From: a virus | Virus record (IMG/VR): IMGVR_UViG_3300006914_000013 | Coordinates: 1 to 64,000 of that record | Strand: one strand, 5' to 3' | DNA: 64,000 nt | In this document: piece by piece, positions 1 to 64,000 of the stretch | Layout of the letters: each line of letters opens with the position of its first letter | Position numbering within the stretch: position 1 is the stretch's first letter | Made by a program: the position numbers and the translations under genes | The notes under the pieces: model-generated | The model's input: only the letters and a program-made list of their open reading frames with translations | Told to the model about the DNA's origin: nothing | Database searches by the model: none

Positions 1-120
1 ATAGCTCAGGCCATCCACCCGGTGGTGCCAGAACTCGGTGATCAACTGGTCATTGATTTGCAGGCGGTAGTGGTGCCCCTTCTTCGGGTGCCGCTTGCCG
101 GTGTTGATGATCGCGATCAT
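1..120 (-). CDS. Hypothetical phage protein, 3'-truncated by the window edge
   Basis: ATG at 120 overlaps the stop of the upstream gene (ATGA coupling); frame stays open to position 1 (MIAIINTGKRHPKKGHHYRLQIND...). Confidence 0.55.
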   Translation of the reverse strand, partial: MIAIINTGKRHPKKGHHYRLQINDQLITEFWHHRVDGLSY

Positions 121-563
121 GGATGCACGACCTTGGCCGTCGCCATGATCTGACGCTCACGGCGACGGGCCAGCCAACGAGTGGGCGACGGTAGCATGTC
201 GCGGATTCTCGGTTGGACGTAGGGCTGGTTGCGCTGCTCGACCAGAAACTGGTGCAGCCGCGTCATCGACTCCACCGCCTTGGAATACGGCGTGGCCAAC
301 GCCAGCCGTGCGTCCTCGGGCAGATCATCGAAGTCCGCCTGCAACTGGATCAGGTCTTTGGCCACCGAGCGTTCTTCGTCGATCCGCCGTTGCAGGATGT
401 CGGCCCAGCCTGCCAAACAGCCAAGCTTCCAGGACAGCCACATGCCGAGGATTATCCCGAGAATCGGCATGTCCACGACCATCGACCACACTTGGATGAA
501 CACCTGGATCGCGACCACCGCGAGGAACAGGTTAGATTTGAAAAACGCCCGAAGTGTTTTCAA
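117..563 (-). CDS. Hypothetical membrane protein
   Basis: Two hydrophobic N-terminal segments; tightly packed in the leftward operon. Confidence 0.65.
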   Translation of the reverse strand: MKTLRAFFKSNLFLAVVAIQVFIQVWSMVVDMPILGIILGMWLSWKLGCLAGWADILQRRIDEERSVAKDLIQLQADFDDLPEDARLALATPYSKAVESMTRLHQFLVEQRNQPYVQPRIRDMLPSPTRWLARRRERQIMATAKVVHP

Positions 564-574
564 TTGGTAGTCCC

Positions 575-955
575 TTACTCTGGCTTTATCGACTGATACG
601 CTTCGACCCCGAGACGTTCAGCCAACCGGCGAACTAACTTCTGCGCCGGGGTCTGAAACTTCAAACTGGACTCTTGGCGGTAGCGCCCGTCGTGCCAGGT
701 GACGTACTCGAAAAGCTCAAGCGCTTCGCGCAGCAGATCGGTGTCGTCATGCTGGAACTCGACCCACTCGCCGATGCGTTTCATGCGGACTTCGAAGTCA
801 TCCGGCAACCGGCTGTGCAACTGGCCGGTGTGGATGTTGCGGTAGATTTTGGTGTCGTGGCCACGGTCGGTACCGGCACCGATGCAGTCGCCCAGTAGTT
901 CGTAGGTGTCGTCTTTGTCGAGGTACTGGTACAGCTGTTTCGGGGTGTTAGGCAT
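575..955 (-). CDS. Hypothetical phage protein (DUF1653-like N-terminus)
   Basis: Y..Y.LLG....IYRN..TGQL.SR...DF..R pattern; overlaps the neighbouring gene. Confidence 0.6.
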   Translation of the reverse strand: MPNTPKQLYQYLDKDDTYELLGDCIGAGTDRGHDTKIYRNIHTGQLHSRLPDDFEVRMKRIGEWVEFQHDDTDLLREALELFEYVTWHDGRYRQESSLKFQTPAQKLVRRLAERLGVEAYQSIKPE

Positions 956-1223
956 TGGTGATTCCCTTCGGTTGGGGGAACAATCCGCGCAGTTCAGGCT
1001 GGTTCATGAACTCGCGAACCTCGGCCAACGTGCTTTCGCTGTCGAACTTTGAGAATAGACGCTGAGCCCGAATATCACCGTCAGCGGTGTCGTCGAAGTC
1101 CAGCCGGATCACGCTCGACACCGCTCCGGGCATGGCGAAACGCAGCTGCACGCAGTGACCATCCAGCGTCACTAGCACCTGCCCGGTGTCCTCGGCCCAA
1201 TAGAGTTTGGCGAATTCTTGCAC
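948..1223 (-). CDS. Hypothetical phage protein
   Basis: GTG start with AGGGAG SD; 8-bp overlap with the next gene. Confidence 0.65.
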   Translation of the reverse strand: MQEFAKLYWAEDTGQVLVTLDGHCVQLRFAMPGAVSSVIRLDFDDTADGDIRAQRLFSKFDSESTLAEVREFMNQPELRGLFPQPKGITNA

Positions 1224-1254
1224 GGTGAAAACTCCCTGTTGTGTGGCTGTCCGT

Positions 1255-1449
1255 TCAGTCGTCGACGGCTTCCGTCACCGCGACTTTTTCCGCCTGTATG
1301 CGGTTGTAGATTTCTTCGCGATGCACTTCGACGCCCTTGGGTGCGGCAATGCCAATGCGCACTTGCAGGCCGCTGACACCGAGCACGGTGATGCGGATGT
1401 CGTCGCCAACCATGATGGTTTCGTGAACGCGGCGGGTCAGTATCAACAT
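1255..1449 (-). CDS. csrA: CsrA/RsmA family translational regulator
   Basis: [48 protein letters not shown] is the canonical CsrA sequence; ATG at 1449 with AAGGAG/AAGGA SD. Confidence 0.96.
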
Positions 1450-1555
1450 TGTCCTTCTCCTTGTTGTTTTGGTGGGCATTCCTGGTACTAGGCGCAGCAC
1501 GTTACATATCTCGTACAAATCTGAACAGATGCTGAACGTAATATTAATTAAATCG

Positions 1556-2011
1556 TTCAAACCCCTGCTCGTTCCCCAAGGTGGGGGTTACAGCACCCGC
1601 AAAGGACGGCCAGAAGCTGGCCCCTTTTTTGCTCCCACTGGCGTGCGAGCCCCTGCGTCCGGCCCTTGAAAAAAGGCCTTCCACATGACTCCACGCAGTG
1701 GGGATTTTCAGGTCAAAACCTGCTCCCACTCCCAGCTGGCGTTCCGCACCTTCGGGGTTTAGCGTTACAAGCGCCCCCGGCCCGTCTCGGCGTGCGGCAA
1801 GTGTGGGATTTGGGACAGTCGACGGCGCCTGTGTCTGGGTAATACGCCGCCCTGCCATTGCCTTCTCGACCCATTTCGGGGTTCGCACACTTGGCTATAC
1901 CGACCCCCCTAAGACGATGATCCTTGTGGGGGGTTCTACGCACTGCGGCCCAATAGGCGAACGAACGCCCCATCTTGATCCAGACGCGCAATGGAAGGGT
2001 TACGGGGTTGA
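1556..2011 (-). ncRNA. Putative large structured RNA (~450 nt), family unrecognised
   Basis: More than 10 nested complementary segments; several mismatches read as G-U only on the minus strand; no credible ORF. Confidence 0.55.
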
Positions 2012-2022
2012 GGCGGGCATGG

Positions 2023-2052
2023 TTGAACACACGAACAATATTCGCGTATACT
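2023..2052 (+). promoter_or_regulatory. Sigma70-like promoter
   Basis: TTGAAC (2023-2028), 18-bp spacer, TATACT (2047-2052). Confidence 0.55.
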
Positions 2053-2057
2053 TTTTA

Positions 2058-2168
2058 GACCCGGTCTCGTATCCCGCCGACGAAAGCAGAATTCCCCGAG
2101 ACCTTGACTGGAGGTGCTTGTAACACCCGCCAGTCCGATGAGCCCTCGCCTAACAGCGGGGGCTTTTT
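2058..2168 (+). ncRNA. Putative small RNA (~110 nt)
   Basis: Lies between the promoter and an intrinsic terminator; stems GGTCTCG/CGAGACC and GACTGG..GGTG/CACC..CCAGTC. Confidence 0.5.
2141..2168 (+). terminator. Intrinsic terminator
   Basis: AGCCCTCGC-ctaaca-GCGGGGGCT hairpin followed by a T run. Confidence 0.75.
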
Positions 2169-2505
2169 CGTTTATGGTCAATAGGATACGGAGCATTAGG
2201 GGGTAAAGACAACCAAGCCTCCATCTTTACCCCCCTTGACATTCACAAAAGTGCCATCAAAAGGCCCGTCTTGTCGGACAATTTCTGGCGCCAAAGCCTT
2301 GTCAGAAAAGGTTCCCAGCACAAGCGAAAAAATAGTTAAAAAACTTTCGCGAGGGGGTCAAAACACCCGGTTTTGAGGCCTCTGTTGCCTCGATTTTGAA
2401 GCAACGCAAAATTTTTTCGCGATCCTGACCTAGTCTTAAACCCAAGGCCGCGAGTGTTTCACCCATCCGAAGACGGCCGAGCTGATTTTCTGCATAGGTC
2501 TCCCC

Positions 2506-2796
2506 ATGAGCGAAATCACACCTGAAGCGCTGGTGCTTTGCCGGCTGGACGAAGTACGCCACACGTTGGTGATTGCTGGTGTCTACACCCACCCCGAAGA
2601 AGCCGAAGCCCACCAGGCCCAGCTGCCTGAGAGTTGCAGCCCGGTGATCATCCCGATGAGCATGGCCGACGCCCTGACCGCCCTGCGCGAGGAAGGCAAA
2701 GGCGAGTTCGAACACATCTTTGAACAACGCCTGTCGCGCCTGGCCGAGCGTGTCAGCCAGCTGACCGCCGTGGTCGCCGCGAAGAAGGTGGCGTGA
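2506..2796 (+). CDS. Hypothetical protein, first gene of the rightward operon
   Basis: Typical codon usage; stop overlaps the endolysin start. Confidence 0.7.
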   Translation: MSEITPEALVLCRLDEVRHTLVIAGVYTHPEEAEAHQAQLPESCSPVIIPMSMADALTALREEGKGEFEHIFEQRLSRLAERVSQLTAVVAAKKVA

Positions 2797-3380
2797 TGGC
2801 GTTGATCACCCGCACACCGGAAATCGACAAGATCATCAATGAGCTGATCGGCATCGAGGGGGACGGAAATGGGCGCATCGACCCTAATGACGCCGGGGGT
2901 GCGACTCGCTTTGGGATCACCGAAGCGGTCGCCCGTGCCCACGGCTACAAGGGCGCCATGAAGGATCTGCCGCGGGACACCGCCGAGGTGATCTACCTGC
3001 GCAACTACTTCGTCGCGCCGCACTTCGACCAGGTGCTGCTGCGCAGTCGCGCATTGGCCGCCGAGCTGTTTGAAATCGAGGTTAACCTGCCACCAGGTCA
3101 GGCCGCGACCTTCCTGCAGCGTGCGCTCAACGCACTGAACGACCCGGACGGCGACGGTAAGGTAAACTACCCGCAACTGGAGCCGGACGGCGACCTGGGG
3201 CCGCAGAGTTTCATCGCCCTGGACGCCTTTCTGGCGCTGCGCAAGTCACAGGGCGAACACTGCCTGCTGGCCCTGATCAACAGCCAGCAAGCGGTGTATT
3301 ACCTCGGCCGCACCGAGGCGAGACCGAAAAACAAGAAGTACGTGTTTGGCTGGACGATGAACCGCATCCAGCTCGCGTAA
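2796..3380 (+). CDS. Endolysin, glycoside hydrolase family 108 with C-terminal peptidoglycan-binding domain
   Basis: IEG...DPNDAGGATRFGIT GH108 motif; LQRALN..DGDLGP and YVFGW..NRI C-terminus. Confidence 0.9.
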   Translation: MALITRTPEIDKIINELIGIEGDGNGRIDPNDAGGATRFGITEAVARAHGYKGAMKDLPRDTAEVIYLRNYFVAPHFDQVLLRSRALAAELFEIEVNLPPGQAATFLQRALNALNDPDGDGKVNYPQLEPDGDLGPQSFIALDAFLALRKSQGEHCLLALINSQQAVYYLGRTEARPKNKKYVFGWTMNRIQLA

Positions 3381-3393
3381 CCACCTGAAAAGG

Positions 3394-3771
3394 ATGATCC
3401 ACATGGATTTGCACGACAAAGAAGAAATGCTACGCCGCGTGCGTGAGAGCGCAGCGCAGAACCCCGAAATTCTGCGCCGCATGGGCCTGATGCGTGGGAT
3501 GCTCGACAGCGCCAAGACAATCGCGGACATCGTGGCCGCCTACAAGATGGGGTGCATCCCACCCAACGCTTCGGCGGACCAGATCCGTGAAACCGAGCAG
3601 GCGCAGTTCGCGATCTGTCAGACGCTGATGAAAATGATGCTGGAAAAGTTCCGCGAAGGCGGCGATGCGCCGCAACAGTGGGTCGACGCGATCATGGACG
3701 AAATCGACCAGTACGCATCGCAGCGCATTGCCCTGATGTCAGCCAGCCGTGAAGGGCAGACCGGGCACTGA
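3394..3771 (+). CDS. Hypothetical protein
   Basis: Good codon usage, operonic position (start may be 3403). Confidence 0.7.
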   Translation: MIHMDLHDKEEMLRRVRESAAQNPEILRRMGLMRGMLDSAKTIADIVAAYKMGCIPPNASADQIRETEQAQFAICQTLMKMMLEKFREGGDAPQQWVDAIMDEIDQYASQRIALMSASREGQTGH

Positions 3772-3782
3772 TCCGCATAACA

Positions 3783-3816
3783 TGAATTGTGAGTTGTGAG
3801 TTGTGAATTGTGAATA
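3783..3816. repeat. Tandem heptamer array (TGARTTG) x5
   Basis: tgaattg tgagttg tgagttg tgaattg tgaata. Confidence 0.9.
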
Positions 3817-4145
3817 AGCAAAAAGCGCCCCGGGTGGGCGCATTGCTGACCGAAGAACAGGTGCTCGATCAGGGCTTCCAGTTCGCCCGACAGCTGCCGG
3901 ATGGCAGCTGGTTGGCGGTGGCAAAGATGATCTACAACGGGCGCCTGTACGTCGATGTCAGGCACTGTTCTTTCGAGGCGTGCTACTGCTACAAAACGGT
4001 GGCCGAGGCCGTCGCGGCCATGCAGGCGTTTGACCCGGAAGTCGATGAAGAACCGCAAGGGTGGTTCAAAGACCCGAACACCAACCGCATCCGGCCTGAC
4101 GGCGACAAGTCGCGGGAAACCATCGGTTACGAAACCTACGACTGA
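3810..4145 (+). CDS. Hypothetical phage protein
   Basis: Coding-like ORF with YCY...EEPQGW; its GTG start lies within the heptamer array. Confidence 0.65.
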   Translation: MNKQKAPRVGALLTEEQVLDQGFQFARQLPDGSWLAVAKMIYNGRLYVDVRHCSFEACYCYKTVAEAVAAMQAFDPEVDEEPQGWFKDPNTNRIRPDGDKSRETIGYETYD

Positions 4146-4525
4146 CGCGGCTCCAGCCCCTCACGCGCCTTGGCCAACAACTGGGCGCGGCGGCGCTTGT
4201 TGCGCCAAGCCAGAAACTTCGCTGTCAGGCGCATCAGCACCACGCCCAAGGGTGTCAGCACCATGTAAACCAGCAGCAAGGCAGTGGCGAGCACGGCGAT
4301 CACCGCCTTGAGCACGCCCATCACGACCTCCAACACCCCATGCAGCAACCGCCACAACTGCCCGCCGCCGGTGCCTAACTCGATCGGCTCATCCTCATCC
4401 TTCACCCGGAAGGTTTCGGGCTTGACCAACAGCGCCCATACCGCCCACACCATGGTGCGCCAGGCTTTGAAAATCCCACAGTTGGGTCCCGTCAGTTTCA
4501 GTGCCACGTAGTCGTTGAGTCTCAT
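4136..4525 (-). CDS. Hypothetical membrane protein
   Basis: Long hydrophobic stretch; ATG 4525 coupled to the upstream minus-strand ORF with GGGGAG SD. Confidence 0.6.
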   Translation of the reverse strand: MRLNDYVALKLTGPNCGIFKAWRTMVWAVWALLVKPETFRVKDEDEPIELGTGGGQLWRLLHGVLEVVMGVLKAVIAVLATALLLVYMVLTPLGVVLMRLTAKFLAWRNKRRRAQLLAKAREGLEPRQS

Positions 4526-4776
4526 TCGAACATTGCTCCCCTGATCAGTTCGTGGCATTGCGTTTGGGTGTACAGCCGCTTTGAACCGAGGGGCACCCAG
4601 ACCCCGTCAATTCGTACCCGGTAGTACCGGCCCCGCTGGTTCAAGATGACGGGTTCGCCGTCGCTGTTATCAAATTCCTCGGTCGGAAACTGCAACGCCG
4701 AGAACAGTTCAAACTTGGTGGCGCTGCCGTTACGCCGAACCCGAACAACCGTGTCGGGTCTCCGTACTTCTCCCAT
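4522..4776 (-). CDS. Hypothetical protein
   Basis: MGEVRRPD... with AGGAGG SD; coupled to the downstream ORF. Confidence 0.6.
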   Translation of the reverse strand: MGEVRRPDTVVRVRRNGSATKFELFSALQFPTEEFDNSDGEPVILNQRGRYYRVRIDGVWVPLGSKRLYTQTQCHELIRGAMFE

Positions 4777-4993
4777 TTCAGCCCTCCTGGACCGAGTAAA
4801 ACTGAACCCCACCTATACTGGGAAATACCTTGCCGCGTATTTGCGGCAAGTCAAGCCGGGTGCAGGATACAGCCAGAGGCCTGATTACAGGCCCGCCGTC
4901 CATAAGGACACTGTAGCACCCGGGTTTTGCTACCTTGGGGGCACCATCTTGTCTCAATCCAGTGTGATTTCTCGCACGGGGCGCGGCTCCGGC

Positions 4994-5344
4994 ATGTCTG
5001 CCGAAGAAGAAGCGTTCCAGAAGCTCGCCGCCAGCCTGATCAAACTGCCCTTCAACCCCGCCGTATTGTGTGGCTGGCGGGCGTTTGCGGAATGGTTGGA
5101 AATCCTCTCCGGGCTGAGCCTGGTCACGGACGGCCTAGCCGCCGATGGCCGCGGCCCCGCCGAGTTCATCAAACAGGCCACCGCCTGCGGCTGGGTGCGT
5201 TTCGAACTGACCCGCGAAACCATCATGGTCCGCTCAAAGATCGCCTACACCGTCGAGCCGCAACCGGTGCTGCTGATGCAGTCGACTGGGCTGGACCCGG
5301 ACGAAGTGCGGATCTACGACAGCAAAATTCTACGGCGGGGCTGA
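4994..5344 (+). CDS. Hypothetical protein upstream of terminase
   Basis: Coding-like from MSAEEEAF; ends 1 bp before the next gene; start uncertain. Confidence 0.6.
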   Translation: MSAEEEAFQKLAASLIKLPFNPAVLCGWRAFAEWLEILSGLSLVTDGLAADGRGPAEFIKQATACGWVRFELTRETIMVRSKIAYTVEPQPVLLMQSTGLDPDEVRIYDSKILRRG

Positions 5345-5345
5345 C

Positions 5346-5927
5346 ATGAGCGAACTGTCTGATTTCGACGCGCCGGCCGTGCTCAAAGCGCCGCCGGAAC
5401 CGCCAAAGGCTGAAGGTTTGCAGCCAATGCCGGACGCCCTGGACGGCCCGATTGTGGGCATCAGTCCGCGTTCCGCGATGTTTGCCGAGACCGACATGGG
5501 GCGCACCGCCACCGGCCTGAGCGTGTTCATCCACGACTTCCTGCCGCGCCTGAACAAAGACCAGCTGCACAAGCTGGTGTCCGCCCTGCCCGCTGGCACC
5601 CTGGAAGTGACCGGCCAAGGCTACGGCGCCGACTTCTCGCTGGCCGATGAAATGGGCTTGCAGATCGTCGCGGTGCAGAACCTGCGGCAGCACGTTTTCC
5701 CCAACGGCCACCTGCGCGAAGGCTGCAACGTGCGCGAGGCAAAGGAAGTGCTGACCACCTGCAACATCATGATCAAGACCCTGATGGACAACCACGCCCG
5801 GATCATGTCGATGGAGCGCATGCGCGCCGTCGAAGCGGCGACCGTGGACATCCTGGTCGAGCTGAAAGATGAGCTGAAAGAGCAGTTCCTGGAACGCCTG
5901 CGCGTTCGGCTGGAGGGGCTGCAATGA
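5346..5927 (+). CDS. Probable terminase small subunit
   Basis: Helical 193-aa protein coupled (ATGA) to the large subunit; positional inference. Confidence 0.55.
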   Translation: MSELSDFDAPAVLKAPPEPPKAEGLQPMPDALDGPIVGISPRSAMFAETDMGRTATGLSVFIHDFLPRLNKDQLHKLVSALPAGTLEVTGQGYGADFSLADEMGLQIVAVQNLRQHVFPNGHLREGCNVREAKEVLTTCNIMIKTLMDNHARIMSMERMRAVEAATVDILVELKDELKEQFLERLRVRLEGLQ

Positions 5928-7732
5928 GCAGTGGCTTGCGCCCGGAGCTGGAAGTTTATCTGGAGCGCCTGCGCATGCAGGCTTATGACGCCCGGGACTT
6001 CAGCGGCATTCCCAAGTGGCTGACCAACCACACCACCGACCCGAAAGACCCGAGCCGGCCGTGGACCTTCCACGAACACGAATACCAGCCTGAGATTCTG
6101 GCCGACACCACCGAAGACGTGTCGATGCAGAAGTGCAGCCAGGTCGGCGCCTCGGAAATCTGGATTCGCATGATGTTGGCGATGATGGCGATCGCCAAGA
6201 AAATCACGATTATCTACATTATGCCGACCTCGGCGCTGGCCAAGCGCTTTGCCCAGGGGCGAATCAACCCGGTGTTGACCGACTCCCGGACCCTGACCGC
6301 GCTGGTCGACAAGGACCTCAACAACAACGAGCAGAAGCGCATCGGCCGCTCGCTGCTGTACATCAGCGGCACCTTCGGCAGCGTCTCGGCGATTTCGGTA
6401 CCGGCCCAGGCGCTGTTCCGTGACGAAGTGGATTTCTGTAACCAGCGGGTGCTGACCACCTTCGACTCCCGCCTTGGCCACAGCAAGGAAGGCGAAGGCC
6501 TCAAGCGCAGTTTCTCCACCCCCACGGTGTTCCGCTACGGCATCAACCTGATGTTCGAAAAGGGCAGTCAGGCGCACTACGCCACCAAGTGCCCGCACTG
6601 CCACCAGTACATGACCCTCGACTATTTCCGCGACGTGGTCATCCCCGGTTACGACGGCTCGCTGCGGGACTTCGAACGCTCCGACCTGCTGAACCCGGCG
6701 ATCAACATTCAAGATGCCTACTTCCTCTGCTCGCTGTGCCGGCACAGCCTCAAGCACCGCGACTTCATCGACCCGTCCCGCCGCCGCTGGATTCACACCT
6801 TCCCCGACCGCACCGACAAACACAGCTACCAGGTGATCCCGATCGACGTGCCGGCGATCAACCCGCTGGCGCGCACGCTGGCCTTGCTCGGCGAGTACGA
6901 GAACAAAAAGGACTGGGTGAACTTCAAGCTCGGGCTGCCGTTTGAGGATGCTCAGTCGTCGTTTCTTGACGAAGAAATGGTCAACTTCGCCACCACCCTG
7001 CACATTCCGCGTCCCGAAGACGCCGAGTTCACGGGCCTGCGCGTGACCTCCGGCACCTACATGGGCCTCGACGTGGGCAAGACCTGCTGGCTGACCATCA
7101 CCATCCCCAATGATCGCGGCGGCGAAGACATTCTGTATCAGGAACGTATCCGCCAGGACGGTGACAACTACGTCGGCAAGCGCACCATGTTGTTGTTCAA
7201 GCTGTTCGGCTGTGTGTGTGGGGTGGTCGACTCCGGCCCCGACTCGACGCTGGCCCAGCACTTGGTCAAGGAAGGTGGCGGCCTGATCTACGCCTGCCGC
7301 TACCACACCGGCCCAGCGAAAACCCTCAAGACCCTCGACGTACTGATTGCCCGCGACGAAGTCGAAGGCCTGGTGACGGTCAACCGCACCGCGCTGTACG
7401 ACAACCTGGTGCGCCGGGTGAACAAGGGCGGCACGCGCCTGACGAAGAACAGTTCGGAGTACGAGCTGGCCCGCGCCCACCTGCGGGCGTTCAAGCGGAT
7501 CGAGACCCACGACCAGGAAAGCGGGGAAACGATTGTGCAGTGGGTGGCCACCGCCGACGACCACTACACCCACTCGCTGGGCTACGCCGACGTGGCCCGG
7601 CGGATCATCGCCGTACCGCCGAAAGAGCTGGTGGTGCCCTACATCCCGACCCTCGGGCTGGTGCGTTTGAAGTCCGAAGAAGACCTCAAGAGCGAATCCA
7701 ACCTCTGGCTGCCCCCCGGTTTTAAACGCTAA
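5924..7732 (+). CDS. terL: Terminase large subunit, lambda GpA family
   Basis: QKCSQVGASE Walker A variant, FRDEVD Walker B, FSTPT motif, CPHC..CSLC, nuclease GLDVG and DDHYTH. Confidence 0.92.
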   Translation: MSSGLRPELEVYLERLRMQAYDARDFSGIPKWLTNHTTDPKDPSRPWTFHEHEYQPEILADTTEDVSMQKCSQVGASEIWIRMMLAMMAIAKKITIIYIMPTSALAKRFAQGRINPVLTDSRTLTALVDKDLNNNEQKRIGRSLLYISGTFGSVSAISVPAQALFRDEVDFCNQRVLTTFDSRLGHSKEGEGLKRSFSTPTVFRYGINLMFEKGSQAHYATKCPHCHQYMTLDYFRDVVIPGYDGSLRDFERSDLLNPAINIQDAYFLCSLCRHSLKHRDFIDPSRRRWIHTFPDRTDKHSYQVIPIDVPAINPLARTLALLGEYENKKDWVNFKLGLPFEDAQSSFLDEEMVNFATTLHIPRPEDAEFTGLRVTSGTYMGLDVGKTCWLTITIPNDRGGEDILYQERIRQDGDNYVGKRTMLLFKLFGCVCGVVDSGPDSTLAQHLVKEGGGLIYACRYHTGPAKTLKTLDVLIARDEVEGLVTVNRTALYDNLVRRVNKGGTRLTKNSSEYELARAHLRAFKRIETHDQESGETIVQWVATADDHYTHSLGYADVARRIIAVPPKELVVPYIPTLGLVRLKSEEDLKSESNLWLPPGFKR

Positions 7733-7756
7733 ACCCCTGAGTATTGCGGGTTTTTT
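7731..7756 (+). terminator. Possible intrinsic terminator after terL
   Basis: AAACCC...GGGTTT stem plus T run. Confidence 0.45.
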
Positions 7757-7851
7757 GGTCTTCGCAACCACCGTTTTGGAAACCACGTCTACGCTTTACG
7801 AATAAGAGCGGGTTTCACCATAACCGCCGGGCCTTTGGGGGGCCAACACAA

Positions 7852-9303
7852 GTGCCTGCACCGACCTCGCAACCTATTGTTTTGCCGCGCTCGCTCGTGA
7901 ACAAAGCCGTGACTGAAACGGTTTTTGATCGCGCCGGGGCGGACCAGGTTGTGCCCCGGGATAACCGCCAAACGGTCAACGAAGCGATCAGTGCCAGCCG
8001 CGCACGGAACAACCTGATCGGCTCGATCCGCGACCTGTATTCCCGCGAAGGGACCTTCTCGTCAGCGGCATTCAGTTTTGTCGAAGTTGCTCTTTCCGGT
8101 TACAGCGCCAAGGCCTACAACACCCAAACCGGCCAATTCGATCTGGCCGGTAGCCTGATGGCTCGGCAGATCATCGCCGGCTTCGACACCCTTTTTGACT
8201 ACAGCCAGGGCTACGGCGACAAGACTTCGTTTGAGAGTCTGCTGGAGCAGTCCCTGCTGGAAGTGGTGCTGACCAGCGCCCTGTGCCAGGAACTGGTGCT
8301 GGATAAGGCGCGCTTCCCTACCAAGATCAACACCATTCCATTCGAAACGATTGATTGGAAGAACGTCGGCAGCGGCCCGAAAGCCAAGAAGGTACCGCAG
8401 CAGAACCGCAGTCAGGGCGACCCGGTGCTGCTCGATGTGCCCACGGTGTTCATCAGCGAATTGCACCGTCAGGCGAACCGCGCTTACTCCGACTCGATGC
8501 TCTCGGCCGGGGTGAACAACACCTACACCTACGGCGAATTTCTGGAAGAAATGCGCCGTGCCGTGCGCCGCCAAGGTCACGGCCGTCTGGTGCTCAAGAT
8601 CAACATCGAACAGGTGATGGCCGCGCTGCCCCCTGAAATCAAGGCGGACAAGACCAAGTTGCAGAACGCGCTCGATGCGGTGAAAACCAAGATCGAGGAA
8701 AACTTGAAGGGCATCAACCCGGAAGACGCGCTGGTCATTTACGACACCGTGACCCCGGACATGCTCAAGGCGCAGGGCGAGAAAAGCGACTACGTGCCGC
8801 TGATCGAAACGCTCTCTGGCCTGCTGGCCACCTCGCTCAAATCCAACCCGTCGATGCTCGGCCTGCGCATGCAGGGCTCGCAATCGTTGAGCAACACCGA
8901 AAGCCTGGTGTTCCTCAAGATCGCCAACGCCGCCCGCCGCCCGGTCGAAACCAACCTGTCGCGCATCCTCACGCTGGCCGCCCGCCTGTACGGCGCCGAC
9001 GTGTACATCAAGTTCCGCTTCGACCCGATCAACCTGCGCCCGGATCTGGAGCTGGAAGCGTTCAAGACCATGCGCCAGGCGCGGACCCTTGAACTGTTGT
9101 CCGAAGGCTTTTTGACCGACGACGAAGCAGCTTGGGACCTCGGCACCGGCCCTCGCGCCCCGGGCGCCCCGCCGCTCGCTGGCACCGGCTTCCGCCGTGG
9201 CAGCAAGGGCATCGACGCCAACGCCGCGAGCCCGAACGAAGACCCGCAGGGCCGCGCCCTGCAATCGAATGAACCGAAAAAAGCCGGGGGCGCCAGCCAA
9301 TGA
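7852..9303 (+). CDS. Portal protein
   Basis: ~480 aa between terminase and protease; GTG 7852 after a G-rich SD; IKFRFDPINL portal-like C-terminal region. Confidence 0.75.
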   Translation: MPAPTSQPIVLPRSLVNKAVTETVFDRAGADQVVPRDNRQTVNEAISASRARNNLIGSIRDLYSREGTFSSAAFSFVEVALSGYSAKAYNTQTGQFDLAGSLMARQIIAGFDTLFDYSQGYGDKTSFESLLEQSLLEVVLTSALCQELVLDKARFPTKINTIPFETIDWKNVGSGPKAKKVPQQNRSQGDPVLLDVPTVFISELHRQANRAYSDSMLSAGVNNTYTYGEFLEEMRRAVRRQGHGRLVLKINIEQVMAALPPEIKADKTKLQNALDAVKTKIEENLKGINPEDALVIYDTVTPDMLKAQGEKSDYVPLIETLSGLLATSLKSNPSMLGLRMQGSQSLSNTESLVFLKIANAARRPVETNLSRILTLAARLYGADVYIKFRFDPINLRPDLELEAFKTMRQARTLELLSEGFLTDDEAAWDLGTGPRAPGAPPLAGTGFRRGSKGIDANAASPNEDPQGRALQSNEPKKAGGASQ

Positions 9304-10805
9304 CCGCCAAACGCAGCAAGACACCTCGCGGCCAAAGCCTGCAACTCGGCGACATCTGGTATGGCGACGACGACAGCATGCTATCCGCCCGCACCAGCCT
9401 GACGCAGCTGGCCGCGCTCGACCCTAAGTTGTATGCCGGCGACGACGAAGACGAAGACGAGAGCTTCGACGGGTTCCCGGAATACAGCTACATGCTCACC
9501 CGCCATGGCCACATTGCGGTGCTCAGCATCAGCGGGAGCATGGTCAGCAAGGAAACTTTCTACAACCGCTACGTGGGCCTGTGCTCGTACCAGGAAATCC
9601 GCAACGCCGCGATCGTCGCCGCTGAGTCCGGCTGCCGGGGCCTGCTGCTGGACATCGACACCAGCGGCGGCAGCGCCGAGGGCATCGGCGAGCTGTCGGA
9701 CTTCCTGACCGAGTTCGATAAGAACGTGATGCCGGTTTACACCTACACCGGTACCAAGATGCTCAGCGCCGGTTACTGGATCGGCTGCATCGGCCGAAAA
9801 GTTTTCAGCTCCGCGATGGCCCTGGACGGGTCGATCGGCGTAGTGACCGCACATTTCAGTTACGCCCGGATGCTCAAGGAACAGGGCATCGACGTAACCA
9901 TGCTTCGCCAGGGCGAGTTCAAAGCGTTGGGCTCCCCCTACGAAAAGCTGGACGACAAGGCTCGGGCCGACATCGAGGCGCGCATGGGGAAGTTCTACGA
10001 ACTCTTCCTCGCGCACGTCTCCAAGCACCGGAGCATCGACGTACCGGCACTGATCGAAACCGCTGCCGAAGGTCGCGTCTTTATGGGCGAAGACGCTGTA
10101 GCAGTGGGGCTAGTAGACCAAATCACTACCTTCGACAAGGCGGTTTCCGCCGTGATGAAAGCGGTGGGTGATCGACAGCCACAGGTCTCTGTACTCACCC
10201 CATCAACCTACTTAGGTGTGGACCATATGAAGCGCAAATTGACTGACGCGGGCCAAGCGGCCGTCGCTTCGGGGATGGCTGAGCAGCTGGCCTTGGCTGA
10301 TCCGAAGCTCTCCGAAGAAATCAAAGAACCAACCAAAGAAGAACTGGAAGCCGCCGAAGCTGCTGCTGCGCTCGCCGCCGCTGCTGACCCGGTTGTTCCA
10401 GAACCGAAGGTTGAGCCAGAAGCTGCCCCGGCCCCGGCCGCGAAAGCGGAACAACTGTCCGATCAGACCCTGGACAAAATCATCGCGCTGTCGACCGAAC
10501 TGGCCGATGCCCGGGGTGAAGTCAAGCGCCTGCAAGCCAGTGAAACGGAACGCTCGGCCAGCATGACCACGCTGATGAAAATCTGTGGTGATGCCATCAA
10601 CCGCATGGAATTGCCGTTGAGCCGCAGCCCGACCTCGTTCACCGGCATGAGCGCGGAAACCCTGATCGGCACCTACCACCGCACGCTCTCTGACTTCAAC
10701 AGCCGGATGAAGATCGGCGCGCAAGCCGAAGTGCCGGGCGAAGGCGATTTGGGTACGCCCAAAGCACAGGCCTACGCGCCCAGCGCTGACTGCGTGAAGC
10801 TCTAA
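9300..10805 (+). CDS. Capsid maturation protease (S49) with C-terminal scaffold domain
   Basis: LLDIDTSGG, SAGYWI, GSIGV, GEFKA, AVAVGLVD are S49 motifs; Ala/Glu/Pro-rich tail; in-frame ATG at 10227 with SD. Confidence 0.9.
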   Translation: MTAKRSKTPRGQSLQLGDIWYGDDDSMLSARTSLTQLAALDPKLYAGDDEDEDESFDGFPEYSYMLTRHGHIAVLSISGSMVSKETFYNRYVGLCSYQEIRNAAIVAAESGCRGLLLDIDTSGGSAEGIGELSDFLTEFDKNVMPVYTYTGTKMLSAGYWIGCIGRKVFSSAMALDGSIGVVTAHFSYARMLKEQGIDVTMLRQGEFKALGSPYEKLDDKARADIEARMGKFYELFLAHVSKHRSIDVPALIETAAEGRVFMGEDAVAVGLVDQITTFDKAVSAVMKAVGDRQPQVSVLTPSTYLGVDHMKRKLTDAGQAAVASGMAEQLALADPKLSEEIKEPTKEELEAAEAAAALAAAADPVVPEPKVEPEAAPAPAAKAEQLSDQTLDKIIALSTELADARGEVKRLQASETERSASMTTLMKICGDAINRMELPLSRSPTSFTGMSAETLIGTYHRTLSDFNSRMKIGAQAEVPGEGDLGTPKAQAYAPSADCVKL

Positions 10806-10830
10806 CAAAACTTTTTTGGGGGAATGACCA

Positions 10831-11310
10831 ATGACCACTTTTGTTTACAACGAGAGCGTCACCGACGCGATGAAGGACACCATTTCGGCTGCCCTTGGTG
10901 CCGCCGCGTCCAGCGGTATCGGTAACAACGACCTGAACAAGGCCTACAAGGCGGGCACGGCGCAGAACTATGTGCCTTGCGCAGACGGTGACGCGATCGA
11001 GGGTTTCCTGACCGCGATCGAGCCTTTCACTGTTAACGCCGGCTTCGTCTTCGGCTCGGTCCAGCGCCGCGGTCGCAAGGTGGTGCAGAACGGCGCAGCT
11101 CAGGCCACGTTGGCAGTGGGTGACTACGTCGTCGCCTTCACCCAAGTCGCAATCGGCACTGCCGGTTTTGCGCAGGTGAAGAAAGCGACCGCCACTGCGG
11201 CCACCGACGACGGCGCGCTGAACCAGGCGGGGCTGTTCGCATGGCGCGTGATCCGCATCGTCACTGGTACCGGCGTTGCCGGCGACCAGGTTTTGATTGA
11301 GCGCGTTTAA
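10831..11310 (+). CDS. Capsid decoration/cement protein
   Basis: Small Ala/Gly-rich protein between protease and major capsid protein; strong codon bias. Confidence 0.65.
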   Translation: MTTFVYNESVTDAMKDTISAALGAAASSGIGNNDLNKAYKAGTAQNYVPCADGDAIEGFLTAIEPFTVNAGFVFGSVQRRGRKVVQNGAAQATLAVGDYVVAFTQVAIGTAGFAQVKKATATAATDDGALNQAGLFAWRVIRIVTGTGVAGDQVLIERV

Positions 11311-11343
11311 CGCTCATTCCGACACATCTTTGGGGGAAACGAA

Positions 11344-12546
11344 ATGAGCGATCTCACCACTACGCTGAAACTGCGTAACACCGAAGGTAACCTCGTTGAG
11401 GTGCCGTTCGACGTGCGCATGTACGCGCAGGCATCCGAAAAGGGCTTGACCCTGTCGCAGCACCTGAACCAGATGTACGCAGGCGCCACCGACCTCGTTA
11501 AGTACGGCGACGTGTTGCAACAGGCCATGCTGCACTCCGGCATGTACACCTCGACCGACAGCCGCATGGGCATGCACCCGCCGAGCATGAAACAAATGTT
11601 CGACACCGGCATCCAGATGGGCTCGATCACCCGCGGCGACGGTTCCGACCGTGCCACCGTGGCTGGCCGCATGCTCTACCCGGAAATCCTGATGCGCGCC
11701 ATCGAGTCCAAGCTGCGCGACGACTACAGCGACCTGCTGGGCACTTGGTCGACCTTCATCGCGCAGACTCAGACCGTGACCGGGCCAAAGTTCGACCAGC
11801 CCGTGATCGACGTAACCCGTCCTGAAGGCTACTCGTCGATGCCGATCGCTCAGCTGGCTGAGCCGGACGTGATGCTGTCCATCACCACCGCTGCCCGTTC
11901 GAACAGCATTCCAACCAAGTCGATTGGTCTGCTGATTTCCGACCAGGCCGCGCAAGCGTCGACCCTGGACCTGGTCAACCTGGCCATGACTGCCCAAGCC
12001 CGCGCTGAGCGCGTGCGCATGGTGCAGGCGGACATCGCTGCAATCGTCTCCGGGGATGTCGACCGTGGCGAGACCGCGAAGACCTCGTTCAAGGCCAACA
12101 CCCTGGACTCCTCGATCGTGGCGGCTGGCACCCTGACCCATCGGGCTTGGGTGAAGTACATGCACAAACAGCGCCGCAGCATGCTGACCCTGGGCGCGAT
12201 CTGCGACCTGGACACCGCGCTGGCAATCGAGGCGCGCTCGGGCAAACCGACTCGCGACACGGTGTTCGTGCCACAGGCCGAAGGCTTCAACCAGGGTGTG
12301 AGCATCGAGAATCTGACTGGTCCAGATCCTCGCCTGCTGATCGTCGATGACGGCGTGATCGCCGCCAACACCTTCGTCGGCATCGACACCCGCTTCGCCC
12401 TGCGCCGCGTCATCAACATCTCTGCCGCCTACTCGGCGGTTGAGCAGTTCGTGCTGCGCCGTGCGACCGCGTTCCGTGTCGATTTCGGGGAAATGACCCA
12501 CACCTTATACCCAGATGCTTTCAAGGTGATGACACTCACGCTGTAA
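11344..12546 (+). CDS. Major capsid protein
   Basis: 400 aa, highly biased codons, position in head module, followed by a hairpin. Confidence 0.8.
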   Translation: MSDLTTTLKLRNTEGNLVEVPFDVRMYAQASEKGLTLSQHLNQMYAGATDLVKYGDVLQQAMLHSGMYTSTDSRMGMHPPSMKQMFDTGIQMGSITRGDGSDRATVAGRMLYPEILMRAIESKLRDDYSDLLGTWSTFIAQTQTVTGPKFDQPVIDVTRPEGYSSMPIAQLAEPDVMLSITTAARSNSIPTKSIGLLISDQAAQASTLDLVNLAMTAQARAERVRMVQADIAAIVSGDVDRGETAKTSFKANTLDSSIVAAGTLTHRAWVKYMHKQRRSMLTLGAICDLDTALAIEARSGKPTRDTVFVPQAEGFNQGVSIENLTGPDPRLLIVDDGVIAANTFVGIDTRFALRRVINISAAYSAVEQFVLRRATAFRVDFGEMTHTLYPDAFKVMTLTL

Positions 12547-12555
12547 ATGGAATAA

Positions 12556-12573
12556 GGGGGCCGCAAGGCCCCC
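12556..12573 (+). other. GNRA hairpin after the capsid gene (mRNA-stabilising or weak terminator)
   Basis: GGGGGCC-GCAA-GGCCCCC with no U tract. Confidence 0.6.
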
Positions 12574-12597
12574 AACCCCAACCGCAGGAGCCGAGCC

Positions 12598-12822
12598 ATG
12601 TCCCGTACCACTGAAAAACCGCAAGACGCACCCAAGGCATCCGCACCTGCCAAGGCAGACGGCTGGCCAAAATTTCTCAAGTCGACGACCCCCTACGGCT
12701 ACACCGACCCGGATTCGAACATCCACTACGGCCCGGTGACCCCCGTTAAAGTCGACGCCGCTCCAGCGGACGGCACCTGGCTGCACGGCCAGTTGCTCGC
12801 CGGCTTGATCAGCGAAGCGTAA
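12598..12822 (+). CDS. Small virion-associated protein
   Basis: AGGAG SD; directly after the major capsid gene. Confidence 0.7.
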   Translation: MSRTTEKPQDAPKASAPAKADGWPKFLKSTTPYGYTDPDSNIHYGPVTPVKVDAAPADGTWLHGQLLAGLISEA

Positions 12823-12832
12823 GGAGACGCCC

Positions 12833-13312
12833 ATGGCCAACCTCGGCAGCTACACCAACACCGACGCGGTGCGCGGCTGCCTTGGTGTGGATCAGGACGA
12901 TTGCCCGGATCGCTACATGGTGGATTCGCAGGTCGCGCTGGAACTGAGCCTCGACCTCGACGCTTGGTTGCCGACGCATGCCGCGCTGTACACCGCTGGC
13001 ACGACGGGCACACCGACCACCGCTGCCAAGGCGATCGCCGACCGGATCAAGCTGTATGCGCAATGGTTCGTGGCGCTGGAATTCGCCAACCGCCCGCTCG
13101 CCGTGCCGCAGATCGTCACGGACGGTAAGGCCCAGCTCGACCGATTCAAGATCGACTTGAGCAAGGTGGCAGAACTGGCCGCTGGCAAGGTGGCGAAGTA
13201 CAAAAACGAGTTGCAGGCGGCGGTCGAGGGTTTGCCAGCCCTAGCGCCGTACACCAACTACGTCAACGTGGCGACCCCTGGCGCCGACCCTGTGACCGAG
13301 GTGATCCAGTAA
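12833..13312 (+). CDS. Putative head-tail adaptor
   Basis: YT..D.VR..LG N-terminus typical of adaptors; position. Confidence 0.6.
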   Translation: MANLGSYTNTDAVRGCLGVDQDDCPDRYMVDSQVALELSLDLDAWLPTHAALYTAGTTGTPTTAAKAIADRIKLYAQWFVALEFANRPLAVPQIVTDGKAQLDRFKIDLSKVAELAAGKVAKYKNELQAAVEGLPALAPYTNYVNVATPGADPVTEVIQ

Positions 13313-13917
13313 TGGCCGACCTCGCCCGCGCCCTCGGCCGCTTTGCCCACACCCCCTTGCTGGGGTGGAACGCTGCGACCAGCGTTTGGGACGATACCGG
13401 CCTGCGCGGGCGCTTGCAGGTCTACGACCGGTTTATCACCGAGCGGGATTTCGGGCAGCGCAAACGCATCCTGACCTTGGCCGGCGACCAAACCTTGCCG
13501 GGCGCCTACTCGGTGATCCGCCTCGGTACCAGCCCGACCGTGTACATGCTGGAAAGCCTGAACCAGGACATCGAAGGCGAGGCCGTGTATGGCACGACCT
13601 TCGCCCTGCATCAGGCGCCGTTCCATGTGCGGGTCTGCCGCGAGGCCGTCACCATTCTGCAATCCGGGGTCAAGCACAAGACCGGCGCGGAAGAAGTGTT
13701 GTTCGACACCTGGGTCAACCTGTCGCGCTACTCGGCGGTGGACTCGCGGGAATTCCCGCTGACCGACTTCACCATCTACACCGTCTACTTTCCGCGCAAC
13801 GTCGTCGCCACCACCGACATGTACGTGCGCCGGTTGGACAACGACGACGTGCTCGACATCACCGAGGTTTTCCAATCCTTGGAAATCCCAGCCGCGAGGG
13901 TCCAACGCCGTGGCTGA
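13312..13917 (+). CDS. Putative head closure protein
   Basis: Beta-rich; position in neck module. Confidence 0.5.
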   Translation: MADLARALGRFAHTPLLGWNAATSVWDDTGLRGRLQVYDRFITERDFGQRKRILTLAGDQTLPGAYSVIRLGTSPTVYMLESLNQDIEGEAVYGTTFALHQAPFHVRVCREAVTILQSGVKHKTGAEEVLFDTWVNLSRYSAVDSREFPLTDFTIYTVYFPRNVVATTDMYVRRLDNDDVLDITEVFQSLEIPAARVQRRG

Positions 13918-14383
13918 TGACTTCCCACTGATTGTGAAGGGCACCATCGACAAACTTGTGTCCGACAAGTGCGCCGCTTTGCAGGCGCAATACCCCGGTC
14001 TGGACTGGGCCGAAGTCGATGACATGCTGCAAACCGATGAGGCATTCAAAGGCGCAGGCCCTGCCCTGCTCTGGCAGTTCGGGGCGTTCGTCCCTGACCC
14101 GCGTGCGCCGCTGTACGAGATTGAGTTTTCGGTCGGGGCGCGCACCGTGGCCGACCCGGGCAACTACGCACTGATCGACCTGGTGTCGCAGATCCGCGAC
14201 GTGTTCCGGGCGGACCAGGAGTTCCAACTGTTCAACTACATCCTGCCCACGTCCTCCCCGGCGGACAACGTGAGCAAGGGTTTCGTGCGGGTGATTTCCA
14301 ACGAGATTTCGCCGCAGATGTTTGATCGCCAGTCCGGCATCCGCTACGCGGTGCTGCGGGGCAAGGCGGTGCGCTATGGCTAA
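13910..14383 (+). CDS. Putative tail terminator
   Basis: Size and position in neck module. Confidence 0.45.
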   Translation: MADDFPLIVKGTIDKLVSDKCAALQAQYPGLDWAEVDDMLQTDEAFKGAGPALLWQFGAFVPDPRAPLYEIEFSVGARTVADPGNYALIDLVSQIRDVFRADQEFQLFNYILPTSSPADNVSKGFVRVISNEISPQMFDRQSGIRYAVLRGKAVRYG

Positions 14384-15110
14384 CAACACCAGCGTCAGCT
14401 TTGAACTCAACAAAGACGCACTGCTCGCCGTGATCATCAAACACGGGGGCACGCTGAAGGCGATCACTGAGCGCGCCGAAGACAAGCAGCGCGGCCTGGA
14501 AGTGATCGGCACCAACTTCTATCAGGCGGCGGTCGACGCGACCCAAAAGTTTCTGAACGAAGGCATCCCGGGTAACGACCAAGCCCGCAACCGGCTGCTG
14601 GTGAGCAACCCGAACTTGCCCGGTGGCAAACGCATGGCGGTCACGGTGGGCTGGAAAGCGTTGAGCCTAGCGTGGCGCGACAACAAGCGTGAACGGGCGC
14701 GGGGCAACTACGGCGGCAAGCTGCGCAGCATCGGCCCGAAGGTGTTCTGGCTCGACACCGGCACCTTGCATGCCGCCTTCGCTGAGTGGGCACCGGGTAA
14801 GGCGCGGACGATCCGTTCAAAACCAATTATTCGAATGCTGAGCAATGGGTATTTCCAAGTGGATCACCCCATTGCATTCAAAAAACTGTCTCCGGCTTTC
14901 CTAGATCAAGCGCTTCGTAGGGCGCTGATCGCGGGGGCCGCTGCGGGAAGGCGCGGGGTAGTGCTGGAACCTTTGGGGAGAACGAGCAAGCGGGACGGTG
15001 TGTACCGCGCGTTCTTGAACGAAGGCCGCCGGCCGCTGATGCGACCACTGGCCAACAGGCTGGGCAAGGCAATGCAGGAACAGATGACCAAACTACTTCG
15101 CAGGAGATAA
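14376..15110 (+). CDS. Putative neck/tail completion protein (basic)
   Basis: ATG 14376; LDTGTL..A motif and RPLMRP C-terminus resemble HK97 gp10-like proteins. Confidence 0.5.
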   Translation: MANNTSVSFELNKDALLAVIIKHGGTLKAITERAEDKQRGLEVIGTNFYQAAVDATQKFLNEGIPGNDQARNRLLVSNPNLPGGKRMAVTVGWKALSLAWRDNKRERARGNYGGKLRSIGPKVFWLDTGTLHAAFAEWAPGKARTIRSKPIIRMLSNGYFQVDHPIAFKKLSPAFLDQALRRALIAGAAAGRRGVVLEPLGRTSKRDGVYRAFLNEGRRPLMRPLANRLGKAMQEQMTKLLRRR

Positions 15111-15114
15111 AGCC

Positions 15115-15918
15115 ATGTCTTTGGGCTCGCCAGTAACGAACAAGTTTCAGATCGGGACCGCCGAACTCCGTGTCGGTCCGATGACCTCGGCCATGAAGCT
15201 GCTCCAGACCCACTCCGTGGGCTTGGTCGACAGCTGCTCGGTCACCATCGGCCAGGAATCCGTCGACCTGGAAGGCGGTTTTCCGAAGCAACTGATGGAC
15301 TCGGCGGTGGTGCGTCAGACCGCCGAAGTGTCCACCGTGCTGCGTGAATACTCGCGCCGCAACCTGAAAATCGCGATCGGTGATGGTGTGACCACCGCTG
15401 TCGCGGACGTGGCCACCACCGTGGGCACCGCCGCTTCGGCTGCGGCCACCTCGCTGACCCTCGTTGCCGGTACCGGCATTTCGGGCAGTGACCTGATCGT
15501 GGCTTACAAGGTCAACACCCCGGAAACCGTGCAGATCCTGCGCGTGGCTTCGGTGTCGACCAACACCCTGACCCTGGACGCCTCCACCCCGCTGCTGTTC
15601 GACCTGGCGGTAGGTGACCCTGTGTTTGTGGCCAAACAAGTCGCGATCGGTGCGGTTTCCCAAACGAACTACATGGCTGCCGCCATCGTTCAGAAGGAAA
15701 ACAGCTCGGGTCGTCCGCTGGTGTGGAACTTCTGGAAGGCCTCTATCTCGGGCAACCTGGAGTACGCCACCAACTCCAGCGACTTCGCATCCACCACCAT
15801 GACCCTGAAATGCTTGCAGCCGGCAGCGGCTGAGTATGGCGTCGGGGCCAACCTGGCGCACTTGGCCAACATCATCCCGTCCCACCCTACTGGCTTCCTC
15901 GCCCTCGGCGGTAGCTAA
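15115..15918 (+). CDS. Major tail tube protein
   Basis: IG.AEL.VG N-terminus, Thr/Ala/Val rich, AGGAG SD, followed by a terminator. Confidence 0.75.
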   Translation: MSLGSPVTNKFQIGTAELRVGPMTSAMKLLQTHSVGLVDSCSVTIGQESVDLEGGFPKQLMDSAVVRQTAEVSTVLREYSRRNLKIAIGDGVTTAVADVATTVGTAASAAATSLTLVAGTGISGSDLIVAYKVNTPETVQILRVASVSTNTLTLDASTPLLFDLAVGDPVFVAKQVAIGAVSQTNYMAAAIVQKENSSGRPLVWNFWKASISGNLEYATNSSDFASTTMTLKCLQPAAAEYGVGANLAHLANIIPSHPTGFLALGGS

Positions 15919-15936
15919 GTCCGGGAACGCAACAGG

Positions 15937-15960
15937 GGCCGGGCGCTGCCCGGCCTTTTT
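15937..15960 (+). terminator. Intrinsic terminator
   Basis: GGCCGGGC-gct-GCCCGGCC-TTTTT. Confidence 0.85.
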
Positions 15961-15983
15961 CCATCAGCGATCGGAGGTGTGCG

Positions 15984-16514
15984 ATGTCGTTGTTCCGCGT
16001 CAGCAAGCCAAAGATCACCCTGCTGTTCAAAGAGATTTTGGGCGAAGTCATCGAGCAACAACCTGACTTGGCCTTGGGGCTGGCGATCGAGCTGGCCGCT
16101 GAACAGGCAAAGATGCCCTGCCCCAATCTGGAGGCCGTGGCGCAACGCCTGCTGGAAGAAAAGCTAGCCCCCGCCACCCCGACGCAGCCCGGCCCTAAAG
16201 GCAATGGCTTCGGTTCGGCGTACACCGCGTGGCTGAACTCCCTGAAAACCGACCAGCTCTGCCTGTGGCTGGCCGACTACGACCCGCAGCGGGCACAGGT
16301 CCTGTACTGCGAAGTCGACATGGACCTGGTCAAGTCCATGATCGAGATGAAAACCGCGCACGTTTGGCAAGACCTGCGCACCCGCTTTGAAGCCTGTCTA
16401 CTCGGCGCGGGCGGGAAGTTGACCAGCCAGAACGACACAGTCCACGACATCGACATGACCGACAAAGCGTCGGTGGATTCCATGATCGACATTATGAAAA
16501 AACTGGGGTTCTAA
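15984..16514 (+). CDS. Putative tail assembly chaperone
   Basis: Between tail tube and tape measure genes; GGAGG SD. Confidence 0.6.
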   Translation: MSLFRVSKPKITLLFKEILGEVIEQQPDLALGLAIELAAEQAKMPCPNLEAVAQRLLEEKLAPATPTQPGPKGNGFGSAYTAWLNSLKTDQLCLWLADYDPQRAQVLYCEVDMDLVKSMIEMKTAHVWQDLRTRFEACLLGAGGKLTSQNDTVHDIDMTDKASVDSMIDIMKKLGF

Positions 16515-16517
16515 GAC

Positions 16518-19500
16518 ATGGCCGGCGAAGACATTATTATCAAGACGCTGTTCCAGGCCGGTATCAAACTCGACCGCCAGGATGAACTTGAACTCCAGAA
16601 ACGTCTGTCGGCATTGGCGAAGTCGTTTGACCTCGACGTTGCCAAGCGGCAAGCCGAAGAACTCGGCGACTTGCTTAACCAGGTCAGGAAAGACCGGGGG
16701 CTGTTGCAGCGCGCCGCCACGTCGCCGGACAGGCTGACCAAAGGGCAGCAGGCGCGACTGCCCGCCGCATTCGGTCGACTCACGACCGCGCAGGAACAGT
16801 TGAACAAACTGTTCACCACCCTGAAAAACGCAGGCAACGCCGAGAGGCTTCCGGTCTTCAAGAACCTGACCGGGGTGAAAACCGTACTGAACGAAATGGG
16901 CGCGATTGCCAGTAAAATCTCGCCCCTGATCGACAACGTCACGCAGAGTTTCAAGGCCAACGCCACCGCCATGCGCAAGGCGCAGACGGATACGGTGCGC
17001 GATCAGCGCCTGCGGGAAAGTCAGGCGCGCACCGCTGAAACCCTGGAACGCGCTCGCCGTACCCGGGCGATCCAGTCGCCGGAGGGGCGCAAGGCGTTTC
17101 TCACCGCAGCCCGCGGTAACACCGGCGCGATTGAAACCGCCGCCAGCGCCAAGCAAGGCCGTGCCTTCGCCGCCTCGGCGCTGGCCGCTACAGAGCGGGC
17201 GGTGCTGCTGGAGCGCTCCCGCCCGGTGCAGGACCCTCGCGCCATCGAGCGCGCCGAGCGCAAGCTGGCCCTCTCGGCGCAGACGTTCCGCGACCTCGAT
17301 CAGCGCGCTGGCCAGCTGACCTCGATCGAGGCGCTGCGCAAAAAACAAAGCCAGCTGGACCGTGACAGCGAAATCGAGGGCCGCAAGAGCCCCGAGGCAA
17401 AGGCGGCGCTGCGTTCTGCCCTGCGTGGCGACCTGACCGCCGTTACCTCTTCGGTGGAAGCCAGCAAGGGCGCGTCCTTTGCCCTCAAGGAGTTGAACGC
17501 CCGCAAGCAGATCCACGCCCTGACCGAACAGGTTTATGGCGAGCAATCCAAAGAAGCTGAACGCTCTAGCCGTCAACTGGGCGCACTGTCGCAGGCTTAC
17601 GCCGGGCTGACCAAGCGGGTCACTGACCTGTCCGAAGTCGAGAAACTGCGCAAGACCAACAACCGCAAGGCCGATCAGCTGGCCCTGAAAGAAGCCGAAG
17701 TGGCGCAGACCCGTGCTACCCGTGGCCGCCTGCTGCGCCCCGGGCGCACCGCGCTGGAACAGGCTGGCGGCATCGGCGCCGGGGTCGACGGCTTCGGCAA
17801 TGTCGATGCAGCGAAGAAAGCCCAGGCGTTCGTCAAGGGTGAGCTGGGCGACCTGATCAAGTTGCAAAACGCCTATGCCCGAACCTTCGGCGTCACAAGC
17901 GACCAGGCCAAGACCGCGGCGGTCGAGGTCGAGCGCTATGGCGAGTTCCTGCGCAAACTGGAAACCCGTATCCAGTCGCTGGGGGCCACGGCCGACACGC
18001 AGAAACAAATCGACAAGCACGCGGAAGCGGTGCGCACCTCGGAAGAACGACGCCGCAACAACGCCCTCAAGCTGGCCAACGGCAAACAATTGCTGGAGGA
18101 AGCCAACGGCGATTTCACCGGCTACACCGACCGGCGCGCCCTCGCCCGAGCCAAGAACTTTGCCAATGCCGAGTTGACCCAGTTGCGGGCACAGCAGGAA
18201 TCGGCGGCGCGCACTGTCGGGGTGGCCAGCGGCGAGTACATCACGGCGCGCAAGGAAGGCGACGAGTTCGCCAAGACCATCGCGCTGATCGACCAACGCC
18301 TCGATCACCTGGCGACCACCATCCGCGCCATGCCGCGGCTGAGCACCTTCGACAGCGCGAACAAGCACGCGGCAGGTAAGCGGATTTATGAGACGGCCCG
18401 GGAAAACCCCAATGGGCTGGCCGAACTGGAGCCGGAACAGGCCAAGCAGGCCCGGGATTACGTGCGGGCGCGGCGCAACGAACAGGCGGCCTTCGGCAAG
18501 GGCCTGTCCAAATCCGGGGCCAGCAAAGCCGATATTGATGCGGCGGCAGTGGCGACCCGTAACCTGTCCGATGAACTGGCGGTGCTGGCCAAGGCCGCCA
18601 CCCCGGCCAGCCAAGGCATGGGCTTGCTCCAGGCGACCCTGCGTTCGTTCCTCAAGTACGCCGTGGGCTATGGCTCCCTCTACGGGTTGGCTTCGGCCAT
18701 CGTCGCGCTCGGCCGGTCGATGGTCGACCTCCAGACCGAAATGCTGGACATCCAGGCGGTTACCGGCTCGACCGATGCGCAGATGCTCAAGCTGACCGAC
18801 ACCGTCGCCCAGGTGGCGCGGACCAGCAAGTTCTCCCTGCTCGACCTGACTAGGGCGACCAAGGTTCTGGCGCAGGCGGGTATCTCGGTTGAGGAACTGA
18901 ACACCTCGCTGCAAGCCACTGCCAACTTCGCGGCGGCCACCGGGGCCAACCTTGAGGTGGCGGCGGACCTGCTGTCGACCACGCGCACGGTGTTCAAGGA
19001 GCTGTCGGACGACACGATCAGCAACCAGCTGGCCAAGGCGATCAACGTATCCAAGCTGACCGCCGAGGATCTGAAAACCATCCTGTCCCTCGGCGCACAG
19101 ACCGCCAAGTCGTTCAACCTGACCTCCGAGCAGTTCTTGGCCGCCGTGGCCACGCTGAAAAACGCAGGTCTCCGCAGCAGCACGGCGGCCACTGGCTTGC
19201 GCCAAGGCATGCTGGAAATTTTCAGCCCGGACGCCAAGCTGATCAAAGCGCTGCAAGCCCGCTACCGCGACCTCGGCGAGGAAATGGGCGCGGAAGCGGT
19301 GCGCGCCCGCTTCTTCGCGTTCAGCCGTGGCCGCTCGCCGCTGATCGCAGCGCTGACCGAACTGAAACGCTTGGGCTTCAACGATGAGGGTGCGATGGAC
19401 CTCTCGCGGGCCTTCGACATCCGTTCGACGAACGCCATTAAGGCGATGATCGCGAACCTGGAGGAACTGGCCGCCAACGAAGGCAAGATCACCTTCGGCC

Positions 19501-22500
19501 GCGCTGCGGCGGCGGGTGCCGCGACCACCATCGAAGGGTTGAACGCCAGCTTCACCCGCCTGATGTCGACCGTCAACACCTTCACCTACAGCCGCAGTGA
19601 AGGGGTGCTGGGGTTCCTCACCGACACGATTCAGTTCCTCGACAGGGCGATCCAGAAGCTGGACGAATGGGACCTCAAGCGCCGCTCGATGGGCCAGTCC
19701 TCGTTGACCGGGCCGAACGGCCTGTTCAATTCGTGGGACTCGGCCATTAACCCCTACGCCACGGTGCGTAACTTCGCCAAGAACAAATTCAAGGAGGCGT
19801 TCCCTAGCGAGCCCACCCCTGAAGAAGCGGTGGATCAGGCCACCTCCAGTGCTCAAACCCTGGCCAACCGCCGGGCGAAATTCGAAGAATTCGAAAACTC
19901 GGCCCGTGCTGCCGACATTCGCCTGGCCAAACTCGGCGAGACCGTGGGCAGCGCAGGCGACGGGCTGGTCAAGATCGAGCGGGTATCTGACGACCTGAAC
20001 CTGACCATTGCCCGGGTGTTCGGCCCGGGGCTGGAGGAACAGCGCGAGCAGCTGGTGAAGCTGGCGCAGAGTTACAGCAACCTGACCCCCAGCGAACGCA
20101 ATGTTCGTATCAAGGAGCTGATCGACAAGTTCCCGCAACTTGAAAAGTTCGACCCCGTTCAGCTGGATCGCAGCCTGGCCTCCATCGCCGGCATGGGTAC
20201 GGCGGTGGATGGCTTCCTGAAAGGACAGGCCGAAGCCCTGTCGGATGGCCTCGCGAAAAGCCATGAAGTCCTGGACAAGCTGCAAGGGAAAGCACCCTCC
20301 ACAGTGGCCGAGATTGAGGCGGTGGCCACCGAAGAAGTGGCCCGTCGTTTCCCGGAAATGCTGGACATCATGCGCGGCGACAGCAAGCTCGCCGCTGGCC
20401 AGCAGATCACCATTATGCAAATGGCCTCGCAGGTTTGGGCGGACCTGGTGCGTTCCAAAGGCGGCGCGGGCTTCCTGCAGGAAGAGGCCAAGATGCAGGC
20501 CGACGCCCTGCTGCTGAAAATCAAGGCGCTTTCGCTGACCCGCAACAAGGACACCGCCGAGGTCGACATCCGGCTGGCCATCCAGTCGCTGGAAACCGAG
20601 AACAAAAAGCTCGGCAAGGCTGCTGTCGACCGCATGCAGCAGATCAAGGACTTCCTGATCGCCGCCGCCGACAAGCTGGACCCGGGGGCCAACAAGAGCC
20701 TGCTGGAAACCGGGGTCAAGGAAATCACCAAGGGGCAGGAAATCACCGGCGCCAAGTCGGTGGCCGAGATTGACGCCCGGGTCAAGATCAACAACGAACT
20801 GTTTGAGAAGGTCCGCACCAACCCGGATTTCCGCACCAACCTGTTGCAGATGCCGGACACCACCGTGGGCCGTGAGGCGGCGCTGTCCTACACGGAGCCG
20901 GGCAGCCAAGGCATTCCGATGGAGGATGTGCTGAACGGCACACAGGAATACAAGGACTTCCTCGATCTGGCCAAGACGTTCAACGACACCTACCTGAAGC
21001 AGATCGAAACCCGTAAAGCCTACGCGGCGGAACTGAAGCGGGGCCAGGCGCTGGGCGATGCCGTGGAGAAAGCCACCACGGAGTTCAACGACTTCAGGAC
21101 CAACAAGCAGTTTCCTCAAGCCCGCGGGGCGCTGAACGCCAAGATCAACGCACAGATCGCGGTCGAGAATGACAACCTCGCCGAGGCGGAACGCCAGCGC
21201 GTGGCCAACCTGTCGAACACGGACATCGACAAAGACAAGACCATTCTCAAGAACGAACTGGACGCCAGGGCGCGCATCGCCAAGCTGGAAATCGAGCGCG
21301 CCAAGGAACTGGAGCAGATCAACCGCGAAGAGGCCAAGGTCGAGCTGGGCCGTGGCCAGCGGCAGAAGGCAGGCGAGCAGGCGCGGCTCAAAGGCACGCT
21401 GGACAACGCCACCAACCTGACCCCGCAAGCAGCGATTGACTCGACGATCGACCAGTTCGACAAGGTCAACGCCGAACGGCTGGCCCTGTTTGAGGAACAA
21501 CTGCGGCAGCAAGGCACCCTGACTGACCTGTCGGACGCCGAGATTGAGGAAAAGCGCAAGTCGCTGGCCCCGTACAAAGAGCAAGCGGCCTACCTAGAGC
21601 TGGTGTTCCGTCGTGAGCGCCAAGTGCGCGACGACATCGACGCCCAGCTCGCGCTCACCCTGAGCAGCGGCAACTTGATCAATGACGCCCGGCTGGAAGA
21701 CAAGGGCCTGGCCCCCGGGGACCGCACACAGCGCCGCGACTTCCTGCTCAACCAACGCAACCTGCTGCTCGACAAGCGCGACAACGCAATCAACACACTG
21801 GGCATTGCCCAGGGCAAAGTTCAGGACCTGGTCCCCAAATCCTTGGCCGACCCGGACAACCGGAACGTGGCCGAGTCGCTGCGCGTGGCGCGGGCGGAAG
21901 TCCACGACCTGACAGCGGTGATCGCCGACGCCAACACGGCGCTGGGGCAGACCGGTCTGGAACTGGAGCGCGTCACCGGCACTTGGGAGACGGGGTTCAA
22001 GCGCGCCTTCGACCCGAACGTCATCATGCGCAGCCTGGAACAGTCGGAGTCGTCGTTTGAGCACTTCGGCGAGGTCATCAATGACCATGTGGTCGGCGCC
22101 ATCGAAGGCATCGGCGATGCCTTTGCCGATGCCGTGGTGGAAGGCGAAAGCCTCGGCCACGCCATCGACGATGTGTTCTCGTCGCTCACCAAAGAGACCA
22201 TGCGCACGCTGATCAAGACGCTCAGCAACGAGACGATCGGCAGCCTCACCGGCACCCTGTTCGGCAGCAAGGAGCCGGGGCAACAGGGCCTCTTGCCGAG
22301 CCTGTTTGCGCGCTTGGGGCTTGGCGGTGGGGCGAAGAAAGGCGAAGCCACCCACACCACGGCGCAAGCCACCCAGCCGGTGGGCTTCGTTGACCGGGTG
22401 GTCAGCTCGCTGACCTTCGGCAGTTCAGAGGTCGAGAAAGACGGCAGCTGCCTGCCGCCAGAAACCGCCGAGGCGATGAAGAAAGTCGCCGCTGGCCCGG

Positions 22501-23132
22501 GGCTGGACAAGCTGGTTGCCGCCGAAGGCAAAGGCTTTTTCGAGGAACTGGGCGGGGGCTTCGTTGGCCTGCTGGACGATGTCACTAGTGGTTTCGGCAA
22601 GGTGTTCGGCAACCTCGGCGGGCTGCTCGGGCTGGGCAGCTCCAGCGGCGCGGGCCAGGCCACCGGCCTATTCAGCCTCGGCACCATGGTGGCTGGCATG
22701 TTTGCTGGCGGCGCGGGCGGGGCCGCCACCTACAAGGGTGCCTATGGCTTCGCCGGTGGCGGCATCATTCACGGGCCAGGCACTGGCACCTCGGACTCGA
22801 TCCCGGCCTACCTGACCGGCCCGAGCGGCCAGCACACAGAACTGCGCGTGTCCAATGGCGAAGCCATCCTGAACGCCAAGGCCACCGCCGCACTGGGCGC
22901 GGACTTTATCCACTCGGTGAACAACGGGCGGATGCTCAGCGCCCGCTCCAGCGCGGTGATGACCGATCAAGCCCAGCTGACCGGCTCGATGCCGGCGGCG
23001 CCGGTGTCCACCAACGGCCGCCCCGGCGGCGGTTCGGACATCTACAACGTCCACGTCACCCCGGCGCAGATGCGCATGCGCATGGGTGACTGGCTGGATC
23101 AGCAGATCCTCAACGAGAGGGCCAAGCGATGA
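16518..23132 (+). CDS. Tail tape measure protein (2204 aa)
   Basis: Long helical Ala/Leu-rich protein; TP901-like core (LAQAGIS, ATANFAAATG, AATGLRQ); C-terminal FAGGGIIHGPGTGTSDSIPA. Confidence 0.93.
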   Translation: MAGEDIIIKTLFQAGIKLDRQDELELQKRLSALAKSFDLDVAKRQAEELGDLLNQVRKDRGLLQRAATSPDRLTKGQQARLPAAFGRLTTAQEQLNKLFTTLKNAGNAERLPVFKNLTGVKTVLNEMGAIASKISPLIDNVTQSFKANATAMRKAQTDTVRDQRLRESQARTAETLERARRTRAIQSPEGRKAFLTAARGNTGAIETAASAKQGRAFAASALAATERAVLLERSRPVQDPRAIERAERKLALSAQTFRDLDQRAGQLTSIEALRKKQSQLDRDSEIEGRKSPEAKAALRSALRGDLTAVTSSVEASKGASFALKELNARKQIHALTEQVYGEQSKEAERSSRQLGALSQAYAGLTKRVTDLSEVEKLRKTNNRKADQLALKEAEVAQTRATRGRLLRPGRTALEQAGGIGAGVDGFGNVDAAKKAQAFVKGELGDLIKLQNAYARTFGVTSDQAKTAAVEVERYGEFLRKLETRIQSLGATADTQKQIDKHAEAVRTSEERRRNNALKLANGKQLLEEANGDFTGYTDRRALARAKNFANAELTQLRAQQESAARTVGVASGEYITARKEGDEFAKTIALIDQRLDHLATTIRAMPRLSTFDSANKHAAGKRIYETARENPNGLAELEPEQAKQARDYVRARRNEQAAFGKGLSKSGASKADIDAAAVATRNLSDELAVLAKAATPASQGMGLLQATLRSFLKYAVGYGSLYGLASAIVALGRSMVDLQTEMLDIQAVTGSTDAQMLKLTDTVAQVARTSKFSLLDLTRATKVLAQAGISVEELNTSLQATANFAAATGANLEVAADLLSTTRTVFKELSDDTISNQLAKAINVSKLTAEDLKTILSLGAQTAKSFNLTSEQFLAAVATLKNAGLRSSTAATGLRQGMLEIFSPDAKLIKALQARYRDLGEEMGAEAVRARFFAFSRGRSPLIAALTELKRLGFNDEGAMDLSRAFDIRSTNAIKAMIANLEELAANEGKITFGRAAAAGAATTIEGLNASFTRLMSTVNTFTYSRSEGVLGFLTDTIQFLDRAIQKLDEWDLKRRSMGQSSLTGPNGLFNSWDSAINPYATVRNFAKNKFKEAFPSEPTPEEAVDQATSSAQTLANRRAKFEEFENSARAADIRLAKLGETVGSAGDGLVKIERVSDDLNLTIARVFGPGLEEQREQLVKLAQSYSNLTPSERNVRIKELIDKFPQLEKFDPVQLDRSLASIAGMGTAVDGFLKGQAEALSDGLAKSHEVLDKLQGKAPSTVAEIEAVATEEVARRFPEMLDIMRGDSKLAAGQQITIMQMASQVWADLVRSKGGAGFLQEEAKMQADALLLKIKALSLTRNKDTAEVDIRLAIQSLETENKKLGKAAVDRMQQIKDFLIAAADKLDPGANKSLLETGVKEITKGQEITGAKSVAEIDARVKINNELFEKVRTNPDFRTNLLQMPDTTVGREAALSYTEPGSQGIPMEDVLNGTQEYKDFLDLAKTFNDTYLKQIETRKAYAAELKRGQALGDAVEKATTEFNDFRTNKQFPQARGALNAKINAQIAVENDNLAEAERQRVANLSNTDIDKDKTILKNELDARARIAKLEIERAKELEQINREEAKVELGRGQRQKAGEQARLKGTLDNATNLTPQAAIDSTIDQFDKVNAERLALFEEQLRQQGTLTDLSDAEIEEKRKSLAPYKEQAAYLELVFRRERQVRDDIDAQLALTLSSGNLINDARLEDKGLAPGDRTQRRDFLLNQRNLLLDKRDNAINTLGIAQGKVQDLVPKSLADPDNRNVAESLRVARAEVHDLTAVIADANTALGQTGLELERVTGTWETGFKRAFDPNVIMRSLEQSESSFEHFGEVINDHVVGAIEGIGDAFADAVVEGESLGHAIDDVFSSLTKETMRTLIKTLSNETIGSLTGTLFGSKEPGQQGLLPSLFARLGLGGGAKKGEATHTTAQATQPVGFVDRVVSSLTFGSSEVEKDGSCLPPETAEAMKKVAAGPGLDKLVAAEGKGFFEELGGGFVGLLDDVTSGFGKVFGNLGGLLGLGSSSGAGQATGLFSLGTMVAGMFAGGAGGAATYKGAYGFAGGGIIHGPGTGTSDSIPAYLTGPSGQHTELRVSNGEAILNAKATAALGADFIHSVNNGRMLSARSSAVMTDQAQLTGSMPAAPVSTNGRPGGGSDIYNVHVTPAQMRMRMGDWLDQQILNERAKR

Positions 23133-23350
23133 GCCTACACGCTCTGACCGGCACCCTAGTTCGCACGGATGGCAGCTGCGTGATCGTGTTCACTGGCCCG
23201 CCCTTCCGGGCGATCCAGTGGACGCTGGCTGGCTCCGGCACCCTGACCCTGATCAGCGAAGTCACCGACGCCCAGGGCGTTGCGCTGGCCCGCTACAACC
23301 CCGGCACGGCAGGCGACACCCCGACTGTCTCTGTGCATTACGTTCCGTGA
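23129..23350 (+). CDS. Small Ig-like tail protein
   Basis: TDAQGVA Big-1-like motif; coupled to the tape measure gene. Confidence 0.55.
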   Translation: MSLHALTGTLVRTDGSCVIVFTGPPFRAIQWTLAGSGTLTLISEVTDAQGVALARYNPGTAGDTPTVSVHYVP

Positions 23351-23357
23351 GGTGGGT

Positions 23358-23900
23358 ATGCCCCTTTTGACCGCAACGACCAACTTCACCATCCTCGACG
23401 CCAGCCCGGTGATCGAGAGCATTGTCCTGTCGGTGGTGGCCGCCGCTGCGCCGGGTACCGGCAAGGGCCGGATGATCCACCCGACGCTGGGCACGCTGGA
23501 CTACACGCTGGCCCCGCACGAATGGACCAACATGGCCGAGGACGCGATCATCGCGCCGATCTGGACCTCGCAGATGACCCTGTCGTCGGCGTCCAACACC
23601 CTGTGGCCGGGCAGCCTGCGCGACGTGGCACCAGAGGAACGCTGGATTCCCAGCGCTGGCCTGTCGATGCCGCTGGACATGCTCAAGGCGTTGATTGCCT
23701 TCTGGATGAACCCGCCCGATCCGGCGGTGGGGTACATCGAGTGGCACCCCTCCTACGTCACCAGCCTGAAGTTCAGCGTGATCATCGTCGGCATAGAGGT
23801 CGGGGGTGCGCCCATGACCATGTCCCCGCAATCGGTCGGCACCGACCTGGTGGAATACCCGGTGACGGTCAAACTGCGCATCGTCGGCAGGGTGGCCTGA
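23358..23900 (+). CDS. Putative distal tail protein
   Basis: ATG 23358 with GAGGTG SD; position after tape measure. Confidence 0.55.
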   Translation: MPLLTATTNFTILDASPVIESIVLSVVAAAAPGTGKGRMIHPTLGTLDYTLAPHEWTNMAEDAIIAPIWTSQMTLSSASNTLWPGSLRDVAPEERWIPSAGLSMPLDMLKALIAFWMNPPDPAVGYIEWHPSYVTSLKFSVIIVGIEVGGAPMTMSPQSVGTDLVEYPVTVKLRIVGRVA

Positions 23901-23901
23901 C

Positions 23902-24861
23902 ATGGCCCTGCGTCTGCTGGCCGGGCCGTTCCCGATGAAGGACATCGACGGCAACTATGCGCGCTGCTTTCACAAGCCGTCGTGGTTCGATTCGCTGATG
24001 GCGATGGCAGCCGTGACCGTCATTCACAAACCCACCGGCGATTCGCTGCAGAGCGGCACCCTGATTCAGCTCGACGGCTTTACCGGCGTGCGTAACCCGT
24101 CATTGACCGCTTACGACCTCTACTGCCACGACACGCAGAACACCGGCATCGCCGTGGCGTCGGCGGGCTTCACCTACATGGTCAAGCGCTCCGTGCATCC
24201 GGTGACCCTCTACCCCGAGGGGGTGGACATCCCAGACTCCAGTTGGCTGGCCGGTGGTGCTTACTTCCTGGCGGAACGGGTGTTGTTCATGGGACTGCGC
24301 AGTCGTCTGCACAGTGAAACCGGCAGTGGTGCCATCGAAGCCACCCTGCCCACCATGAACGCCGGGGGCATCGGCTACACCTACAGCCCGGGGCCTGCCG
24401 CCGGAACAGTGTTTGTATCGGCGATGGATTCCGCCGTGCTGTACGACCACGTCAACCGGGAAATCGTCAGCTGGCATCGCAAGCTGGGGTTCGACGCGGC
24501 CTACCCGCCGACCTACTCCCCGGCTCTCGGGGTCTGGTTTGTGCTGCGCCAGGAACTTAGCCCCGAGGTGCATCACACCATCAGTATTTACGCCGATGAG
24601 CCAATGCCCACGTCCCTGTCCGCCCCTGTGGCGCTCGGCATCGTAGGCCAAGGCAGCTCGGTCGAATACCGCACCCGCCTGCTTGGCGCCAGTGGCGAAC
24701 CGTGTGCCGGTGTACTGGTGGACTGGTCCAGTACCACGCCGGGGGTGGTGCAGATCGCGCAATCAACCACCGACGTGGACGGCTACGCCCGCACCCGGGT
24801 GACCCTGCCGATCGGCAGCACCGGCCTTAACTTCAACCTGACCGCAGGGGTGCTGCTCTGA
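23902..24861 (+). CDS. Tail tip protein with C-terminal Ig-like domain
   Basis: GEPCAGV.V.W...STTDVDGYA Big-1-like C-terminus. Confidence 0.6.
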   Translation: MALRLLAGPFPMKDIDGNYARCFHKPSWFDSLMAMAAVTVIHKPTGDSLQSGTLIQLDGFTGVRNPSLTAYDLYCHDTQNTGIAVASAGFTYMVKRSVHPVTLYPEGVDIPDSSWLAGGAYFLAERVLFMGLRSRLHSETGSGAIEATLPTMNAGGIGYTYSPGPAAGTVFVSAMDSAVLYDHVNREIVSWHRKLGFDAAYPPTYSPALGVWFVLRQELSPEVHHTISIYADEPMPTSLSAPVALGIVGQGSSVEYRTRLLGASGEPCAGVLVDWSSTTPGVVQIAQSTTDVDGYARTRVTLPIGSTGLNFNLTAGVLL

Positions 24862-25997
24862 TGCCCATCAAACAGGTTTTTGAGTCAGACGTAGCGGTCT
24901 ACCCGCTAACCCACCGGGCCGTGCCCCGCGTTGGGGTTTTCCCTGGCGACGGTATCAGTTACTTCTGGTACAGCCCCATCGAAACAAACTTCACATGCAG
25001 CATGTACATCGACTTTTTCCGCGGGCTGTTCACGGTCAAAGACCCGAACTACCCCGGCGAATTTGAGGTGCATCTGTTGTGCGTGATGCGCCAGGACGAG
25101 TGGCCGAGCTGGAGCGTACAGACGTTGGTGTGGGATGGCCGCTCTGGTGCGTTCAAGGGCATGCGCCAGAACATCACGTCTTTCATGATCGCGTTCATGT
25201 TTTCCGCCCCTGACGGAACAATCTGGGCCACCAGTCTCTACGACTACGGGTTTTTTAAGGTGGACCCGGTTACATGGTTAATGACCATGCACCCGGTGCT
25301 GTTCACCGACTTGGGGGCCAACATCGGCAGCATCGGCGGCGCTCCCGGTACCAGCGCCATTGCCATTGACCCCACTCGGGACGTGGTGATCACCCGCCTG
25401 CACGAAAACACTTCGTCACAGTTGTCGGTCTGCCGGCTTTCCAACGGGGACTGGCTGCGCACGATCAACGTGGCCGGCAACATCGAGTTCTTGTTCATTG
25501 CCGAACCGCCGATGGCCTACGCCGTGGAAACCAACGGCAACCTGACCGCCTTCAACTATGAAACCGGCGAAGTGACCGGCGTGCTGCACACCGGGCTGGT
25601 CAGTGGCGGCTTCACCTGGGCCAACACCGCGTTCACCTGGGACCCGTTCATGCGCCGGGTGATGTTCTGCTTCAACTCGCCTGACACCCTACCCGACTGC
25701 ATTTGCACCACCAAACTCAAAGGCTTCTACCCTGTGGCGTTGCCCGTTGGCATGACCCCGCCGATCCCCCTGCGCTCTCCGCAGAAGGGCAAGACTGTGC
25801 CGGTGCTCAATCGGGTGTATGGCGGCGCGGGTGAAGGGATCGTAGGTCAAGAGCTGACCTACACTGTAGGGAATGATTCAGCGGCAACCGTGAGCCCTGG
25901 CAGGAAAGCCAGCGAGAACAACGGAACCGTGCAAGTCCAACTGGCCGGCGTACTTGCTGGCGCAAATTCCATCGTTAGTGAAACTTCGGTGCCCTAA
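24861..25997 (+). CDS. Tail tip protein (beta-propeller-like plus Ig-like C-terminus)
   Basis: Repeated beta-blade-like segments; C-terminus similar to the preceding gene. Confidence 0.55.
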   Translation: MPIKQVFESDVAVYPLTHRAVPRVGVFPGDGISYFWYSPIETNFTCSMYIDFFRGLFTVKDPNYPGEFEVHLLCVMRQDEWPSWSVQTLVWDGRSGAFKGMRQNITSFMIAFMFSAPDGTIWATSLYDYGFFKVDPVTWLMTMHPVLFTDLGANIGSIGGAPGTSAIAIDPTRDVVITRLHENTSSQLSVCRLSNGDWLRTINVAGNIEFLFIAEPPMAYAVETNGNLTAFNYETGEVTGVLHTGLVSGGFTWANTAFTWDPFMRRVMFCFNSPDTLPDCICTTKLKGFYPVALPVGMTPPIPLRSPQKGKTVPVLNRVYGGAGEGIVGQELTYTVGNDSAATVSPGRKASENNGTVQVQLAGVLAGANSIVSETSVP

Positions 25998-27478
25998 TGC
26001 TTACGGAATTCCCGTACCTGCGCTACCCGAGCGAGGACGTTGTGCGCAACGTCCAGCTGGTGCATTACAAGGCGACCAGCACCACCTGGGCGCAACTGGT
26101 CGGCGGCACCGCCACCATGTACCAGGACCTAAGCCCCTTTGCCGACAACATCACCCAGTCCGAGACTGGCCTGACCGTGGGCCTGGTGTTCTATCAGGAA
26201 CTGTACGGCGTGGCGCAGCCCAAGATCGGCGACTTGATCCAGGTGCGCCTCGACGGCCTGCCGCTGTTCAACGGGCAGATCGAGGACTTGTCGGACTACC
26301 GCGAGAGCCGTGGCGAGCGCGCCATGTCCCTGACCGTTCGCAGCCGGGACAGCAACAGCCTGTGGCGACAGACCAAGTGGGTCGGCAACGTCTATCCCGC
26401 TGGCAGCGAACTGGGCGTTATTGCCCGGGACGTGCTCACCGCCATCGGCCTGACCACCTCGGAAATCCGTGGCTCGCTGGTGCTGGGCATCGCAACCGTG
26501 CATGGCGACACCCAACTGGCCGACACACCGGCATGGGACATGCTGACCGACATCCTGCAGGTCGCTGGCCTTGAGCCGTGGGTCGACGCCTTGGGGCGCT
26601 TTAAGCCAATCTCCCGCGACATCGTGCGCCCTGCCGACCTAGTGCTGGAGCCGTACCAACTGCTGCGTATCAGCGGTTCGCGCAACAAGACCGCCGTAAC
26701 CTCCGTGATTCTCAAGTGGCTCGACCCGAACCTGAGCAAGAGCTTGCAGCAGGCTCAGGTGCTGGCTCGCGAGTCGATCACCGCCGGGTTCTTCAAGCTC
26801 AAGCAGGAACGCGAGTTGTACTGGTCGGACGACCGCCGGCAGCGCGCCGACAACACCTGGATGAAGACCATCACCTCGGTCAACGACGGCCTGCTGCCGG
26901 TCGGCGATGAGGACTACGAACAGAAAAGCGAGTTCAGCGGCGAAATAACCGTGACCAGCAAGGCGTGGGTACCGACCCTAGCCACCGCCGCCCTCGCCGC
27001 CATGCTGTACGCCGCCACCGACCCGGATGTGGTGCAGGTAGGGCCAACCGGAACCGGCTTCACCATCCCGATCGGGCGGATCGCCGAGGCCGCCGGGCAG
27101 ATCGCGTTCTTCCTGATCATCATGTCCCTCGGCACCGGGGTGTATGAGATTTGGGGTGAACCCTACGACTACGTCCACGAAACCAACACCACCGAAGCCT
27201 ACAACGACAGCACGCCAGAATGGATGCGCCTGGAAGAAGGTCTTGACTCGGACTTCGTGATGAACGAAGGCCACGCCCAGCAGATCGCCGTGCGCGAACT
27301 GCTGTACCGCTCCCTGTCGGCCATCACCTGGAACGTCGACATCATTGACCACCCGGCGCTGGAGCGCGGCGACATCCTGCAACTGCCGGACGGTTCGCGC
27401 CTGTACGTGCTGACGTTCTCCCGCGACCTGACCCGTGGGTCGGCGGCCATGCTCTCGGTACAGGGGTTCCGCGTCTGA
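25997..27478 (+). CDS. Tail hub/baseplate-like protein
   Basis: LF.GQIE, WVDALGRF and HPALERGD motifs of hub proteins. Confidence 0.7.
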   Translation: MLTEFPYLRYPSEDVVRNVQLVHYKATSTTWAQLVGGTATMYQDLSPFADNITQSETGLTVGLVFYQELYGVAQPKIGDLIQVRLDGLPLFNGQIEDLSDYRESRGERAMSLTVRSRDSNSLWRQTKWVGNVYPAGSELGVIARDVLTAIGLTTSEIRGSLVLGIATVHGDTQLADTPAWDMLTDILQVAGLEPWVDALGRFKPISRDIVRPADLVLEPYQLLRISGSRNKTAVTSVILKWLDPNLSKSLQQAQVLARESITAGFFKLKQERELYWSDDRRQRADNTWMKTITSVNDGLLPVGDEDYEQKSEFSGEITVTSKAWVPTLATAALAAMLYAATDPDVVQVGPTGTGFTIPIGRIAEAAGQIAFFLIIMSLGTGVYEIWGEPYDYVHETNTTEAYNDSTPEWMRLEEGLDSDFVMNEGHAQQIAVRELLYRSLSAITWNVDIIDHPALERGDILQLPDGSRLYVLTFSRDLTRGSAAMLSVQGFRV

Positions 27479-27990
27479 TGGCCGGCTTACTGACCTACCT
27501 CATTCGTGGCGAAATTGACCAGTCGATCAGGGAGATTGACGGCACCATCCTGACCCGCCCGACCCTGCTGGTGACTGACGGCCTCGCCCTGACCTACGGC
27601 TGCGATGTCGACGTGGGCCTCAAGTCGTTGGACAGCAACACCGGCGATGAAGTGGTGGCACCGCTGCGCAACGTGGCGATCGCGGCCAACAGCCGGGATC
27701 TGATCTACGCCGACGCCGGCACCGCCGTGCGCCTGCGCCGTTCGGAAACCGGGCGCTGGGAAGTCACTGGCCTGTCGAAGCGCCGCCCCGGTTCGTACAC
27801 CCGCACCCCGGTTCACATTCCCGACCCTAGCTTTGGCCCGATTGCCTACGACCTCGGCACCACCGTCGATGTCGGCCTGGTCGCCCGCGCCCTGACCTAT
27901 GACGAACTCGCCAGCTTCGGCGGCTACGGCGTTGTGCCTTACGGCGCGACAGGGATTTTCCGTGGCGGCGTCCTGATCGAACTGAGGTAA
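27478..27990 (+). CDS. Tail protein
   Basis: Translationally coupled within the tail module. Confidence 0.6.
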   Translation: MAGLLTYLIRGEIDQSIREIDGTILTRPTLLVTDGLALTYGCDVDVGLKSLDSNTGDEVVAPLRNVAIAANSRDLIYADAGTAVRLRRSETGRWEVTGLSKRRPGSYTRTPVHIPDPSFGPIAYDLGTTVDVGLVARALTYDELASFGGYGVVPYGATGIFRGGVLIELR

Positions 27991-27992
27991 GC

Positions 27993-30335
27993 ATGACTAT
28001 TACATTGCAGCGCCTTGCGACCACCGGGGAAACGGCCTACATCCCCAAACACAACGCCAACTATGACGCGATCGAAGCCGCGATCAACGTGATGTCCGGC
28101 ACGGTCGACACGTTGAGCAGCGCGGCGGCCAGTCCGACCAACCTGTTCAACATCGGCAAGGCGATGTTCGGCCCGATCGCCGTGGCGCTGGTCGGCGAGA
28201 CTTCATTCGCCGAAAGCACGTCAGGCACCAACCTGACCTTGCAGCCGGGCTTCTTTTGGAGTGCCAGCGCCGCGCAGATGGCGTACAAGTCGACCACCAC
28301 GGTGATTCCGTTCAGTGGCGCCGCCGCCGGTACCTATTACATTCGCATGGGCATCGACGGCATTCCGTACCGCGACACCAGCAGCGCCGCCGCACTGTAC
28401 TCGGTGGTGTGGTCCGGCACGGCGTTCACTTCGGTCAACAAGCTGGCCACCTATGCCCCGGGCTACCAGGATCTGCTCGACCTGCTCAGCAGTGGCTACT
28501 CGGGTCTGACCTACGCCAGCCCGGACAAGCGGATCGAAGCCACGGAAAAGGCCTTTAGCGCCCTGCTGAGCAAGAGCATCACCACCGCCGACGTGACCTT
28601 GACCACCGCCGAAGCCATGGAACAGGGGGTGATCCGCCTGAGCGGCACGCCAACGGCGGCACGCAACCTGATCGTGCCGGCGAAGGCCAAGGTTTATTTC
28701 ATCGACAACGATACGGCTGGCGCGTTTGCCGTGACGGTTAAGACCCCGTCCGGTACCGGTGTGGCTCTGCCGTCCGGCACCAACGGCGCGCTGTTCTGCG
28801 ACGGGGTCAACGTGGTGTCGATCGCCTCGGGCACTGGCGGCGGTGGCGGTGCCTCGGCCTTCACCGGGTTGTCCGACGTACCGGCCAGCTACTCCGGCCA
28901 GGCCAACAAAATGGTCAAGGTCAAGGCTGACGAATCCGGCCTGGAGTTCTCCACCGGCGCCGCTCCCACAGTGTTTACCGGGCTTACCGACGCCCCCGCG
29001 AGCTACACCGGGCAGGCAGGCAAGGTGCCGGTGGTCAACCTGGCAGAGACTGGCCTTGAGTTCGGCAGCCCGGTGTCCAGCTACCTGGCCCTGTCCGACA
29101 CCCCGAACGCCTACACCGGCCAGGCGTTTCGCGTGGTGTCGGTCAAGGGCGATGAGTCCGGGCTGGAATTCAGCGCCGCCGCCGCACCGTCGACCCTGCT
29201 CGCCCTGTCCGACACCCCTGACACCTACGCCAGCCAGGCGCTGAAAGTGCTGCGGGTCAACGCCGCCGGCACCGGGGTCGAGTTTGCGATCGGCAGCGGC
29301 CCGGCGAACTTCCTGGAACTGCCGGACGCCCCCGACACCTACGCCAGTCAGGCGCTGAAGTTCGTCCGGGTCAATGCGGCGGCGACAGGGTTGGAGTTCG
29401 CCCCTCTGGCTACCACCACCCTGCTCGCCCTGACCGACACGCCAGATACCTACGCCGGTTCCGCCTTCAAGGTGATCACGGTCAAGGGGGATGAGAGCGG
29501 CATCGAGTTCTCGGCAGCAGCCACCCCCACAAGTTTCATTGGGCTCACGGACGCGCCCACCAGTTACACCAGCCAAGGCGGCAAGACGGTCAAGGTCAAG
29601 TCGGATGCCTCGGGCCTGGAGTTCGTCACGGTGCCGGCGGGCATCACTGCATTTACCGGCTTGAGCGATGTGCCAGCGAACTACACCGGCGCGGGCGGCA
29701 AGAAGGTCAAGGTCAAGGCCGATGCCTCGGGCCTGGAGTTCGTCACCGACACGTCCGGCGCGACCGCCTTCACCGGCCTGAGCGACGTGCCTGCCAACTA
29801 CACCGGCGCCGCCAACAAGAAGGTCCGGGTCAACTCGGCAGGGACCGGCTTAGAGTTCGTCACCGACACCACTGGCGCCACGGCGTTTGTCGGCCTGTCT
29901 GACGTACCGGCCAGCTTCTCCGGGCAGGCGCTGAAAGGCGTGCGAGTCAACGCAGCAGCCAACGCGCTGGAGTTCTATGACGAACCGGTGGTGATCGGTG
30001 TGGCGTGGAACGGTGTGCCGGCAGCCAACCAGGTGCTCGGCCTGTTCACCGCGCCGTATGCCATCGACTTCGCCGCCGCCATGGCCGGCTCCAGCGGGAT
30101 CGCCCTGGTCGCGGCCACCGCGCAGACCGACATCACCGTCAACAAGATCGCCGCCAGCGGCCACGGCGTCACGGCAGTGGGCACCGTGCGCTTCGCCGCA
30201 GCCGGTGCGGCGCCGACCTTTATCGCCGCTTCGGCGTTCAGCCTGGCGGTTGGTGACGCCTTGCAATTCAAGGCCCCGGGCACGGCCGACGCCACGCTCG
30301 CGGACTTTTCATTCTCTGTCGTAGGGGTGCGCTGA
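27993..30335 (+). CDS. Tail fibre with ten ~38-aa repeats
   Basis: Repeats of F.GLSD.PA.Y.G.A.K...V.....GLEF after a Gly linker. Confidence 0.85.
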   Translation: MTITLQRLATTGETAYIPKHNANYDAIEAAINVMSGTVDTLSSAAASPTNLFNIGKAMFGPIAVALVGETSFAESTSGTNLTLQPGFFWSASAAQMAYKSTTTVIPFSGAAAGTYYIRMGIDGIPYRDTSSAAALYSVVWSGTAFTSVNKLATYAPGYQDLLDLLSSGYSGLTYASPDKRIEATEKAFSALLSKSITTADVTLTTAEAMEQGVIRLSGTPTAARNLIVPAKAKVYFIDNDTAGAFAVTVKTPSGTGVALPSGTNGALFCDGVNVVSIASGTGGGGGASAFTGLSDVPASYSGQANKMVKVKADESGLEFSTGAAPTVFTGLTDAPASYTGQAGKVPVVNLAETGLEFGSPVSSYLALSDTPNAYTGQAFRVVSVKGDESGLEFSAAAAPSTLLALSDTPDTYASQALKVLRVNAAGTGVEFAIGSGPANFLELPDAPDTYASQALKFVRVNAAATGLEFAPLATTTLLALTDTPDTYAGSAFKVITVKGDESGIEFSAAATPTSFIGLTDAPTSYTSQGGKTVKVKSDASGLEFVTVPAGITAFTGLSDVPANYTGAGGKKVKVKADASGLEFVTDTSGATAFTGLSDVPANYTGAANKKVRVNSAGTGLEFVTDTTGATAFVGLSDVPASFSGQALKGVRVNAAANALEFYDEPVVIGVAWNGVPAANQVLGLFTAPYAIDFAAAMAGSSGIALVAATAQTDITVNKIAASGHGVTAVGTVRFAAAGAAPTFIAASAFSLAVGDALQFKAPGTADATLADFSFSVVGVR
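28857..29980 (+). repeat. Ten tandem coding repeats of ~108-117 bp in the tail fibre
   Basis: Seen in the translation; units 7-9 also share near-identical DNA (gatgcctcgggcctggagttcgtcac). Confidence 0.9.
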
Positions 30336-30336
30336 C

Positions 30337-31416
30337 ATGGCTTGGGTAACAAATTTTCTGGATGGCTTCGATCATTACACCGCAGCGGATGTAGGGGCCA
30401 AGTGGGATAACGCCGACCTCAACCCATCCATTTCCACCACGACCTTCCGTAACAGTGGGCAATCCCTGAACATCGGCAGTGGTCCGGCCGCCCAACAAAT
30501 GAGCAAGCGGCTGAATATCGCGGCGCGCAACATCGTGTTTGGGATGGGTATTCGGTTTGGGTCCGCGCCTACTGGGACGGCCTTTTCTGGGTCCGGGGCT
30601 TTCGCTGTGTTGACCAACGAGCAGACCTACGGGACCACCACGCAACTCGCCTTCACCTTTGCCTCTGATGGCAAGTTGCATGTCGGGCGCTGCACGTCTA
30701 CGGGCTTGTCGTTTGTGGGTGCAACGGACAACTGGGTGGGGACCACCGTTTTTGCCGCAAACACTTGGTATTACTTGGAAGTCCGGGTCTACATCCACGA
30801 CACCGCAGGGGCTATCGAAGTTCGGGTCAACGGCGTGGCTGAGATTACGGTTACAGGCGCCGACACCAAGGCCCACGCCACCCTGGATGCCGCTGAATAC
30901 TTCCAGATTCGCGGGCTGTCGGTGACTTCCTTCATTGATGATTTTTATGTGCGCACTGAAGCGTCGTCCACCGAAGTCACCGGCGGCTTTTTGGGCGACA
31001 TCAAGATCAAACCGTACTACCCCAACGCAGACGGCACGTACACCGCGATGACGTGCAGCACCGGCACCACGCACAACACGCTGGTGGACGAAACCACGCC
31101 CAACACCACCGACTACGTCAGTTCCAGCACCGCCCTGACAAAGGATTCCTACGGTTTCCAGGACGCTTCGGAAACCGGGTCGATCAAAGCGGTGCAGGTG
31201 AGCGCCTACTGCTACAAGGCGGACGCGGGTTTCCGTGGGGCCGAGGTGTTCATCAAATCCGGGGCAACGGAAGTTTTCGGCACCTCACAGCCGCTGTCCA
31301 CCAGCGCCAAGTACGTGCAGAAGGTGTTTGAGCAGGACCCCAACACCTCGGCGGACTGGTCGCAGACCAATTTGAACGCGGCCGAATTCGGCGTGCGGAT
31401 CTCGGCGGACGTCTGA
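30337..31416 (+). CDS. Putative receptor-binding protein, lectin/LamG-like
   Basis: NTWYYLEVRV...G.IEVRVNG and FIDDFY ConA/LamG-like motifs. Confidence 0.65.
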   Translation: MAWVTNFLDGFDHYTAADVGAKWDNADLNPSISTTTFRNSGQSLNIGSGPAAQQMSKRLNIAARNIVFGMGIRFGSAPTGTAFSGSGAFAVLTNEQTYGTTTQLAFTFASDGKLHVGRCTSTGLSFVGATDNWVGTTVFAANTWYYLEVRVYIHDTAGAIEVRVNGVAEITVTGADTKAHATLDAAEYFQIRGLSVTSFIDDFYVRTEASSTEVTGGFLGDIKIKPYYPNADGTYTAMTCSTGTTHNTLVDETTPNTTDYVSSSTALTKDSYGFQDASETGSIKAVQVSAYCYKADAGFRGAEVFIKSGATEVFGTSQPLSTSAKYVQKVFEQDPNTSADWSQTNLNAAEFGVRISADV

Positions 31417-31417
31417 C

Positions 31418-32305
31418 ATGACCACCTACTCGACCAGTTTTGACAGCTACACGGCCGACGTTCAGCCGTCCGACTGGACGGCGCGGTGGGTCACCACCTC
31501 CACCACCTGGCTAACGCGCAGCAAGGCCGCCACGGAAGGTGGCAAGGTGTTGGAGCATACCGCGAGTTCTCAAGCTCGCCACCTGCTGACCTGGAATGCA
31601 ATCGACGCCGATGCCAACCGGGCCAACGTCGAGATTCTGGCGAGGGTTCGCCCCAGCACCAGCTCGGTCGAGCTACCGCAACTGACGGTCAGGGGCTCAG
31701 GGGCAGCGGCGGCCGAGAACGGTTACCTGATCAAGTTCGACCCCAGTAGCATCGGTTACAAGCTGCAAAAATTCGTGGCCGGGGCCAACACTGACCTGGG
31801 CACGTTCGTCAGTTTCAGTCCGACGGCGAACGCTTGGTATTACATCCGTTTCCGGGCCAACGGCACCACCGTGCAGATGCGGATCTGGAAGGACGGCGAA
31901 GTAGAACCCACCGCCTGGAGCGTCACGGTAACTGACTCATCGGTTACGGCGGCCGGGTGGGTGGGGGTAACCCAAATTAGCGCCACCGGCACACGAGACA
32001 TCGACTGGTTCAGTGTCGGCACTAACGGTGACACCGCCCCACTCCCTACCAGCACCGCGACCCAAATCCGGGTCTCGCAGGTGGTAAATGAGGCGATTCA
32101 CGCCACCGTAGCGCAAGGCCGCGTCTCGCAGGTGGTAACCGAAGTTATTCACCACACCGTGGCGCAAGCCCGCATTTCGCAGCTGGTCACCGAAGTGGCG
32201 ATCAGTGCCCCAATCGACGGCCGTATCAGCCAGATGGTGGTCGAAGTCGCCTTCAGTAACGCCGTCGCCGTCACCCAACAACCACGCATGATTGTGTTGA
32301 CCTGA
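31418..32305 (+). CDS. Tail-associated lectin-like protein with four 18-aa C-terminal repeats
   Basis: AWYYIRFR..G...R.W.DG..EP..W fold; R(V/I)SQ.V.E repeats. Confidence 0.65.
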   Translation: MTTYSTSFDSYTADVQPSDWTARWVTTSTTWLTRSKAATEGGKVLEHTASSQARHLLTWNAIDADANRANVEILARVRPSTSSVELPQLTVRGSGAAAAENGYLIKFDPSSIGYKLQKFVAGANTDLGTFVSFSPTANAWYYIRFRANGTTVQMRIWKDGEVEPTAWSVTVTDSSVTAAGWVGVTQISATGTRDIDWFSVGTNGDTAPLPTSTATQIRVSQVVNEAIHATVAQGRVSQVVTEVIHHTVAQARISQLVTEVAISAPIDGRISQMVVEVAFSNAVAVTQQPRMIVLT

Positions 32306-32322
32306 CCCAAGGGGGAGCGCCT

Positions 32323-32706
32323 ATGACAATTGAAGAACGTCGTGCAGCGGGGTATTCACGCCTAGCCCGAGTGGTTACGGCCGTGTGCAGCGCACTGTGT
32401 GTCGCCATCTTGGTCGGGTTCCTGAGCAGCATTCAGGACCTGGTAAAGCAGGCGCCTCTGCTCGCCCTGCACATGGCCACGACCAACCAGAAGCTGGACG
32501 CCATTGAGAACGAACAGGCGCAAGCCAAGCTGGCGATCGCCTCCCTGACCAAGGACTACACGTCGCGGGAACAGTTACAGAGTGAGCTAGAAAAGCTCAA
32601 CGACAAGATCCGCGCCTTGCAGATGCAGCAGGCCGTGATCGAAATGATTTTGAAATCGGGGAAGGCCGGGCCAACCCGGCAGGGGGGTGGGTATGGGCAG
32701 TCCTGA
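32323..32706 (+). CDS. Membrane-anchored coiled-coil protein (lysis-associated candidate)
   Basis: One N-terminal transmembrane segment followed by a coiled coil. Confidence 0.55.
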   Translation: MTIEERRAAGYSRLARVVTAVCSALCVAILVGFLSSIQDLVKQAPLLALHMATTNQKLDAIENEQAQAKLAIASLTKDYTSREQLQSELEKLNDKIRALQMQQAVIEMILKSGKAGPTRQGGGYGQS

Positions 32707-32947
32707 AGCACGACAAGCACTGTTGAACTTGCTGATGCGCTACCTGCAACAGCCGTCAACCTGGCAGGGGCTGGCTTTGGGCCTCGGCTCCCTGTCGGCC
32801 TACCTCGGGGTGCCGGTGGAACAAGCGGCGGCGGGGGTCGCCCTGGTCATCGCGTTGATCCTGATCTTTCGCGACGAGCGCAAGCCGACCGAGGTGATCG
32901 AGGACGCGGTGGCCAAGGCGCTGGATGACAAGGTCGACAAGTCATGA
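32693..32947 (+). CDS. Putative holin
   Basis: L.QPSTW.GL motif, two transmembrane helices, charged C-terminus. Confidence 0.7.
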   Translation: MGSPEARQALLNLLMRYLQQPSTWQGLALGLGSLSAYLGVPVEQAAAGVALVIALILIFRDERKPTEVIEDAVAKALDDKVDKS

Positions 32948-33402
32948 GCGCCTTCCAGTTCATCAGCCTGCTCAACTTGCAGGAATACACCCCACGCGGG
33001 GTGCCCGTACCAGATGAGTGGGTGGTGACTGACCCGCTGATCGGGCTGCGCACCTACGCCGGCAAGGTCGACAAGATCATTGCCCCCCGGGGCTTTATCA
33101 CTGACCTAGCGTCGATCCCGCGCCCGTTCCGTGGGGTGTTCAACGTCAACGGGCTGTTGCGTGCCCCGGCGGTGCTGCATGACTGGCTGTACTGTTCGCA
33201 GCGCTACAGCCGGGCCGAGGCGGACGCGATCTTTCTGGAGGCCATGGAGGCCCGGGGCATCGACAAGGCCACCCGCTACGCCGTGTATGCGACCGTGCGG
33301 GCGTTCGGCTGGCGCTACTACAACAAACGTAAAGCAGCCCTCGGCCTGAGCGCCGAGGATTTTGTACCGCCGGGCTACTTCACCGTCGCAAGTGCGACAT
33401 AA
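32944..33402 (+). CDS. DUF1353 family protein
   Basis: PRGFITDLASIP, AVLHDWLY, R.EAD.IF.EAM, VR.FG. Confidence 0.85.
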   Translation: MSAFQFISLLNLQEYTPRGVPVPDEWVVTDPLIGLRTYAGKVDKIIAPRGFITDLASIPRPFRGVFNVNGLLRAPAVLHDWLYCSQRYSRAEADAIFLEAMEARGIDKATRYAVYATVRAFGWRYYNKRKAALGLSAEDFVPPGYFTVASAT

Positions 33403-33604
33403 CCCGGCGTTCATGGTCCATGCGACAGTCCACATCGCAATAGCGCCCCTCCGTGATGGGCGCCTCGCAGTTCAAACACTCCCCCGTACACGTCGCCATC
33501 ACCTTCTGGTGGTGAGCGGCGGCTGCCCGGTGCTGGCGCAGCAGCAAGTCCTCGATCAGTTCCTGTTCATCCCCGGCGGCATCGGCGGCATCGGTCATGG
33601 TCAA
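33380..33604 (-). CDS. TraR/DksA-like C4 zinc-finger protein
   Basis: N-terminal D.AD.A motif as in TraR; CLNC...YCDVDC. Confidence 0.7.
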   Translation of the reverse strand: MTMTDAADAAGDEQELIEDLLLRQHRAAAAHHQKVMATCTGECLNCEAPITEGRYCDVDCRMDHERRVMSHLRR

Positions 33605-35808
33605 ATCTCCAGCGTGTTGTCGAATACGGTGGCGTCCATTTCCCTGTGCGTCACCATCACCACCTGTTTGCCGCTGCCAGCGAGCAGGGTACTGAAAGCC
33701 AGCGCACGCTCCGGGTCCATGTCGGCGGTCGGTTCATCCATCAGCACCAGGTTCAGCGGCGACAGCGCAGCGGCATCGAGCGCCAGTTGCACGGCGGTGC
33801 CGATGATCGCCAGCTGGGCGCCCGAGGCTTCGGCCTGCTCCATTTCGAAACCGTCCTCGACGAAGGTGAAGGCGCCGTCTTCGCCCCGGCTGATTGACTC
33901 GATCACCCCGCCGGTGGCGTTGCTGGCGAACATCGAGGCGCTGGCCATGAACACGTCCCATACCTGTTTGCTGTAGCGATCACGGTTGCTGCGGATGTGC
34001 CCCAGCAGTTCGGTGAGCAGGCTGACCTTCTGCGCCGCCTGTTCGTGCTGGCGATTGCGCTCGACCACGGTGGCCAGCGTGCGTTCCAGCGCGACCCGCT
34101 GTTCGTGGATGCCGTGCTTGAGGTTGGACAGAACCCCGATCTGTTCCTGCAGGCGGCGGATCTGGCCATCGCAGGCGTCAACCTTCTCGCGGTGATGCCG
34201 CAGGGCGGTGGGCAGGTCGACCCCAACCACCTGGTGCTGGATTTCGGTCTGGTGCAGCTCGGCTTTGGCGTTGGCCAGCCACTGATTGCGCTGCGTGGCG
34301 TTGCCTTCGGCCACGGCCAGCGCCTGGCGCAGGGTGGCTTGGCGCTGCGCGTCCTGCCGGCCGGTGCTGATCTGCGCGTCCAGCGCCTCGATCTGCGGCG
34401 CGAGCGATTCAGCTGGCGGCATCGTCAGGGAGTCACGGGCGGCCTGATCGAGCTGGTCGCTCAGCCGGTTGCACGTCACCTGGTGCAGATGCACCGAGTT
34501 TTCTGCCTGACGCAGACCTTCTTCGACACGGGCCAGGTTCTGGCGGTAGTTGGTTTCGGCCTGCAAGGCGTCCCGGGCCAACTGGGCCGCCGCCAGTTTC
34601 TCGCGCCAGGTCTCTTGGTGCTCGCGCACCTGCTCGGCGTGATCATGGGGGTTGAAGGCGTCAAACGGCCGCTTGCATCCACTGCACACGCCATTCTTGC
34701 CCGCCTCGATCAGCGCTTCCAGCCTGTCGCCTGCGCTTTGCTTGTCGGCCTCGGCCTGCGCGGCGACCATGCGCAGTTCCTCCAGATCCGCCCCGCCTTC
34801 GCGGCGAAACGCCTTGAGGTCGTCGCGGTAGGGCGCGGCTTTCCTGACCGCCGCCTGCAACTCCACCTGGGCTGACTCCAGATCCTGCTGCAACTGCTTG
34901 ACCAGGTTGCGCGCCTGCTTGCCTTCCATGGCCTGCTCGCGCAGATCCTTGAGCTGTAGTTCCAGATCCACCAGGCTTTCGGTGGTCAGCGGGTGCCCGC
35001 GGAACTGCGCGAGCTGCTGCTGGGCGCCTTCCAGTGCGGCCTGACTGGCGGTTGCCTCGCGCTCGGCCTGGCGCAGCGTGGTCACGGCGCCGAACACAGC
35101 GGTTTGCGCCTGAGACAGGCGGCGTTCGTTGTCTTCGCTGATGCCTCGCTGGCGTTTGGCCTCGGTCAGGTCGCTGTTCAGCTGCGTCAGGTCGATGGCC
35201 AGCTGGGTTTCCTCGCCCAGCCAGTTCATCACCTGCACCTGCTGTTCGTCGATGTCGGTCAGGGTCGTTTCATCCTGCAAGAGTTTCCAGGTCTTGAGCT
35301 GCCCCCCTACCCGCTCCATCACCTGACTGACCCGCTCCAGCCCGGTCAGCTCGGTGATGATCTTGAACAACTCAGTGCTGCCCACTTCCAGCAGGGCGCT
35401 GGCCTTGCGCTGCTTGGCGTACTTGATCTGCGCGAAGCGCTTGAGCGGCATGCCCAGCAGGCGGGCGACTGCCTGATTCACTGGCGTGGTGCCGGTGGCC
35501 ACCGGCTGTTCAGTGCCGTCCGGGCACAGCTCGGTCAGGCTGGCGCCGGTCTTGGTGCGCTCGATCCGGTACCGGCCGATGTTGCCGAAGGACAGCCACA
35601 GCGATTGTTTGAACCCGGTGTTGGTGCCCCGGGTTTGCAGACGGGTGCCGGGGACCAGCCGCGCCCCACCCAGGCAGTACAGAATCCCGTACAGCACGGT
35701 GGTTTTGCCCCGGTAGTTCGGCCCTGTCACCCCATTCAACCCAGCGGTGAAGTCCAGCACCAGGTGCTCATGCTTCTTGAAGTTGTTGAGTTCCAGGCGC
35801 TCTAACAT
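33601..35808 (-). CDS. sbcC: SbcC/Rad50-like SMC ATPase
   Basis: GPNYRGKT, coiled coil with CSGC hook, ASGAQ signature, LMDEPTADMD, VTH. Confidence 0.92.
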   Translation of the reverse strand: MLERLELNNFKKHEHLVLDFTAGLNGVTGPNYRGKTTVLYGILYCLGGARLVPGTRLQTRGTNTGFKQSLWLSFGNIGRYRIERTKTGASLTELCPDGTEQPVATGTTPVNQAVARLLGMPLKRFAQIKYAKQRKASALLEVGSTELFKIITELTGLERVSQVMERVGGQLKTWKLLQDETTLTDIDEQQVQVMNWLGEETQLAIDLTQLNSDLTEAKRQRGISEDNERRLSQAQTAVFGAVTTLRQAEREATASQAALEGAQQQLAQFRGHPLTTESLVDLELQLKDLREQAMEGKQARNLVKQLQQDLESAQVELQAAVRKAAPYRDDLKAFRREGGADLEELRMVAAQAEADKQSAGDRLEALIEAGKNGVCSGCKRPFDAFNPHDHAEQVREHQETWREKLAAAQLARDALQAETNYRQNLARVEEGLRQAENSVHLHQVTCNRLSDQLDQAARDSLTMPPAESLAPQIEALDAQISTGRQDAQRQATLRQALAVAEGNATQRNQWLANAKAELHQTEIQHQVVGVDLPTALRHHREKVDACDGQIRRLQEQIGVLSNLKHGIHEQRVALERTLATVVERNRQHEQAAQKVSLLTELLGHIRSNRDRYSKQVWDVFMASASMFASNATGGVIESISRGEDGAFTFVEDGFEMEQAEASGAQLAIIGTAVQLALDAAALSPLNLVLMDEPTADMDPERALAFSTLLAGSGKQVVMVTHREMDATVFDNTLEI

Positions 35809-36098
35809 TACGCGGCCTCCACGACGTGGATGGTCAGGTCGATGTCCATGCGTTCGCCGATTTCCCGGATCGCCCGGCGCAGGCGCTTCAGCGTCTCGGC
35901 GTTGCAGTCATCGAGCGTCACGGCCGAGTAGCCCTGCAGGCTGGCGAGCACGATGCGGCGGCGGATGTAGGCCAGGGTCGCGGTCGGGCCGATGTCCAGC
36001 ACCGCCTTGCCGTTGGCCACGTAGTCCGCGGTGAGCTGGCGCAGCTTGGTGGTTTTGCCGCTGGCCCGTGGGCCACTGATGATGTCCAGTTTCATCAT
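35808..36098 (-). CDS. Small P-loop protein
   Basis: IISGPRASGKTT Walker A; AVTLDD Walker B-like; coupled on both sides. Confidence 0.65.
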   Translation of the reverse strand: MMKLDIISGPRASGKTTKLRQLTADYVANGKAVLDIGPTATLAYIRRRIVLASLQGYSAVTLDDCNAETLKRLRRAIREIGERMDIDLTIHVVEAA

Positions 36099-37186
36099 GC
36101 TTCCTCTTCTTGCAGGGAGGGCGCGGTGTCGGCCCAAAAGGCGTCAAACAGCTCGACCAGCTCGGGGCGCTTGATCAGCTCGGCGCGGATCTGCATGTCC
36201 AGCTGGTGGAAATCGTGGTCGGCCAGCGTCTCGCCGGTGCCCGGCTTGATCACCTCGGCGGTGTTGCGCACGGCCAGCGGTGCCCAGCTCTGCCAAATCT
36301 TGCGCACGGCGCGGGCCAGATCCATCACCTGACTGGCCTGCAACTCGCCGCTGATTTCGATGAACTGCGCGCCGTTTTCCTCATCGAAGTTGAAGTCCGG
36401 GGCGACCAGGTCGTTCACGTCCAGGTGCAGGTAGCCAGAATCGCGGTGCCATACCGTGTGGAATTCGTGCTTGCCGTCCGGGCGGATCAGCATCACGCGC
36501 TTGTCGGTGATGTCGCCGAAGCCGGTCGGGTGGGTGTTGCCGAGGATCACCACGCGGCCATCGAAGTCCTCGCGGGGATGGTGGTCGTGGCCGACCAGGA
36601 TGTAATCGAAGCCAGCATCGAGCAGCTGCTTGGCCTGCTTGCGGCTGAGCGACAGCGCGGTGTCGTCGGTGGCAAAGCCCGAGTCGTAGTTGCAGTGGAC
36701 ACACAGGTAGGCCTTGGTCCCGGCCACCTTGCCGCGCACCCAGTTCTCGGCGGCGGCCAGCGATTCATGGAAAAGCTTGTCGGTGCTGTGGTGCGGGATG
36801 AACAGGAAGGACACCCCGGGGCGCACGTCGTGAAGAAAGCCCCGGGCCTCGCCGAACGGTGTCAGCTGGATCACCCCCGGCCGGGCCTTGTCCATCAACT
36901 GCAAGGTGCCGAGGCGGCCCCGGTCGTTCACCAGGTCGTGGTTGCCCGCCATGATGTAATCCACCATGTCGGCCAGGCGCATCCCCTGCCAGATCACGTC
37001 TTCCGGGTTGGTGAAGCGGTCGAACAGGTCGCCCAGGCAGGCCTTGATCGCATGCGGAAAGCTATCGACCAGCCCACGGTTGTGGTAGTAGATCCCGTCC
37101 CGTAACCGGCGGCGGCTGTCCAGGGTGGTGTGGGACACCAGATTCTTGCCCAGGTGCGGGTCGGTGAAGACAAGGATGTCGGTCAT
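36095..37186 (-). CDS. sbcD: SbcD/Mre11-like metallophosphoesterase nuclease
   Basis: TDPHLG, GDLFD, GNHD, GHDH motifs. Confidence 0.92.
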   Translation of the reverse strand: MTDILVFTDPHLGKNLVSHTTLDSRRRLRDGIYYHNRGLVDSFPHAIKACLGDLFDRFTNPEDVIWQGMRLADMVDYIMAGNHDLVNDRGRLGTLQLMDKARPGVIQLTPFGEARGFLHDVRPGVSFLFIPHHSTDKLFHESLAAAENWVRGKVAGTKAYLCVHCNYDSGFATDDTALSLSRKQAKQLLDAGFDYILVGHDHHPREDFDGRVVILGNTHPTGFGDITDKRVMLIRPDGKHEFHTVWHRDSGYLHLDVNDLVAPDFNFDEENGAQFIEISGELQASQVMDLARAVRKIWQSWAPLAVRNTAEVIKPGTGETLADHDFHQLDMQIRAELIKRPELVELFDAFWADTAPSLQEEEA

Positions 37187-37680
37187 CTGAAAACCTTCTT
37201 CGCGGTGTACCGCGGGTTGTGCAAAAGTGCGGCGGTAAAGGCAGCCTTGAACGCCTCAAAGTCGGGGAAGGTGTCGCAGATCCCTTCGGCCTTGAGGCGC
37301 ATGTGGGGCGCGTGGCGGACGTGGGCGACGGCTTCCCCGTCCCACAGCTCGATCGCCCCGGTGCTTTGCTGCCAGAACAGAACGTGGGTACTGGCGCCGG
37401 CTCGCGCCCAAATTTTCAGGTGGGCGGCCTGGTGGTTGCCCAGCAGCTTCGACAGGCCGGCGGTCAGGCTGCTATGCACCTCGCTCGACTTCAGTTCGAA
37501 CAGGTGGCAGATCCCCCTGAAACAGGCGATCGTGTCGCCCGGCTGGTCCGGCAGGAAGGCGCCGGCCGAGTGCGTGTCATAGAACCGGGCGCTGGCCAGT
37601 GGGTGTTTCTGCATCAGTTCCTTGAGGAACAGCCGAAACGCTTCTTCGAACTCCTTGCCCTTCTCTTGAGGTGTCTTCAT
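37183..37680 (-). CDS. PD-(D/E)XK nuclease, probable Holliday junction resolvase
   Basis: GKEFE...PGD.....FELKS (RecU/Hjc-like). Confidence 0.75.
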   Translation of the reverse strand: MKTPQEKGKEFEEAFRLFLKELMQKHPLASARFYDTHSAGAFLPDQPGDTIACFRGICHLFELKSSEVHSSLTAGLSKLLGNHQAAHLKIWARAGASTHVLFWQQSTGAIELWDGEAVAHVRHAPHMRLKAEGICDTFPDFEAFKAAFTAALLHNPRYTAKKVFR

Positions 37681-38957
37681 TTGCTGATCGCCAGAATCCG
37701 ACGTGGGCGGGTGCAGGCCACGTTCAGGCACTGCAAGGATTCGATGTAGTTTCGGTTGAGCAGGATGTCGGCCGAGTCCACGAACACACTCTCGTAGGTC
37801 GACCCCTGTGCGCGGTGCGCGGTGATGGCGTGGCTGGGGCGCACGTCATGGATGACTTCCTTGGCCTTCCAGAAGGCTGGCCAGCCCCCGCTGCCGGTCT
37901 TGGCGCGTTCCGACAGTTCGTTGAGCAGGCGCTTGTAAGCCCGTTCGGATGTCTGGTGGATGACCCAGCAGGTCACCAGCATGTGGTCATCCATTTCCGG
38001 GCGGACTTCGACGCGGTAGCAGGTCAGTTCGCTGTACATCGGGTGCTGCTGCACGTCGATGGAGAACACCGTGCCTTCCTCGTCGGTGGTCATCAGCGTC
38101 TCTTTGCCGTCCACCGACATGATCGGCTGGCACACCACCACCCGTTCGCCCGGCTGGAACGGCGCCTCGGCGGCCAGCTTGGCGCCGTACATGGCATCCC
38201 GGATCAGGGCGTTGTACATGGCCACGGTGTCGTTACGCCACGCGATCACCTTGATCGAGCCCGGATCGGCCCGGTAGCTGTCGCTGTTGAACGCATCCAC
38301 CGCCTTTTTCCGCAGGCGCTTGTAGTCGAGCAGGTAGACCCCGCCGCGTTCATCGTTGGCGCTGAACAGGTTCAGGGCCTCGCCGTGCAGGATGCAGTCG
38401 CGCATGTGCGTGGCAAAGGTCAGGATCTGGTTGTCGTGGCGCTCGACCTTGTCCAGCTGCCAGCGGTTCTCGATGTCGAACACCTCTGAGCGTTCTTCTC
38501 CCACTGGCGGCAACTGGGTCACGTCGGCCATGAACAGGAACTTGACGCCTTCGTTCTTGGCAGTGCGCTTGATGTGGTACATCAGCCCCGAGTTCGACAT
38601 CGAGCCTTCATCGACCACCACCACCTGGTAGTTGCTGGCCTGGTTGAAGGCGTCGGCGGCTCGCACCTGGCGCACTTCCCCGCTGTTGTCCATGCGCAGG
38701 CCGAGCAGGGAGTAGATCGTGCGGCACGGGACCAGCCCCTGCAGCTCGGTCTCGCACATCTGCTTGAGCACCTTGGTCGCCTTGTTGGTCGGCGCGGTGA
38801 ACACCACGCTTTGGTCCGTCTCGCGGGCGAAGGTCTGCGCGCTGGTGGACTTGCCGGTACCGGCGCGGCCATCGAGCAGGAAGAACGAATCGTCGCTCTC
38901 GGCAAACTCCAGCATGCGGTCGACGCCGCCGCGCTGGTCACTGTTCAACTGGATCAT
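37677..38957 (-). CDS. Dda/RecD-like SF1B helicase
   Basis: GRAGTGKS, APTNKA, VDEGSM, QLPPV, AITAHRAQGSTY. Confidence 0.92.
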   Translation of the reverse strand: MIQLNSDQRGGVDRMLEFAESDDSFFLLDGRAGTGKSTSAQTFARETDQSVVFTAPTNKATKVLKQMCETELQGLVPCRTIYSLLGLRMDNSGEVRQVRAADAFNQASNYQVVVVDEGSMSNSGLMYHIKRTAKNEGVKFLFMADVTQLPPVGEERSEVFDIENRWQLDKVERHDNQILTFATHMRDCILHGEALNLFSANDERGGVYLLDYKRLRKKAVDAFNSDSYRADPGSIKVIAWRNDTVAMYNALIRDAMYGAKLAAEAPFQPGERVVVCQPIMSVDGKETLMTTDEEGTVFSIDVQQHPMYSELTCYRVEVRPEMDDHMLVTCWVIHQTSERAYKRLLNELSERAKTGSGGWPAFWKAKEVIHDVRPSHAITAHRAQGSTYESVFVDSADILLNRNYIESLQCLNVACTRPRRILAISK

Positions 38958-41900
38958 GCTAACCACCCCTCTTTGGCCCACTTGTCGAACAGCGCTTCAA
39001 CCTTGCGTTGCGACGGTCGATCCCCCAGTTCGTTTTTGCTCGCGTCGTACCAGTTCCGGCCGACCGACACCTCGGCCAGCATCGGGATCGGGTGCCCCGG
39101 CGGCGTGATGTTCATGATGTCTTGGGCGCGCTGGGCGAATTCGAAGACGTTGTCGATCGGCACGCTGTTGACCAGCTCGTCGTACACCGGCGCGATCAGG
39201 TGGGACTGGGTTTCTTCGTAGAGGCGGGTGTGGTGGGCTTTGGTCAGCACCACTTTCAGGGTGTCGGCGGCGGCGCCCTGGATCTTGTGGTTGACGGTTT
39301 GGCGCTCGGCCCGGGACCGCAGCGAGCCGTCGCGGCTGAGAATGTTGGGGTCGACATGCTTGCGCGTGCCGAAGGCGGTGGTGATGTACCCCAGCCGCTT
39401 GGCCTGGTCGGTGGTTTCCTTCTGCCACGGTGCCAGGCGCGGGTAACCGGCGAACACGCCGTCGATGATTTGCTGGGCGAAGCGCTCAGGCACCCCGAGT
39501 TTCAGGGCCATCGAGAACGCCTGACCGCCGTAGATAATCAGGAAGTTCACGGTCTTGGCCATCTTGCGGATCTTGACGATGGTTTTGCCCAGCGGCAGCG
39601 CCAAGTCGCCGACCAGCTCATAGACGTGGTCGCCTTCCTGCAGCAGGCTGACGAACTGTTCATAGTTCATGCTGCCGGTTTCATCGAACGCCAGGCGCTT
39701 GAGGATTTCCGGCCCCATGGCCTGTTCCAGCACCTTGCCAGCGAAGGTACAGGCGGTGACCGAGTGGATGTCCTTGAAGATCGAGCGGGTCATGCCGTGG
39801 TCGTCGACGTAACTGCCGCCGCCGGTGTAGGCCTCGATCAACACCGGGTCGCGGGCTTCACTGCCAGCCAGGCGCAATTCCTGCCCGCTGAAGTCCAGGG
39901 CGACGATCACATGCCCCTTGAACCGCGGCAGAAAGATCGAGCGCAGCGGCCCTTTGCTCACGGCGAGGATGTTCAGGCTGGAACCCGCCGGGCGGCGGGT
40001 CTTGGTGCCACAGTTGCGGGTACCCGGGTGGACCACGCCAGTGCTCGGGTGCCGCCAGTGCGGGTACTTGGCGTAGTACAGGGACTGGCGGGTCATGCAC
40101 TTCTTGGTGTCGATCAGCAGCGTCAACAGCTCGCGGCGCCAGTCCCCTTCCGGGCAGTCCTCGGCGATCGCCGCGTTCATCGCGTCTTCGTTGGTCGACG
40201 GGTTGCCTTCCAGACCCAGCTGATCGCGCTGGCTGTCCTTCTGCGGGAAGGTGCGCAGGCGCACCGGCAGCTGCAACTTGCAATACAGCAGTTCCTGCAT
40301 CTGCTTGGGGCTGCCGAGGTTGAGTTCGTCACCCTCGATCACGCGCACGCCGTCCTGGTGCAGCACCTCGGTTTCAATGAAGGCTTTCAGGGCCAGGAAC
40401 GCCGCGCCTTGGCGCTTGCGAATCTCCCCCGCCGCTTCCTGCACCAGGTCGACCAGCGTGCGGGCACGCGGATCGGTGCTGCCGTGCTGTTTCAGGTGGT
40501 GCCGACTGGACATCAGCCAGGCGGTGACGCCCTTGCCGCTGACACTCTCCATCGTGATCGGCAGCCCGACCTTCTCGGCCACGCGGGTAAACCCCTTCTC
40601 CGTGGCGATGAACTCGGCCGGGGTAAAGGTCTCGGTGTACGGGTGATAGACCGAAGCCAGCCGCCAGCGCTCATAGGATTCCGCCACCTTGGCCTGCGCC
40701 TGTGAGCGGTTCAGCCCGGCAAACAGGTGCAGCTTGAGCAGGTTGTCGCCCTCGGCCTTCTTCAAACCTTCGGCGCCGACATTGCTGATCTGGCTGCAAT
40801 GGGTGGCCAACAGGCCATGGATGGCCGTGGTGTTCCCTGCCACCCGCGCCGCGTCGGCCTCGGCCAGTTCGCTCAAGGTCTCAAAGCCCAGCTGCACGCC
40901 GACCTCAAAGCTGCGGTTGAAGCGGTGCAGGGTGTAGCGATCCTCTTCGTAGGCGAACACCCATTGCTTTTCCAGCTTGAGGATCAGCCAGAACAGGGTG
41001 GCCAAGCGCGCCGCGACGAAGCTGTCATCACAGGCGTAGTGGGTGACCTGCTCGCCGGTGAGGTCGCGCATGTCGCGGGCGCCGTACTGCGCCAGCAGAT
41101 CCTTGTACTCGACCTGGTCGTACTTCAACCAGTGCCGGGCGTGCGCCTTCAAGCCCTGCTCCAGGTTCTCATCGACATAGCTGCCGAGCATCTGCGTGCA
41201 GACTGGGCCGTCGAGCTGGAAATTCAGGCACTGCTTGGTGACCTGTTCTTCGAACCGGGCGTTGTGCGCGACGAAGTCCAGGCGGGCGTCCTCGATGTCG
41301 ACCAGCAGGTTGACCAGTTCGCCCTGGTCCAGGTTGTCGGTGTTCTTGTGCAGCACCGGCAAGTAGAAGGTGTGTTGCAGGTTGCTGCCGTAGGTGAACG
41401 ACCCGCCGGTCAGGCGCTGCGACAGCACGTCGACGTAGCCACGGGCGGTGTCCGGCAGGGCTGCCGACCAGTCATGCCCGAGGCTGTCGTAGGTTTCATA
41501 GTCGAAGCTGGCCAGCGGGGTGTCGCGCAGGCCTTCGACGTAGGCGGCGTGTACCTGCGGCCAGTTCTCCGGCGTCACCAGGGTCATGGTCGGCATGTGC
41601 GGGGCGAAGTGTTCGAACAGGCTCGGGTCGCCAGCCAGGGTCAGCAGGTCCTGCACCTTGGTCGCGTCCGGTAGGCGCACGTACCACTCCGGCCGGATGA
41701 TCGTGCGACCCTGCGCCCCATACAGCAGCTCCGGGTGCAGCCCGGCGAGGGTGTACATCAGGCGCCAGGTGCCGCGGCTCTCGTAGATTTTGCGCAGCAC
41801 CTTGCAGCTGGTGGCTTCACACGCTTCCAGCAGAAAGGTGTAGTCGTTGCTGGCCACGCAGGCTTCCAGCTGCTCGATGCCGTCCCAGCCGTAGGTGTCG

Positions 41901-42520
41901 ACCAGGAACTTGAACGCCACCGGCCCGACCTGCGGCACGCCGCCGTATTCGTCGGTCTTGTCCCCCACCAGGGACTTGTAGATCCGCACGTAGCGGGTTG
42001 GGTAGCCTTCGAAATCGTCCGCCGGGAGGTTCTTCACCAGCACGGTGGTGTTGTCGTCGTTGAGCTGGGACAGGTCGCGGTCGACCGTATGCACCAGCTT
42101 GAGCACTTCCGGGAACTGGCGGCAGAAGGCGCCAATCACGTCGTCCGCTTCCACGCCTTCGACGCGCACGTTGAAGGCGCCAGCGTAGGCCAGCAGTGCC
42201 TTGGCCATGTCGAACATCTTTTTCAGCTGGGCTTCGACCGCCGGGTCTTTCTCTTCGGCGTGACGCTTGGCCTTGTATTCCGCGAACAGGCTTTCGCGGA
42301 AGGTGTTGCCCCCATCCCACACCGCAATGATGTTGAGGGGGGAGAAATCAGACAGCAGGGGAATGATGTAGGTGTCCAGGAACCCGCGCAAACCGTAGCC
42401 GGCAGAGTTCACCGGCTTGTCAGTCAGGGGGCTGAGTTTTGCGTCGGGGTCAGTGCCCCGGTGGTAGGCGTGCAGCAGCAAGCCGCGCACATCGAGCAGA
42501 GCAAGTCCATTCAGTTTCAT
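38954..42520 (-). CDS. polA: Family A DNA polymerase with 5'-3' and 3'-5' exonuclease domains
   Basis: EADDVI/GDKTD..GGVP.VG (5' nuclease); FDYET, HNARFE, YACDD (exo); DFSGQELR, KTVNFLIIYG, QGAAAD, VYDE (pol). Confidence 0.95.
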   Translation of the reverse strand: MKLNGLALLDVRGLLLHAYHRGTDPDAKLSPLTDKPVNSAGYGLRGFLDTYIIPLLSDFSPLNIIAVWDGGNTFRESLFAEYKAKRHAEEKDPAVEAQLKKMFDMAKALLAYAGAFNVRVEGVEADDVIGAFCRQFPEVLKLVHTVDRDLSQLNDDNTTVLVKNLPADDFEGYPTRYVRIYKSLVGDKTDEYGGVPQVGPVAFKFLVDTYGWDGIEQLEACVASNDYTFLLEACEATSCKVLRKIYESRGTWRLMYTLAGLHPELLYGAQGRTIIRPEWYVRLPDATKVQDLLTLAGDPSLFEHFAPHMPTMTLVTPENWPQVHAAYVEGLRDTPLASFDYETYDSLGHDWSAALPDTARGYVDVLSQRLTGGSFTYGSNLQHTFYLPVLHKNTDNLDQGELVNLLVDIEDARLDFVAHNARFEEQVTKQCLNFQLDGPVCTQMLGSYVDENLEQGLKAHARHWLKYDQVEYKDLLAQYGARDMRDLTGEQVTHYACDDSFVAARLATLFWLILKLEKQWVFAYEEDRYTLHRFNRSFEVGVQLGFETLSELAEADAARVAGNTTAIHGLLATHCSQISNVGAEGLKKAEGDNLLKLHLFAGLNRSQAQAKVAESYERWRLASVYHPYTETFTPAEFIATEKGFTRVAEKVGLPITMESVSGKGVTAWLMSSRHHLKQHGSTDPRARTLVDLVQEAAGEIRKRQGAAFLALKAFIETEVLHQDGVRVIEGDELNLGSPKQMQELLYCKLQLPVRLRTFPQKDSQRDQLGLEGNPSTNEDAMNAAIAEDCPEGDWRRELLTLLIDTKKCMTRQSLYYAKYPHWRHPSTGVVHPGTRNCGTKTRRPAGSSLNILAVSKGPLRSIFLPRFKGHVIVALDFSGQELRLAGSEARDPVLIEAYTGGGSYVDDHGMTRSIFKDIHSVTACTFAGKVLEQAMGPEILKRLAFDETGSMNYEQFVSLLQEGDHVYELVGDLALPLGKTIVKIRKMAKTVNFLIIYGGQAFSMALKLGVPERFAQQIIDGVFAGYPRLAPWQKETTDQAKRLGYITTAFGTRKHVDPNILSRDGSLRSRAERQTVNHKIQGAAADTLKVVLTKAHHTRLYEETQSHLIAPVYDELVNSVPIDNVFEFAQRAQDIMNITPPGHPIPMLAEVSVGRNWYDASKNELGDRPSQRKVEALFDKWAKEGWLA

Positions 42521-42553
42521 GTTGCACCCCGTTCCTCGGACGACAAGAGAGAG

Positions 42554-42579
42554 TGCCAGCGGGCAAACGCCCGCTGGCA
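42554..42579 (-). terminator. Hairpin between ssb-like gene and polA (weak terminator)
   Basis: Perfect 11-bp stem TGCCAGCGGGC/GCCCGCTGGCA with pyrimidine-rich tail on the minus strand. Confidence 0.6.
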
Positions 42580-42600
42580 AACCACAGCTAGCCGTGAGGC

Positions 42601-43398
42601 TTAGGAGTTCAATTCAACAAACTTGAAATCCCACGGGTAGAACGGGAACTTGGCGGCCGTGACCTTTTCGCCACGGATGAACAGGGTTTTGTAGCCGTTC
42701 GGGAGGCAGCCGGTGCGGCTCTGCATCTTGAACTTGTAGCCCGCCCAACGACCGATCGACATCGGCGATACCTGCACCACGACGGCGTCCCCTTCCAGCT
42801 CCTTGCATTCCCCGGCGTGGATCTTGTCGACCATGACAAAGAGTTCGGCGTATTCCTTCAGCTCGGGCTTCAGGTTTTCCGCACGCCACTCGGCCACCTT
42901 GGCCCCGGCTTCGGTTTCCACGTCGTTGAATTCCGCCTTGCTGTAGGCGAAGGTCACATCGGCGTCGTCGTCGTTGCCCACACGCATCGCCCATTTGGCG
43001 CGAGCCTGCAGGATGGTGCCGGTAAACCCTTCGGTCGCGGAAAACGACTTGGTGGTGCCGACCAGTTGGAATTCGCCATCCTTGAGCACGATGTTGGTGA
43101 AAGACGTGAAGTCAATGTGACCGCCGCCGAAGCCGGCGTCTTCCATTTCCTGCATGGCTTTCATCTGGCCGCCATTGCTGCGAGCCACAGGCGCATCGGC
43201 GCGAGGGGCGACAGCGTTGGAGGTAGAGGTGGGTTGAGCCGCAGGCTGCGCAGCCGGTTCAGGGTCCAGGACAGCCGGCTCATCCAACACGGAGGCCTCT
43301 TCCTGCAGGGTTTCGGAGTTTTGTGCGGCGCTCGCTTCTGCGGTTTCCACCGCGTCCTTGCTTACGGCGCTACCATCTTTGATCAGTGGCATTGTCAT
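42601..43398 (-). CDS. Putative single-stranded DNA-binding protein
   Basis: Strong codon bias, disordered acidic N-terminus, beta-rich C-terminus with aromatic FYPWDF; next to polA; inference. Confidence 0.5.
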   Translation of the reverse strand: MTMPLIKDGSAVSKDAVETAEASAAQNSETLQEEASVLDEPAVLDPEPAAQPAAQPTSTSNAVAPRADAPVARSNGGQMKAMQEMEDAGFGGGHIDFTSFTNIVLKDGEFQLVGTTKSFSATEGFTGTILQARAKWAMRVGNDDDADVTFAYSKAEFNDVETEAGAKVAEWRAENLKPELKEYAELFVMVDKIHAGECKELEGDAVVVQVSPMSIGRWAGYKFKMQSRTGCLPNGYKTLFIRGEKVTAAKFPFYPWDFKFVELNS

Positions 43399-43487
43399 TC
43401 CCCTAGTCTTTGAACTTCAAAATGTCATTCAAATTGCGGCTGTACCGCCGCTTGTTATTCCAGTCCCCTGGAATTCGTGCCGTCGTC

Positions 43488-45020
43488 TTATGCGACGTTG
43501 TAAAAGTGCCGCAGGGTGCGAGGGTCGAGGGTCACTTGCCCGATGTCCCCGTCACGCTTGAGCATGTTGCGGATCGCGTTGGGCGCTAGGGTTTCCAGCG
43601 CCTTCAACACGTAAATGTTGCATTGCCAGAGCTGGCCCGGCCGGACCACACGGTCCATGGCCTGCTTGAATTCCCCCGGCGAGCCAGTCGGTTCGGCAAA
43701 GATCACCGTGTGACTGACCCCTTGAAAGTTGAAGCCCGCCCCGGCGGATCGTGGGTTGGCCACCAGCAGGCGGCAGGTCGGGTCGTGCAGAAACTTCTCG
43801 GTCATCGCCTTGCGCTGAGTCGGGGACAGGTCACCGTTCATGGTCGCCGGGTTCAGGTCGGCGAAGAACTCGGCGTACCGCGCCACGGTCTCGCGGAAGT
43901 TGACGAACAGGATCACCTTGGAATCCGCAGTGTGCGCCGTGGCCAGATCGCGGCAGGTGGCGAGCACCTGGTTGTCGACCTTGCTGCCCTCGGGCAGGAA
44001 CAGTTCCGGGCAGGTGACGATCTGCAACGTCTTCTGGCGCAGTTCCTGTTCCTGCAGGGCGGAAAGAATGGTGCCGTCGCCGAAGTCGATGAAGCGCTCG
44101 ATGGTGAGTCTGCGGTACACCTCGCGGTGTGCCGGGCTCAGCCTGACCGCTACTTCGGTGATGATTGGCTCTTTCAGGTCGCGCAGTTCCGGGATCTGGC
44201 TTTTCAGCACACGTCGGCAGCGGGCATACAGGTTGGCCGACAGCTCGGCGTGCCGCTGGTAGCCCACCAGTTCCTTGACCCGGCTGATGCGCTTGCCGCT
44301 GGTGGTGACTTTCGGCACCTTCAAGCGGATCAACTTGTAGCGGCAGTGCCGGCGGCAGAAGTGGTCGTAACTCAGGTACGCCCCAGGGCTCATGAAACTC
44401 AGCAGGGTGTAGCAGTCGGTCAGGTAGGTGTGCATCGCCGTGCCGGTCATGGGGAAGAACGCGGTGTCCGGCTGGGCCGGGTCGCCGACGTACTCACCAA
44501 TGCGCTTGGCCAGCGTGCTTTCCGGCGCCTTCCACTTCTGGCTTTCGTCCGTGATCAGCACGTCGTAGCCCTTTTCCTTGAGCAGCTTGCACAGCTTCTG
44601 GTGGGCGAACAGCTCGTAACTCATGACCACCATTTCTGGCCAGCCTTCGTTGTCCCACTTCTCGATCAGCTTGGCGCGTTTGGCCGGTGGCTCATCGAGC
44701 ACATGGACCCGCACGTACTTGTCGACGCCCTGGAACTCTTCGATCACCGACTCGGCGAACTGGTAGATCAGGGTGGCCAGCGTCAGCACCACAACCTTGT
44801 TGCCCAGCCCGATGTAGTGCAGGGCCGCACCCACCACGGGAATCGACTTGCCTGCACCGGTTTCGTCGAGCAGGCCGAACCACTGGTAATGCACGCACAG
44901 GCTCAGGCCTTCGACCTGCGACTGGAACGGGGTGTGCTTGAGCTGCACGAACGGGGCGAACGATGGGTACCGCTCGATGCCAGCGCGCTGGAAGTATTCA
45001 GCTAGTGTAGGAGCCGTCAT
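43488..45020 (-). CDS. SNF2-like SF2 helicase
   Basis: DETGAGKS, ITDESQ, MTGT, SAGAGFNFQ, QAMDRVVRPGQ; ATG 45020 with GGAGG SD. Confidence 0.92.
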   Translation of the reverse strand: MTAPTLAEYFQRAGIERYPSFAPFVQLKHTPFQSQVEGLSLCVHYQWFGLLDETGAGKSIPVVGAALHYIGLGNKVVVLTLATLIYQFAESVIEEFQGVDKYVRVHVLDEPPAKRAKLIEKWDNEGWPEMVVMSYELFAHQKLCKLLKEKGYDVLITDESQKWKAPESTLAKRIGEYVGDPAQPDTAFFPMTGTAMHTYLTDCYTLLSFMSPGAYLSYDHFCRRHCRYKLIRLKVPKVTTSGKRISRVKELVGYQRHAELSANLYARCRRVLKSQIPELRDLKEPIITEVAVRLSPAHREVYRRLTIERFIDFGDGTILSALQEQELRQKTLQIVTCPELFLPEGSKVDNQVLATCRDLATAHTADSKVILFVNFRETVARYAEFFADLNPATMNGDLSPTQRKAMTEKFLHDPTCRLLVANPRSAGAGFNFQGVSHTVIFAEPTGSPGEFKQAMDRVVRPGQLWQCNIYVLKALETLAPNAIRNMLKRDGDIGQVTLDPRTLRHFYNVA

Positions 45021-47820
45021 AGCCACCTCCCCCGCCGAGCAGGCTGATGTCGATGTTCTTGCCCTGCATTTCTTTGAGGGACAGGTAGAGCATCGCACGG
45101 CCCCCGCCTAACCCGGCGTGTGGCGCGTATTTGATGAAGTAGGGTTCTTCGTTGATCAATTTGGTGAACTGCGCCCCGCTGCTGATCACTGGCGCGGTGC
45201 GTTCCTCGACGGTGCAGTAGCGGGTGTAGGCGGCGTGACCCAGCACCGGGTCGAGGATCAGGTACTCCGGTGTCACTGCGTAGTGTAGGCCTTCCACCAG
45301 ATGCACGTAGCCCTGCCCCGCTTCCTGTGTGCTGCGCGAAATGGCCACGATGATCGCGAGCTTTTGCAGCACCAGGTCGATTTCGCTCTGCACATAACCC
45401 TGGTCCGGGGCATCGAAGCGGCCGATCACCGCGTCAATGATTGGCCCCAAAGTTTTCAGTGACTGGAACAGGTGCAGTTCCTCGCACACCGCCTGCAACA
45501 GCCACAGCCCGACCAGCACCACCTGCTGCGAGTAGCGCGGGCGGTCGTCCATTTCCCGGGGCAACAGGGCCGACGCCTTGTTCATCAGGGCTTCGATTTC
45601 CTCGGGCGTGGTGGTCAGGGACTTGGCCATGAGTGCCTTGCCGAGTCGGCGCAGGTGTTGACGCCCCTCGCTGGCCTTAAAGAACGGCTCGCGGCAGTTG
45701 CCACGCTTCTGCTTGGTCAGGTGTACGCGAATGCTGCGTTCCTGAATCGCGGGGATTTCAATCTCTTGCTCGGAAATCACCAGCAGCGGCGAGGACAGGG
45801 GGATGGCCACCGCTTCGGCGCCGGTGCGGCCCATGCCCCGGCCGAGCCGACCTTTCAAGGTGGACTCGGCGTTCCACGCCTGCTTGATCCGTTCGCCCAC
45901 GTCCTTGTAGGCATGGCTGGTCATCTTGGATTTGTTGAATTCTTCGATGATCCGGGGAACCGTGGTGGTGCTCGACAGGTAGTCGAGCATCCCGTAGGGC
46001 GAGGTCGACGGGGCGCTGACCCCGGAGTCCTTGAGCATGTAGTCGGTGCCGTTGAGCCAGGTGACCAGGCCTGCGGTCTTCGACTTGCCGGAACCGGCGC
46101 TGCCCCACAGGCACAGGATCGGAAACTGGCTGTAGAGGTACATCAGGTGCGTCTTGAAATGCGCCGCGATGCTCCAGCCGATCATCATGCCGACTTCGTG
46201 CCTCTGGTTGATCCTGAGCAGGTTGTCCAACGTCTTGTCCACGTCCTGGTCCGCCCGTTCGGGCATGGTGGTGTGCGCGAGGTAAGGACGGGCCACCAGG
46301 TTGCCGAGAAACTGGTGGGTGCCGCGCACCTTGACCGTGTTCACCGACATATCGGGTTCGACATAGGTGAACAGCGGGATGTCATCGACGAAGTCCATGT
46401 GAACCCCGGCGGTGTAGACCTGGAAAATTTCTCCCACGTCCTGAGCCTCCCGGAAAATTGCGAGTTTGATTTTCTGAATCTCCAGATCGGACCCCTGAAA
46501 CGTCAGGTCAGTGAGGCCTTCCAGCTCTTTCAGAAACGCCGAGCGGCTGGCGAAGGCCGCTTCTTTGAAAAGGATCTTGGCCAGCTCGTTGCCGTCCTTC
46601 ATCACCGACATGCGGGTGCCGACCCGGCGCGGGGCGGTGCCGTCCTGCGGCACGTCAATGAACACGTCAATCGGCAGCATGGTGAAGTTGCTGATGCGGC
46701 GCTTGCCGTCGCCGAGGCGGATGTAATAACCGTCCGGTTCAACCACGGCGCACAGCCCGGCGTCCTGATCGCCGCCCTTGTTCGCCCCGGCCTCGATCGC
46801 GCAGCCTTCACACGGGCGCTTGCTGAGCAGGGCGCGGATCGCGTTGCAGCCAAAGCTGAACGTCGGGGTGTGCTCGACGTAGCGGATCTGCGCCTCGATG
46901 TGGTCGCGGCGCAACTTGGCGGTGTTGTACTTGCTCGACTTCGCGCTGCTGGCCAGCCGCGCCGCGAGGCTTTCGCTCACCGTCTGCGACACCCCGGCGC
47001 GCACGATGTACGCCGCCAGTTGGGTCGCGGCCTGGTTGTAGGACGCATCGGCTTTCAGGGAATCGCTGTCACACAGCATCTGGATGCAGGTCGGTACCGG
47101 CTCGCGGATCGCTTCCATGTCGGCGGATGACGCTATGATCACCAGCTTCGGCTTGGCGTTGACGCGCTTCTTGGCCTCTTCAAACATGGCCTTGAGTTCA
47201 TGCACCACCAGCCCCTGCGGGTCGTCGACTTCCACCACGCGGGGCGCCTTCACCAGTTCGCGGTAGCCGTCCACCGTCAGCTGTTCTAGTTCCTCGGCGC
47301 TGACCGGCACCCGGTACTTACCGTCATGGCGTTGCAGGTTGACGATGCGGAAGCTGTTGCCCCGGCCGCTGCTGTACACGGAATAGTCGAGGCCGATCAC
47401 GAACAGGTCGCGGGCCATTTCCTTGTAGATTTCCGGCAAGCGCAGGGTGAAGCGGCGGGCACCAAACAGGCTTTCGTTGACCAGGACGTGCAGGCCCTTG
47501 CTACCCGAGAGAAAGATTTCGATGCAGCCTTTCGGCACGCCCATGCGGGTCAGCTTGCCGATCAGTTCCTGCCCGCTGGCGATGGCCTGGGCCAGGTCAT
47601 CCTTGCAGTCGATGTCGAAGTACAGCGGGCCACGGTAGCCGATCTTGTCGCGGTTGCGCGGCAGCTCGGCCTCGGTGCCATCGTTGACCATCTGGTTCAG
47701 GGCGAGGATGGTCAGTTTCTTCGCACCCTGCGCCTTGGCCAGCTCCACCGGGTTCTCTTCACCCTGGCTGGAGAGCAGAAACCAGGCGTCGTGTTCCGAA
47801 CGCTGATAGTAATGGTACAT
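44998..47820 (-). CDS. AEP-type primase fused to P-loop helicase (DUF927-like)
   Basis: LYFDIDC, SGSKGLHV, LD.SVYS..R..FR AEP motifs; Cys cluster; GSAGSGKS Walker A. Confidence 0.85.
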   Translation of the reverse strand: MYHYYQRSEHDAWFLLSSQGEENPVELAKAQGAKKLTILALNQMVNDGTEAELPRNRDKIGYRGPLYFDIDCKDDLAQAIASGQELIGKLTRMGVPKGCIEIFLSGSKGLHVLVNESLFGARRFTLRLPEIYKEMARDLFVIGLDYSVYSSGRGNSFRIVNLQRHDGKYRVPVSAEELEQLTVDGYRELVKAPRVVEVDDPQGLVVHELKAMFEEAKKRVNAKPKLVIIASSADMEAIREPVPTCIQMLCDSDSLKADASYNQAATQLAAYIVRAGVSQTVSESLAARLASSAKSSKYNTAKLRRDHIEAQIRYVEHTPTFSFGCNAIRALLSKRPCEGCAIEAGANKGGDQDAGLCAVVEPDGYYIRLGDGKRRISNFTMLPIDVFIDVPQDGTAPRRVGTRMSVMKDGNELAKILFKEAAFASRSAFLKELEGLTDLTFQGSDLEIQKIKLAIFREAQDVGEIFQVYTAGVHMDFVDDIPLFTYVEPDMSVNTVKVRGTHQFLGNLVARPYLAHTTMPERADQDVDKTLDNLLRINQRHEVGMMIGWSIAAHFKTHLMYLYSQFPILCLWGSAGSGKSKTAGLVTWLNGTDYMLKDSGVSAPSTSPYGMLDYLSSTTTVPRIIEEFNKSKMTSHAYKDVGERIKQAWNAESTLKGRLGRGMGRTGAEAVAIPLSSPLLVISEQEIEIPAIQERSIRVHLTKQKRGNCREPFFKASEGRQHLRRLGKALMAKSLTTTPEEIEALMNKASALLPREMDDRPRYSQQVVLVGLWLLQAVCEELHLFQSLKTLGPIIDAVIGRFDAPDQGYVQSEIDLVLQKLAIIVAISRSTQEAGQGYVHLVEGLHYAVTPEYLILDPVLGHAAYTRYCTVEERTAPVISSGAQFTKLINEEPYFIKYAPHAGLGGGRAMLYLSLKEMQGKNIDISLLGGGGGYDGSYTS

Positions 47821-47834
47821 GGCCCCGCCCCCGC

Positions 47835-48086
47835 TTACTTGCTGCCCTTGACTTTGCCCAGTTGCAATTGGTCGAGCAGGCGGTCGAACGCCCGGACAGG
47901 CACGGCGCGATAGCGCGGCGAGGTCTTTTCGGTGAGCCAACCGGACACGCTGTCACGGGCATAGCCGGTGAACCGAGCCAGGTCGACATGGGTGAGGTTG
48001 TGCTTTTCGATGATGTGACGGATGAACAAAAGGCGTTCGTCGTCAGTCAATTTTTCGCCGGTCGTAGGAAGGAAATGCGGATTCAT
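47835..48086 (-). CDS. HTH (Xre/Cro-like) DNA-binding protein
   Basis: LTHVDLARFTGYARDSVSGWL helix-turn-helix. Confidence 0.75.
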   Translation of the reverse strand: MNPHFLPTTGEKLTDDERLLFIRHIIEKHNLTHVDLARFTGYARDSVSGWLTEKTSPRYRAVPVRAFDRLLDQLQLGKVKGSK

Positions 48087-48233
48087 TAAGCGCCCCGGTC
48101 AACCCCCCAAAACGGGAGGACAATGTGCCCAGCACAGAAGGTCGAGGGAAAAAAACGCCCGGTTTCCCGGGCGATAAAATTTGAGTGCCGTCCTTTCGCC
48201 TGGGCCGGTCACTCGCACGCTTACCCTCAAGAC

Positions 48234-48758
48234 TCAAGTATTAACCACGTTCCCATTTCCTGCCGAAAACTCGTCTACAGGCCCCGGTTTTACTGGGTTT
48301 TCAACTCGCAACAGGGGGGACTCGGCGCCGCGCACTTCGGCCTCTTTTGCGAGCAGCGCCGCCTCGGTCGGGAAGGGTTGAATGGGGACCATGCGGGTGT
48401 TGGTCAGGCGTTGAATGGCCACCGGGCGTTTGTTGCTGCGGTAGCGAATTCCGTTCTCGTCGACGGTCGGACGGAACAGGCGATAGTCCGCTTCCTGCAC
48501 ACCCCTGGCCCTCAAATGCTTGCGCAAATTGAACAGCGATGGGTTGTTCGGCAGGCTGATCAGGAACAGGTCGCCGGGAACACACTGGTTGTACCGCAGC
48601 GCGACGGAGTCGTAGAGGATGGTGGCGGGCTGGCCATGCGAGCCCTTCACCCGACCTTGGCTGGTCACGGTCTCAAACGCCATGGTGCCTTGCTTGATAA
48701 TCTTGAAGTGAGTGTCGTCTTTTGACCACTCGGTCAGGGGAGTGCGCCTTTTGGTCAT
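48234..48758 (-). CDS. Hypothetical protein
   Basis: AGGAAG SD, plausible ORF. Confidence 0.55.
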   Translation of the reverse strand: MTKRRTPLTEWSKDDTHFKIIKQGTMAFETVTSQGRVKGSHGQPATILYDSVALRYNQCVPGDLFLISLPNNPSLFNLRKHLRARGVQEADYRLFRPTVDENGIRYRSNKRPVAIQRLTNTRMVPIQPFPTEAALLAKEAEVRGAESPLLRVENPVKPGPVDEFSAGNGNVVNT

Positions 48759-48807
48759 AGCTGCTTCCTGGTGGTATGAGCGACGGTGATCCTCCGTCGC
48801 ATACCTT

Positions 48808-49266
48808 TCAGCTTAGCCGGTAAAACCCTGACATCGGCAGGGTCAGCAAGGGTTTGAATACCTCCGGCGAACCTTGCTCATCCACCGCTGGCACCACACG
48901 CAGGGTGTCGCAGTCCATTCTAAATTCCAGCGACTGCCACGGCCCTTTGGGGGGGCCGAGCCGACTGACTCGGACCTGCAACACTTCCTCCCCCTGGTCA
49001 CCGATGGCGAAGAACTGGAAGCGTGCGGCGTCGTCGACCGGGTGCCCTTCCTGTTCGGCCCACTGGACGATCGCCTTGGCGCAGCGGCCCGCGAGGACAC
49101 GCAGCGCAGCGAGCGGTTGGACCGAGCTGTCACGGCAGGGGTCAAACTTTCGGTACCGGGCGACAACCCGTTCCAGCGGGCTGCGGGGATCGCGGCACAC
49201 AGGCGGCGGGAGTCCACGCTTGGCACGGTGGTTCGCAAGGCTCAGGACATTACTTTGGCTCATCAT
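48808..49266 (-). CDS. Hypothetical protein
   Basis: AAGGAA SD; overlaps the upstream gene. Confidence 0.6.
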   Translation of the reverse strand: MMSQSNVLSLANHRAKRGLPPPVCRDPRSPLERVVARYRKFDPCRDSSVQPLAALRVLAGRCAKAIVQWAEQEGHPVDDAARFQFFAIGDQGEEVLQVRVSRLGPPKGPWQSLEFRMDCDTLRVVPAVDEQGSPEVFKPLLTLPMSGFYRLS

Positions 49267-49996
49267 GGTGGTATTCCTTTTCAGGTGGGTTTAACAACCG
49301 CAAGACCCAGTGCTCTTTGAACAGCTGCTTGCGGGTGGTGGGGTCGGGATCGACCGTGACGCCGGGTTGCGGGGCGAGGAACTGAATGCGTTCCAGCGGG
49401 ACCGCGTTGGGGTGTTCCAGTTTCAGCACGGGCCGGGGCAGCCCGAGCAGCGGGCTTCGTTCCTGCAGGTAGGCGGCTCGTTGAAACGGGTCCTCCAGCT
49501 GCACGGCCAGTTGTTCCAGTTCGTACTCGTTGTAGTCGCTGGCGAGGAACCACAGCACCGTCCAGCTCTCACCTGGTAGAGCCAGTCCGAGCAGGTCGGT
49601 GGCGCAGTACAGGGCGAACTCGGCTTCCTCGGGCTCCAGCAGCACCCCCTCTGGCCAAGTCTTGTCGATTTCCGAGAGGGGGAACAGCGCACCCGACCAG
49701 CTGCTGCGAGCCATGGCGCGCAAGGTGTAGGCAGCCCAGCGGTCACCGGTGAAACCCAGCGCCAGGGTCCACACGCCCGGCTCCAGTTCCGACAGGCCCA
49801 CCGATTGCAAACGGCGCAGGGCTTCCGAGCGCATCCAATACGTCAGGAAGGTTTCCCCGGCGTCCCCGGGTTTGACTTCGATCCACTCATCCCCGTCGCC
49901 GTCCTGCGGCTCGATCTTGAAGGCCCGGCACGGTGAATGGTCATAGGTAAGCGCCGCGAGCCGTTGTTCCTGCTCGCGGATCTGTTCAGGGGTCAT
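49250..49996 (-). CDS. Hypothetical protein
   Basis: Start MTPEQIREQ with GAGGA SD, 1 bp after the upstream stop. Confidence 0.65.
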   Translation of the reverse strand: MTPEQIREQEQRLAALTYDHSPCRAFKIEPQDGDGDEWIEVKPGDAGETFLTYWMRSEALRRLQSVGLSELEPGVWTLALGFTGDRWAAYTLRAMARSSWSGALFPLSEIDKTWPEGVLLEPEEAEFALYCATDLLGLALPGESWTVLWFLASDYNEYELEQLAVQLEDPFQRAAYLQERSPLLGLPRPVLKLEHPNAVPLERIQFLAPQPGVTVDPDPTTRKQLFKEHWVLRLLNPPEKEYHHDEPK

Positions 49997-49997
49997 A

Positions 49998-50261
49998 TCA
50001 AAGTTCCTCAATGAGTACGGGCACTTCCAGCAAGCGGTCAACGCTAAAGCTGCGCAAGCCCTGGGCTTCGGTGTCCCACACCAGCAGGTTGCCCGCAGGC
50101 ATCGGCCGCCCCGGTTTCGCCTCGGCGTCAACCGGTGGCGGGGGTGGCATGCGGGAGGGGTGGAGGGTCGCGAGCAGGGTGCGCTCGCTGTTGTCGGCTT
50201 TCAGAAAAACTATGCGGGTCACGCCTTTTTCCAGCAGCGCACGCAGTTCTTGAATGTGCAT
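49998..50261 (-). CDS. WYL_2/DUF2693-like SH3 beta-barrel protein
   Basis: F.K.D..ER...ATL...VWD.E..G.RSF..DRL. Confidence 0.7.
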   Translation of the reverse strand: MHIQELRALLEKGVTRIVFLKADNSERTLLATLHPSRMPPPPPVDAEAKPGRPMPAGNLLVWDTEAQGLRSFSVDRLLEVPVLIEEL

Positions 50262-50399
50262 CGGGCACCTCTTCTCGGGCGTCTTAGATCACCTGAGAGT
50301 AGCCGAGAGGTTTGGAATTCTGGATTCCCTGCCACACTTAGAGGGGGCTTGTGCCCTTCCCTCTTTTCAGCTGAGCCCGTTGCGGGCCTGGAGAACGCC

Positions 50400-50606
50400 G
50401 TGAGCAACCCCCCTACCCCTGTCCCAGCGAAGAAGGTCAAGCCTTGGCCGGAAGCGCACGCCACCAACGGCGCGTGGGAGAGTAATTCGAACACTGGCCG
50501 GGCGCAGACCTGCATCCAGTTCCTGCAGGCCCACGGTTTCCTCAATGACCATCAGGCCGATGCGCTGCGCACGCAGGTAACGGAACGCAGCGCCGCCACC
50601 GACTAG
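50400..50606 (+). CDS. Small hypothetical protein, lone plus-strand gene
   Basis: GGAG SD and GTG 50400; fills the gap between minus-strand genes. Confidence 0.5.
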
Positions 50607-51043
50607 TCCGCGCCGAGCTGCGCCCGCAGCTCCTTGATCGCTTCCTTCGCGTTGGGGTGACGTTGGGCCAACAGGTCCAGCGTCTCCCCGATGGCGTTGC
50701 TGCTGATGCGTTCCTGAATGGACAGCTCGCGTTCCGTGGCCTGCAACATCGACCACATCAGCGTCTGCCGGTCCATCCACCACTCCATCGCCACCAGGCA
50801 TTCCGAGTTCATGCTGCGTAAATGCACGCGGGCGTAGCGCGCCATGCGGTGGCGCATGTCGTCCGGCATGCGCACCACGAACTTGTCTGCTGTCCGGGAG
50901 TCACCACCGCCGTAGTTGGTACGCGGGATCGGCACCGGCACTTCCTTGGGCAGCACCTGGAAGAACGATTGCGACGCAGGTTCTGGCCTCTGCAACGCGG
51001 CACGGGCACGGGTCAGCAGGCTATCAATGTCACTCAAAACCAA
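50603..51043 (-). CDS. amrZ: Arc-family ribbon-helix-helix regulator, AmrZ/AlgZ-like
   Basis: [16 protein letters not shown]......AR...RSMNSE matches the Pseudomonas AmrZ DNA-binding domain. Confidence 0.85.
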
Positions 51044-51264
51044 GTCTCCACGATGTCGGGGGCGTCACAGTCCGCTCTGCCCATAGGGTACAAACCAAAG
51101 GGCAGCAGGGCGCGCACGCCCTCCAGGGTTGTCGCTGAAACGGTTTCCCCGGTCGGCACCACCTGCCCCGCGATCGCCAGCGCTTTGTGGGCGATGTATA
51201 TCTCGGGGTGGTTGGCCGGGCGTAGGTACACCGTCCACATGGCCAAGTAGCGATCCGCTCCCAT
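51034..51264 (-). CDS. Hypothetical phage protein
   Basis: WTVY..P..HP..Y ... D.PDIVETW. Confidence 0.65.
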
Positions 51265-51275
51265 TCATGCGCCCC

Positions 51276-51692
51276 TCAGAGAAAAGTGCAGGGGCGCCAG
51301 GTCGGCGCCCGCTTCGGTTTGGGGAAGCGCAGGTAGCGGTCATGCAGGCGCAGAGCATCGTAGCGCTGCATGCGCAAGACGTAAGCCTGCACCACCTCGA
51401 CCATGTCCTTGTGCCCGGCTTCCGCTTCGGCCCAGGTGCAATAGCGCATCTGTTCTTCGTTGAGAAACCCGCCGCCGAAGACCATGGTTTCAAACAACAC
51501 TGGCGGGTGGTTGGGGCCGTACCAGTTGTGGTCAATGCTGAGAAACACCGTGCTGATCCACACCTTGCCAACATAGTCTGCGGCTACCCGGCGGACCTCC
51601 CGCGACGTTTCATACCACTTGGCCCACTCCATCAGGTCGCGGACCTTCACGGGCGTGTGACCGTCCAGGATGTACTTGTCGTCGACGAACAT
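51276..51692 (-). CDS. Hypothetical phage protein
   Basis: ISTVFL.IDH...P.LFETMVFGG...RY.TW.EAEAGH motif seen in phage early genes. Confidence 0.7.
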   Translation of the reverse strand: MFVDDKYILDGHTPVKVRDLMEWAKWYETSREVRRVAADYVGKVWISTVFLSIDHNWYGPNHPPVLFETMVFGGGFLNEEQMRYCTWAEAEAGHKDMVEVVQAYVLRMQRYDALRLHDRYLRFPKPKRAPTWRPCTFL

Positions 51693-52102
51693 CAGCCGCG
51701 TTTCATCCAGGTCAGGACCGTCTCTAGCCCGTACTGTTCAGTCCACGCCAAGAGAGTCTTGTGATCGCGGCGTCTGGACATCACGGTTTCCCCGGTGTGC
51801 GGGTTGGTCCAGAGCTTGTCCTTATGGGCGTCGTACCCGGCCTTCACTCTGCTGGCTCTGCCTGTTTTAGTCAGGGCCGGGGTTTTTACTTCCGCTTCCT
51901 TGGCGGCCCCATACTGCGCTTCAAGGAAGCCGTACAGCTTCGCTTTGCTGAACGAATGCTTGGTCAGCAAGGCCTCTAACTCAGAACTGAACTCTAACTC
52001 CCGCTTCAACTCCGGGTCGTTCTTGAGTTCTTCAAGGGCGGTAACTTGTTTCGCTAGCGCTAATTCCGCCGCAGTGTACAGGGCAATTTTCTCAAACATC
52101 AT
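51692..52102 (-). CDS. mvaT: MvaT/MvaU-family nucleoid protein, copy 2
   Basis: ELEF...L..L N-domain; NPHTGE.V......HKTL..W...YG...V..W C-domain. Confidence 0.85.
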   Translation of the reverse strand: MMFEKIALYTAAELALAKQVTALEELKNDPELKRELEFSSELEALLTKHSFSKAKLYGFLEAQYGAAKEAEVKTPALTKTGRASRVKAGYDAHKDKLWTNPHTGETVMSRRRDHKTLLAWTEQYGLETVLTWMKRG

Positions 52103-52132
52103 AACTTCCTTAGTATTGAATTAGCGCCGGAC

Positions 52133-52501
52133 TTATTCTTGCAGCCAAGTATGCACGACAACTTCGCCGTACTTTTCTGCCCACTCCCTGTACTTAGAAT
52201 GGCTAAGACGTTTGATCGTCAGGCGCTCTCCGGTGTGCGGGTTAAGAAAAGTCTTGGCTGGCTCGCGATTGACCACCTTGCGCTTGCCGCCCGTGGCTTT
52301 ACCTTCTGCTGGCCGAGGCTCCACACCTAAGAGGGCCGCCACCGTTTCGCGGCTAACATCGAAGTCTTCCATCAGACGAGTTAATGCAGCTTCGAACTCT
52401 AACTCGCGCTTGAGCGCGATGTCGTTTTTAAGTGCTTCAAAAGCCGCGAGTTGTTTGCCCAGCTCTAGTTCCGCAGCGCGGAACTCTGCAATTTTAGACA
52501 T
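52133..52501 (-). CDS. mvaT: MvaT/MvaU-family nucleoid protein, copy 1
   Basis: MSKIAEFRAAE..L..QL...EALK.D..LKRELEFE; NPHTGE...W..KYG..VV..W. Confidence 0.88.
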   Translation of the reverse strand: MSKIAEFRAAELELGKQLAAFEALKNDIALKRELEFEAALTRLMEDFDVSRETVAALLGVEPRPAEGKATGGKRKVVNREPAKTFLNPHTGERLTIKRLSHSKYREWAEKYGEVVVHTWLQE

Positions 52502-52567
52502 GACCGATTCCTTACTACTCAAATAAAACGGGCTGCCAATACGGCAGCCCGGCGCAGGGTGTGTGAC

Positions 52568-53185
52568 CTAAGCCCGGTGTTCGCAGACTTCTTCTTTGAT
52601 GCTGATCTGGATCGTGGAAAGCACCGTGAAGCCGTAGCTACGCGCCTTGCGGCCCGCTGCCAGTTCGGCTTCCAACTGGCTGCCCTGGAGTTCTTCGTGG
52701 AAGAACGGCAGTTCCAGACCGTCCGGTCGGCGGATGCGCAACAGCACTTCGACGCGACGTTTGAGGACACTGAATTCAACGCGGGGCTTAACTGGAACCG
52801 GAACGCTAGGCTTAGCAATTAGCGGCTTGATAGCAGCTTTAGCTTTAGGTTTCGGTGGGGGGACGGCAGAGGATATAACGGTGTCGATGCCTAACGCTAA
52901 GCGCATCTGTTGCTCAAGCTCATCACGCTCGGCTTGCTGCTTAGCGGCTGGCGTTAGCTGCTGATCAGGGGCGGTGAAGGAAAAAATTAACTCTTCTAAG
53001 GGGGCATCACGGAGAGCGGCTAACTCCCGTTCCTGCGCTTCACGTAGGCGGCGAGCTTCTTTTTTCTTTGAGACGAAGTGCTGGTGTTTAGGGGTAGGTT
53101 CTTCAACGTAGGCAGCTAACATCGCCTGTATTTGAGAGTCCATTTCCGCCAGCTTACTAAATCCTGATCCCGCATTTAAAGCCAT
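52568..53185 (-). CDS. Hypothetical protein heading the lower-GC mvaT cassette
   Basis: ATG 53185 with AGGAG SD; AT-richer codons. Confidence 0.65.
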   Translation of the reverse strand: MALNAGSGFSKLAEMDSQIQAMLAAYVEEPTPKHQHFVSKKKEARRLREAQERELAALRDAPLEELIFSFTAPDQQLTPAAKQQAERDELEQQMRLALGIDTVISSAVPPPKPKAKAAIKPLIAKPSVPVPVKPRVEFSVLKRRVEVLLRIRRPDGLELPFFHEELQGSQLEAELAAGRKARSYGFTVLSTIQISIKEEVCEHRA

Positions 53186-53240
53186 TCGTTGGCTCCTAAT
53201 TGTAATGTTGCCAGTCAGTCCGTGGGTTGTAAGGTGCCTA

Positions 53241-53270
53241 TCATTTAAAAGAATATCAAGCCCTTGACAA
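53241..53270 (-). promoter_or_regulatory. Possible sigma70 promoter of the mvaT cassette
   Basis: Minus strand TTGTCA, 16-17 bp, TTAAAT/TAAATG in an AT-rich intergenic region. Confidence 0.4.
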
Positions 53271-53346
53271 CAAAATGCTATCAACCTCGCGCAATGGAAA
53301 ACCTCGGCTACACTACGCCGAAAATTTCCCACCCTGTTGGGTTAAC

Positions 53347-53613
53347 TCACAGCAGTGCGAGCGAGCTACCACTTAGGTCCCATTCCTGCGCAGCCCACAA
53401 CAGCACGTCTTTCATGGGCAGGCCGGTCTGTTCCGCCACCGGGCGGTAGCGTTCGAACAGGGTCTGTGCGCCCGCTTCCCGAAAGTGAAACTCGGTGCCG
53501 GCACCGCGGTTGTACAGCACCGAGGGCAGCATAAAGTCGATGTCCAGGTACTGCCCTTCCCCGCGAGCTTTTCGACAGGCGGTGAGGATCTGCGTGGCCA
53601 ACGGTGCGTTCAT
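53347..53613 (-). CDS. Hypothetical protein
   Basis: GAGGA SD; coupled to the upstream gene. Confidence 0.6.
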   Translation of the reverse strand: MNAPLATQILTACRKARGEGQYLDIDFMLPSVLYNRGAGTEFHFREAGAQTLFERYRPVAEQTGLPMKDVLLWAAQEWDLSGSSLALL

Positions 53614-54002
53614 GGCTGGTCCTCGATCGGCGGGATTTCGTCGTCGCAGCATTCACACTGCAACGGTTCTGAGTACCGCAGCTCCGTGGCCACCACCCGG
53701 AGCAGGTAACTTTCCGGGTGGCGCAGGCCGTAGAGCAGATCGCGCAGCAGCACGCGCATGCAGCGCCGACAGATCGCCCGGCCTTCGTCGGTGATGCAGA
53801 CGAAGCGCCGGCCTTCCACGGCGTCCTCCAGAAAGCGCAGCGTGGCGCGCAGCTGGTGCCCGTCGCTGATCTGGTAGAACACGTCACGGTAACCGGTGCG
53901 CAGGCGCTTGCCGGTGCGCCGGTCGTACAGATCGCCGTGGACCTCTTCGTAGTGCCCTGGCTGTGGAAACAGGTCGAGCTGGTTACGCGACGGATACCCC
54001 AT
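53610..54002 (-). CDS. Hypothetical protein with CxxC motifs
   Basis: TDEG..IC..C ... C.CC. Confidence 0.65.
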   Translation of the reverse strand: MGYPSRNQLDLFPQPGHYEEVHGDLYDRRTGKRLRTGYRDVFYQISDGHQLRATLRFLEDAVEGRRFVCITDEGRAICRRCMRVLLRDLLYGLRHPESYLLRVVATELRYSEPLQCECCDDEIPPIEDQP

Positions 54003-55125
54003 GACCTGCCCCCTCGGCGTCCATGAACGCTTCTATGAAGACTTGAGCCGCTTGCGCGTTGACGGCATTGCCATAGCCGCGCAGGCGTCCCACTCGGCCG
54101 GGTATCCCATGAGCCAGCGGGAATGTTCCGGCCTCAACTGGCCGCCACTTTCCATCCCGGCAGCCGAGCCAGTCAGCAGTTCGCCAGAAGCCGTTAACCG
54201 GGCCGGGGTGCAGAGGTACGCCTGCCTCGGGAGCTGGTCGTTCCGTTCCCGGCCGTCCCGGGTGGCCACCATGCCCGGGGTGTCCTTGTGGTCCCGGGTG
54301 GTCGGCGTGGTCCAGCCGCACAGGTGATACGACACGACTTCCACCGTCTTGCGGGAGCTGTCGTTGTTCCCCGCTGCGTTGTTGCCGTTCTGCGCTGGCG
54401 TCCCGGCCATCGGCGTCGGCCAGCCCGCGAGCTGGGTGCAAGTGTGCAAGGCCATCCCGCCCTGCTTGTTCGCCGAGTTCCCCGGGCCGTTGGTGTCCGA
54501 GGTCTTGGGTGTCGGCCAGCCTGTCAGCGTTACCGCTGCCGCCAAGTCCGGCCCGTGATTGCGCATAGCTTCCCGCAGACCACCCTCGGGTGAACGCACT
54601 CCCTTGTCGGCCAGGCTGGCTGTTGGCGTAGGCCACCCAGTACAGTCGGTCACGAATGTGCGGCGCACCGACCCCCGCAGACGGGAACGGGACGGCCCCA
54701 AAGGCGTAATCCAGGGCTTCCAGGTTAGCGTGTACAAGGTCGACCCAAGGGTCGACAGCCTTGCTCGCAACTTGCTCTCCAAAAACGACTGAAGGCTTTG
54801 ACTGCTCGATGAGCCAGGCAAAACTTGGCCAGAGGTGTCTTGGGTCCTCAAACCCCGCTCCAATGCCTGCCGCGGAGAAAGGCTGACACGGACAAGATCC
54901 AGTCCAAACAGCCCGGTCATCAGGCCATCCGGCGGCACGCAGGGCATAAGACCAGCCGCCAAGGCCGGCGAAGAAATGGCACTGGGTGAAGCCGAACAGG
55001 TCACGGGGTTCGACATCCTCGATACTCCTTTCATCCACGATGCCGGGGGCGATCAGGCCCTCGGCGATCAGGTTGCGCAGCCATTGCGCAGCGTAAGGGT
55101 CAATCTCGTTGTAATACGCGGCCAC
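53983..55125 (-). CDS. C5 cytosine DNA methyltransferase, alpha chain (no motif IX in frame)
   Basis: YNEID, HFFAGLGGW, GSCPCQPFS (catalytic), GEQV, HIRDRLYWV, RLRGYGNAV. Confidence 0.92.
   Translation of the reverse strand: MAAYYNEIDPYAAQWLRNLIAEGLIAPGIVDERSIEDVEPRDLFGFTQCHFFAGLGGWSYALRAAGWPDDRAVWTGSCPCQPFSAAGIGAGFEDPRHLWPSFAWLIEQSKPSVVFGEQVASKAVDPWVDLVHANLEALDYAFGAVPFPSAGVGAPHIRDRLYWVAYANSQPGRQGSAFTRGWSAGSYAQSRAGLGGSGNADRLADTQDLGHQRPGELGEQAGRDGLAHLHPARGLADADGRDASAERQQRSGEQRQLPQDGGSRVVSPVRLDHADHPGPQGHPGHGGHPGRPGTERPAPEAGVPLHPGPVNGFWRTADWLGCRDGKWRPVEAGTFPLAHGIPGRVGRLRGYGNAVNAQAAQVFIEAFMDAEGAGHGVSVA
54033..55016 (-). CDS. Alternative-frame methyltransferase beta chain with four WPTP modules and motif IX
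   Basis: ~1 kb open in a second frame inside the MTase; AAGGAG SD before ATG 55016; ends GQLRPEHSRWLMGYPAEW. Confidence 0.75.
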   Translation of the reverse strand: MSNPVTCSASPSAISSPALAAGLMPCVPPDGLMTGLFGLDLVRVSLSPRQALERGLRTQDTSGQVLPGSSSSQSLQSFLESKLRARLSTLGSTLYTLTWKPWITPLGPSRSRLRGSVRRTFVTDCTGWPTPTASLADKGVRSPEGGLREAMRNHGPDLAAAVTLTGWPTPKTSDTNGPGNSANKQGGMALHTCTQLAGWPTPMAGTPAQNGNNAAGNNDSSRKTVEVVSYHLCGWTTPTTRDHKDTPGMVATRDGRERNDQLPRQAYLCTPARLTASGELLTGSAAGMESGGQLRPEHSRWLMGYPAEWDACAAMAMPSTRKRLKSS

Positions 55126-55128
55126 GGG

Positions 55129-55347
55129 TCACCCCCACTTCTGCAATTGGACCGAAATGACTTGGTCCGTGGGGTAGTGCTGGGCCAGCCAGAGATAGGC
55201 CGCGTCGTAGTCGGCCGCCAACACCGGCACCTGCCAGCGCCACCCGTTGGGCTGTTCCAGGGTGACCAGGTAATAGTTATGCCGCAGGGCGAAGTGCTTC
55301 GCCCACCAGGCTTCCAGACACGACTTGGCTTGCAGAATCCAGAACAT
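55129..55347 (-). CDS. Hypothetical protein
   Basis: GAGGG SD; operonic. Confidence 0.55.
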   Translation of the reverse strand: MFWILQAKSCLEAWWAKHFALRHNYYLVTLEQPNGWRWQVPVLAADYDAAYLWLAQHYPTDQVISVQLQKWG

Positions 55348-55356
55348 GCCCAGCCC

Positions 55357-55890
55357 TCATGCGTTGGCCAGCAGCTCATTGATTCGTTCAACCAGCACGG
55401 TGGTGGACACCTGCTTGCGCGAGCCCTTCACCAGCTTCACCTGGATCAGGTTGCACAGCTGGCGCAGCAGCGGTTCGACGCTGCCATAGGTGCGTTCCAG
55501 GCGGCGGGTCAGCGAGGTTTCCGGGAATTGCCAGTCGGTGTACTCGCGGCCGTTGACCAGGCGCATGGTCGGCGGCAGGGGCGGCCATACCGCTTCCTGC
55601 GCCTGACTCTCGGCGTTGTAGACCTTCGGGGTGTACGCCGCGCTCACGCTGCGCGGCATCATTGAGCCTTCGGCATCCCGGCCGCCGCCTTCAAACCCGG
55701 GCAGGGCCACGATGCTGTACGTCAGTTCACGATGTTTGACCTGCACGGCCACCGCCAGAATCTCGGTTCCGCACGGCAAGGTGCGCCGCAGGGTGCGCAG
55801 GGTCAACGGCGTGGCCGTGCCTGCTTTAGGGGTGGCGGGGGAGGAATTGACGGGGGGTTCCATGCAAACCAATGGATTCATCATGAACAT
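55357..55890 (-). CDS. Hypothetical protein
   Basis: GGAG SD; coding-like. Confidence 0.6.
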   Translation of the reverse strand: MFMMNPLVCMEPPVNSSPATPKAGTATPLTLRTLRRTLPCGTEILAVAVQVKHRELTYSIVALPGFEGGGRDAEGSMMPRSVSAAYTPKVYNAESQAQEAVWPPLPPTMRLVNGREYTDWQFPETSLTRRLERTYGSVEPLLRQLCNLIQVKLVKGSRKQVSTTVLVERINELLANA

Positions 55891-55931
55891 GTCAGGCTCC
55901 GAGGCTGATCATTCAGCCGTTTAGTTATGTC

Positions 55932-56216
55932 CTAGTGCAGCTGGTGAATCGTGACGCTGTCTGCCAGCCCATCGGTCGCCCACAAAGCGACCGGGCAGGA
56001 TTGAACCTTCGGGTCAAACAACCCGAACAGGATTCGTGGGTCCACAGGGGGTGCGCCGTTCTGCAGGCGGTAGCCGGTAAGCGCGGCCAGCACAGCAGGG
56101 AAATCGGCGCATTGGATTACGGTTTCGGTGAAGGCTACACAGCCTGTGTCGACCTGCCACCGCTTCTTACTGACTACATGCACGTCGATTCTCCGATCAA
56201 CTTGCGCCCTAGTCAT
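55932..56216 (-). CDS. Hypothetical protein
   Basis: Fills a gap; atypical codon usage. Confidence 0.4.
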   Translation of the reverse strand: MTRAQVDRRIDVHVVSKKRWQVDTGCVAFTETVIQCADFPAVLAALTGYRLQNGAPPVDPRILFGLFDPKVQSCPVALWATDGLADSVTIHQLH

Positions 56217-56263
56217 TTAACGATAGTCGGGGTTCCCAAACCCGATGTTAGAAACCCGAAAAT

Positions 56264-56307
56264 CTGATTGCAGATTGCCATTTGTGAATTGTGAACTGTG
56301 AATTCAC
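56264..56307. repeat. Degenerate heptamer array (TGAATTG type)
   Basis: ctgattg cagattg ccatttg tgaattg tgaactg tgaattc ac. Confidence 0.8.
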
Positions 56308-56309
56308 GG

Positions 56310-56474
56310 TCAATCGTACTCCTTGACCTGGAACCGGTAGTTGCTGTCTTCGGGGCCGCCTGAGCCCTCGCGCTTGCCTGCCTTGATCCGGGTCACGGCC
56401 TCGTCCAGGGCGTCATCCAGGTCACTCTCTTCCTCGCCTTCCAGCTCGATGGTGATGCTGCGTTTCAGGGTCAT
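56310..56474 (-). CDS. Small acidic hypothetical protein
   Basis: MTLKRSITIELEG; GAAGGA SD. Confidence 0.65.
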   Translation of the reverse strand: MTLKRSITIELEGEEESDLDDALDEAVTRIKAGKREGSGGPEDSNYRFQVKEYD

Positions 56475-56478
56475 GGTG

Positions 56479-56721
56479 TCATTCCTTCTCAGGTGGTGGG
56501 GGTACTTCGCCATGCACAGTGGCCCAGCAGTCGAGCAGCAGTTCGGCGACTCGTAGCGGGTACCGGCTTTGCATGATCTTGCGTACACCAGGGCGATCAG
56601 CGACCGGCAACTGGTTCACGATGTTGCGGGCCACCGCACGCACGGCGGCGTCGGTCTTGTGGATGCGGGCGGCGAGGACGATCAGCAGCACGGCGTCGAC
56701 CGCGTTGTACCGGGCGGCCAT
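56479..56721 (-). CDS. Hypothetical protein
   Basis: TGATG-coupled to the upstream gene. Confidence 0.6.
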   Translation of the reverse strand: MAARYNAVDAVLLIVLAARIHKTDAAVRAVARNIVNQLPVADRPGVRKIMQSRYPLRVAELLLDCWATVHGEVPPPPEKE

Positions 56722-56939
56722 CAGCTGAGCCCCACGGTTTGCATGGTCTTGCTGCGCACGCGCTGGGGTTCGATCCGGTAGGTGACCAGCGGGTTCTTGG
56801 CGCGCTGCTTACGCAGGCAGGCGTCCGCTTCGTCGCGGTCAAAGGTGCTGAGCAGGGACACCCAGCCGTGACCGACGTAGAGGCCCTGCACATGGTAAAG
56901 GTCGTAGGTGATGCGGCGGGACGGACGGGGGGAACGCAT
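56721..56939 (-). CDS. Hypothetical phage protein
   Basis: VQG.Y..GW......D..EA...L.......YRI...R; AAGGA SD. Confidence 0.6.
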   Translation of the reverse strand: MRSPRPSRRITYDLYHVQGLYVGHGWVSLLSTFDRDEADACLRKQRAKNPLVTYRIEPQRVRSKTMQTVGLS

Positions 56940-57007
56940 GGGGGCTTCCTTGTTCTTGGAATTCTCCCCACACATTGCCTTGGTTGCAGGTGGCCAGCAA
57001 CTGCGAG

Positions 57008-57253
57008 TTAAAGCCCCCCGTAGCCGTCTTTTTCCAGCGCGACCTTGATCAGCCCGCTGATGGTTTTCGGCCCGGCGGCGGTGTCCTTGTTCGACAGGCG
57101 GCGGGTTTCCAGTTCACGGATCATCGACTTCGGCAAGCTGATGGTGATCGAGGCCGGGACATCTTTCTCGCCGTCCCCCGCCACACCCGCCAAGCGTTTG
57201 GCCAAGTCCCCAGCGATCTGCGCTTGGCTTTTCTCTGCCTCTGCCTTACCCAT
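57008..57253 (-). CDS. ParG-like ribbon-helix-helix partition protein
   Basis: 81 aa overlapping the parA 3' end; ITISLPKS..RELE...TISGLIK.AL. Confidence 0.7.
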   Translation of the reverse strand: MGKAEAEKSQAQIAGDLAKRLAGVAGDGEKDVPASITISLPKSMIRELETRRLSNKDTAAGPKTISGLIKVALEKDGYGGL

Positions 57254-57887
57254 AAAACACCTCGTCCAGTAGTTCGTTGATTTCTTCTTTGGCTTTGTTG
57301 CTGCCGCACTCCAGCACCGACAGCCCCTTTTTCATGCTGCTTTTGTAGATTTTGCGGTAGCGCCCGACGCTGTTCAGCACCTCAAACTCGGGGTACGGCA
57401 GCAGGGCTTCAAGGAATTCCGCACGCTCGATGACCCTGCCTTGGGCGTGGGTTTCGCCGAACGTCTGATAGATCAGGACGCGCAGTTTCGGGTTCGACGG
57501 CGAAATCTCGGCGTACTGCTTGCGCAGGCGCTTGAGCGTGTCGGTGTCCAGTTCACTGCATTGCAGCGGGCAGATGACTATGTCCGCCACGCACATCGAC
57601 GTGATCAGTTCCGTGCTGTTGTGCCCGGCCACGTCGATCAGCACATGCTCGTACTTGTCGGCCAGGTTGGCGACGGCGTTCACCAGGTTGCCGTACTTCT
57701 GCGCGTGCGGGACCACCGGCTGGTGTTCGGCGGCTGCCCGGTTGCCGTGCCAGAGGTGACAACTGCCCTGCCCATCACCATCGAGCACGACCACGTCCTT
57801 GCCTCTAATCGTCAGACCGATCGCGAGGTTCATGCAGGTGGTCGTCTTGCCCACCCCACCCTTGTTGCTGCCCACGACAACTTTCAT
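57246..57887 (-). CDS. parA: ParA Walker-type partition ATPase (short, type Ib)
   Basis: KGGVGKTT, LDGDGQGS, LIDVAG; no N-terminal HTH. Confidence 0.92.
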   Translation of the reverse strand: MKVVVGSNKGGVGKTTTCMNLAIGLTIRGKDVVVLDGDGQGSCHLWHGNRAAAEHQPVVPHAQKYGNLVNAVANLADKYEHVLIDVAGHNSTELITSMCVADIVICPLQCSELDTDTLKRLRKQYAEISPSNPKLRVLIYQTFGETHAQGRVIERAEFLEALLPYPEFEVLNSVGRYRKIYKSSMKKGLSVLECGSNKAKEEINELLDEVFYG

Positions 57888-58047
57888 AAAATTGGCCCTC
57901 ACCAGTTTTAAAACCCGTTGGTACACAGTACCGCTGGTGAGCCTAGCGTCCGCGCCATGAATACGCAATTCATGTATGTGAATTCATGGAAAGTGGCGTC
58001 TGTCGGCAGGCTTTGCTCGGCGGGACAGGGTGATCTAGAGTTCTAGC

Positions 58048-58176
58048 GAGGGGCAAAGGTGCTGCCGGACGAATTCTCCCCATAAGCCGGCACTCACGCA
58101 GAACGGACGGGGTTGCGTCTACCGCGCTGAAAGATGCGCGATTAGCCAGAGCGGACAGACACGGCCTTTGCCCCTC
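58048..58176. other. Multibranch structured element: 12-bp inverted repeat enclosing three hairpins
   Basis: GAGGGGCAAAGG/CCTTTGCCCCTC closing TGCCGG/CCGGCA, ACGCA/TGCGT and CGCGC/GCGCG. Confidence 0.55.
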
Positions 58177-58179
58177 CCC

Positions 58180-58800
58180 TCACCCCTTCGGGAAAAAGTC
58201 GCGGATGTCCGCGTGCATCGACCCGAGCGTCATCATGAACAGCGCCGCGTCGACGCCGTGCAGGTTGAGCGACGGCACTAGGCTGTTCTGCGGGGCGATC
58301 GCCGTGGAGCAGAAGAACGGGTCGTCGGCCATGTTGAAGTGCAACCGGCAGGCCAGCGGCCGAACCTCGTAGATCGAGCAGCGCCCACCCTTCAAGAAGG
58401 TGCAGGGCACGCCAAAGTATTTGTCCTGGATGGCCACGACATCCGCCGGAAACGCGCCGGTCTTCACCGGCTTGCGCCCGATCACTTCGCCGATGCGCCG
58501 CGCTTCGACATCCGACATCAGCACGGCGATGTTGCAGCAATGACTACAGCCCTTGCGGCAGGCGGTGAACGGCAGGATTTCTTCGCTGGCCTCATCCACC
58601 AGCTTGACCAGCTTGTTGTAACGAATGCGCTGGCTCAGTGGCAGTCGCGCTATCTCCATCGCTTCATCGCCGAGGCGGCCCGCTGCGGCGGTCTTGGCGT
58701 TCAGGCGGGCGACGTTGACTTGGGCTTGGGCCTCGGCCTGCTCGCGCAGGGCGGGCAGTTGCTCAACCGGGATCAGGGTCGCAGGGTCGGGGCGTTTCAT
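58180..58800 (-). CDS. YkgJ family CxxxCxxCC Zn/Fe-S cluster protein
   Basis: CRKGCSHCC and CTFL....CSIYEVRPLACR. Confidence 0.88.
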   Translation of the reverse strand: MKRPDPATLIPVEQLPALREQAEAQAQVNVARLNAKTAAAGRLGDEAMEIARLPLSQRIRYNKLVKLVDEASEEILPFTACRKGCSHCCNIAVLMSDVEARRIGEVIGRKPVKTGAFPADVVAIQDKYFGVPCTFLKGGRCSIYEVRPLACRLHFNMADDPFFCSTAIAPQNSLVPSLNLHGVDAALFMMTLGSMHADIRDFFPKG

Positions 58801-59126
58801 GCCTTGTCCTCCACCCACCAGACGCTCTCGATTTCCAGCAGCGGGTCACCGTGGCGCGGGTGCCCTTCCTCCATCTTGCCGGTGGCTTTGCTGCGGTACG
58901 GCGGGTTATCGAAGCGGGTCAGCGTGACACCGGCCACCCCGTTGGCTTCCAGCAAGCCCTTGGCCTGGCGCAGGCGGCTGGCCTGTTCCTCCCGGGGCAG
59001 CCCGGTGGGCGCTTCCAGGTACACGGTGCAGAAGTGCCCGCCGTGGCGGCGGGTGTCGATGGTCAGGCCCAGGTGTTCGGCCTCGCGTCTTATTTCAGCG
59101 ACGACTTCAGCGTCAGTCAGAGACAT
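58797..59126 (-). CDS. Hypothetical protein
   Basis: Coupled to the YkgJ-like gene. Confidence 0.6.
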   Translation of the reverse strand: MSLTDAEVVAEIRREAEHLGLTIDTRRHGGHFCTVYLEAPTGLPREEQASRLRQAKGLLEANGVAGVTLTRFDNPPYRSKATGKMEEGHPRHGDPLLEIESVWWVEDKA

Positions 59127-59213
59127 GGCAGTTTCTCTCAGGGGTAAGGGGCGGCGGGGTAAACCGGCAGTTTACCAGCCGCGTCCGGGGTGGGTGGAAC
59201 AACTGTCGAGCGG

Positions 59214-59612
59214 TCAGGCCGTGGCCTGTAGCGCGGGCGGGCTGGTGTTCTGGAACGGCTTTTCCCAGGTGCCGAAGGTCAGGTCGATGTAATGCCCCAC
59301 GTCGAAGTAGTCGGTCATGGGGTCGCTGTTGTCGTGGTTGTCGTGGTTCATCGCGTCGATGATCTTGCCAACCTGCTCGCGCAGGGCTTCGTCTTTGATG
59401 TGGTCCTTGTACCAACAGGTGTTGACGTTGTAGTAGGTCTCGTTGCGCAGGGGCTGGCCCATCAGGCCCAGTACGTCGACCGGCGCGGAATACACGGTGC
59501 AGATCAGCGTGCTGTGGTGCCGCACCCTCAGGCTGTACTTCCAGTCTTTGGGGATCACCTCTTTCAGCAGTTTGGCGATTTCGGCTTTGTGCGCCTGGCT
59601 CATGTAGGCCAT
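59214..59612 (-). CDS. Conserved phage protein (LPD29-like)
   Basis: S.R..HHST...DNSDPMTDYFDVG.Y motif; AAGGAG SD. Confidence 0.65.
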   Translation of the reverse strand: MAYMSQAHKAEIAKLLKEVIPKDWKYSLRVRHHSTLICTVYSAPVDVLGLMGQPLRNETYYNVNTCWYKDHIKDEALREQVGKIIDAMNHDNHDNSDPMTDYFDVGHYIDLTFGTWEKPFQNTSPPALQATA

Positions 59613-59617
59613 GACGT

Positions 59618-59696
59618 TCTCCTTTGTACGGGCGTGAGCGGGCCTGCCGGGATGGTTGGCTGGCCCGCGGGGGTGGGGTTTCAGGGGTGTGGGGCG
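59618..59696 (-). repeat. Repeated leader element, copy A
   Basis: ~80 bp homologous to 60089-60170: C-rich box, hairpin, SD. Confidence 0.8.
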
Positions 59697-60083
59697 TCAG
59701 GCTTTCTTGTAGTAGCGTTCCGCGTCCGTCTCTTTCAACTTGTAGCGCTTGCCCTCGGCGTTCTCGATGATCCACGGGTATTCCGAACTGCGGCTGTTGT
59801 ACTTGACCAGGCGGCTGACGCCGATGCGCGGGATGTCAGGGCGCAGGGCCGGGTCGAGGCCGTACATCGTGGCGTACTGGATCGCCATGGTTTCTTCCAT
59901 GCTCATCTTGCCCTTCACCTGGAATTCCACCTTGAGCGAGCAGGAACCCTCGGAAAAGCTGATGTTGCCCGGCTTGACCTCGATCATCGGGTCAAGGTCT
60001 TTGAGCGCCACGTCCACCATGGCGCGCAGCAGTTTCAGGTTGGCCTTGTTGAAGCCGTCTTTGAATGCGGAAGTGTCTGACAT
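59697..60083 (-). CDS. Hypothetical phage protein
   Basis: AAGGAG SD; YN.R...YP......GK.YK motif. Confidence 0.7.
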   Translation of the reverse strand: MSDTSAFKDGFNKANLKLLRAMVDVALKDLDPMIEVKPGNISFSEGSCSLKVEFQVKGKMSMEETMAIQYATMYGLDPALRPDIPRIGVSRLVKYNSRSSEYPWIIENAEGKRYKLKETDAERYYKKA

Positions 60084-60088
60084 GGTGT

Positions 60089-60170
60089 TTCTCCTTTCTA
60101 CAGGCAGGGGTGGGCCTGCCGGGGTGTTGGCTGGCCCATAAGGTTGGGGGTTTACGGGGTGCGGCGGGGG
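60089..60170 (-). repeat. Repeated leader element, copy B
   Basis: Homologous to 59618-59696. Confidence 0.8.
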
Positions 60171-60566
60171 TTACTCGGGGTTAGCCAGATCCACCTTTGT
60201 GGTCTCGCCGGTGAGGGAGTCAACCACGGTGAACACGCAGGCGGTGTCCGGTTCGCCTAAGCGGATGCGCGACTGGAAGTAAGCGTCCGCCGCGTCCTGC
60301 GCCGCCATCCTTGGGTTGTCGGCTTCCTGGTCCACTTCCCAGCGCACCACGTACTCTGGAACGGTGCGGCAGTCGTCCGCGTCGAGGTTGAAGAACCAGG
60401 CGTTGGCGCTGTGGCCACAGTCCTGACAGGTCATGGGGGATTCCGCGTCAAACTCATGGTCGCCGTCGATTTCGGTTTCGAAGTTGTCCGCAGATTGAAT
60501 CAGGTTGGCGGTGGTCATGATGGCCACCTGCAAGCTGGTTGATTTGCATTTTGGGCATTGCCACAT
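60171..60566 (-). CDS. Zinc-ribbon hypothetical protein
   Basis: CPKC...CQDC. Confidence 0.7.
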   Translation of the reverse strand: MWQCPKCKSTSLQVAIMTTANLIQSADNFETEIDGDHEFDAESPMTCQDCGHSANAWFFNLDADDCRTVPEYVVRWEVDQEADNPRMAAQDAADAYFQSRIRLGEPDTACVFTVVDSLTGETTKVDLANPE

Positions 60567-60589
60567 GGTTGCGATCCTCTAGGGGTGGG

Positions 60590-60784
60590 TTAGTTACTGG
60601 CGCGCTCGGCGAACCAGGCTTGCGCCGCCGGTTCGCATTCTTCCAGGGTGTCGACGGCGCCGACGTAGTCCAGACATTCCTCGCTGGCGAACAGCTCATA
60701 GACCGGCACGGTGGGGTCGTACACGGCCCACACCTCCAGCCCGTTCTTGCGGCCGTCCGTGGCAATCAGGATTGGCTTGTTCAT
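60590..60784 (-). CDS. Small hypothetical protein
   Basis: MNKPILIAT with GGAGG SD; coupled. Confidence 0.65.
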   Translation of the reverse strand: MNKPILIATDGRKNGLEVWAVYDPTVPVYELFASEECLDYVGAVDTLEECEPAAQAWFAERASN

Positions 60785-61071
60785 GCCGAGTCCTCCGGCA
60801 GTTTGATCAGCAGGGTCACGCCGTGGCGGCTGCCGCCGAGCCCGGAACGGCACAGCTCGCATTCCTGCCAGCTGAACTCGTCGTTGCCGTAGCCTTCGGG
60901 GTCGTCCTCGGTCGGGGCGACCCCACAGTTGAAGTGGGCGTCTTTGCCGTCCACTTCCCGGGCGATCGCCTCGGTAAACTCGCTCTCCTGGCGATCCTCG
61001 GGCACATCGCCGTTGGCGATGTACAGCAGGCAGTCTTGGCAGACGCTGTATTCGATGGTGTCGAAGTTCAT
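60781..61071 (-). CDS. Small acidic CxxC protein
   Basis: VCQDC...ANG...FSW..CELC..LGGSRH; GGAGG SD. Confidence 0.7.
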   Translation of the reverse strand: MNFDTIEYSVCQDCLLYIANGDVPEDRQESEFTEAIAREVDGKDAHFNCGVAPTEDDPEGYGNDEFSWQECELCRSGLGGSRHGVTLLIKLPEDSA

Positions 61072-61349
61072 GGTTGACCCCTCCAGGCCAAGTATCTGGC
61101 TTTCTGTTCGTCGCTGAGCCAGTGGCCCCGGTCCAGCTTGTCGACCCACACATCCCCGTCCGCGTCCACGCTGGCGGTGATGCAGTTGAACCATTCGCAG
61201 ATCCCGTCCTCGTCGTCCGGGGTGATGGTCACCTCAACCAGCGCGTCAAACTGCGCCTGCTGGTCGCCTTCCCAGTCAGACATTTCAGAGCGCCAGTTGT
61301 CCTCAGTGTCGACCGAGCCGGTGGCGGTGTTCATCAGGTAACGGGTCAT
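61068..61349 (-). CDS. Hypothetical protein
   Basis: GAGGTG SD; coupled. Confidence 0.65.
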   Translation of the reverse strand: MTRYLMNTATGSVDTEDNWRSEMSDWEGDQQAQFDALVEVTITPDDEDGICEWFNCITASVDADGDVWVDKLDRGHWLSDEQKARYLAWRGQP

Positions 61350-61350
61350 G

Positions 61351-61908
61351 TCACACCTCGCTGAGTGGGCCGATCCAGTAGCCCTTGACGGTGACGCTGC
61401 CCTTCTCTTGCAGTTCCTTCGTCGCCGCGTCGGCCCTGGCGATGTGCGCCGGGGTCCCGCCGCCCTCGATCTGCAACAGCGTCAGGTTGAGGGCGTGCTT
61501 CTTGACGCAGCCGATCTTGCCGTTGGGTCTACGCATCCCGTAATACTCAACGCCTTTGTCCGCATCGGGGACCTCGTAGGCGTCGACGCAGATTTGCGAC
61601 GACTTGACCTTGATTTCGATGCACAGCAGGTTGGGGATTTCCAAGTAGCGCTGCAAATCGGAGAGGGGCATGTGCTCGCCGAAGTCATCGCCGCCGAACT
61701 TGGCGTGGCAGGTGTCATACCAGTCTTCATCCTTGCTCGGGTCGCAGCCCGGGAAGTAGATAATGCACTTCGGCGCCGGGTCCATGCCCAGGGACATTCC
61801 GAGGTAGGCGCCCTGATCCTTGGCGATGAACCACTGGTCTTGCTTGTGCTCGATGCCGAAATCAACCAGCTGTTGAACCTGACGTTTGGACAATTCAATG
61901 GAGTGCAT
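61351..61908 (-). CDS. DUF3085-like protein with C-terminal extension
   Basis: KDQGAYL...Y..GCDP..D..W......FGGDDFGE. Confidence 0.75.
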   Translation of the reverse strand: MHSIELSKRQVQQLVDFGIEHKQDQWFIAKDQGAYLGMSLGMDPAPKCIIYFPGCDPSKDEDWYDTCHAKFGGDDFGEHMPLSDLQRYLEIPNLLCIEIKVKSSQICVDAYEVPDADKGVEYYGMRRPNGKIGCVKKHALNLTLLQIEGGGTPAHIARADAATKELQEKGSVTVKGYWIGPLSEV

Positions 61909-61971
61909 GACGGTTACCTTCTTAGGGTTGGGGGGGTGTTACGGGGGTTATCGGCACCCTGATGGGTGGGG

Positions 61972-62505
61972 TTACAGGTTAGCGGCGCCCTTGACGATGC
62001 GAATGTTCGCTTCGCGGATGATCCGGCACAGCGCCTCTTCGTGGTCGCTGCCGTCGAATTCCTGGTCGATCTTTTCGAACACGGCGTTGGCCATGTCCAT
62101 GATCTCGGTCATTTCGTTGGTGTCGCCTACCAGGGGGATGTCGAGCAGGTCCACCCACGCCACCGTCTGCCCGCCGATCCGCAAGCCGAGGATGCCCCGG
62201 ATCGGCTTCTTGGTGGTGTCCGGGGTGTAGCAGCCGGACGGGTCAGTGATCCACAGTTCGCGGCCGTCGTCGGTGTCCACGCACAGGGCCTCACAGCCGC
62301 CGCCGGTGTCGATGACCACGAAACCGTAGTCTTTCACCGGGTCCGCTTCGAAGCGTCCGCACTCGCTGATGAAGGGGTTGCGGCACTCGTCGCCTTCATG
62401 GATGAAGGCCAGCAGGTACGGGCTGTAGGCCACGCTTTCCGGCTGTTCGAACAGGTACATGCGGCCGTAGTTGGGAGTGATCAGTTTCGGGATGGAGTTT
62501 TTCAT
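61972..62505 (-). CDS. Hypothetical protein
   Basis: TGGGC.AL motif; AGGA SD. Confidence 0.65.
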   Translation of the reverse strand: MKNSIPKLITPNYGRMYLFEQPESVAYSPYLLAFIHEGDECRNPFISECGRFEADPVKDYGFVVIDTGGGCEALCVDTDDGRELWITDPSGCYTPDTTKKPIRGILGLRIGGQTVAWVDLLDIPLVGDTNEMTEIMDMANAVFEKIDQEFDGSDHEEALCRIIREANIRIVKGAANL

Positions 62506-62509
62506 GGGG

Positions 62510-63043
62510 TTATTCCTGTTCAGCGATGCGTTTGAGTTCGTCCAGGGTTACTTGCTCCAGCCACTCCGGGCCGAAGTGATTGCGCAGGTATTGCAGGTGG
62601 CCACCGTCCGCGCCGTCTTTCGGGTAGCTGGCGCGGTACCAGCAGCGGTGCAGTTCCGCCTTCCACTTGCCGCCCTCACGGTTGGCGAAGACCAGCACGG
62701 CGGCGGCCTGTTCTTTGGTCGGCCGCCGCCCGAAGGCGACCACGGGCGGCGGGGCTTTCGGCGCGTAGTCGGGGAACGACTGGCGGGCGAACTTCTGCAC
62801 GTCCGGCGGCAGGTCGTCCCACTTCACCCGTTTGCCCAGGTGCGGGCCTGGTGTGGCCGCGCCGTGCTGGCCGAAGCCTTGCGGATGGAACGGGTGCTCA
62901 CTGGCGCCGATGCTGTTGAAGGTGCCGTCGCGCTCGCGTTCTTCCTTGGCCCAGCGCGGCGGGACCACGGTGTAGCGATCCCAGGTCCCGCCGCCGTTGT
63001 CGTAGCAGCGCAGGACGGTGCCGTAGCGTTCGAAGATGGTCAT
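62510..63043 (-). CDS. Hypothetical two-domain phage protein
   Basis: YDNGG.T.DRYTV...HP.GFGQH...HLGKR..W.DLP.DV; second domain ending LRN.FGP.WL. Confidence 0.7.
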   Translation of the reverse strand: MTIFERYGTVLRCYDNGGGTWDRYTVVPPRWAKEERERDGTFNSIGASEHPFHPQGFGQHGAATPGPHLGKRVKWDDLPPDVQKFARQSFPDYAPKAPPPVVAFGRRPTKEQAAAVLVFANREGGKWKAELHRCWYRASYPKDGADGGHLQYLRNHFGPEWLEQVTLDELKRIAEQE

Positions 63044-63045
63044 GG

Positions 63046-63270
63046 TCAGTCCTCTTCGGGGTGGGTTACAGACAGCTCCCACCAGCCGCGCCACATCACG
63101 CCGCCGAGGTCTTCCAGCAGTTCGCCTTCGTTGAAGCCCTCGCTGGCCAGCTGGATTGCCCGGGTAAACCCGGCTTCTTCCAGACATTCCCAGTGGCTCT
63201 TGGGTGGGTCGCTGGCGTCTTCCGGGTGCTGCCAGCGCAGGGTGATGGTGTATTTGCTTTCGTAGGCCAT
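63046..63270 (-). CDS. Hypothetical protein
   Basis: GGAG SD; EGF.EGEL...WRGWW. Confidence 0.65.
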   Translation of the reverse strand: MAYESKYTITLRWQHPEDASDPPKSHWECLEEAGFTRAIQLASEGFNEGELLEDLGGVMWRGWWELSVTHPEED

Positions 63271-63272
63271 GG

Positions 63273-63548
63273 TCAGTTCTCCAGGGCGAAGCGTGGCAGG
63301 AAGTGGCCGGTCAACCGGCCGGTGGTGCGGTCGATGTGATCGCGGATGCCGCAGGCGTCATGCAGGAAGTTGAAATTGTTGGAGGAATAGAGCGCCACCA
63401 GATCCAGCGGGCAGCCGTTGGCGTGGCAGGCGGTGAAGTCCATGGAGGCTTCCTGCCAATCGGCCTTGGGGTAGAACGCGCAATAGCGCCGGGTGATGTC
63501 ATGCAGCAGCTTGGCGTCCCCCTCGGTGACCTCGAAATTGACGGTCAT
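63273..63548 (-). CDS. DUF6874-like phage protein
   Basis: MD.TACHANGCPLDL..L.....NF.HD..GI..HIDR.TG.L...FLPRF. Confidence 0.7.
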   Translation of the reverse strand: MTVNFEVTEGDAKLLHDITRRYCAFYPKADWQEASMDFTACHANGCPLDLVALYSSNNFNFLHDACGIRDHIDRTTGRLTGHFLPRFALEN

Positions 63549-64000
63549 GGCTTGTTCGCTCCCACAGGGGCCGAGGCAGGGGCCAGCCCGGCTTCGGCTT
63601 CCTTGGCCAAGGCGCGCAGCACGTCGACCGGCTTGGTGTAGATCGAGGTCGGCGAGCCGCTGGCGATCAGGTCGGCCTTGCTGCGGGCGCCTTCGGCGAT
63701 GTCGCGCAGGCGTTTCTCCAGATCCGCGATCCGGGCCGGAGTGGCCAGCCGATCAAGGCGAAACGATGCCTCGGGAAAGCGTTGTTTCTCGGCAGCCAGC
63801 ACGCTGCGCGCCTCGGCTTCGGTGTACAGCGGGACCAGCACCGGGTCGGTGGTCAGGGGCAGCGGCCCCTCGTCGTCTTCGTCGCTGCGCTGTTGCAACC
63901 AAGTGGGGCGCGGCAAGCCGTACAGCGCAATGGCGTACTCCCGGGGTAGGGTGTTATGGGTCGGCCCGGTGTCCTCGTCGTCGACCAACTCGTCCACGAA
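63545..64000 (-). CDS. Hypothetical protein, probably 5'-truncated by the window edge
   Basis: Frame open to the window end; stop coupled to the next gene. Confidence 0.55.
   Translation of the reverse strand, partial: FVDELVDDEDTGPTHNTLPREYAIALYGLPRPTWLQQRSDEDDEGPLPLTTDPVLVPLYTEAEARSVLAAEKQRFPEASFRLDRLATPARIADLEKRLRDIAEGARSKADLIASGSPTSIYTKPVDVLRALAKEAEAGLAPASAPVGANKP

Follow-up and report, generated by a model that had tools for sequence, protein, structure and literature searches.

PAGEV is an RNA motif that Weinberg et al. (2017) place in a predicted replication origin, citing a paper on the plasmids of Pseudomonas syringae ES4326; the main-text passages on the motif name no mechanism for it and leave RNA I, RNA II, and ColE1 unmentioned, and plasmid-associated motifs are said there to be possible single-stranded DNA elements or regulators (PMC5737381). 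Among the matches listed in a literature search for "PAGEV", only this paper concerns the RNA, and the matches listed included none that dealt with PAGEV or MRB-type origins in phages. The hallmark of the MRB replicons of Le Roux et al. (2011) is an antisense promoter together with an inverted repeat that has A and T runs on its flanks; their RNA I is about 68 nt long with two stem-loops, a common sequence of about 110 bp codes for RNA I together with the promoter of that RNA, and the mechanism of RNA II was, according to the Discussion, not worked out (PMC3035462). For ColE1-type origins, Ares-Arroyo et al. (2021) raise the question of whether distant variants circulate unseen in Pseudomonadales (PMC8683028). 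Extrachromosomal mycobacteriophage prophages combine RNA-based origins with parABS, and in the part of Wetzel et al. (2020) that deals with these origins, a transcribed region without a protein-coding gene was found by experiment to be necessary and sufficient for replication in the plasmid state (PMC7157519).

We analysed a window of 64,000 nucleotides, positions 1 to 64,000 of the IMG/VR virus record IMGVR_UViG_3300006914_000013, which belongs to an 84-kb phage genome. A gene-free, folded stretch adjoining csrA in this window is a member of the known PAGEV RNA family. A sensitive Rfam scan of 1400-2560 placed PAGEV (RF03037) at 1737-1989 on the minus strand (66.6 bits, gathering score 61.1, E 1.2e-15); the match spans the full model, positions 1-185 of 185, and is the sole PAGEV match of the genome. 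Scanning the whole window with the default filter and the gathering cut-off yielded 0 matches and so missed PAGEV. The preliminary description, made from the sequence without database searches, had taken 1556-2011 for an unrecognised RNA that matched no known family, possibly a new class in the size range of ROOL and GOLLD RNAs; the PAGEV score overturns the first claim, and the sensitive scan returned no ROOL or GOLLD match at E up to 10. We consider it likely that window positions 1624-2212 form a protein-independent, RNA-based replication origin of plasmid type. The features to which we refer are these:

1255 to 1449, minus strand: csrA (Pfam CsrA, 87.4 bits; PHROG CsrA-like regulator), about 175 nt downstream of the module
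1500 to 1556, no strand: AT-rich patch between the module and csrA, 64-72% A+T in 25-nt steps in a genome of 62% G+C
1600 to 1640, minus strand: candidate RNA-to-DNA switch region (oriV), placed where homology ends
1624 to 2175, minus strand: candidate RNA II (pre-primer) of about 550 nt, the whole unit common to phages and plasmids
1634 to 1702, minus strand: long hairpin near the 3' end of RNA II (consensus helix 17)
1737 to 1989, minus strand: PAGEV RNA core (RF03037), a covariance-model match above the gathering score
2023 to 2052, plus strand: RNA I promoter, TTGAAC and TATACT with an 18-nt spacer, found by consensus scan with 9/12 matches
2058 to 2172, plus strand: candidate antisense regulator RNA I, about 113 nt long, from terminator scan and consensus fold
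2183 to 2212, minus strand: candidate RNA II promoter, TTGTCT and TATCCT with an 18-nt spacer, read from the sequence

The extent of the RNA comes from its relatives. Homology between phage and plasmids begins and ends sharply, at 2173 and about 1624 on the minus strand. The stretch as first drawn therefore took in 1556-1623, which is not part of the conserved RNA, and omitted roughly 160 nt at the 5' end (2012-2173). We set the 5' end of RNA II by the candidate promoter and its 3' end by the limit of homology. No reading frame is conserved in 1556-2011: in 14 homologues, the longest frames free of stops fall on different strands, in different frames, and at different places. The intergenic region had no match in a DNA search of the phage collection.

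Folding, covariation, and base-pair asymmetry agree that this is a large, structured, non-coding RNA of the minus strand, co-oriented with csrA, as had been proposed. The minus strand folds at -204.7 kcal/mol (z -2.99, 0/100 shuffles as good) and the plus strand no better than chance (z -1.19, 15/100 shuffles as good); the consensus folds of 14 homologues reach -123.9 and -98.8 kcal/mol on the minus and plus strands, and the alignment holds 251 G-U cells versus 13 A-C cells. Of 119 predicted consensus pairs, 96.0% paired over the 14 sequences, 33 show compensatory change on both sides, a number that none of 500 shuffles reached (15.6 +/- 1.9) and that fell to 3-9 when partners were slid. The six phage-clade sequences alone retain 10 compensatory pairs at 95.8% pairing. 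In the PAGEV core, helices 8, 14, and 16 changed on both sides in 6/7, 4/6, and 3/4 pairs with 99-100% of cells paired, and the long 3' hairpin, helix 17, has 19 pairs (98.5% paired), five of them with compensatory change.

The fifteen helices listed at the outset are all complementary in the window itself, and they fared differently among relatives. Helix 1792-1797/1744-1749 is held in all 10 aligned sequences, plasmid homologues included, as is 1804-1808/1730-1734 with 4-5 of its 5 pairs. Stems 1903-1934 and 1821-1851 persist in all 10 in their outer parts, and 1697-1730 does so in its outer six pairs. Helix 1869-1882 is held in the phage clade, 1661-1678 is intact in six phage-clade sequences but only partial in four plasmid sequences, and 1959-1966/1567-1574 is kept in close phages only. 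Three long-range helices, 2004-2009/1560-1565, 1944-1948/1597-1601, and 1883-1890/1641-1648, are already broken in relatives 87-90% identical. In soil metatranscriptome runs X18-X20, one 53-nt piece falls within 1624-2173, and the rest of the region is without cover, which shows nothing; an RNA-labelled run (X3) covers 1718-2565 but is probably DNA.

The unit of about 550 nt recurs at 64-70% identity in small Pseudomonas plasmids without a recognisable Rep gene, and a profile built on it recovered the full length both at phage loci and at loci of Pseudomonas plasmids. Pseudomonas is the source of all 12 matching PLSDB records, with the match in unannotated DNA each time, and PAGEV scores 104-115 bits in the plasmids that have no recognisable Rep. 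One of these, a 4.48-kb P. fragi plasmid, has eight CDS, the largest of 142 aa, and none matches the Pfam Rep families; pPMA4326D, from the plasmid set cited by Weinberg et al. (2017), and pA4J1 are without an annotated Rep. Counting against our reading, Romaniuk et al. (2019) class all of their Antarctic Pseudomonas plasmids, among them pA4J1, as replicons of iteron type and predict rep genes for them (PMC6896180). PAGEV lies, as in its original description, in predicted origin regions of gamma-proteobacterial plasmids (the 12 Pseudomonas records and one Vibrio plasmid), and the phage copy is a new setting. Two leads were set aside: the P. fragi plasmid pNI10/pNI105 encodes a rolling-circle Rep-like protein (PMC3930321), and the VBR1 replicon, as its report describes it, is protein-based and unrelated (PMC12753305).

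We found the module in seven related phage contigs. A first viral pattern scan returned 28 stretches, seven with PAGEV above the cut-off; a second returned 50, of which 47 were searched and 0 exceeded it, and seven weak matches (20-25 bits) in that scan were discarded as apparent coding DNA with third-position changes. A genome pattern scan gave 86 stretches at no fewer than 80 loci, and the profile confirmed 11 among the matches listed, 10 in Pseudomonas records and one in a record labelled Pedobacter. One further locus (L006) was uninformative, having only the terminator region in common and reading frames where the RNA would be. The terminases closest to that of our phage belong to Pseudomonas phages Lana and PMBT3 (32% identity); neither had a PAGEV match, a weak negative because the same first-look filter misses G002, which bears the module.

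The predicted plus-strand RNA of about 110 nt that adjoins the PAGEV-containing RNA is its antisense partner. Its sequence is the complement of the initial ~115 nt of RNA II and comprises three stem-loops (about 2063-2103, 2106-2135, and the terminator, 2140-2165) and a U tract. A consensus fold of 13 sequences has 17 pairs, 8 with compensatory change, and all three clades preserve the terminator hairpin although its sequence differs between them. Rfam RNAI (RF00106) matches the candidate weakly over its full length (24.4 bits, below its gathering score of 47), and likewise at the same place in 5/9 other loci (25.5-27.4 bits), a signal to be read beside the weak RNAI matches at E up to 1 in 9/14 control genomes. 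Read from the alignments, a -35/-10 pair occupies the columns of the RNA I promoter in the plasmid clade and pPMA4326D as well. The candidate RNA II promoter is weak, with 8/12 matches to the sigma-70 consensus and a predicted start near 2175, and it was not called by the consensus promoter scan; both its hexamers are kept in the phage clade, including L009, the most diverged member.

At the other end, the homology boundary lies at 1622-1630 in the plasmids and in L009, and the phage region has an A6 run at 1625-1630 and a hairpin at 1608-1622. A role for 1600-1640 as the switch region is suggested by analogy with ColE1 and with MRB, where the 3' end of RNA II lies at the edge of homology (PMC3035462). 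The sequence also repeats a G-rich word, AGTGGGAGC, at 1722-1730 and 1631-1639, the second copy lying in one arm of the long 3' hairpin.

By analogy with ColE1, these features suggest how the module may work. Host RNA polymerase would transcribe RNA II, about 550 nt long and with PAGEV at its centre, leftwards from about 2175 into the fold described above. Its folded 3' domain could then stay hybridised to the template near 1600-1640 and be processed, as RNase H does in ColE1-type origins, whereupon a family A DNA polymerase, either host Pol I or the phage's own, would extend it, and leading-strand synthesis would head towards csrA. RNA I, as in ColE1 and MRB, would pair with the 5' end of nascent RNA II and so set copy number and incompatibility.

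We regard it as unlikely that the PAGEV RNA is linked to the origin without being a primer, in that it regulates or recruits replication or partition factors, or acts as single-stranded DNA, while initiation takes another route. Such roles are among those that Weinberg et al. (2017) allow for plasmid motifs (PMC5737381), and the role of MRB RNA II is uncharacterised (PMC3035462). The phage moreover encodes its own primase, along with a helicase and a polymerase, so it could replicate from another origin. Nevertheless, the excess of G-U over A-C cells and the strand-specific fold favour an RNA made from one strand, 4.48-kb plasmids carry the module without a recognisable initiator, and an antisense RNA over the 5' end fits primer control of the kind seen in ColE1 and MRB. 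No DnaA box within one mismatch was found in 1400-2400, and GC skew follows gene orientation, giving no origin signal.

The gene content of the phage suggests what a primer-based origin might serve. Besides a terminase, an endolysin, and one small resolvase, it comprises an SF1 helicase, SbcCD-like genes, a Pol A to which a 5'-3' exonuclease domain is fused (38954-42580, minus strand), and, some 28 kb away from the module, a ParA (57246-57968, minus strand); a search for a tyrosine integrase (Phage_integrase) found none in the phage, and neither ParB_N nor a recognisable adaptor protein was found there. With Pol I, primase, and ParA present and no integrase found, this 84-kb Pseudomonas-type phage may be a phage-plasmid. 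Given ParA, the small resolvase, and the lack of a detectable integrase, the origin probably maintains the phage as a plasmid prophage, and the same origin may also start lytic replication. A broader reading, which we offer as speculation and hold to be unlikely, is that the whole lineage of ~84-kb Pseudomonas-type phages consists of plasmid prophages on an initiator-free ColE1-like origin, where host RNA polymerase synthesises the PAGEV-bearing primer, the phage Pol I extends it, RNA I decides copy number and the coexistence of related phages and small plasmids, and csrA, at the position of rop in ColE1, either is a Rop-like helper in the contact of RNA I with RNA II or is dosed by read-through of RNA II.

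We doubt strongly that the module was instead captured from a small plasmid by recombination and is now inactive in the phage, or has no use there beyond interference, by way of RNA I, with resident plasmids. Truncated and duplicated copies do occur in plasmids, as in pA62H2 (profile positions 59-373 only) and pLKYC.ZH (two copies), and Ares-Arroyo et al. (2021) report that co-integration of ColE1-type origins is common (PMC8683028). Yet the phage clade, diverged to 79-83% identity, keeps the full unit, both promoters, and the terminator, as well as the ten compensatory pairs noted above, and the stems and loops of phage RNA I are unlike those of the plasmids, which argues against cross-inhibition.

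The position of csrA invites explanations in which the RNA serves that gene. We think it very improbable that the csrA mRNA has this stretch as a long, structured 5' leader or is regulated by it in cis: the stretch and csrA share a strand with only ~175 nt between them, our scan found no consensus promoter or strong terminator in that interval, and csrA follows the module in 8/8 phage-clade records, but conservation ends at ~1624, well before csrA, the plasmids carry the same module without csrA, and just 7 of 44 viral csrA loci share any of this DNA. The AT-rich patch at 1500-1556 could be where the DNA unwinds, or it could hold the promoter of csrA. In ColE1, rop lies just downstream on the same strand; our search for Rop gave no match, with an uninformative control. 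The preliminary description counted about ten GGA triplets and proposed that the RNA could interact with CsrA. The minus strand does hold 10, a number no higher than chance gives (shuffle mean 9.6, 240/500 shuffles reach 10); A-N-GGA occurs once against a shuffle mean of 1.8, and 10 of the 12 GGAs in the unit touch a paired column, so a CsrA sponge is without support. A new class of large trans-acting phage RNA that titrates the adjacent CsrA through these triplets is, with the RNA matching PAGEV and having homologues where csrA is absent, the reading to which we give the least credence. We conclude that csrA is a clade-specific neighbour, outside the conserved module and its mechanism.

Read as a primer-based origin, the module gives PAGEV, an orphan Rfam motif, a testable mechanism as the core of the primer RNA in a Rep-less origin, and it would extend RNA-based replicons to small Pseudomonas plasmids. 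That a tailed phage and small cryptic plasmids carry the same ~550-nt module points to exchange between the two, and the module may mark a phage-plasmid lineage beyond the recognition of protein-based searches. If active, it would offer a compact origin for Pseudomonas vectors with tunable incompatibility.

Compared with the systems described at the outset, the phage resembles the extrachromosomal mycobacteriophage prophages in being a tailed, presumably temperate phage with a partition gene and no integrase found, as those are described by Wetzel et al. (2020; PMC7157519); this likeness is one of description only, as the hosts are unrelated and the origins were shown by experiment there and are predicted here. 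With the PAGEV family it shares a full-model match above the cut-off and common, covarying core helices. It differs in its conserved unit of ~550 nt, which extends ~185 nt upstream and ~110 nt downstream of the 253-nt match, in phage-specific insertions within that match, and in its setting, which is a tailed phage of 84 kb and not a plasmid.

Like MRB origins of the pB1067 type, the module is Rep-less and ~500 bp in scale, with a short antisense RNA I, equipped with a promoter and a terminator of its own, overlapping a long RNA II near the 5' end, and with the 3' end of RNA II at the edge of homology; we recognise this layout from predicted promoters, the terminator, and homology boundaries. 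RNA I differs in having ~113 nt and three stem-loops versus ~68 nt and two in MRB, and the hosts are Pseudomonas-type here and Vibrionaceae there. The Vibrio plasmid NZ_CP026317.1, named as a ColE1-type co-integrate by Ares-Arroyo et al. (2021; PMC8683028), has this layout as well: it carries PAGEV at 113.4 bits and, just upstream, both elements of the MRB hallmark, the antisense promoter and the inverted repeat set between runs of A and T. The profile of our unit matches the Vibrio loci only at positions 186-276, about 90 nt of PAGEV core, and leaves the RNA I region unmatched; in these loci, which stand in here for pB1067 itself, the ~110-bp RNA I and promoter sequence common to MRB is thus not shared with the phage.

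ColE1 and pMB1 are not matched significantly by sequence or by profile (RNAI at 24.4 bits versus a cut-off of 47), and the likeness is one of form, not evidence of homology. In form it is close: both have a pre-primer of ~550 nt and an antisense RNA of ~110 nt with three stem-loops that ends where RNA II begins, as outlined for ColE1 by Ares-Arroyo et al. (2021; PMC8683028). Each also has, just downstream and on the same strand, the gene for a small dimeric RNA-binding protein, Rop in ColE1 and CsrA in the phage.

The stretch holds a genuine structured RNA that belongs to a known family and lies in a new setting; we predict that this RNA most likely acts as the primer at a protein-free origin of plasmid type. 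It occupies a 1-kb divergent gap, since csrA lies on the minus strand at 1255-1449 and the first plus-strand gene starts at 2506:

1255-1449, minus strand: csrA (Pfam CsrA, 87.4 bits)
2173-1624, minus strand: conserved unit, candidate RNA II
2023-2052, plus strand: sigma-70-like promoter of RNA I (promoter scan)
2140-2165, plus strand: intrinsic terminator of RNA I (terminator scan)
2212-2183, minus strand: weak putative RNA II promoter (TTGTCT, 18-nt spacer, TATCCT)
from 2506, plus strand: first plus-strand gene

A sensitive Rfam scan of 1400-2560 detected PAGEV (RF03037) over its full model at 1737-1989 on the minus strand (66.6 bits against a gathering score of 61.1, E 1.2e-15), the sole match in a search of the 84,385-bp record. 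The element thus belongs to PAGEV, and the suggestion in the preliminary description that it was unrecognised, and possibly a new class, is refuted. ColE1 RNAI was also matched in that scan, weakly but over its full length, at 2056-2171 on the plus strand (24.4 bits; gathering score 47). Rfam default filters over the whole 64-kb window returned zero matches, overlooking a PAGEV match that exceeds its gathering score, and the most diverged phage-clade member, L009, has no PAGEV match at all although the module is present; an empty Rfam result for inserts of this kind therefore cannot be relied on. Weinberg 2017 (PMC5737381) named the family as plasmid-associated and placed one copy in a predicted origin, citing P. 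syringae ES4326 plasmids; its main text gives no mechanism.

Folding and covariation both point to the minus strand. The minus strand of 1556-2011 folds at -204.7 kcal/mol (z -2.99, 0/100 shuffles as good), compared with z -1.19 for the plus strand (15/100 as good). Across 14 sequences, RNAalifold gave 119 pairs with 96.0% of cells paired; 33 of these pairs are compensatory, with both sides changing, against 15.6 +/- 1.9 in column shuffles (0/500 reach 33) and 3-9 when partners were slid by 1-3 columns, and within the six phage-clade sequences taken alone 10 pairs are compensatory. The consensus fold is more stable on the minus strand than on the opposite one (-123.9 vs -98.8 kcal/mol), and G-U cells outnumber A-C cells by 251 to 13, a count biased towards the strand folded. 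The homologues compared have no reading frame in common. The earlier proposal of a minus-strand structured RNA with no credible ORF is thus upheld, though its 15 helices survive only in part: all pair in the window and about half hold across homologues; three of the long-range ones are disrupted in close relatives, and a further one persists in the close phages only. Two copies of the word AGTGGGAGC are present (1722-1730 and 1631-1639). CCCACT at 1696-1701 is a possible pairing partner for either, and C-rich 1988-2005 also pairs with the first. These alternative helices (1696-1730, 1631-1702, 1988-2005) are mutually exclusive and all conserved, making a conformational switch like that of ColE1 possible in RNA II.

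The conserved unit differs in extent from the span first described. Alignments with complete plasmids show homology between window positions 2173 and 1622-1630, with abrupt limits on either side, so the unit is ~550 nt; the proposed boundaries of 1556-2011 (456 nt) were wrong, as 1556-1623 lies outside it and 2012-2173 inside. Among 44 viral contigs encoding a CsrA relative, five carry the entire gap (87-89% identity), L009 conserves 2212-1630 at 81%, and one further contig has short pieces only. The plasmid collection yielded 12 matching records, all Pseudomonas, with the match under no annotated feature in any of the 12. A profile of the unit found full-length copies in phage contigs and, among the genome-scan loci listed, in 11 genome contigs, of which one is labelled Pedobacter and ten are small contigs from Pseudomonas (P. 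fragi, lundensis, saxonica, helleri, paraversuta, kulmbachensis and three unnamed species). The sequences fall into three clades, namely the phages themselves, P. fragi-type plasmids at 64-70% identity to them, and pPMA4326D at 55-59%. The P. fragi plasmid pLKYC.ZH (9,180 bp) carries two full copies in the same orientation (476-1008 and 5227-5762, 93% alike), as if two small replicons had formed a co-integrate, and pA62H2 (76.9 kb) has a truncated copy. G019, a 17,462-bp "complete virus" with terminal repeats, contains a diverged copy of the module in which the RNA I region is present (PAGEV, 82 bits); csrA is absent from the loci examined, and the record may really be that of a plasmid.

The RNA I promoter and terminator bound a candidate RNA of ~113 nt that is antisense to the 5'-terminal ~115 nt of the long RNA. 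In consensus it folds into three stem-loops, with a U tract (8/17 pairs compensatory), the terminator hairpin is kept in all three clades with three different sequences, and the -35/-10 pair falls at identical alignment columns in each. Weak Rfam RNAI matches (25.5-27.4 bits) occur at the same place in five of nine other loci. Both hexamers of the putative RNA II promoter are kept in the phage clade, and transcription from it would start near 2175, exactly where homology starts. Between this promoter and the late genes lies an inverted repeat with an 11-bp stem (~2200-2237), followed by TTGACA (window 2199-2284) and conserved in the phage clade; Rfam gave only a weak, chance-level IhtA match at 2199-2284. 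Three soil metatranscriptome runs (two studies) have contigs that match 2452-2600 on the plus strand at 100%; each of these starts at 2452-2458, and one has adapter sequence there. The transcript of the plus-strand lysis/virion operon may begin here, ~50 nt ahead of the first gene.

In the window, as in each of the seven related phage records, csrA lies downstream of the module; the plasmids have none. The previously suggested interaction with CsrA through GGA triplets, including one as a CsrA sponge, finds no support: 1556-2011 holds 10 GGA (shuffle mean 9.6) and one A-N-GGA (mean 1.8), and 10 of the 12 GGAs in the ~550-nt unit touch a paired column. The position of csrA corresponds to that of rop in ColE1, a likeness that is only an analogy.

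The whole virus record is rated complete (120-bp terminal repeat, 62% G+C), and the window is its first 64 kb. The phage encodes its own replisome and repair set, and a resolvase:

38954-42580, minus strand: Pol A, 1208 aa, fused 5'-3' and 3'-5' exonuclease domains
44998-47940, minus strand: primase, 980 aa
33601-38981, minus strand: SF1 helicase and SbcC/SbcD-like pair
G000 73041-73712 (L179:1324-1995, beyond the window), minus strand: serine resolvase/invertase, 223 aa, HTH_7 domain (domain search)

ParA, a DNA methyltransferase and an endolysin are also encoded, and the terminase is at most 32% identical to that of any cultured phage. Domain searches of the phage genome found no tyrosine integrase and no ParB_N domain; the only recombinase found was the resolvase, which could serve plasmid multimer resolution or segment inversion. 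GC skew gave no origin signal. This gene set (ParA, resolvase, no integrase) fits a phage-plasmid, short of proof, and mycobacteriophage prophages offer a precedent in the pairing of an RNA-based origin with partition genes (PMC7157519).

Plasmids with the module appear to be Rep-less by annotation or domain content. By Pfam, the eight CDS (82-142 aa) of a 4.48-kb P. fragi plasmid include ParE and a ribbon-helix-helix protein and no replication protein, and none is annotated in pPMA4326D or pA4J1. Romaniuk 2019 (PMC6896180) reports that pA4J1 and pA22BJ2 have REP fragments able to replicate in Pseudomonas, but describes all its plasmids, pA4J1 included, as iteron replicons with rep genes.

Among the closest known systems are the MRB plasmids of Vibrionaceae (Le Roux 2011, PMC3035462). 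Their ~500-bp origin lacks a Rep gene. It comprises an RNA II of ~465 nt whose end coincides with the limit of the homology region, an antisense RNA I of 68 nt that forms two stem-loops and lies near the RNA II 5' end, and an inverted repeat flanked by A and T runs. Ares-Arroyo 2021 (PMC8683028) treats MRB plasmids as ColE1-like and names V. campbellii NZ_CP026317.1 a co-integrate. We detected two PAGEV copies above the cut-off in this 195-kb plasmid (113.4 and 77.6 bits), with an antisense promoter and an inverted repeat flanked by A/T runs just upstream of the first; a third, weak copy scores 18.5 bits, and all three lie within 20 kb. Given this MRB-like layout, PAGEV would most simply be the core of RNA II in replicons of the MRB kind. 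The phage/Pseudomonas RNA I is longer than that of MRB, with three stem-loops as in ColE1 rather than two, and sequence similarity of the unit to the Vibrio loci is limited to ~90 nt. The window element thus falls outside strict MRB or ColE1 membership, and we suggest by analogy that it would function as the origins of both do.

Follow-up and report, generated by a model that had tools for sequence, protein, structure and literature searches.

Two overlapping reading frames of one phage gene probably encode the two chains of a C5 DNA methyltransferase

A phage gene read in two frames of the same DNA probably specifies one orphan C5 methyltransferase made of two polypeptides, which follows the design of M.EcoHK31I but carries its cassettes in the nested chain. 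The catalytic chain, α, is read in frame A and the nested chain, β, in frame B. Relatives preserve both frames, each of which is under selection, and the cassettes of β are combinatorial across them. We infer further that both chains are made and form a complex, that the cassettes serve as target-recognition domains (TRDs), and that the enzyme would be multispecific, with a role in anti-restriction.

Layout of the locus

The gene lies on the minus strand of the window, by which we mean the whole 64,000-nt stretch of viral DNA analysed here. The ORF listing shows two overlapping frames open over ~1.1 kb (Table 1). The GTG of α stands 3 nt past the stop of the upstream ORF. The β ORF starts ~110 nt downstream of the α start and lies wholly within the α ORF in its +1 frame, a nesting seen in 82 of 84 loci. 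The β chain might alternatively start from the in-frame ATG at 55034 (54033..55034, 333 aa).

The codons that form the Shine-Dalgarno sequence and the ATG of β are minority codons in this phage. Counted over 12 of the large ORFs in the window, AGG accounts for 2.6% of 534 Arg codons, AGT for 7.9% of 584 Ser codons and GAT for 20.2% of 514 Asp codons. An ATG occupies the β-start position in 67 of 79 relatives, and a Shine-Dalgarno-like tetramer is present in 51 of the 79. The G+C content of the gene is 64.6%. Pfam returned no match for any of seven neighbouring ORFs, and no restriction enzyme was recognised beside the gene.

The original prediction had described two same-strand frames, the frame A motifs FFAGLGG, PCQPFS, EQV, R.R and YGNAV, an AAGGAG element before ATG 55016 built from rare AGG and AGT codons, and four GW(P/T)TP sites with their spacings. 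All of its statements about the sequence proved correct, and the positions of the four sites agree to the nucleotide.

Table 1. Features of the two-frame gene, in window coordinates
Feature	Position	Strand	Description or basis
Frame A ORF (α)	53983..55125	-	GTG start, 380 aa; catalytic domain, linker, motif X
Frame B ORF (β)	54033..55016	-	327 aa from ATG 55016; +1 frame of α
AAGGAG Shine-Dalgarno for β	55025..55030	-	8 nt upstream of ATG 55016; α codons GAA-AGG-AGT
Predicted folded C5-methyltransferase large domain, α aa 1-170	54616..55125	-	AF2, Foldseek, phmmer
α motif I, FFAGLGG	54955-54975	-	sequence pattern
α motif IV, PCQPFS	54874-54891	-	sequence pattern
α motif VI, GEQV	54769-54780	-	sequence pattern
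α motif VIII, HIRDR	54646-54660	-	sequence pattern
G/A/P/R-rich putative linker, α aa 171-310	54196..54615	-	AF2 pLDDT 33-48, entropy, codon positions
Conserved segment and motif X, α aa 311-355	54061..54195	-	invariant columns, entropy
α motif X, GYGNAV	54061-54078	-	sequence pattern
Conserved helix and hairpin (predicted), β aa 75-126	54657..54812	-	overlaps α motifs VI-VIII
β cassette 1, type A, 39 aa, GWPTPTASLADKGVRS...	54522..54638	-	GW(P/T)TP opening
β cassette 2, type C, 32 aa, GWPTPKTSDTNG...	54426..54521	-	missing in the closest relative (L004)
β cassette 3, type B, 36 aa, GWPTPMAGTPAQNGNN...	54318..54425	-	GW(P/T)TP opening
β cassette 4, type D, 37 aa, GWTTPTTRDHKDTPG...	54207..54317	-	GW(P/T)TP opening
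β C-terminal block, PARLTASG..LTGS.AGM.SGG and IX-like QLRPEHSRWLMGYPAEW	54090..54206	-	entropy, invariant columns
Candidate motif IX-like end of β, QLRPEHSRWLMGYPAEW	54090-54140	-	just upstream of α GYGNAV, ~12 nt gap

The α chain: a catalytic domain with a predicted disordered middle

The α chain matches PF00145 with 49 bits (cut-off 22, E 7.6e-13) over aa 74-171, corresponding to profile positions 65-166 of 324. Its score with NCBIfam TIGR00675 is 32.7 bits, under the cut-off of 100.65, and it matches phrog_363 over aa 1-372 (E 1.1e-87). AF2 models residues 1-170 with pLDDT values mostly of 78-96. Foldseek relates the chain to M.HhaI (E 3.4e-8) and M.HaeIII (E 3.6e-7) while aligning just 169-194 columns of bacterial methyltransferase chains that are 314-333 residues long. 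By phmmer, α 71-169 aligns with M.HhaI 72-174 (E 3.4e-11), and the similarity ends at HhaI residue 174. This alignment pairs PCQPFS, GEQV and IRDR of α with the PCQ, ENV and QKRER stretches of M.HhaI, which we take to be motifs IV (PCQ), VI (ENV-like) and VIII (QxRxR-like).

The remainder of the chain has a different character. Residues 172-350 are predicted by AF2 to be disordered, and the putative linker is gap-rich across relatives, with an amino-acid entropy of 1.6-3.0 bits; it appears to be translated yet free of amino-acid constraint. It is followed by a conserved segment, NGFWR..DGKWRPVE..FPL (54115-54195). Invariant columns in this part of α are W314, D324, R328, P336, G352 and N353, and the motif X helix at 357-375 regains pLDDT values of 72-94. 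No TRD or motif IX was found in α between motifs VIII and X, where the middle is predicted to be disordered and appears unconstrained. The model of α is thus that of a catalytic fold with a disordered middle. On this model α alone appears to be an incomplete enzyme, since its homology to HhaI ends at residue 174, the stretch 172-350 is predicted to be disordered and the Foldseek alignments span only 169-194 columns.

In its large-domain fold and in motifs IV-VIII, α resembles the monomeric enzymes M.HhaI, M.HaeIII and E. coli Dcm. Unlike these, it is without the small domain (TRD and motif IX), and β has no significant similarity to that domain.

Cassettes of the β chain

The β chain matches phrog_1008 over aa 14-323 (E 1.1e-33) and phrog_31772 (E 1.2e-39), and no Pfam or NCBIfam family matched it. 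Its relatives number 11,155 cluster representatives at E<=0.001, with clusters defined at 50% identity. Two parts of the chain are well conserved. The helix-hairpin region, with the pattern ..LESKLRARL..GSTLYTLTWKPWITP..SRLRGSVRRT, has invariant G, S, L, W and R columns. The C-terminal block is the most conserved part of β (entropy 0.49-1.04), with invariant R, G, A, L, P and W.

Between these two parts lie four cassettes. Their GW(P/T)TP sites, at 54624-54638, 54507-54521, 54411-54425 and 54303-54317, are spaced by 117, 96 and 108 nt. In the closest relative an exact gap of 32 residues corresponds to cassette 2, with identical flanks. Cassettes were parsed with our own regular expressions in 125 relatives, 72 of 197 proteins being skipped; the set combines loci with database proteins, some of which may coincide. 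A strict W.TP pattern under-counts cassettes, and a broader pattern was used. Parsed in this way, the proteins carry 0-5 cassettes each, in 99 distinct orders, with a median cassette length of 38 aa. Variation in module number, the second check that had been proposed on homologues, is therefore found both in these relatives and in the closest one, which has one cassette fewer. Single linkage places 399 of 543 cassettes in one cluster, so types were defined by community detection, which yields 13. Type A, with 57 members, occurs chiefly in the first position but also in inner and last positions, and type D is also the third cassette of Salmonella phage epsilon15. Among 53 co-occurring pairs of types, 30 are found in both orders.

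Each cassette may be an independent specificity module. In the multispecific C5 enzymes of Bacillus phages (SPR, phi3T, rho11, H2), a single polypeptide carries short tandem recognition modules between motifs VIII and IX, and the module content of SPR-type enzymes varies between related phages. Like these, the window gene is phage-borne and has tandem modules that lie between VIII and IX on the DNA and differ among relatives; unlike in the SPR type, the modules belong to frame B, apart from the catalytic motifs of frame A. Alternatively, the two chains might form a monospecific enzyme, in which the cassettes are a single array reading one target or act as spacers or decoys. The shared GW.TP opening and the single large linkage cluster are what repeats of one fold would give, and AF2 predicts the cassettes to be disordered. 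Such an array is harder to reconcile with the free cassette order, with the gain or loss of single cassettes between close relatives in which nothing else has changed, with minimal family members that carry one xPTP unit, and with a behaviour resembling that of the tandem TRDs of the Bacillus phage enzymes. We consider the monospecific enzyme unlikely, while according it some weight.

The β chain and the part missing from α

Folded alone (114 sequences), β gives a poor model, with a pLDDT of 56.1 and a pTM of 0.25. The sole moderately confident part (pLDDT 65-80) comprises a helix at 70-88 and strands at 95-117 (327-aa numbering). When this model was searched with VIA-align against 48,161 chains, none reached Z>=5, and the top match, at Z 3.6, covered a 58-residue helix-hairpin. 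Given the poor model and the empty fold search, nothing in the structure predictions connects β to the small domain. The β profile had no match at E<=10 among PDB sequences. PF00145 matched none of 114 members at E<=10, none of five distant β chains, and not the β of Gordonia phage Camerico. In the ESM Atlas, β found no named cluster by features and only unnamed viral clusters by structure.

The end of β is a candidate motif IX by virtue of its position and of a weak hhalign alignment (18 columns, E 0.0014, probability 17.6%) with the Camerico motif that precedes GNSVVP. Against E. coli Dcm, hhalign gave β a probability of 0.12%, which is no real match, and BLASTP aligned the β end to an irrelevant stretch.

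The nested pair is also found in distant Paenibacillus, Mycobacterium, Lacticaseibacillus, Stenotrophomonas and Salmonella phages. In the distant phages, with G+C contents of 47-59%, the +1 ORFs reach 184-348 codons, compared with 27-108 for the +2 frame. The deposited records of Xanthomonas phage PhiXhv-5 and Paenibacillus phage Arcticfreeze annotate both frames; most records give only α ('DNA methyltransferase') or only β ('hypothetical protein'). In Camerico, α ends in a stop after motif VIII, and the +1 ORF holds a module, an IX-like motif and GNSVVP (motif X) all in one chain. With α stopping after VIII and the rest in the +1 ORF, two chains are unavoidable in Camerico, where the IX-like motif appears, from the sequence, to occupy the expected place of motif IX. 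Eight longer matches considered as natural single-chain α-β fusions were β chains with extra cassettes. Pseudomonas phage PMG1 was matched in pieces, its frame A being broken.

These relatives bear on a reading in which β is a genuine overprinted protein with a function outside methylation, for example an early or anti-defence protein, and α acts alone or with a host factor. It would fit with the want of a significant match between β and any methyltransferase family or structure, and with nearest Atlas clusters made of unnamed viral proteins. It leaves α without everything from VIII to X, the part that passages of PMC3404938 describe as needed for DNA recognition, and it does not account for the pairing of β with α in 82 of 84 loci as well as five distant phages, or for a β-frame chain in Camerico that itself bears motif X. 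PHROGs, moreover, files β-like proteins as 'DNA methyltransferase', a label possibly inherited from annotation. We judge a β unrelated to methylation to be improbable.

Conservation of both frames

The 84 homologous loci were picked by similarity to frame A alone. Frame A is a single ORF in 82 of them, and frame B likewise runs 786 nt or more without a stop in 82, compared with only 102-357 nt for the control +2 frame. Preservation of both frames in homologues, which had been put forward as a check, is borne out here and in the distant phages.

Synonymous shuffles of the 84 loci predict 145.5 stops in the +1 frame over A codons 40-165, and synonymous shuffles of frame B in 77 loci, leaving out two with a broken frame A, predict 177.2 frame-A stops in the gene middle; none is observed in either case, although the loci are kin and summed stop probabilities overstate their independence. 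A per-locus test over the whole gene (300 shuffles each) is weak for a gene and for members this rich in GC: 30 of the 84 loci have no shuffle that reaches the observed open length, and the fraction that does so is 0.003 in the window and as high as 0.35 in other loci.

By entropy and codon-position differences, selection along the gene acts first on A, then on both frames, next on B, again on both and finally on A. Over β aa 20-60, 72% of differences fall at the third codon position of A, and the first ~55 β residues evolve as a passenger of α. In the gene middle, differences between close pairs fall at the third position of B in 70% of cases and at that of A in 11%. Two doubly conserved stretches show mixed A/B third-position shares, of 44/36% (the helix-hairpin of β) and 37/41%. 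In these stretches the third-position entropy of α drops, from 1.1-1.6 to 0.8-1.0 over the helix-hairpin, and it is 0.45-0.77 where the conserved α segment overlaps the C-terminal block of β. By these sequence comparisons the dual-frame arrangement is more than chance.

The avoidance of stops precisely where a single-chain or frameshift model would not require it argues for two separate chains. A single polypeptide produced by two programmed frameshifts, from A by +1 into B after motif VIII and back into A before motif X, would suit the canonical DNA order of the parts (I-VIII read in A, then the cassettes with the IX-like motif in B, and last X in A) and the placing of the IX-like motif only ~12 nt upstream of GYGNAV. 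It nevertheless provides no reason for ~130 open frame-B codons before the first shift, for an open frame A across the cassettes, or for retaining a Shine-Dalgarno sequence and an ATG in frame B, and the stop that terminates α of Camerico after motif VIII also speaks against it. Inspection by eye, as distinct from a systematic scan, revealed no slippery run at either junction, and we hold such a product to be very improbable. A chance open frame B, arising as a by-product of the conservation of A, might be entertained for a gene so rich in G+C, with shuffles in some GC-rich relatives reaching the open length in up to 35% of cases, but it is already contradicted by the stop counts, by differences that concentrate at the third position of B where frame A is unconserved and by the openness of frame B in relatives of lower G+C, with the 11,155 β cluster representatives also against it, and it can be virtually dismissed.

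Discussion

Based on the above data, we favour a two-chain enzyme, for which the following scheme can be proposed. The α chain would provide the AdoMet-binding catalytic large domain with motifs I-VIII, followed by a disordered linker of ~140-180 residues whose sequence would be irrelevant so long as its frame remained open, and this linker would lead to the motif X helix that completes the large domain. The β chain would be translated from its own Shine-Dalgarno sequence and ATG ~110 nt inside α and would supply the parts missing from α: a helix-hairpin that is probably the docking part, four cassettes of ~38 residues that are probably target-recognition units, and the motif IX-like block at its C-terminus. 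The two chains would assemble into a full enzyme, as those of M.EcoHK31I do by experiment. The repeated GWPTP-coding sequence would be the site at which phages swap, gain and lose cassettes, and the enzyme would probably methylate several targets and shield the phage genome from host restriction.

M.EcoHK31I (E. coli HK31, YGGCCR) is reportedly the α/β C5 methyltransferase of Lee, Kam and Shaw (1995). According to passages of PMC2836561 and PMC3404938, its α and β are both required, its β gene lies fully inside α in another frame, its TRD is attributed to α, and the first 42 residues of its β are dispensable in vitro. The original comparison with this enzyme stands for the two chains and the nesting of β in α; it does not extend to recognition, for which the TRD is in α there and the cassettes are in β here. 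The window α, like that of M.EcoHK31I, has motifs I-VIII as well as X, and the N-terminal ~55 residues of the window β are a passenger, comparable to the 42 dispensable ones. The differences are that the variable, selected cassettes of the window are read in frame B, that its β is almost as long as its α (327 vs 380 aa) and carries four cassettes, and that the window gene is a phage orphan rather than part of a restriction-modification system. M.EcoHK31I, which we compared by its description only, may be a small member of the same family.

A further parallel is the split enzyme M.AquI (CYCGRG), which, as described in passages of PMC3404938, is likewise naturally split, one chain having motifs I-VIII and the other the recognition part and motif IX. 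Unlike the window gene, its second chain also has motif X and its first has part of the variable region. The window keeps its motif X, GYGNAV, on α and not on the second chain, while the Camerico relative has an AquI-like layout. The same passages assign all specific contacts of C5 methyltransferases to the small domain. Our literature searches returned no description of the phage family or of this layout in phage methyltransferases; a table in PMC6070908 lists two DNA-cytosine methyltransferase genes per phage, and the overlap is not remarked on in that part of the paper.

Should α and β both be produced, ~1 kb of DNA would be translated twice, in different frames, nearly throughout, and this dual coding is conserved across actinophages, Firmicute phages and Pseudomonas phages. 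The gene would then be a natural test bed for the evolution of overlapping genes, in which stretches constrained in A only, in B only and in both adjoin. It is conceivable, though we would stop short of calling it probable, that this is the largest family of long same-strand overlapping phage genes (>11,000 β clusters at 50% identity), a two-chain machine with cassettes in free order, each for one target, with the middle of α as an open tether, whose specificity is renewed by exchange at GWPTP sites without touching α, and of which databases show one protein of the two. Records mostly list one chain, so the recognition chain is invisible to specificity prediction. The family would provide thousands of natural heterodimeric methyltransferase variants; M.EcoHK31I, being naturally heterodimeric, has been taken as a platform for targeted methylation, as passages of PMC2836561 describe. 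If the cassettes are independent TRDs, they would give 5mC methyltransferases a large stock of small recognition modules that can be moved between enzymes, and would account for the way in which phages, temperate and virulent alike, keep pace with host restriction systems.

Gene layout and genome setting

The gene is present as a single copy in a complete, 84,385-bp tailed-phage genome bounded by direct terminal repeats, of which the window is a part and which encodes a terminase, a portal protein, a major head protein, a tape measure protein, a DNA polymerase and a primase. Its frame A (product alpha) and nested frame B (putative product beta) are both open on the minus strand, and the positions originally given for the four GW(P/T)TP sites in beta proved exact. 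The end of the 72-aa ORF and the G-rich stretch preceding the GTG of alpha suggest translational coupling into alpha. None of the seven small ORFs adjoining the gene has a Pfam family, so that no recognisable restriction enzyme lies beside it.

Features of the two-frame gene and its surroundings in the window
Feature	Position	Strand	Description
Frame A ORF (alpha)	53983..55125	minus	380 aa, GTG start (ORF listing)
Frame B ORF (beta)	54033..55034	minus	333 aa, +1 frame of A, nested in A (ORF listing)
Second in-frame ATG of frame B	55016	minus	
AAGGAG upstream of ATG 55016	55025-55030	minus	8-nt spacer
72-aa ORF	55129-55347	minus	ends 3 nt before alpha GTG, G-rich stretch just 5' of this GTG; no Pfam family
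130-aa ORF	53610-54002	minus	starts (ATG) inside alpha, sharing its final 20 nt; without a Pfam or PHROG family
276-aa antisense ORF	54835-55665	plus	covers the gene's 5' part and the neighbours upstream; typical of GC-rich DNA

Conservation of both frames

Comparison of each frame with 50,697 phage records by tblastn gave matches in 388 records for frame A (59 at 80% query coverage or more) and in 232 for frame B (78 at 80% or more), at the same places and as near full-length, single pieces. We compared 84 loci, comprising the window, three phage records and the best 80 of 213 confirmed viral contigs (216 candidates), these 80 being picked by similarity to frame A only. Preservation of both frames in homologues, on which the original prediction turned, is borne out: frame A runs unbroken through the match in 82 of the 84 loci (interrupted in L012 and L081), and the +1 frame inside it has an open stretch of 786 nt or more in 82 (interrupted in L039, 528 nt, and L068, 612 nt), while the open length of the +2 frame is at most 357 nt in all 84. 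At one locus (L044:1501-2958), the alpha homologue has 486 aa and runs about 500 nt past the end of frame B, forming an extra C-terminal part. In Pseudomonas phage PMG1 (L088:568-1704), frame A is in pieces, owing either to gene decay or to an error of sequencing, and the CDS that bears the DNA methyltransferase annotation is the intact frame B (836..1681, 281 aa).

At the 55-70% G+C of the gene, an open alternative frame is by itself nothing unusual; synonymous shuffles of the whole gene reach the observed open length in none of 300 trials in 30 of the 84 loci and in up to 35% elsewhere. Unlike these whole-gene shuffles, regional stop tests are decisive for both frames being kept open. Codons 40-165 of alpha, whose amino-acid sequence the catalytic domain dictates, contain no +1-frame stops in the 84 loci vs 145.5 expected (mean chance of zero per locus, 0.14). 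The cassette region contains no frame-A stops in 77 loci (the 84 minus two with a broken frame A, three duplicates and two with a short frame B), vs an expectation of 177.2 when frame B is shuffled synonymously. The summed log-probabilities, -82.6 and -100.5 respectively, overstate independence because the loci are related.

The frame under selection changes along the gene. In the locus alignments, the third-position entropy of alpha decreases from 1.1-1.6 bits at aa 1-75 to 0.8-1.0 at aa 76-165 and 0.45-0.77 at aa 316-345, and rises to 1.3 at motif X. The codon-position shares of nucleotide differences indicate that the first ~55 residues of beta ride on alpha. Two stretches, beta aa 61-135 and 286-320, are truly doubly constrained, and in the middle of the gene amino-acid selection acts on beta only, alpha being merely kept open.

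Codon positions on which nucleotide differences fall, for sequence pairs that differ by 3-20%
Region	A third position	B third position	Pairs
Beta aa 20-60	72%	15%	584
Beta aa 61-135	44%	36%	459
Cassette region	11%	70%	31
Beta aa 286-320	37%	41%	1549

The codons around the beginning of frame B indicate that beta has its own translation start. Among 79 distinct loci, the +1 frame reads ATG at alpha codons 37/38 in 67 and at codons 31/32 in 41, and GGAG, GAGG or AGGA occurs within alpha codons 32-34 in 51. Asp37 is GAT in 67, vs 8 for the comparison residue Asp42 (GAC in 61), and Arg33 is AGG or CGG in 56. AGG, AGT and GAT account for 2.6%, 7.9% and 20.2% of their own codon families in 12 large ORFs of the window phage.

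Alpha is predicted to lack the small domain

Several partial matches, together with structure prediction, point to alpha being a large catalytic domain that continues into a long tether rich in G/A/P/R and then into motif X, without the small domain. Pfam PF00145 matches at 49 bits (cut-off 22) over aa 74-171 only, phmmer aligns aa 71-169 with M.HhaI 72-174 (E 3.4e-11), and hhalign aligns motifs IV-VI with E. coli Dcm (probability 77.6%). In the AlphaFold2 model (76 sequences), aa 1-170 are well folded (pLDDT mostly 78-96), 172-350 are without structure (33-51) and the C-terminal helix after GYGNAV scores 72-94. By Foldseek, this model matches M.HhaI (E 3.4e-8) and M.HaeIII (E 3.6e-7), the alignments spanning only 169-194 columns of target chains of 314-333 residues.

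Beta has no Pfam or NCBIfam family, but two PHROGs that carry the label DNA methyltransferase match it: phrog_1008 (E 1.1e-33, aa 14-323) and phrog_31772 (E 1.2e-39). A word-index search placed 6766 of 8000 scored candidates at E<=0.001, and none of the 120 matches listed carries a Pfam domain or any name but 'hypothetical protein'. Among 1.84 billion cluster representatives, searched exhaustively, 11,155 match at E<=0.001, 8,500 at 1e-10 and 2,216 at 1e-30.

Distant phages and the Camerico split

The nested two-frame layout appears to be old and wide. In five distant phages, the +1 ORFs have 184-348 codons vs 27-108 in the +2 frame; small family members carry one xPTP unit. The depositors of Paenibacillus phage Arcticfreeze and Xanthomonas phage PhiXhv-5 annotated both frames.

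Nested pairs in distant phages
Phage	Alpha	Beta	G+C
Salmonella phage epsilon15	389 aa	338 aa	58%
Paenibacillus phage Arcticfreeze	352 aa	234 aa	47%
Mycobacterium phage Hades	237 aa	183 aa	
Stenotrophomonas phage S72	255 aa	199 aa	
Lacticaseibacillus phage R9.2	261 aa	182 aa	49%

In Gordonia phage Camerico (L091:1447-2293), alpha (PF00145 at 115 bits) ends shortly after motif VIII. The +1 ORF (1682..2293, 203 aa) combines in a single chain one unit, the motif DLSPEFVEWMMGLPRG and ALGNSVVP, the last lying 20 residues beyond the motif. Two chains are therefore unavoidable in Camerico, in a split arrangement like that of the two-polypeptide enzyme M.AquI. The L.P....W.MG.P motif of this phage appears to sit where motif IX belongs. 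Its alignment with the beta profile, a weak match (18 columns, E 0.0014, probability 17.6%), is the sole positive sequence evidence for a putative motif IX in beta; Pfam, PDB sequences and E. coli Dcm gave none. Only the part 1889..2293 carries an annotation in the Camerico record, namely hypothetical protein.

Cassettes of beta

The four cassettes of the window have 39, 32, 36 and 37 residues. A strict W.TP pattern misses units in relatives; with a looser opening motif and two anchors, 125 of 197 beta sequences (77 from the loci and 120 database proteins, with possible overlap) were parsed and 72 skipped. As anticipated, module number varies in these 125 homologues, from 0 to 5 (0 in 3, 1 in 3, 2 in 37, 3 in 53, 4 in 26 and 5 in 3 proteins), with a median unit length of 38 aa (quartiles 33 and 42). 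A total of 13 unit types with at least three members emerged from community detection; the 125 proteins display 99 different unit orders, and 30 of 53 co-occurring type pairs are found in both orders. The closest relative of the window gene, L004 (identity 78% for alpha, 81% for beta), has the order A-B-D vs A-C-B-D in the window, its gap corresponding exactly to the 32-residue second cassette, with unchanged flanks. Arrays can apparently greatly exceed the length of that in the window: about five to eight units are counted by eye in longer betas of 367-443 aa, among them the beta-like proteins P0141, P0163, P0200 and P0264 (374-443 aa), whose units are of the GW.T. kind.

Multispecific Bacillus phage enzymes possess independent recognition modules, and the free order and single-cassette gain and loss seen here fit modules of the same independence. 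That the cassettes instead form one cooperative array is rather unlikely.

Proposed mechanism

We propose that two separately made chains most likely form one methyltransferase. Alpha and beta would be translated separately from one mRNA, and beta would use its two doubly constrained stretches, the conserved helix-hairpin and the C-terminal block, to dock on alpha and so restore the small domain absent from alpha. The target would then be read in the major groove by one cassette at a time. The need to keep motif X on the catalytic chain would be the sole reason for the alpha tether to run through the cassette-coding DNA. We infer this chain assembly and cassette role, and with them multispecificity and protection from restriction. 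So read, the gene would match the proven two-chain design of M.EcoHK31I, in which the beta frame is nested within that of alpha, both chains are needed and motif IX is on beta (PMC2836561, PMC3404938); it differs in the location of the putative recognition part.

A beta of unrelated function is highly unlikely, being hard to square with the small domain missing from alpha and with Camerico. A double programmed frameshift is very improbable, since it would need neither an open frame B upstream, nor an open frame A across the cassettes, nor a start site for beta. A chance open frame B is excluded by the 145.5 expected but absent stops, the codon-position shares and the long +1 ORFs of distant phages.

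To our knowledge, the two-frame methyltransferase design that we favour here has a single precedent, an enzyme described in 1995. In the literature searched, which covered few subscription journals, we found no description of what takes the design beyond that enzyme: a near full-length overlap, cassettes carried on the nested chain and a spread over thousands of phage genes.
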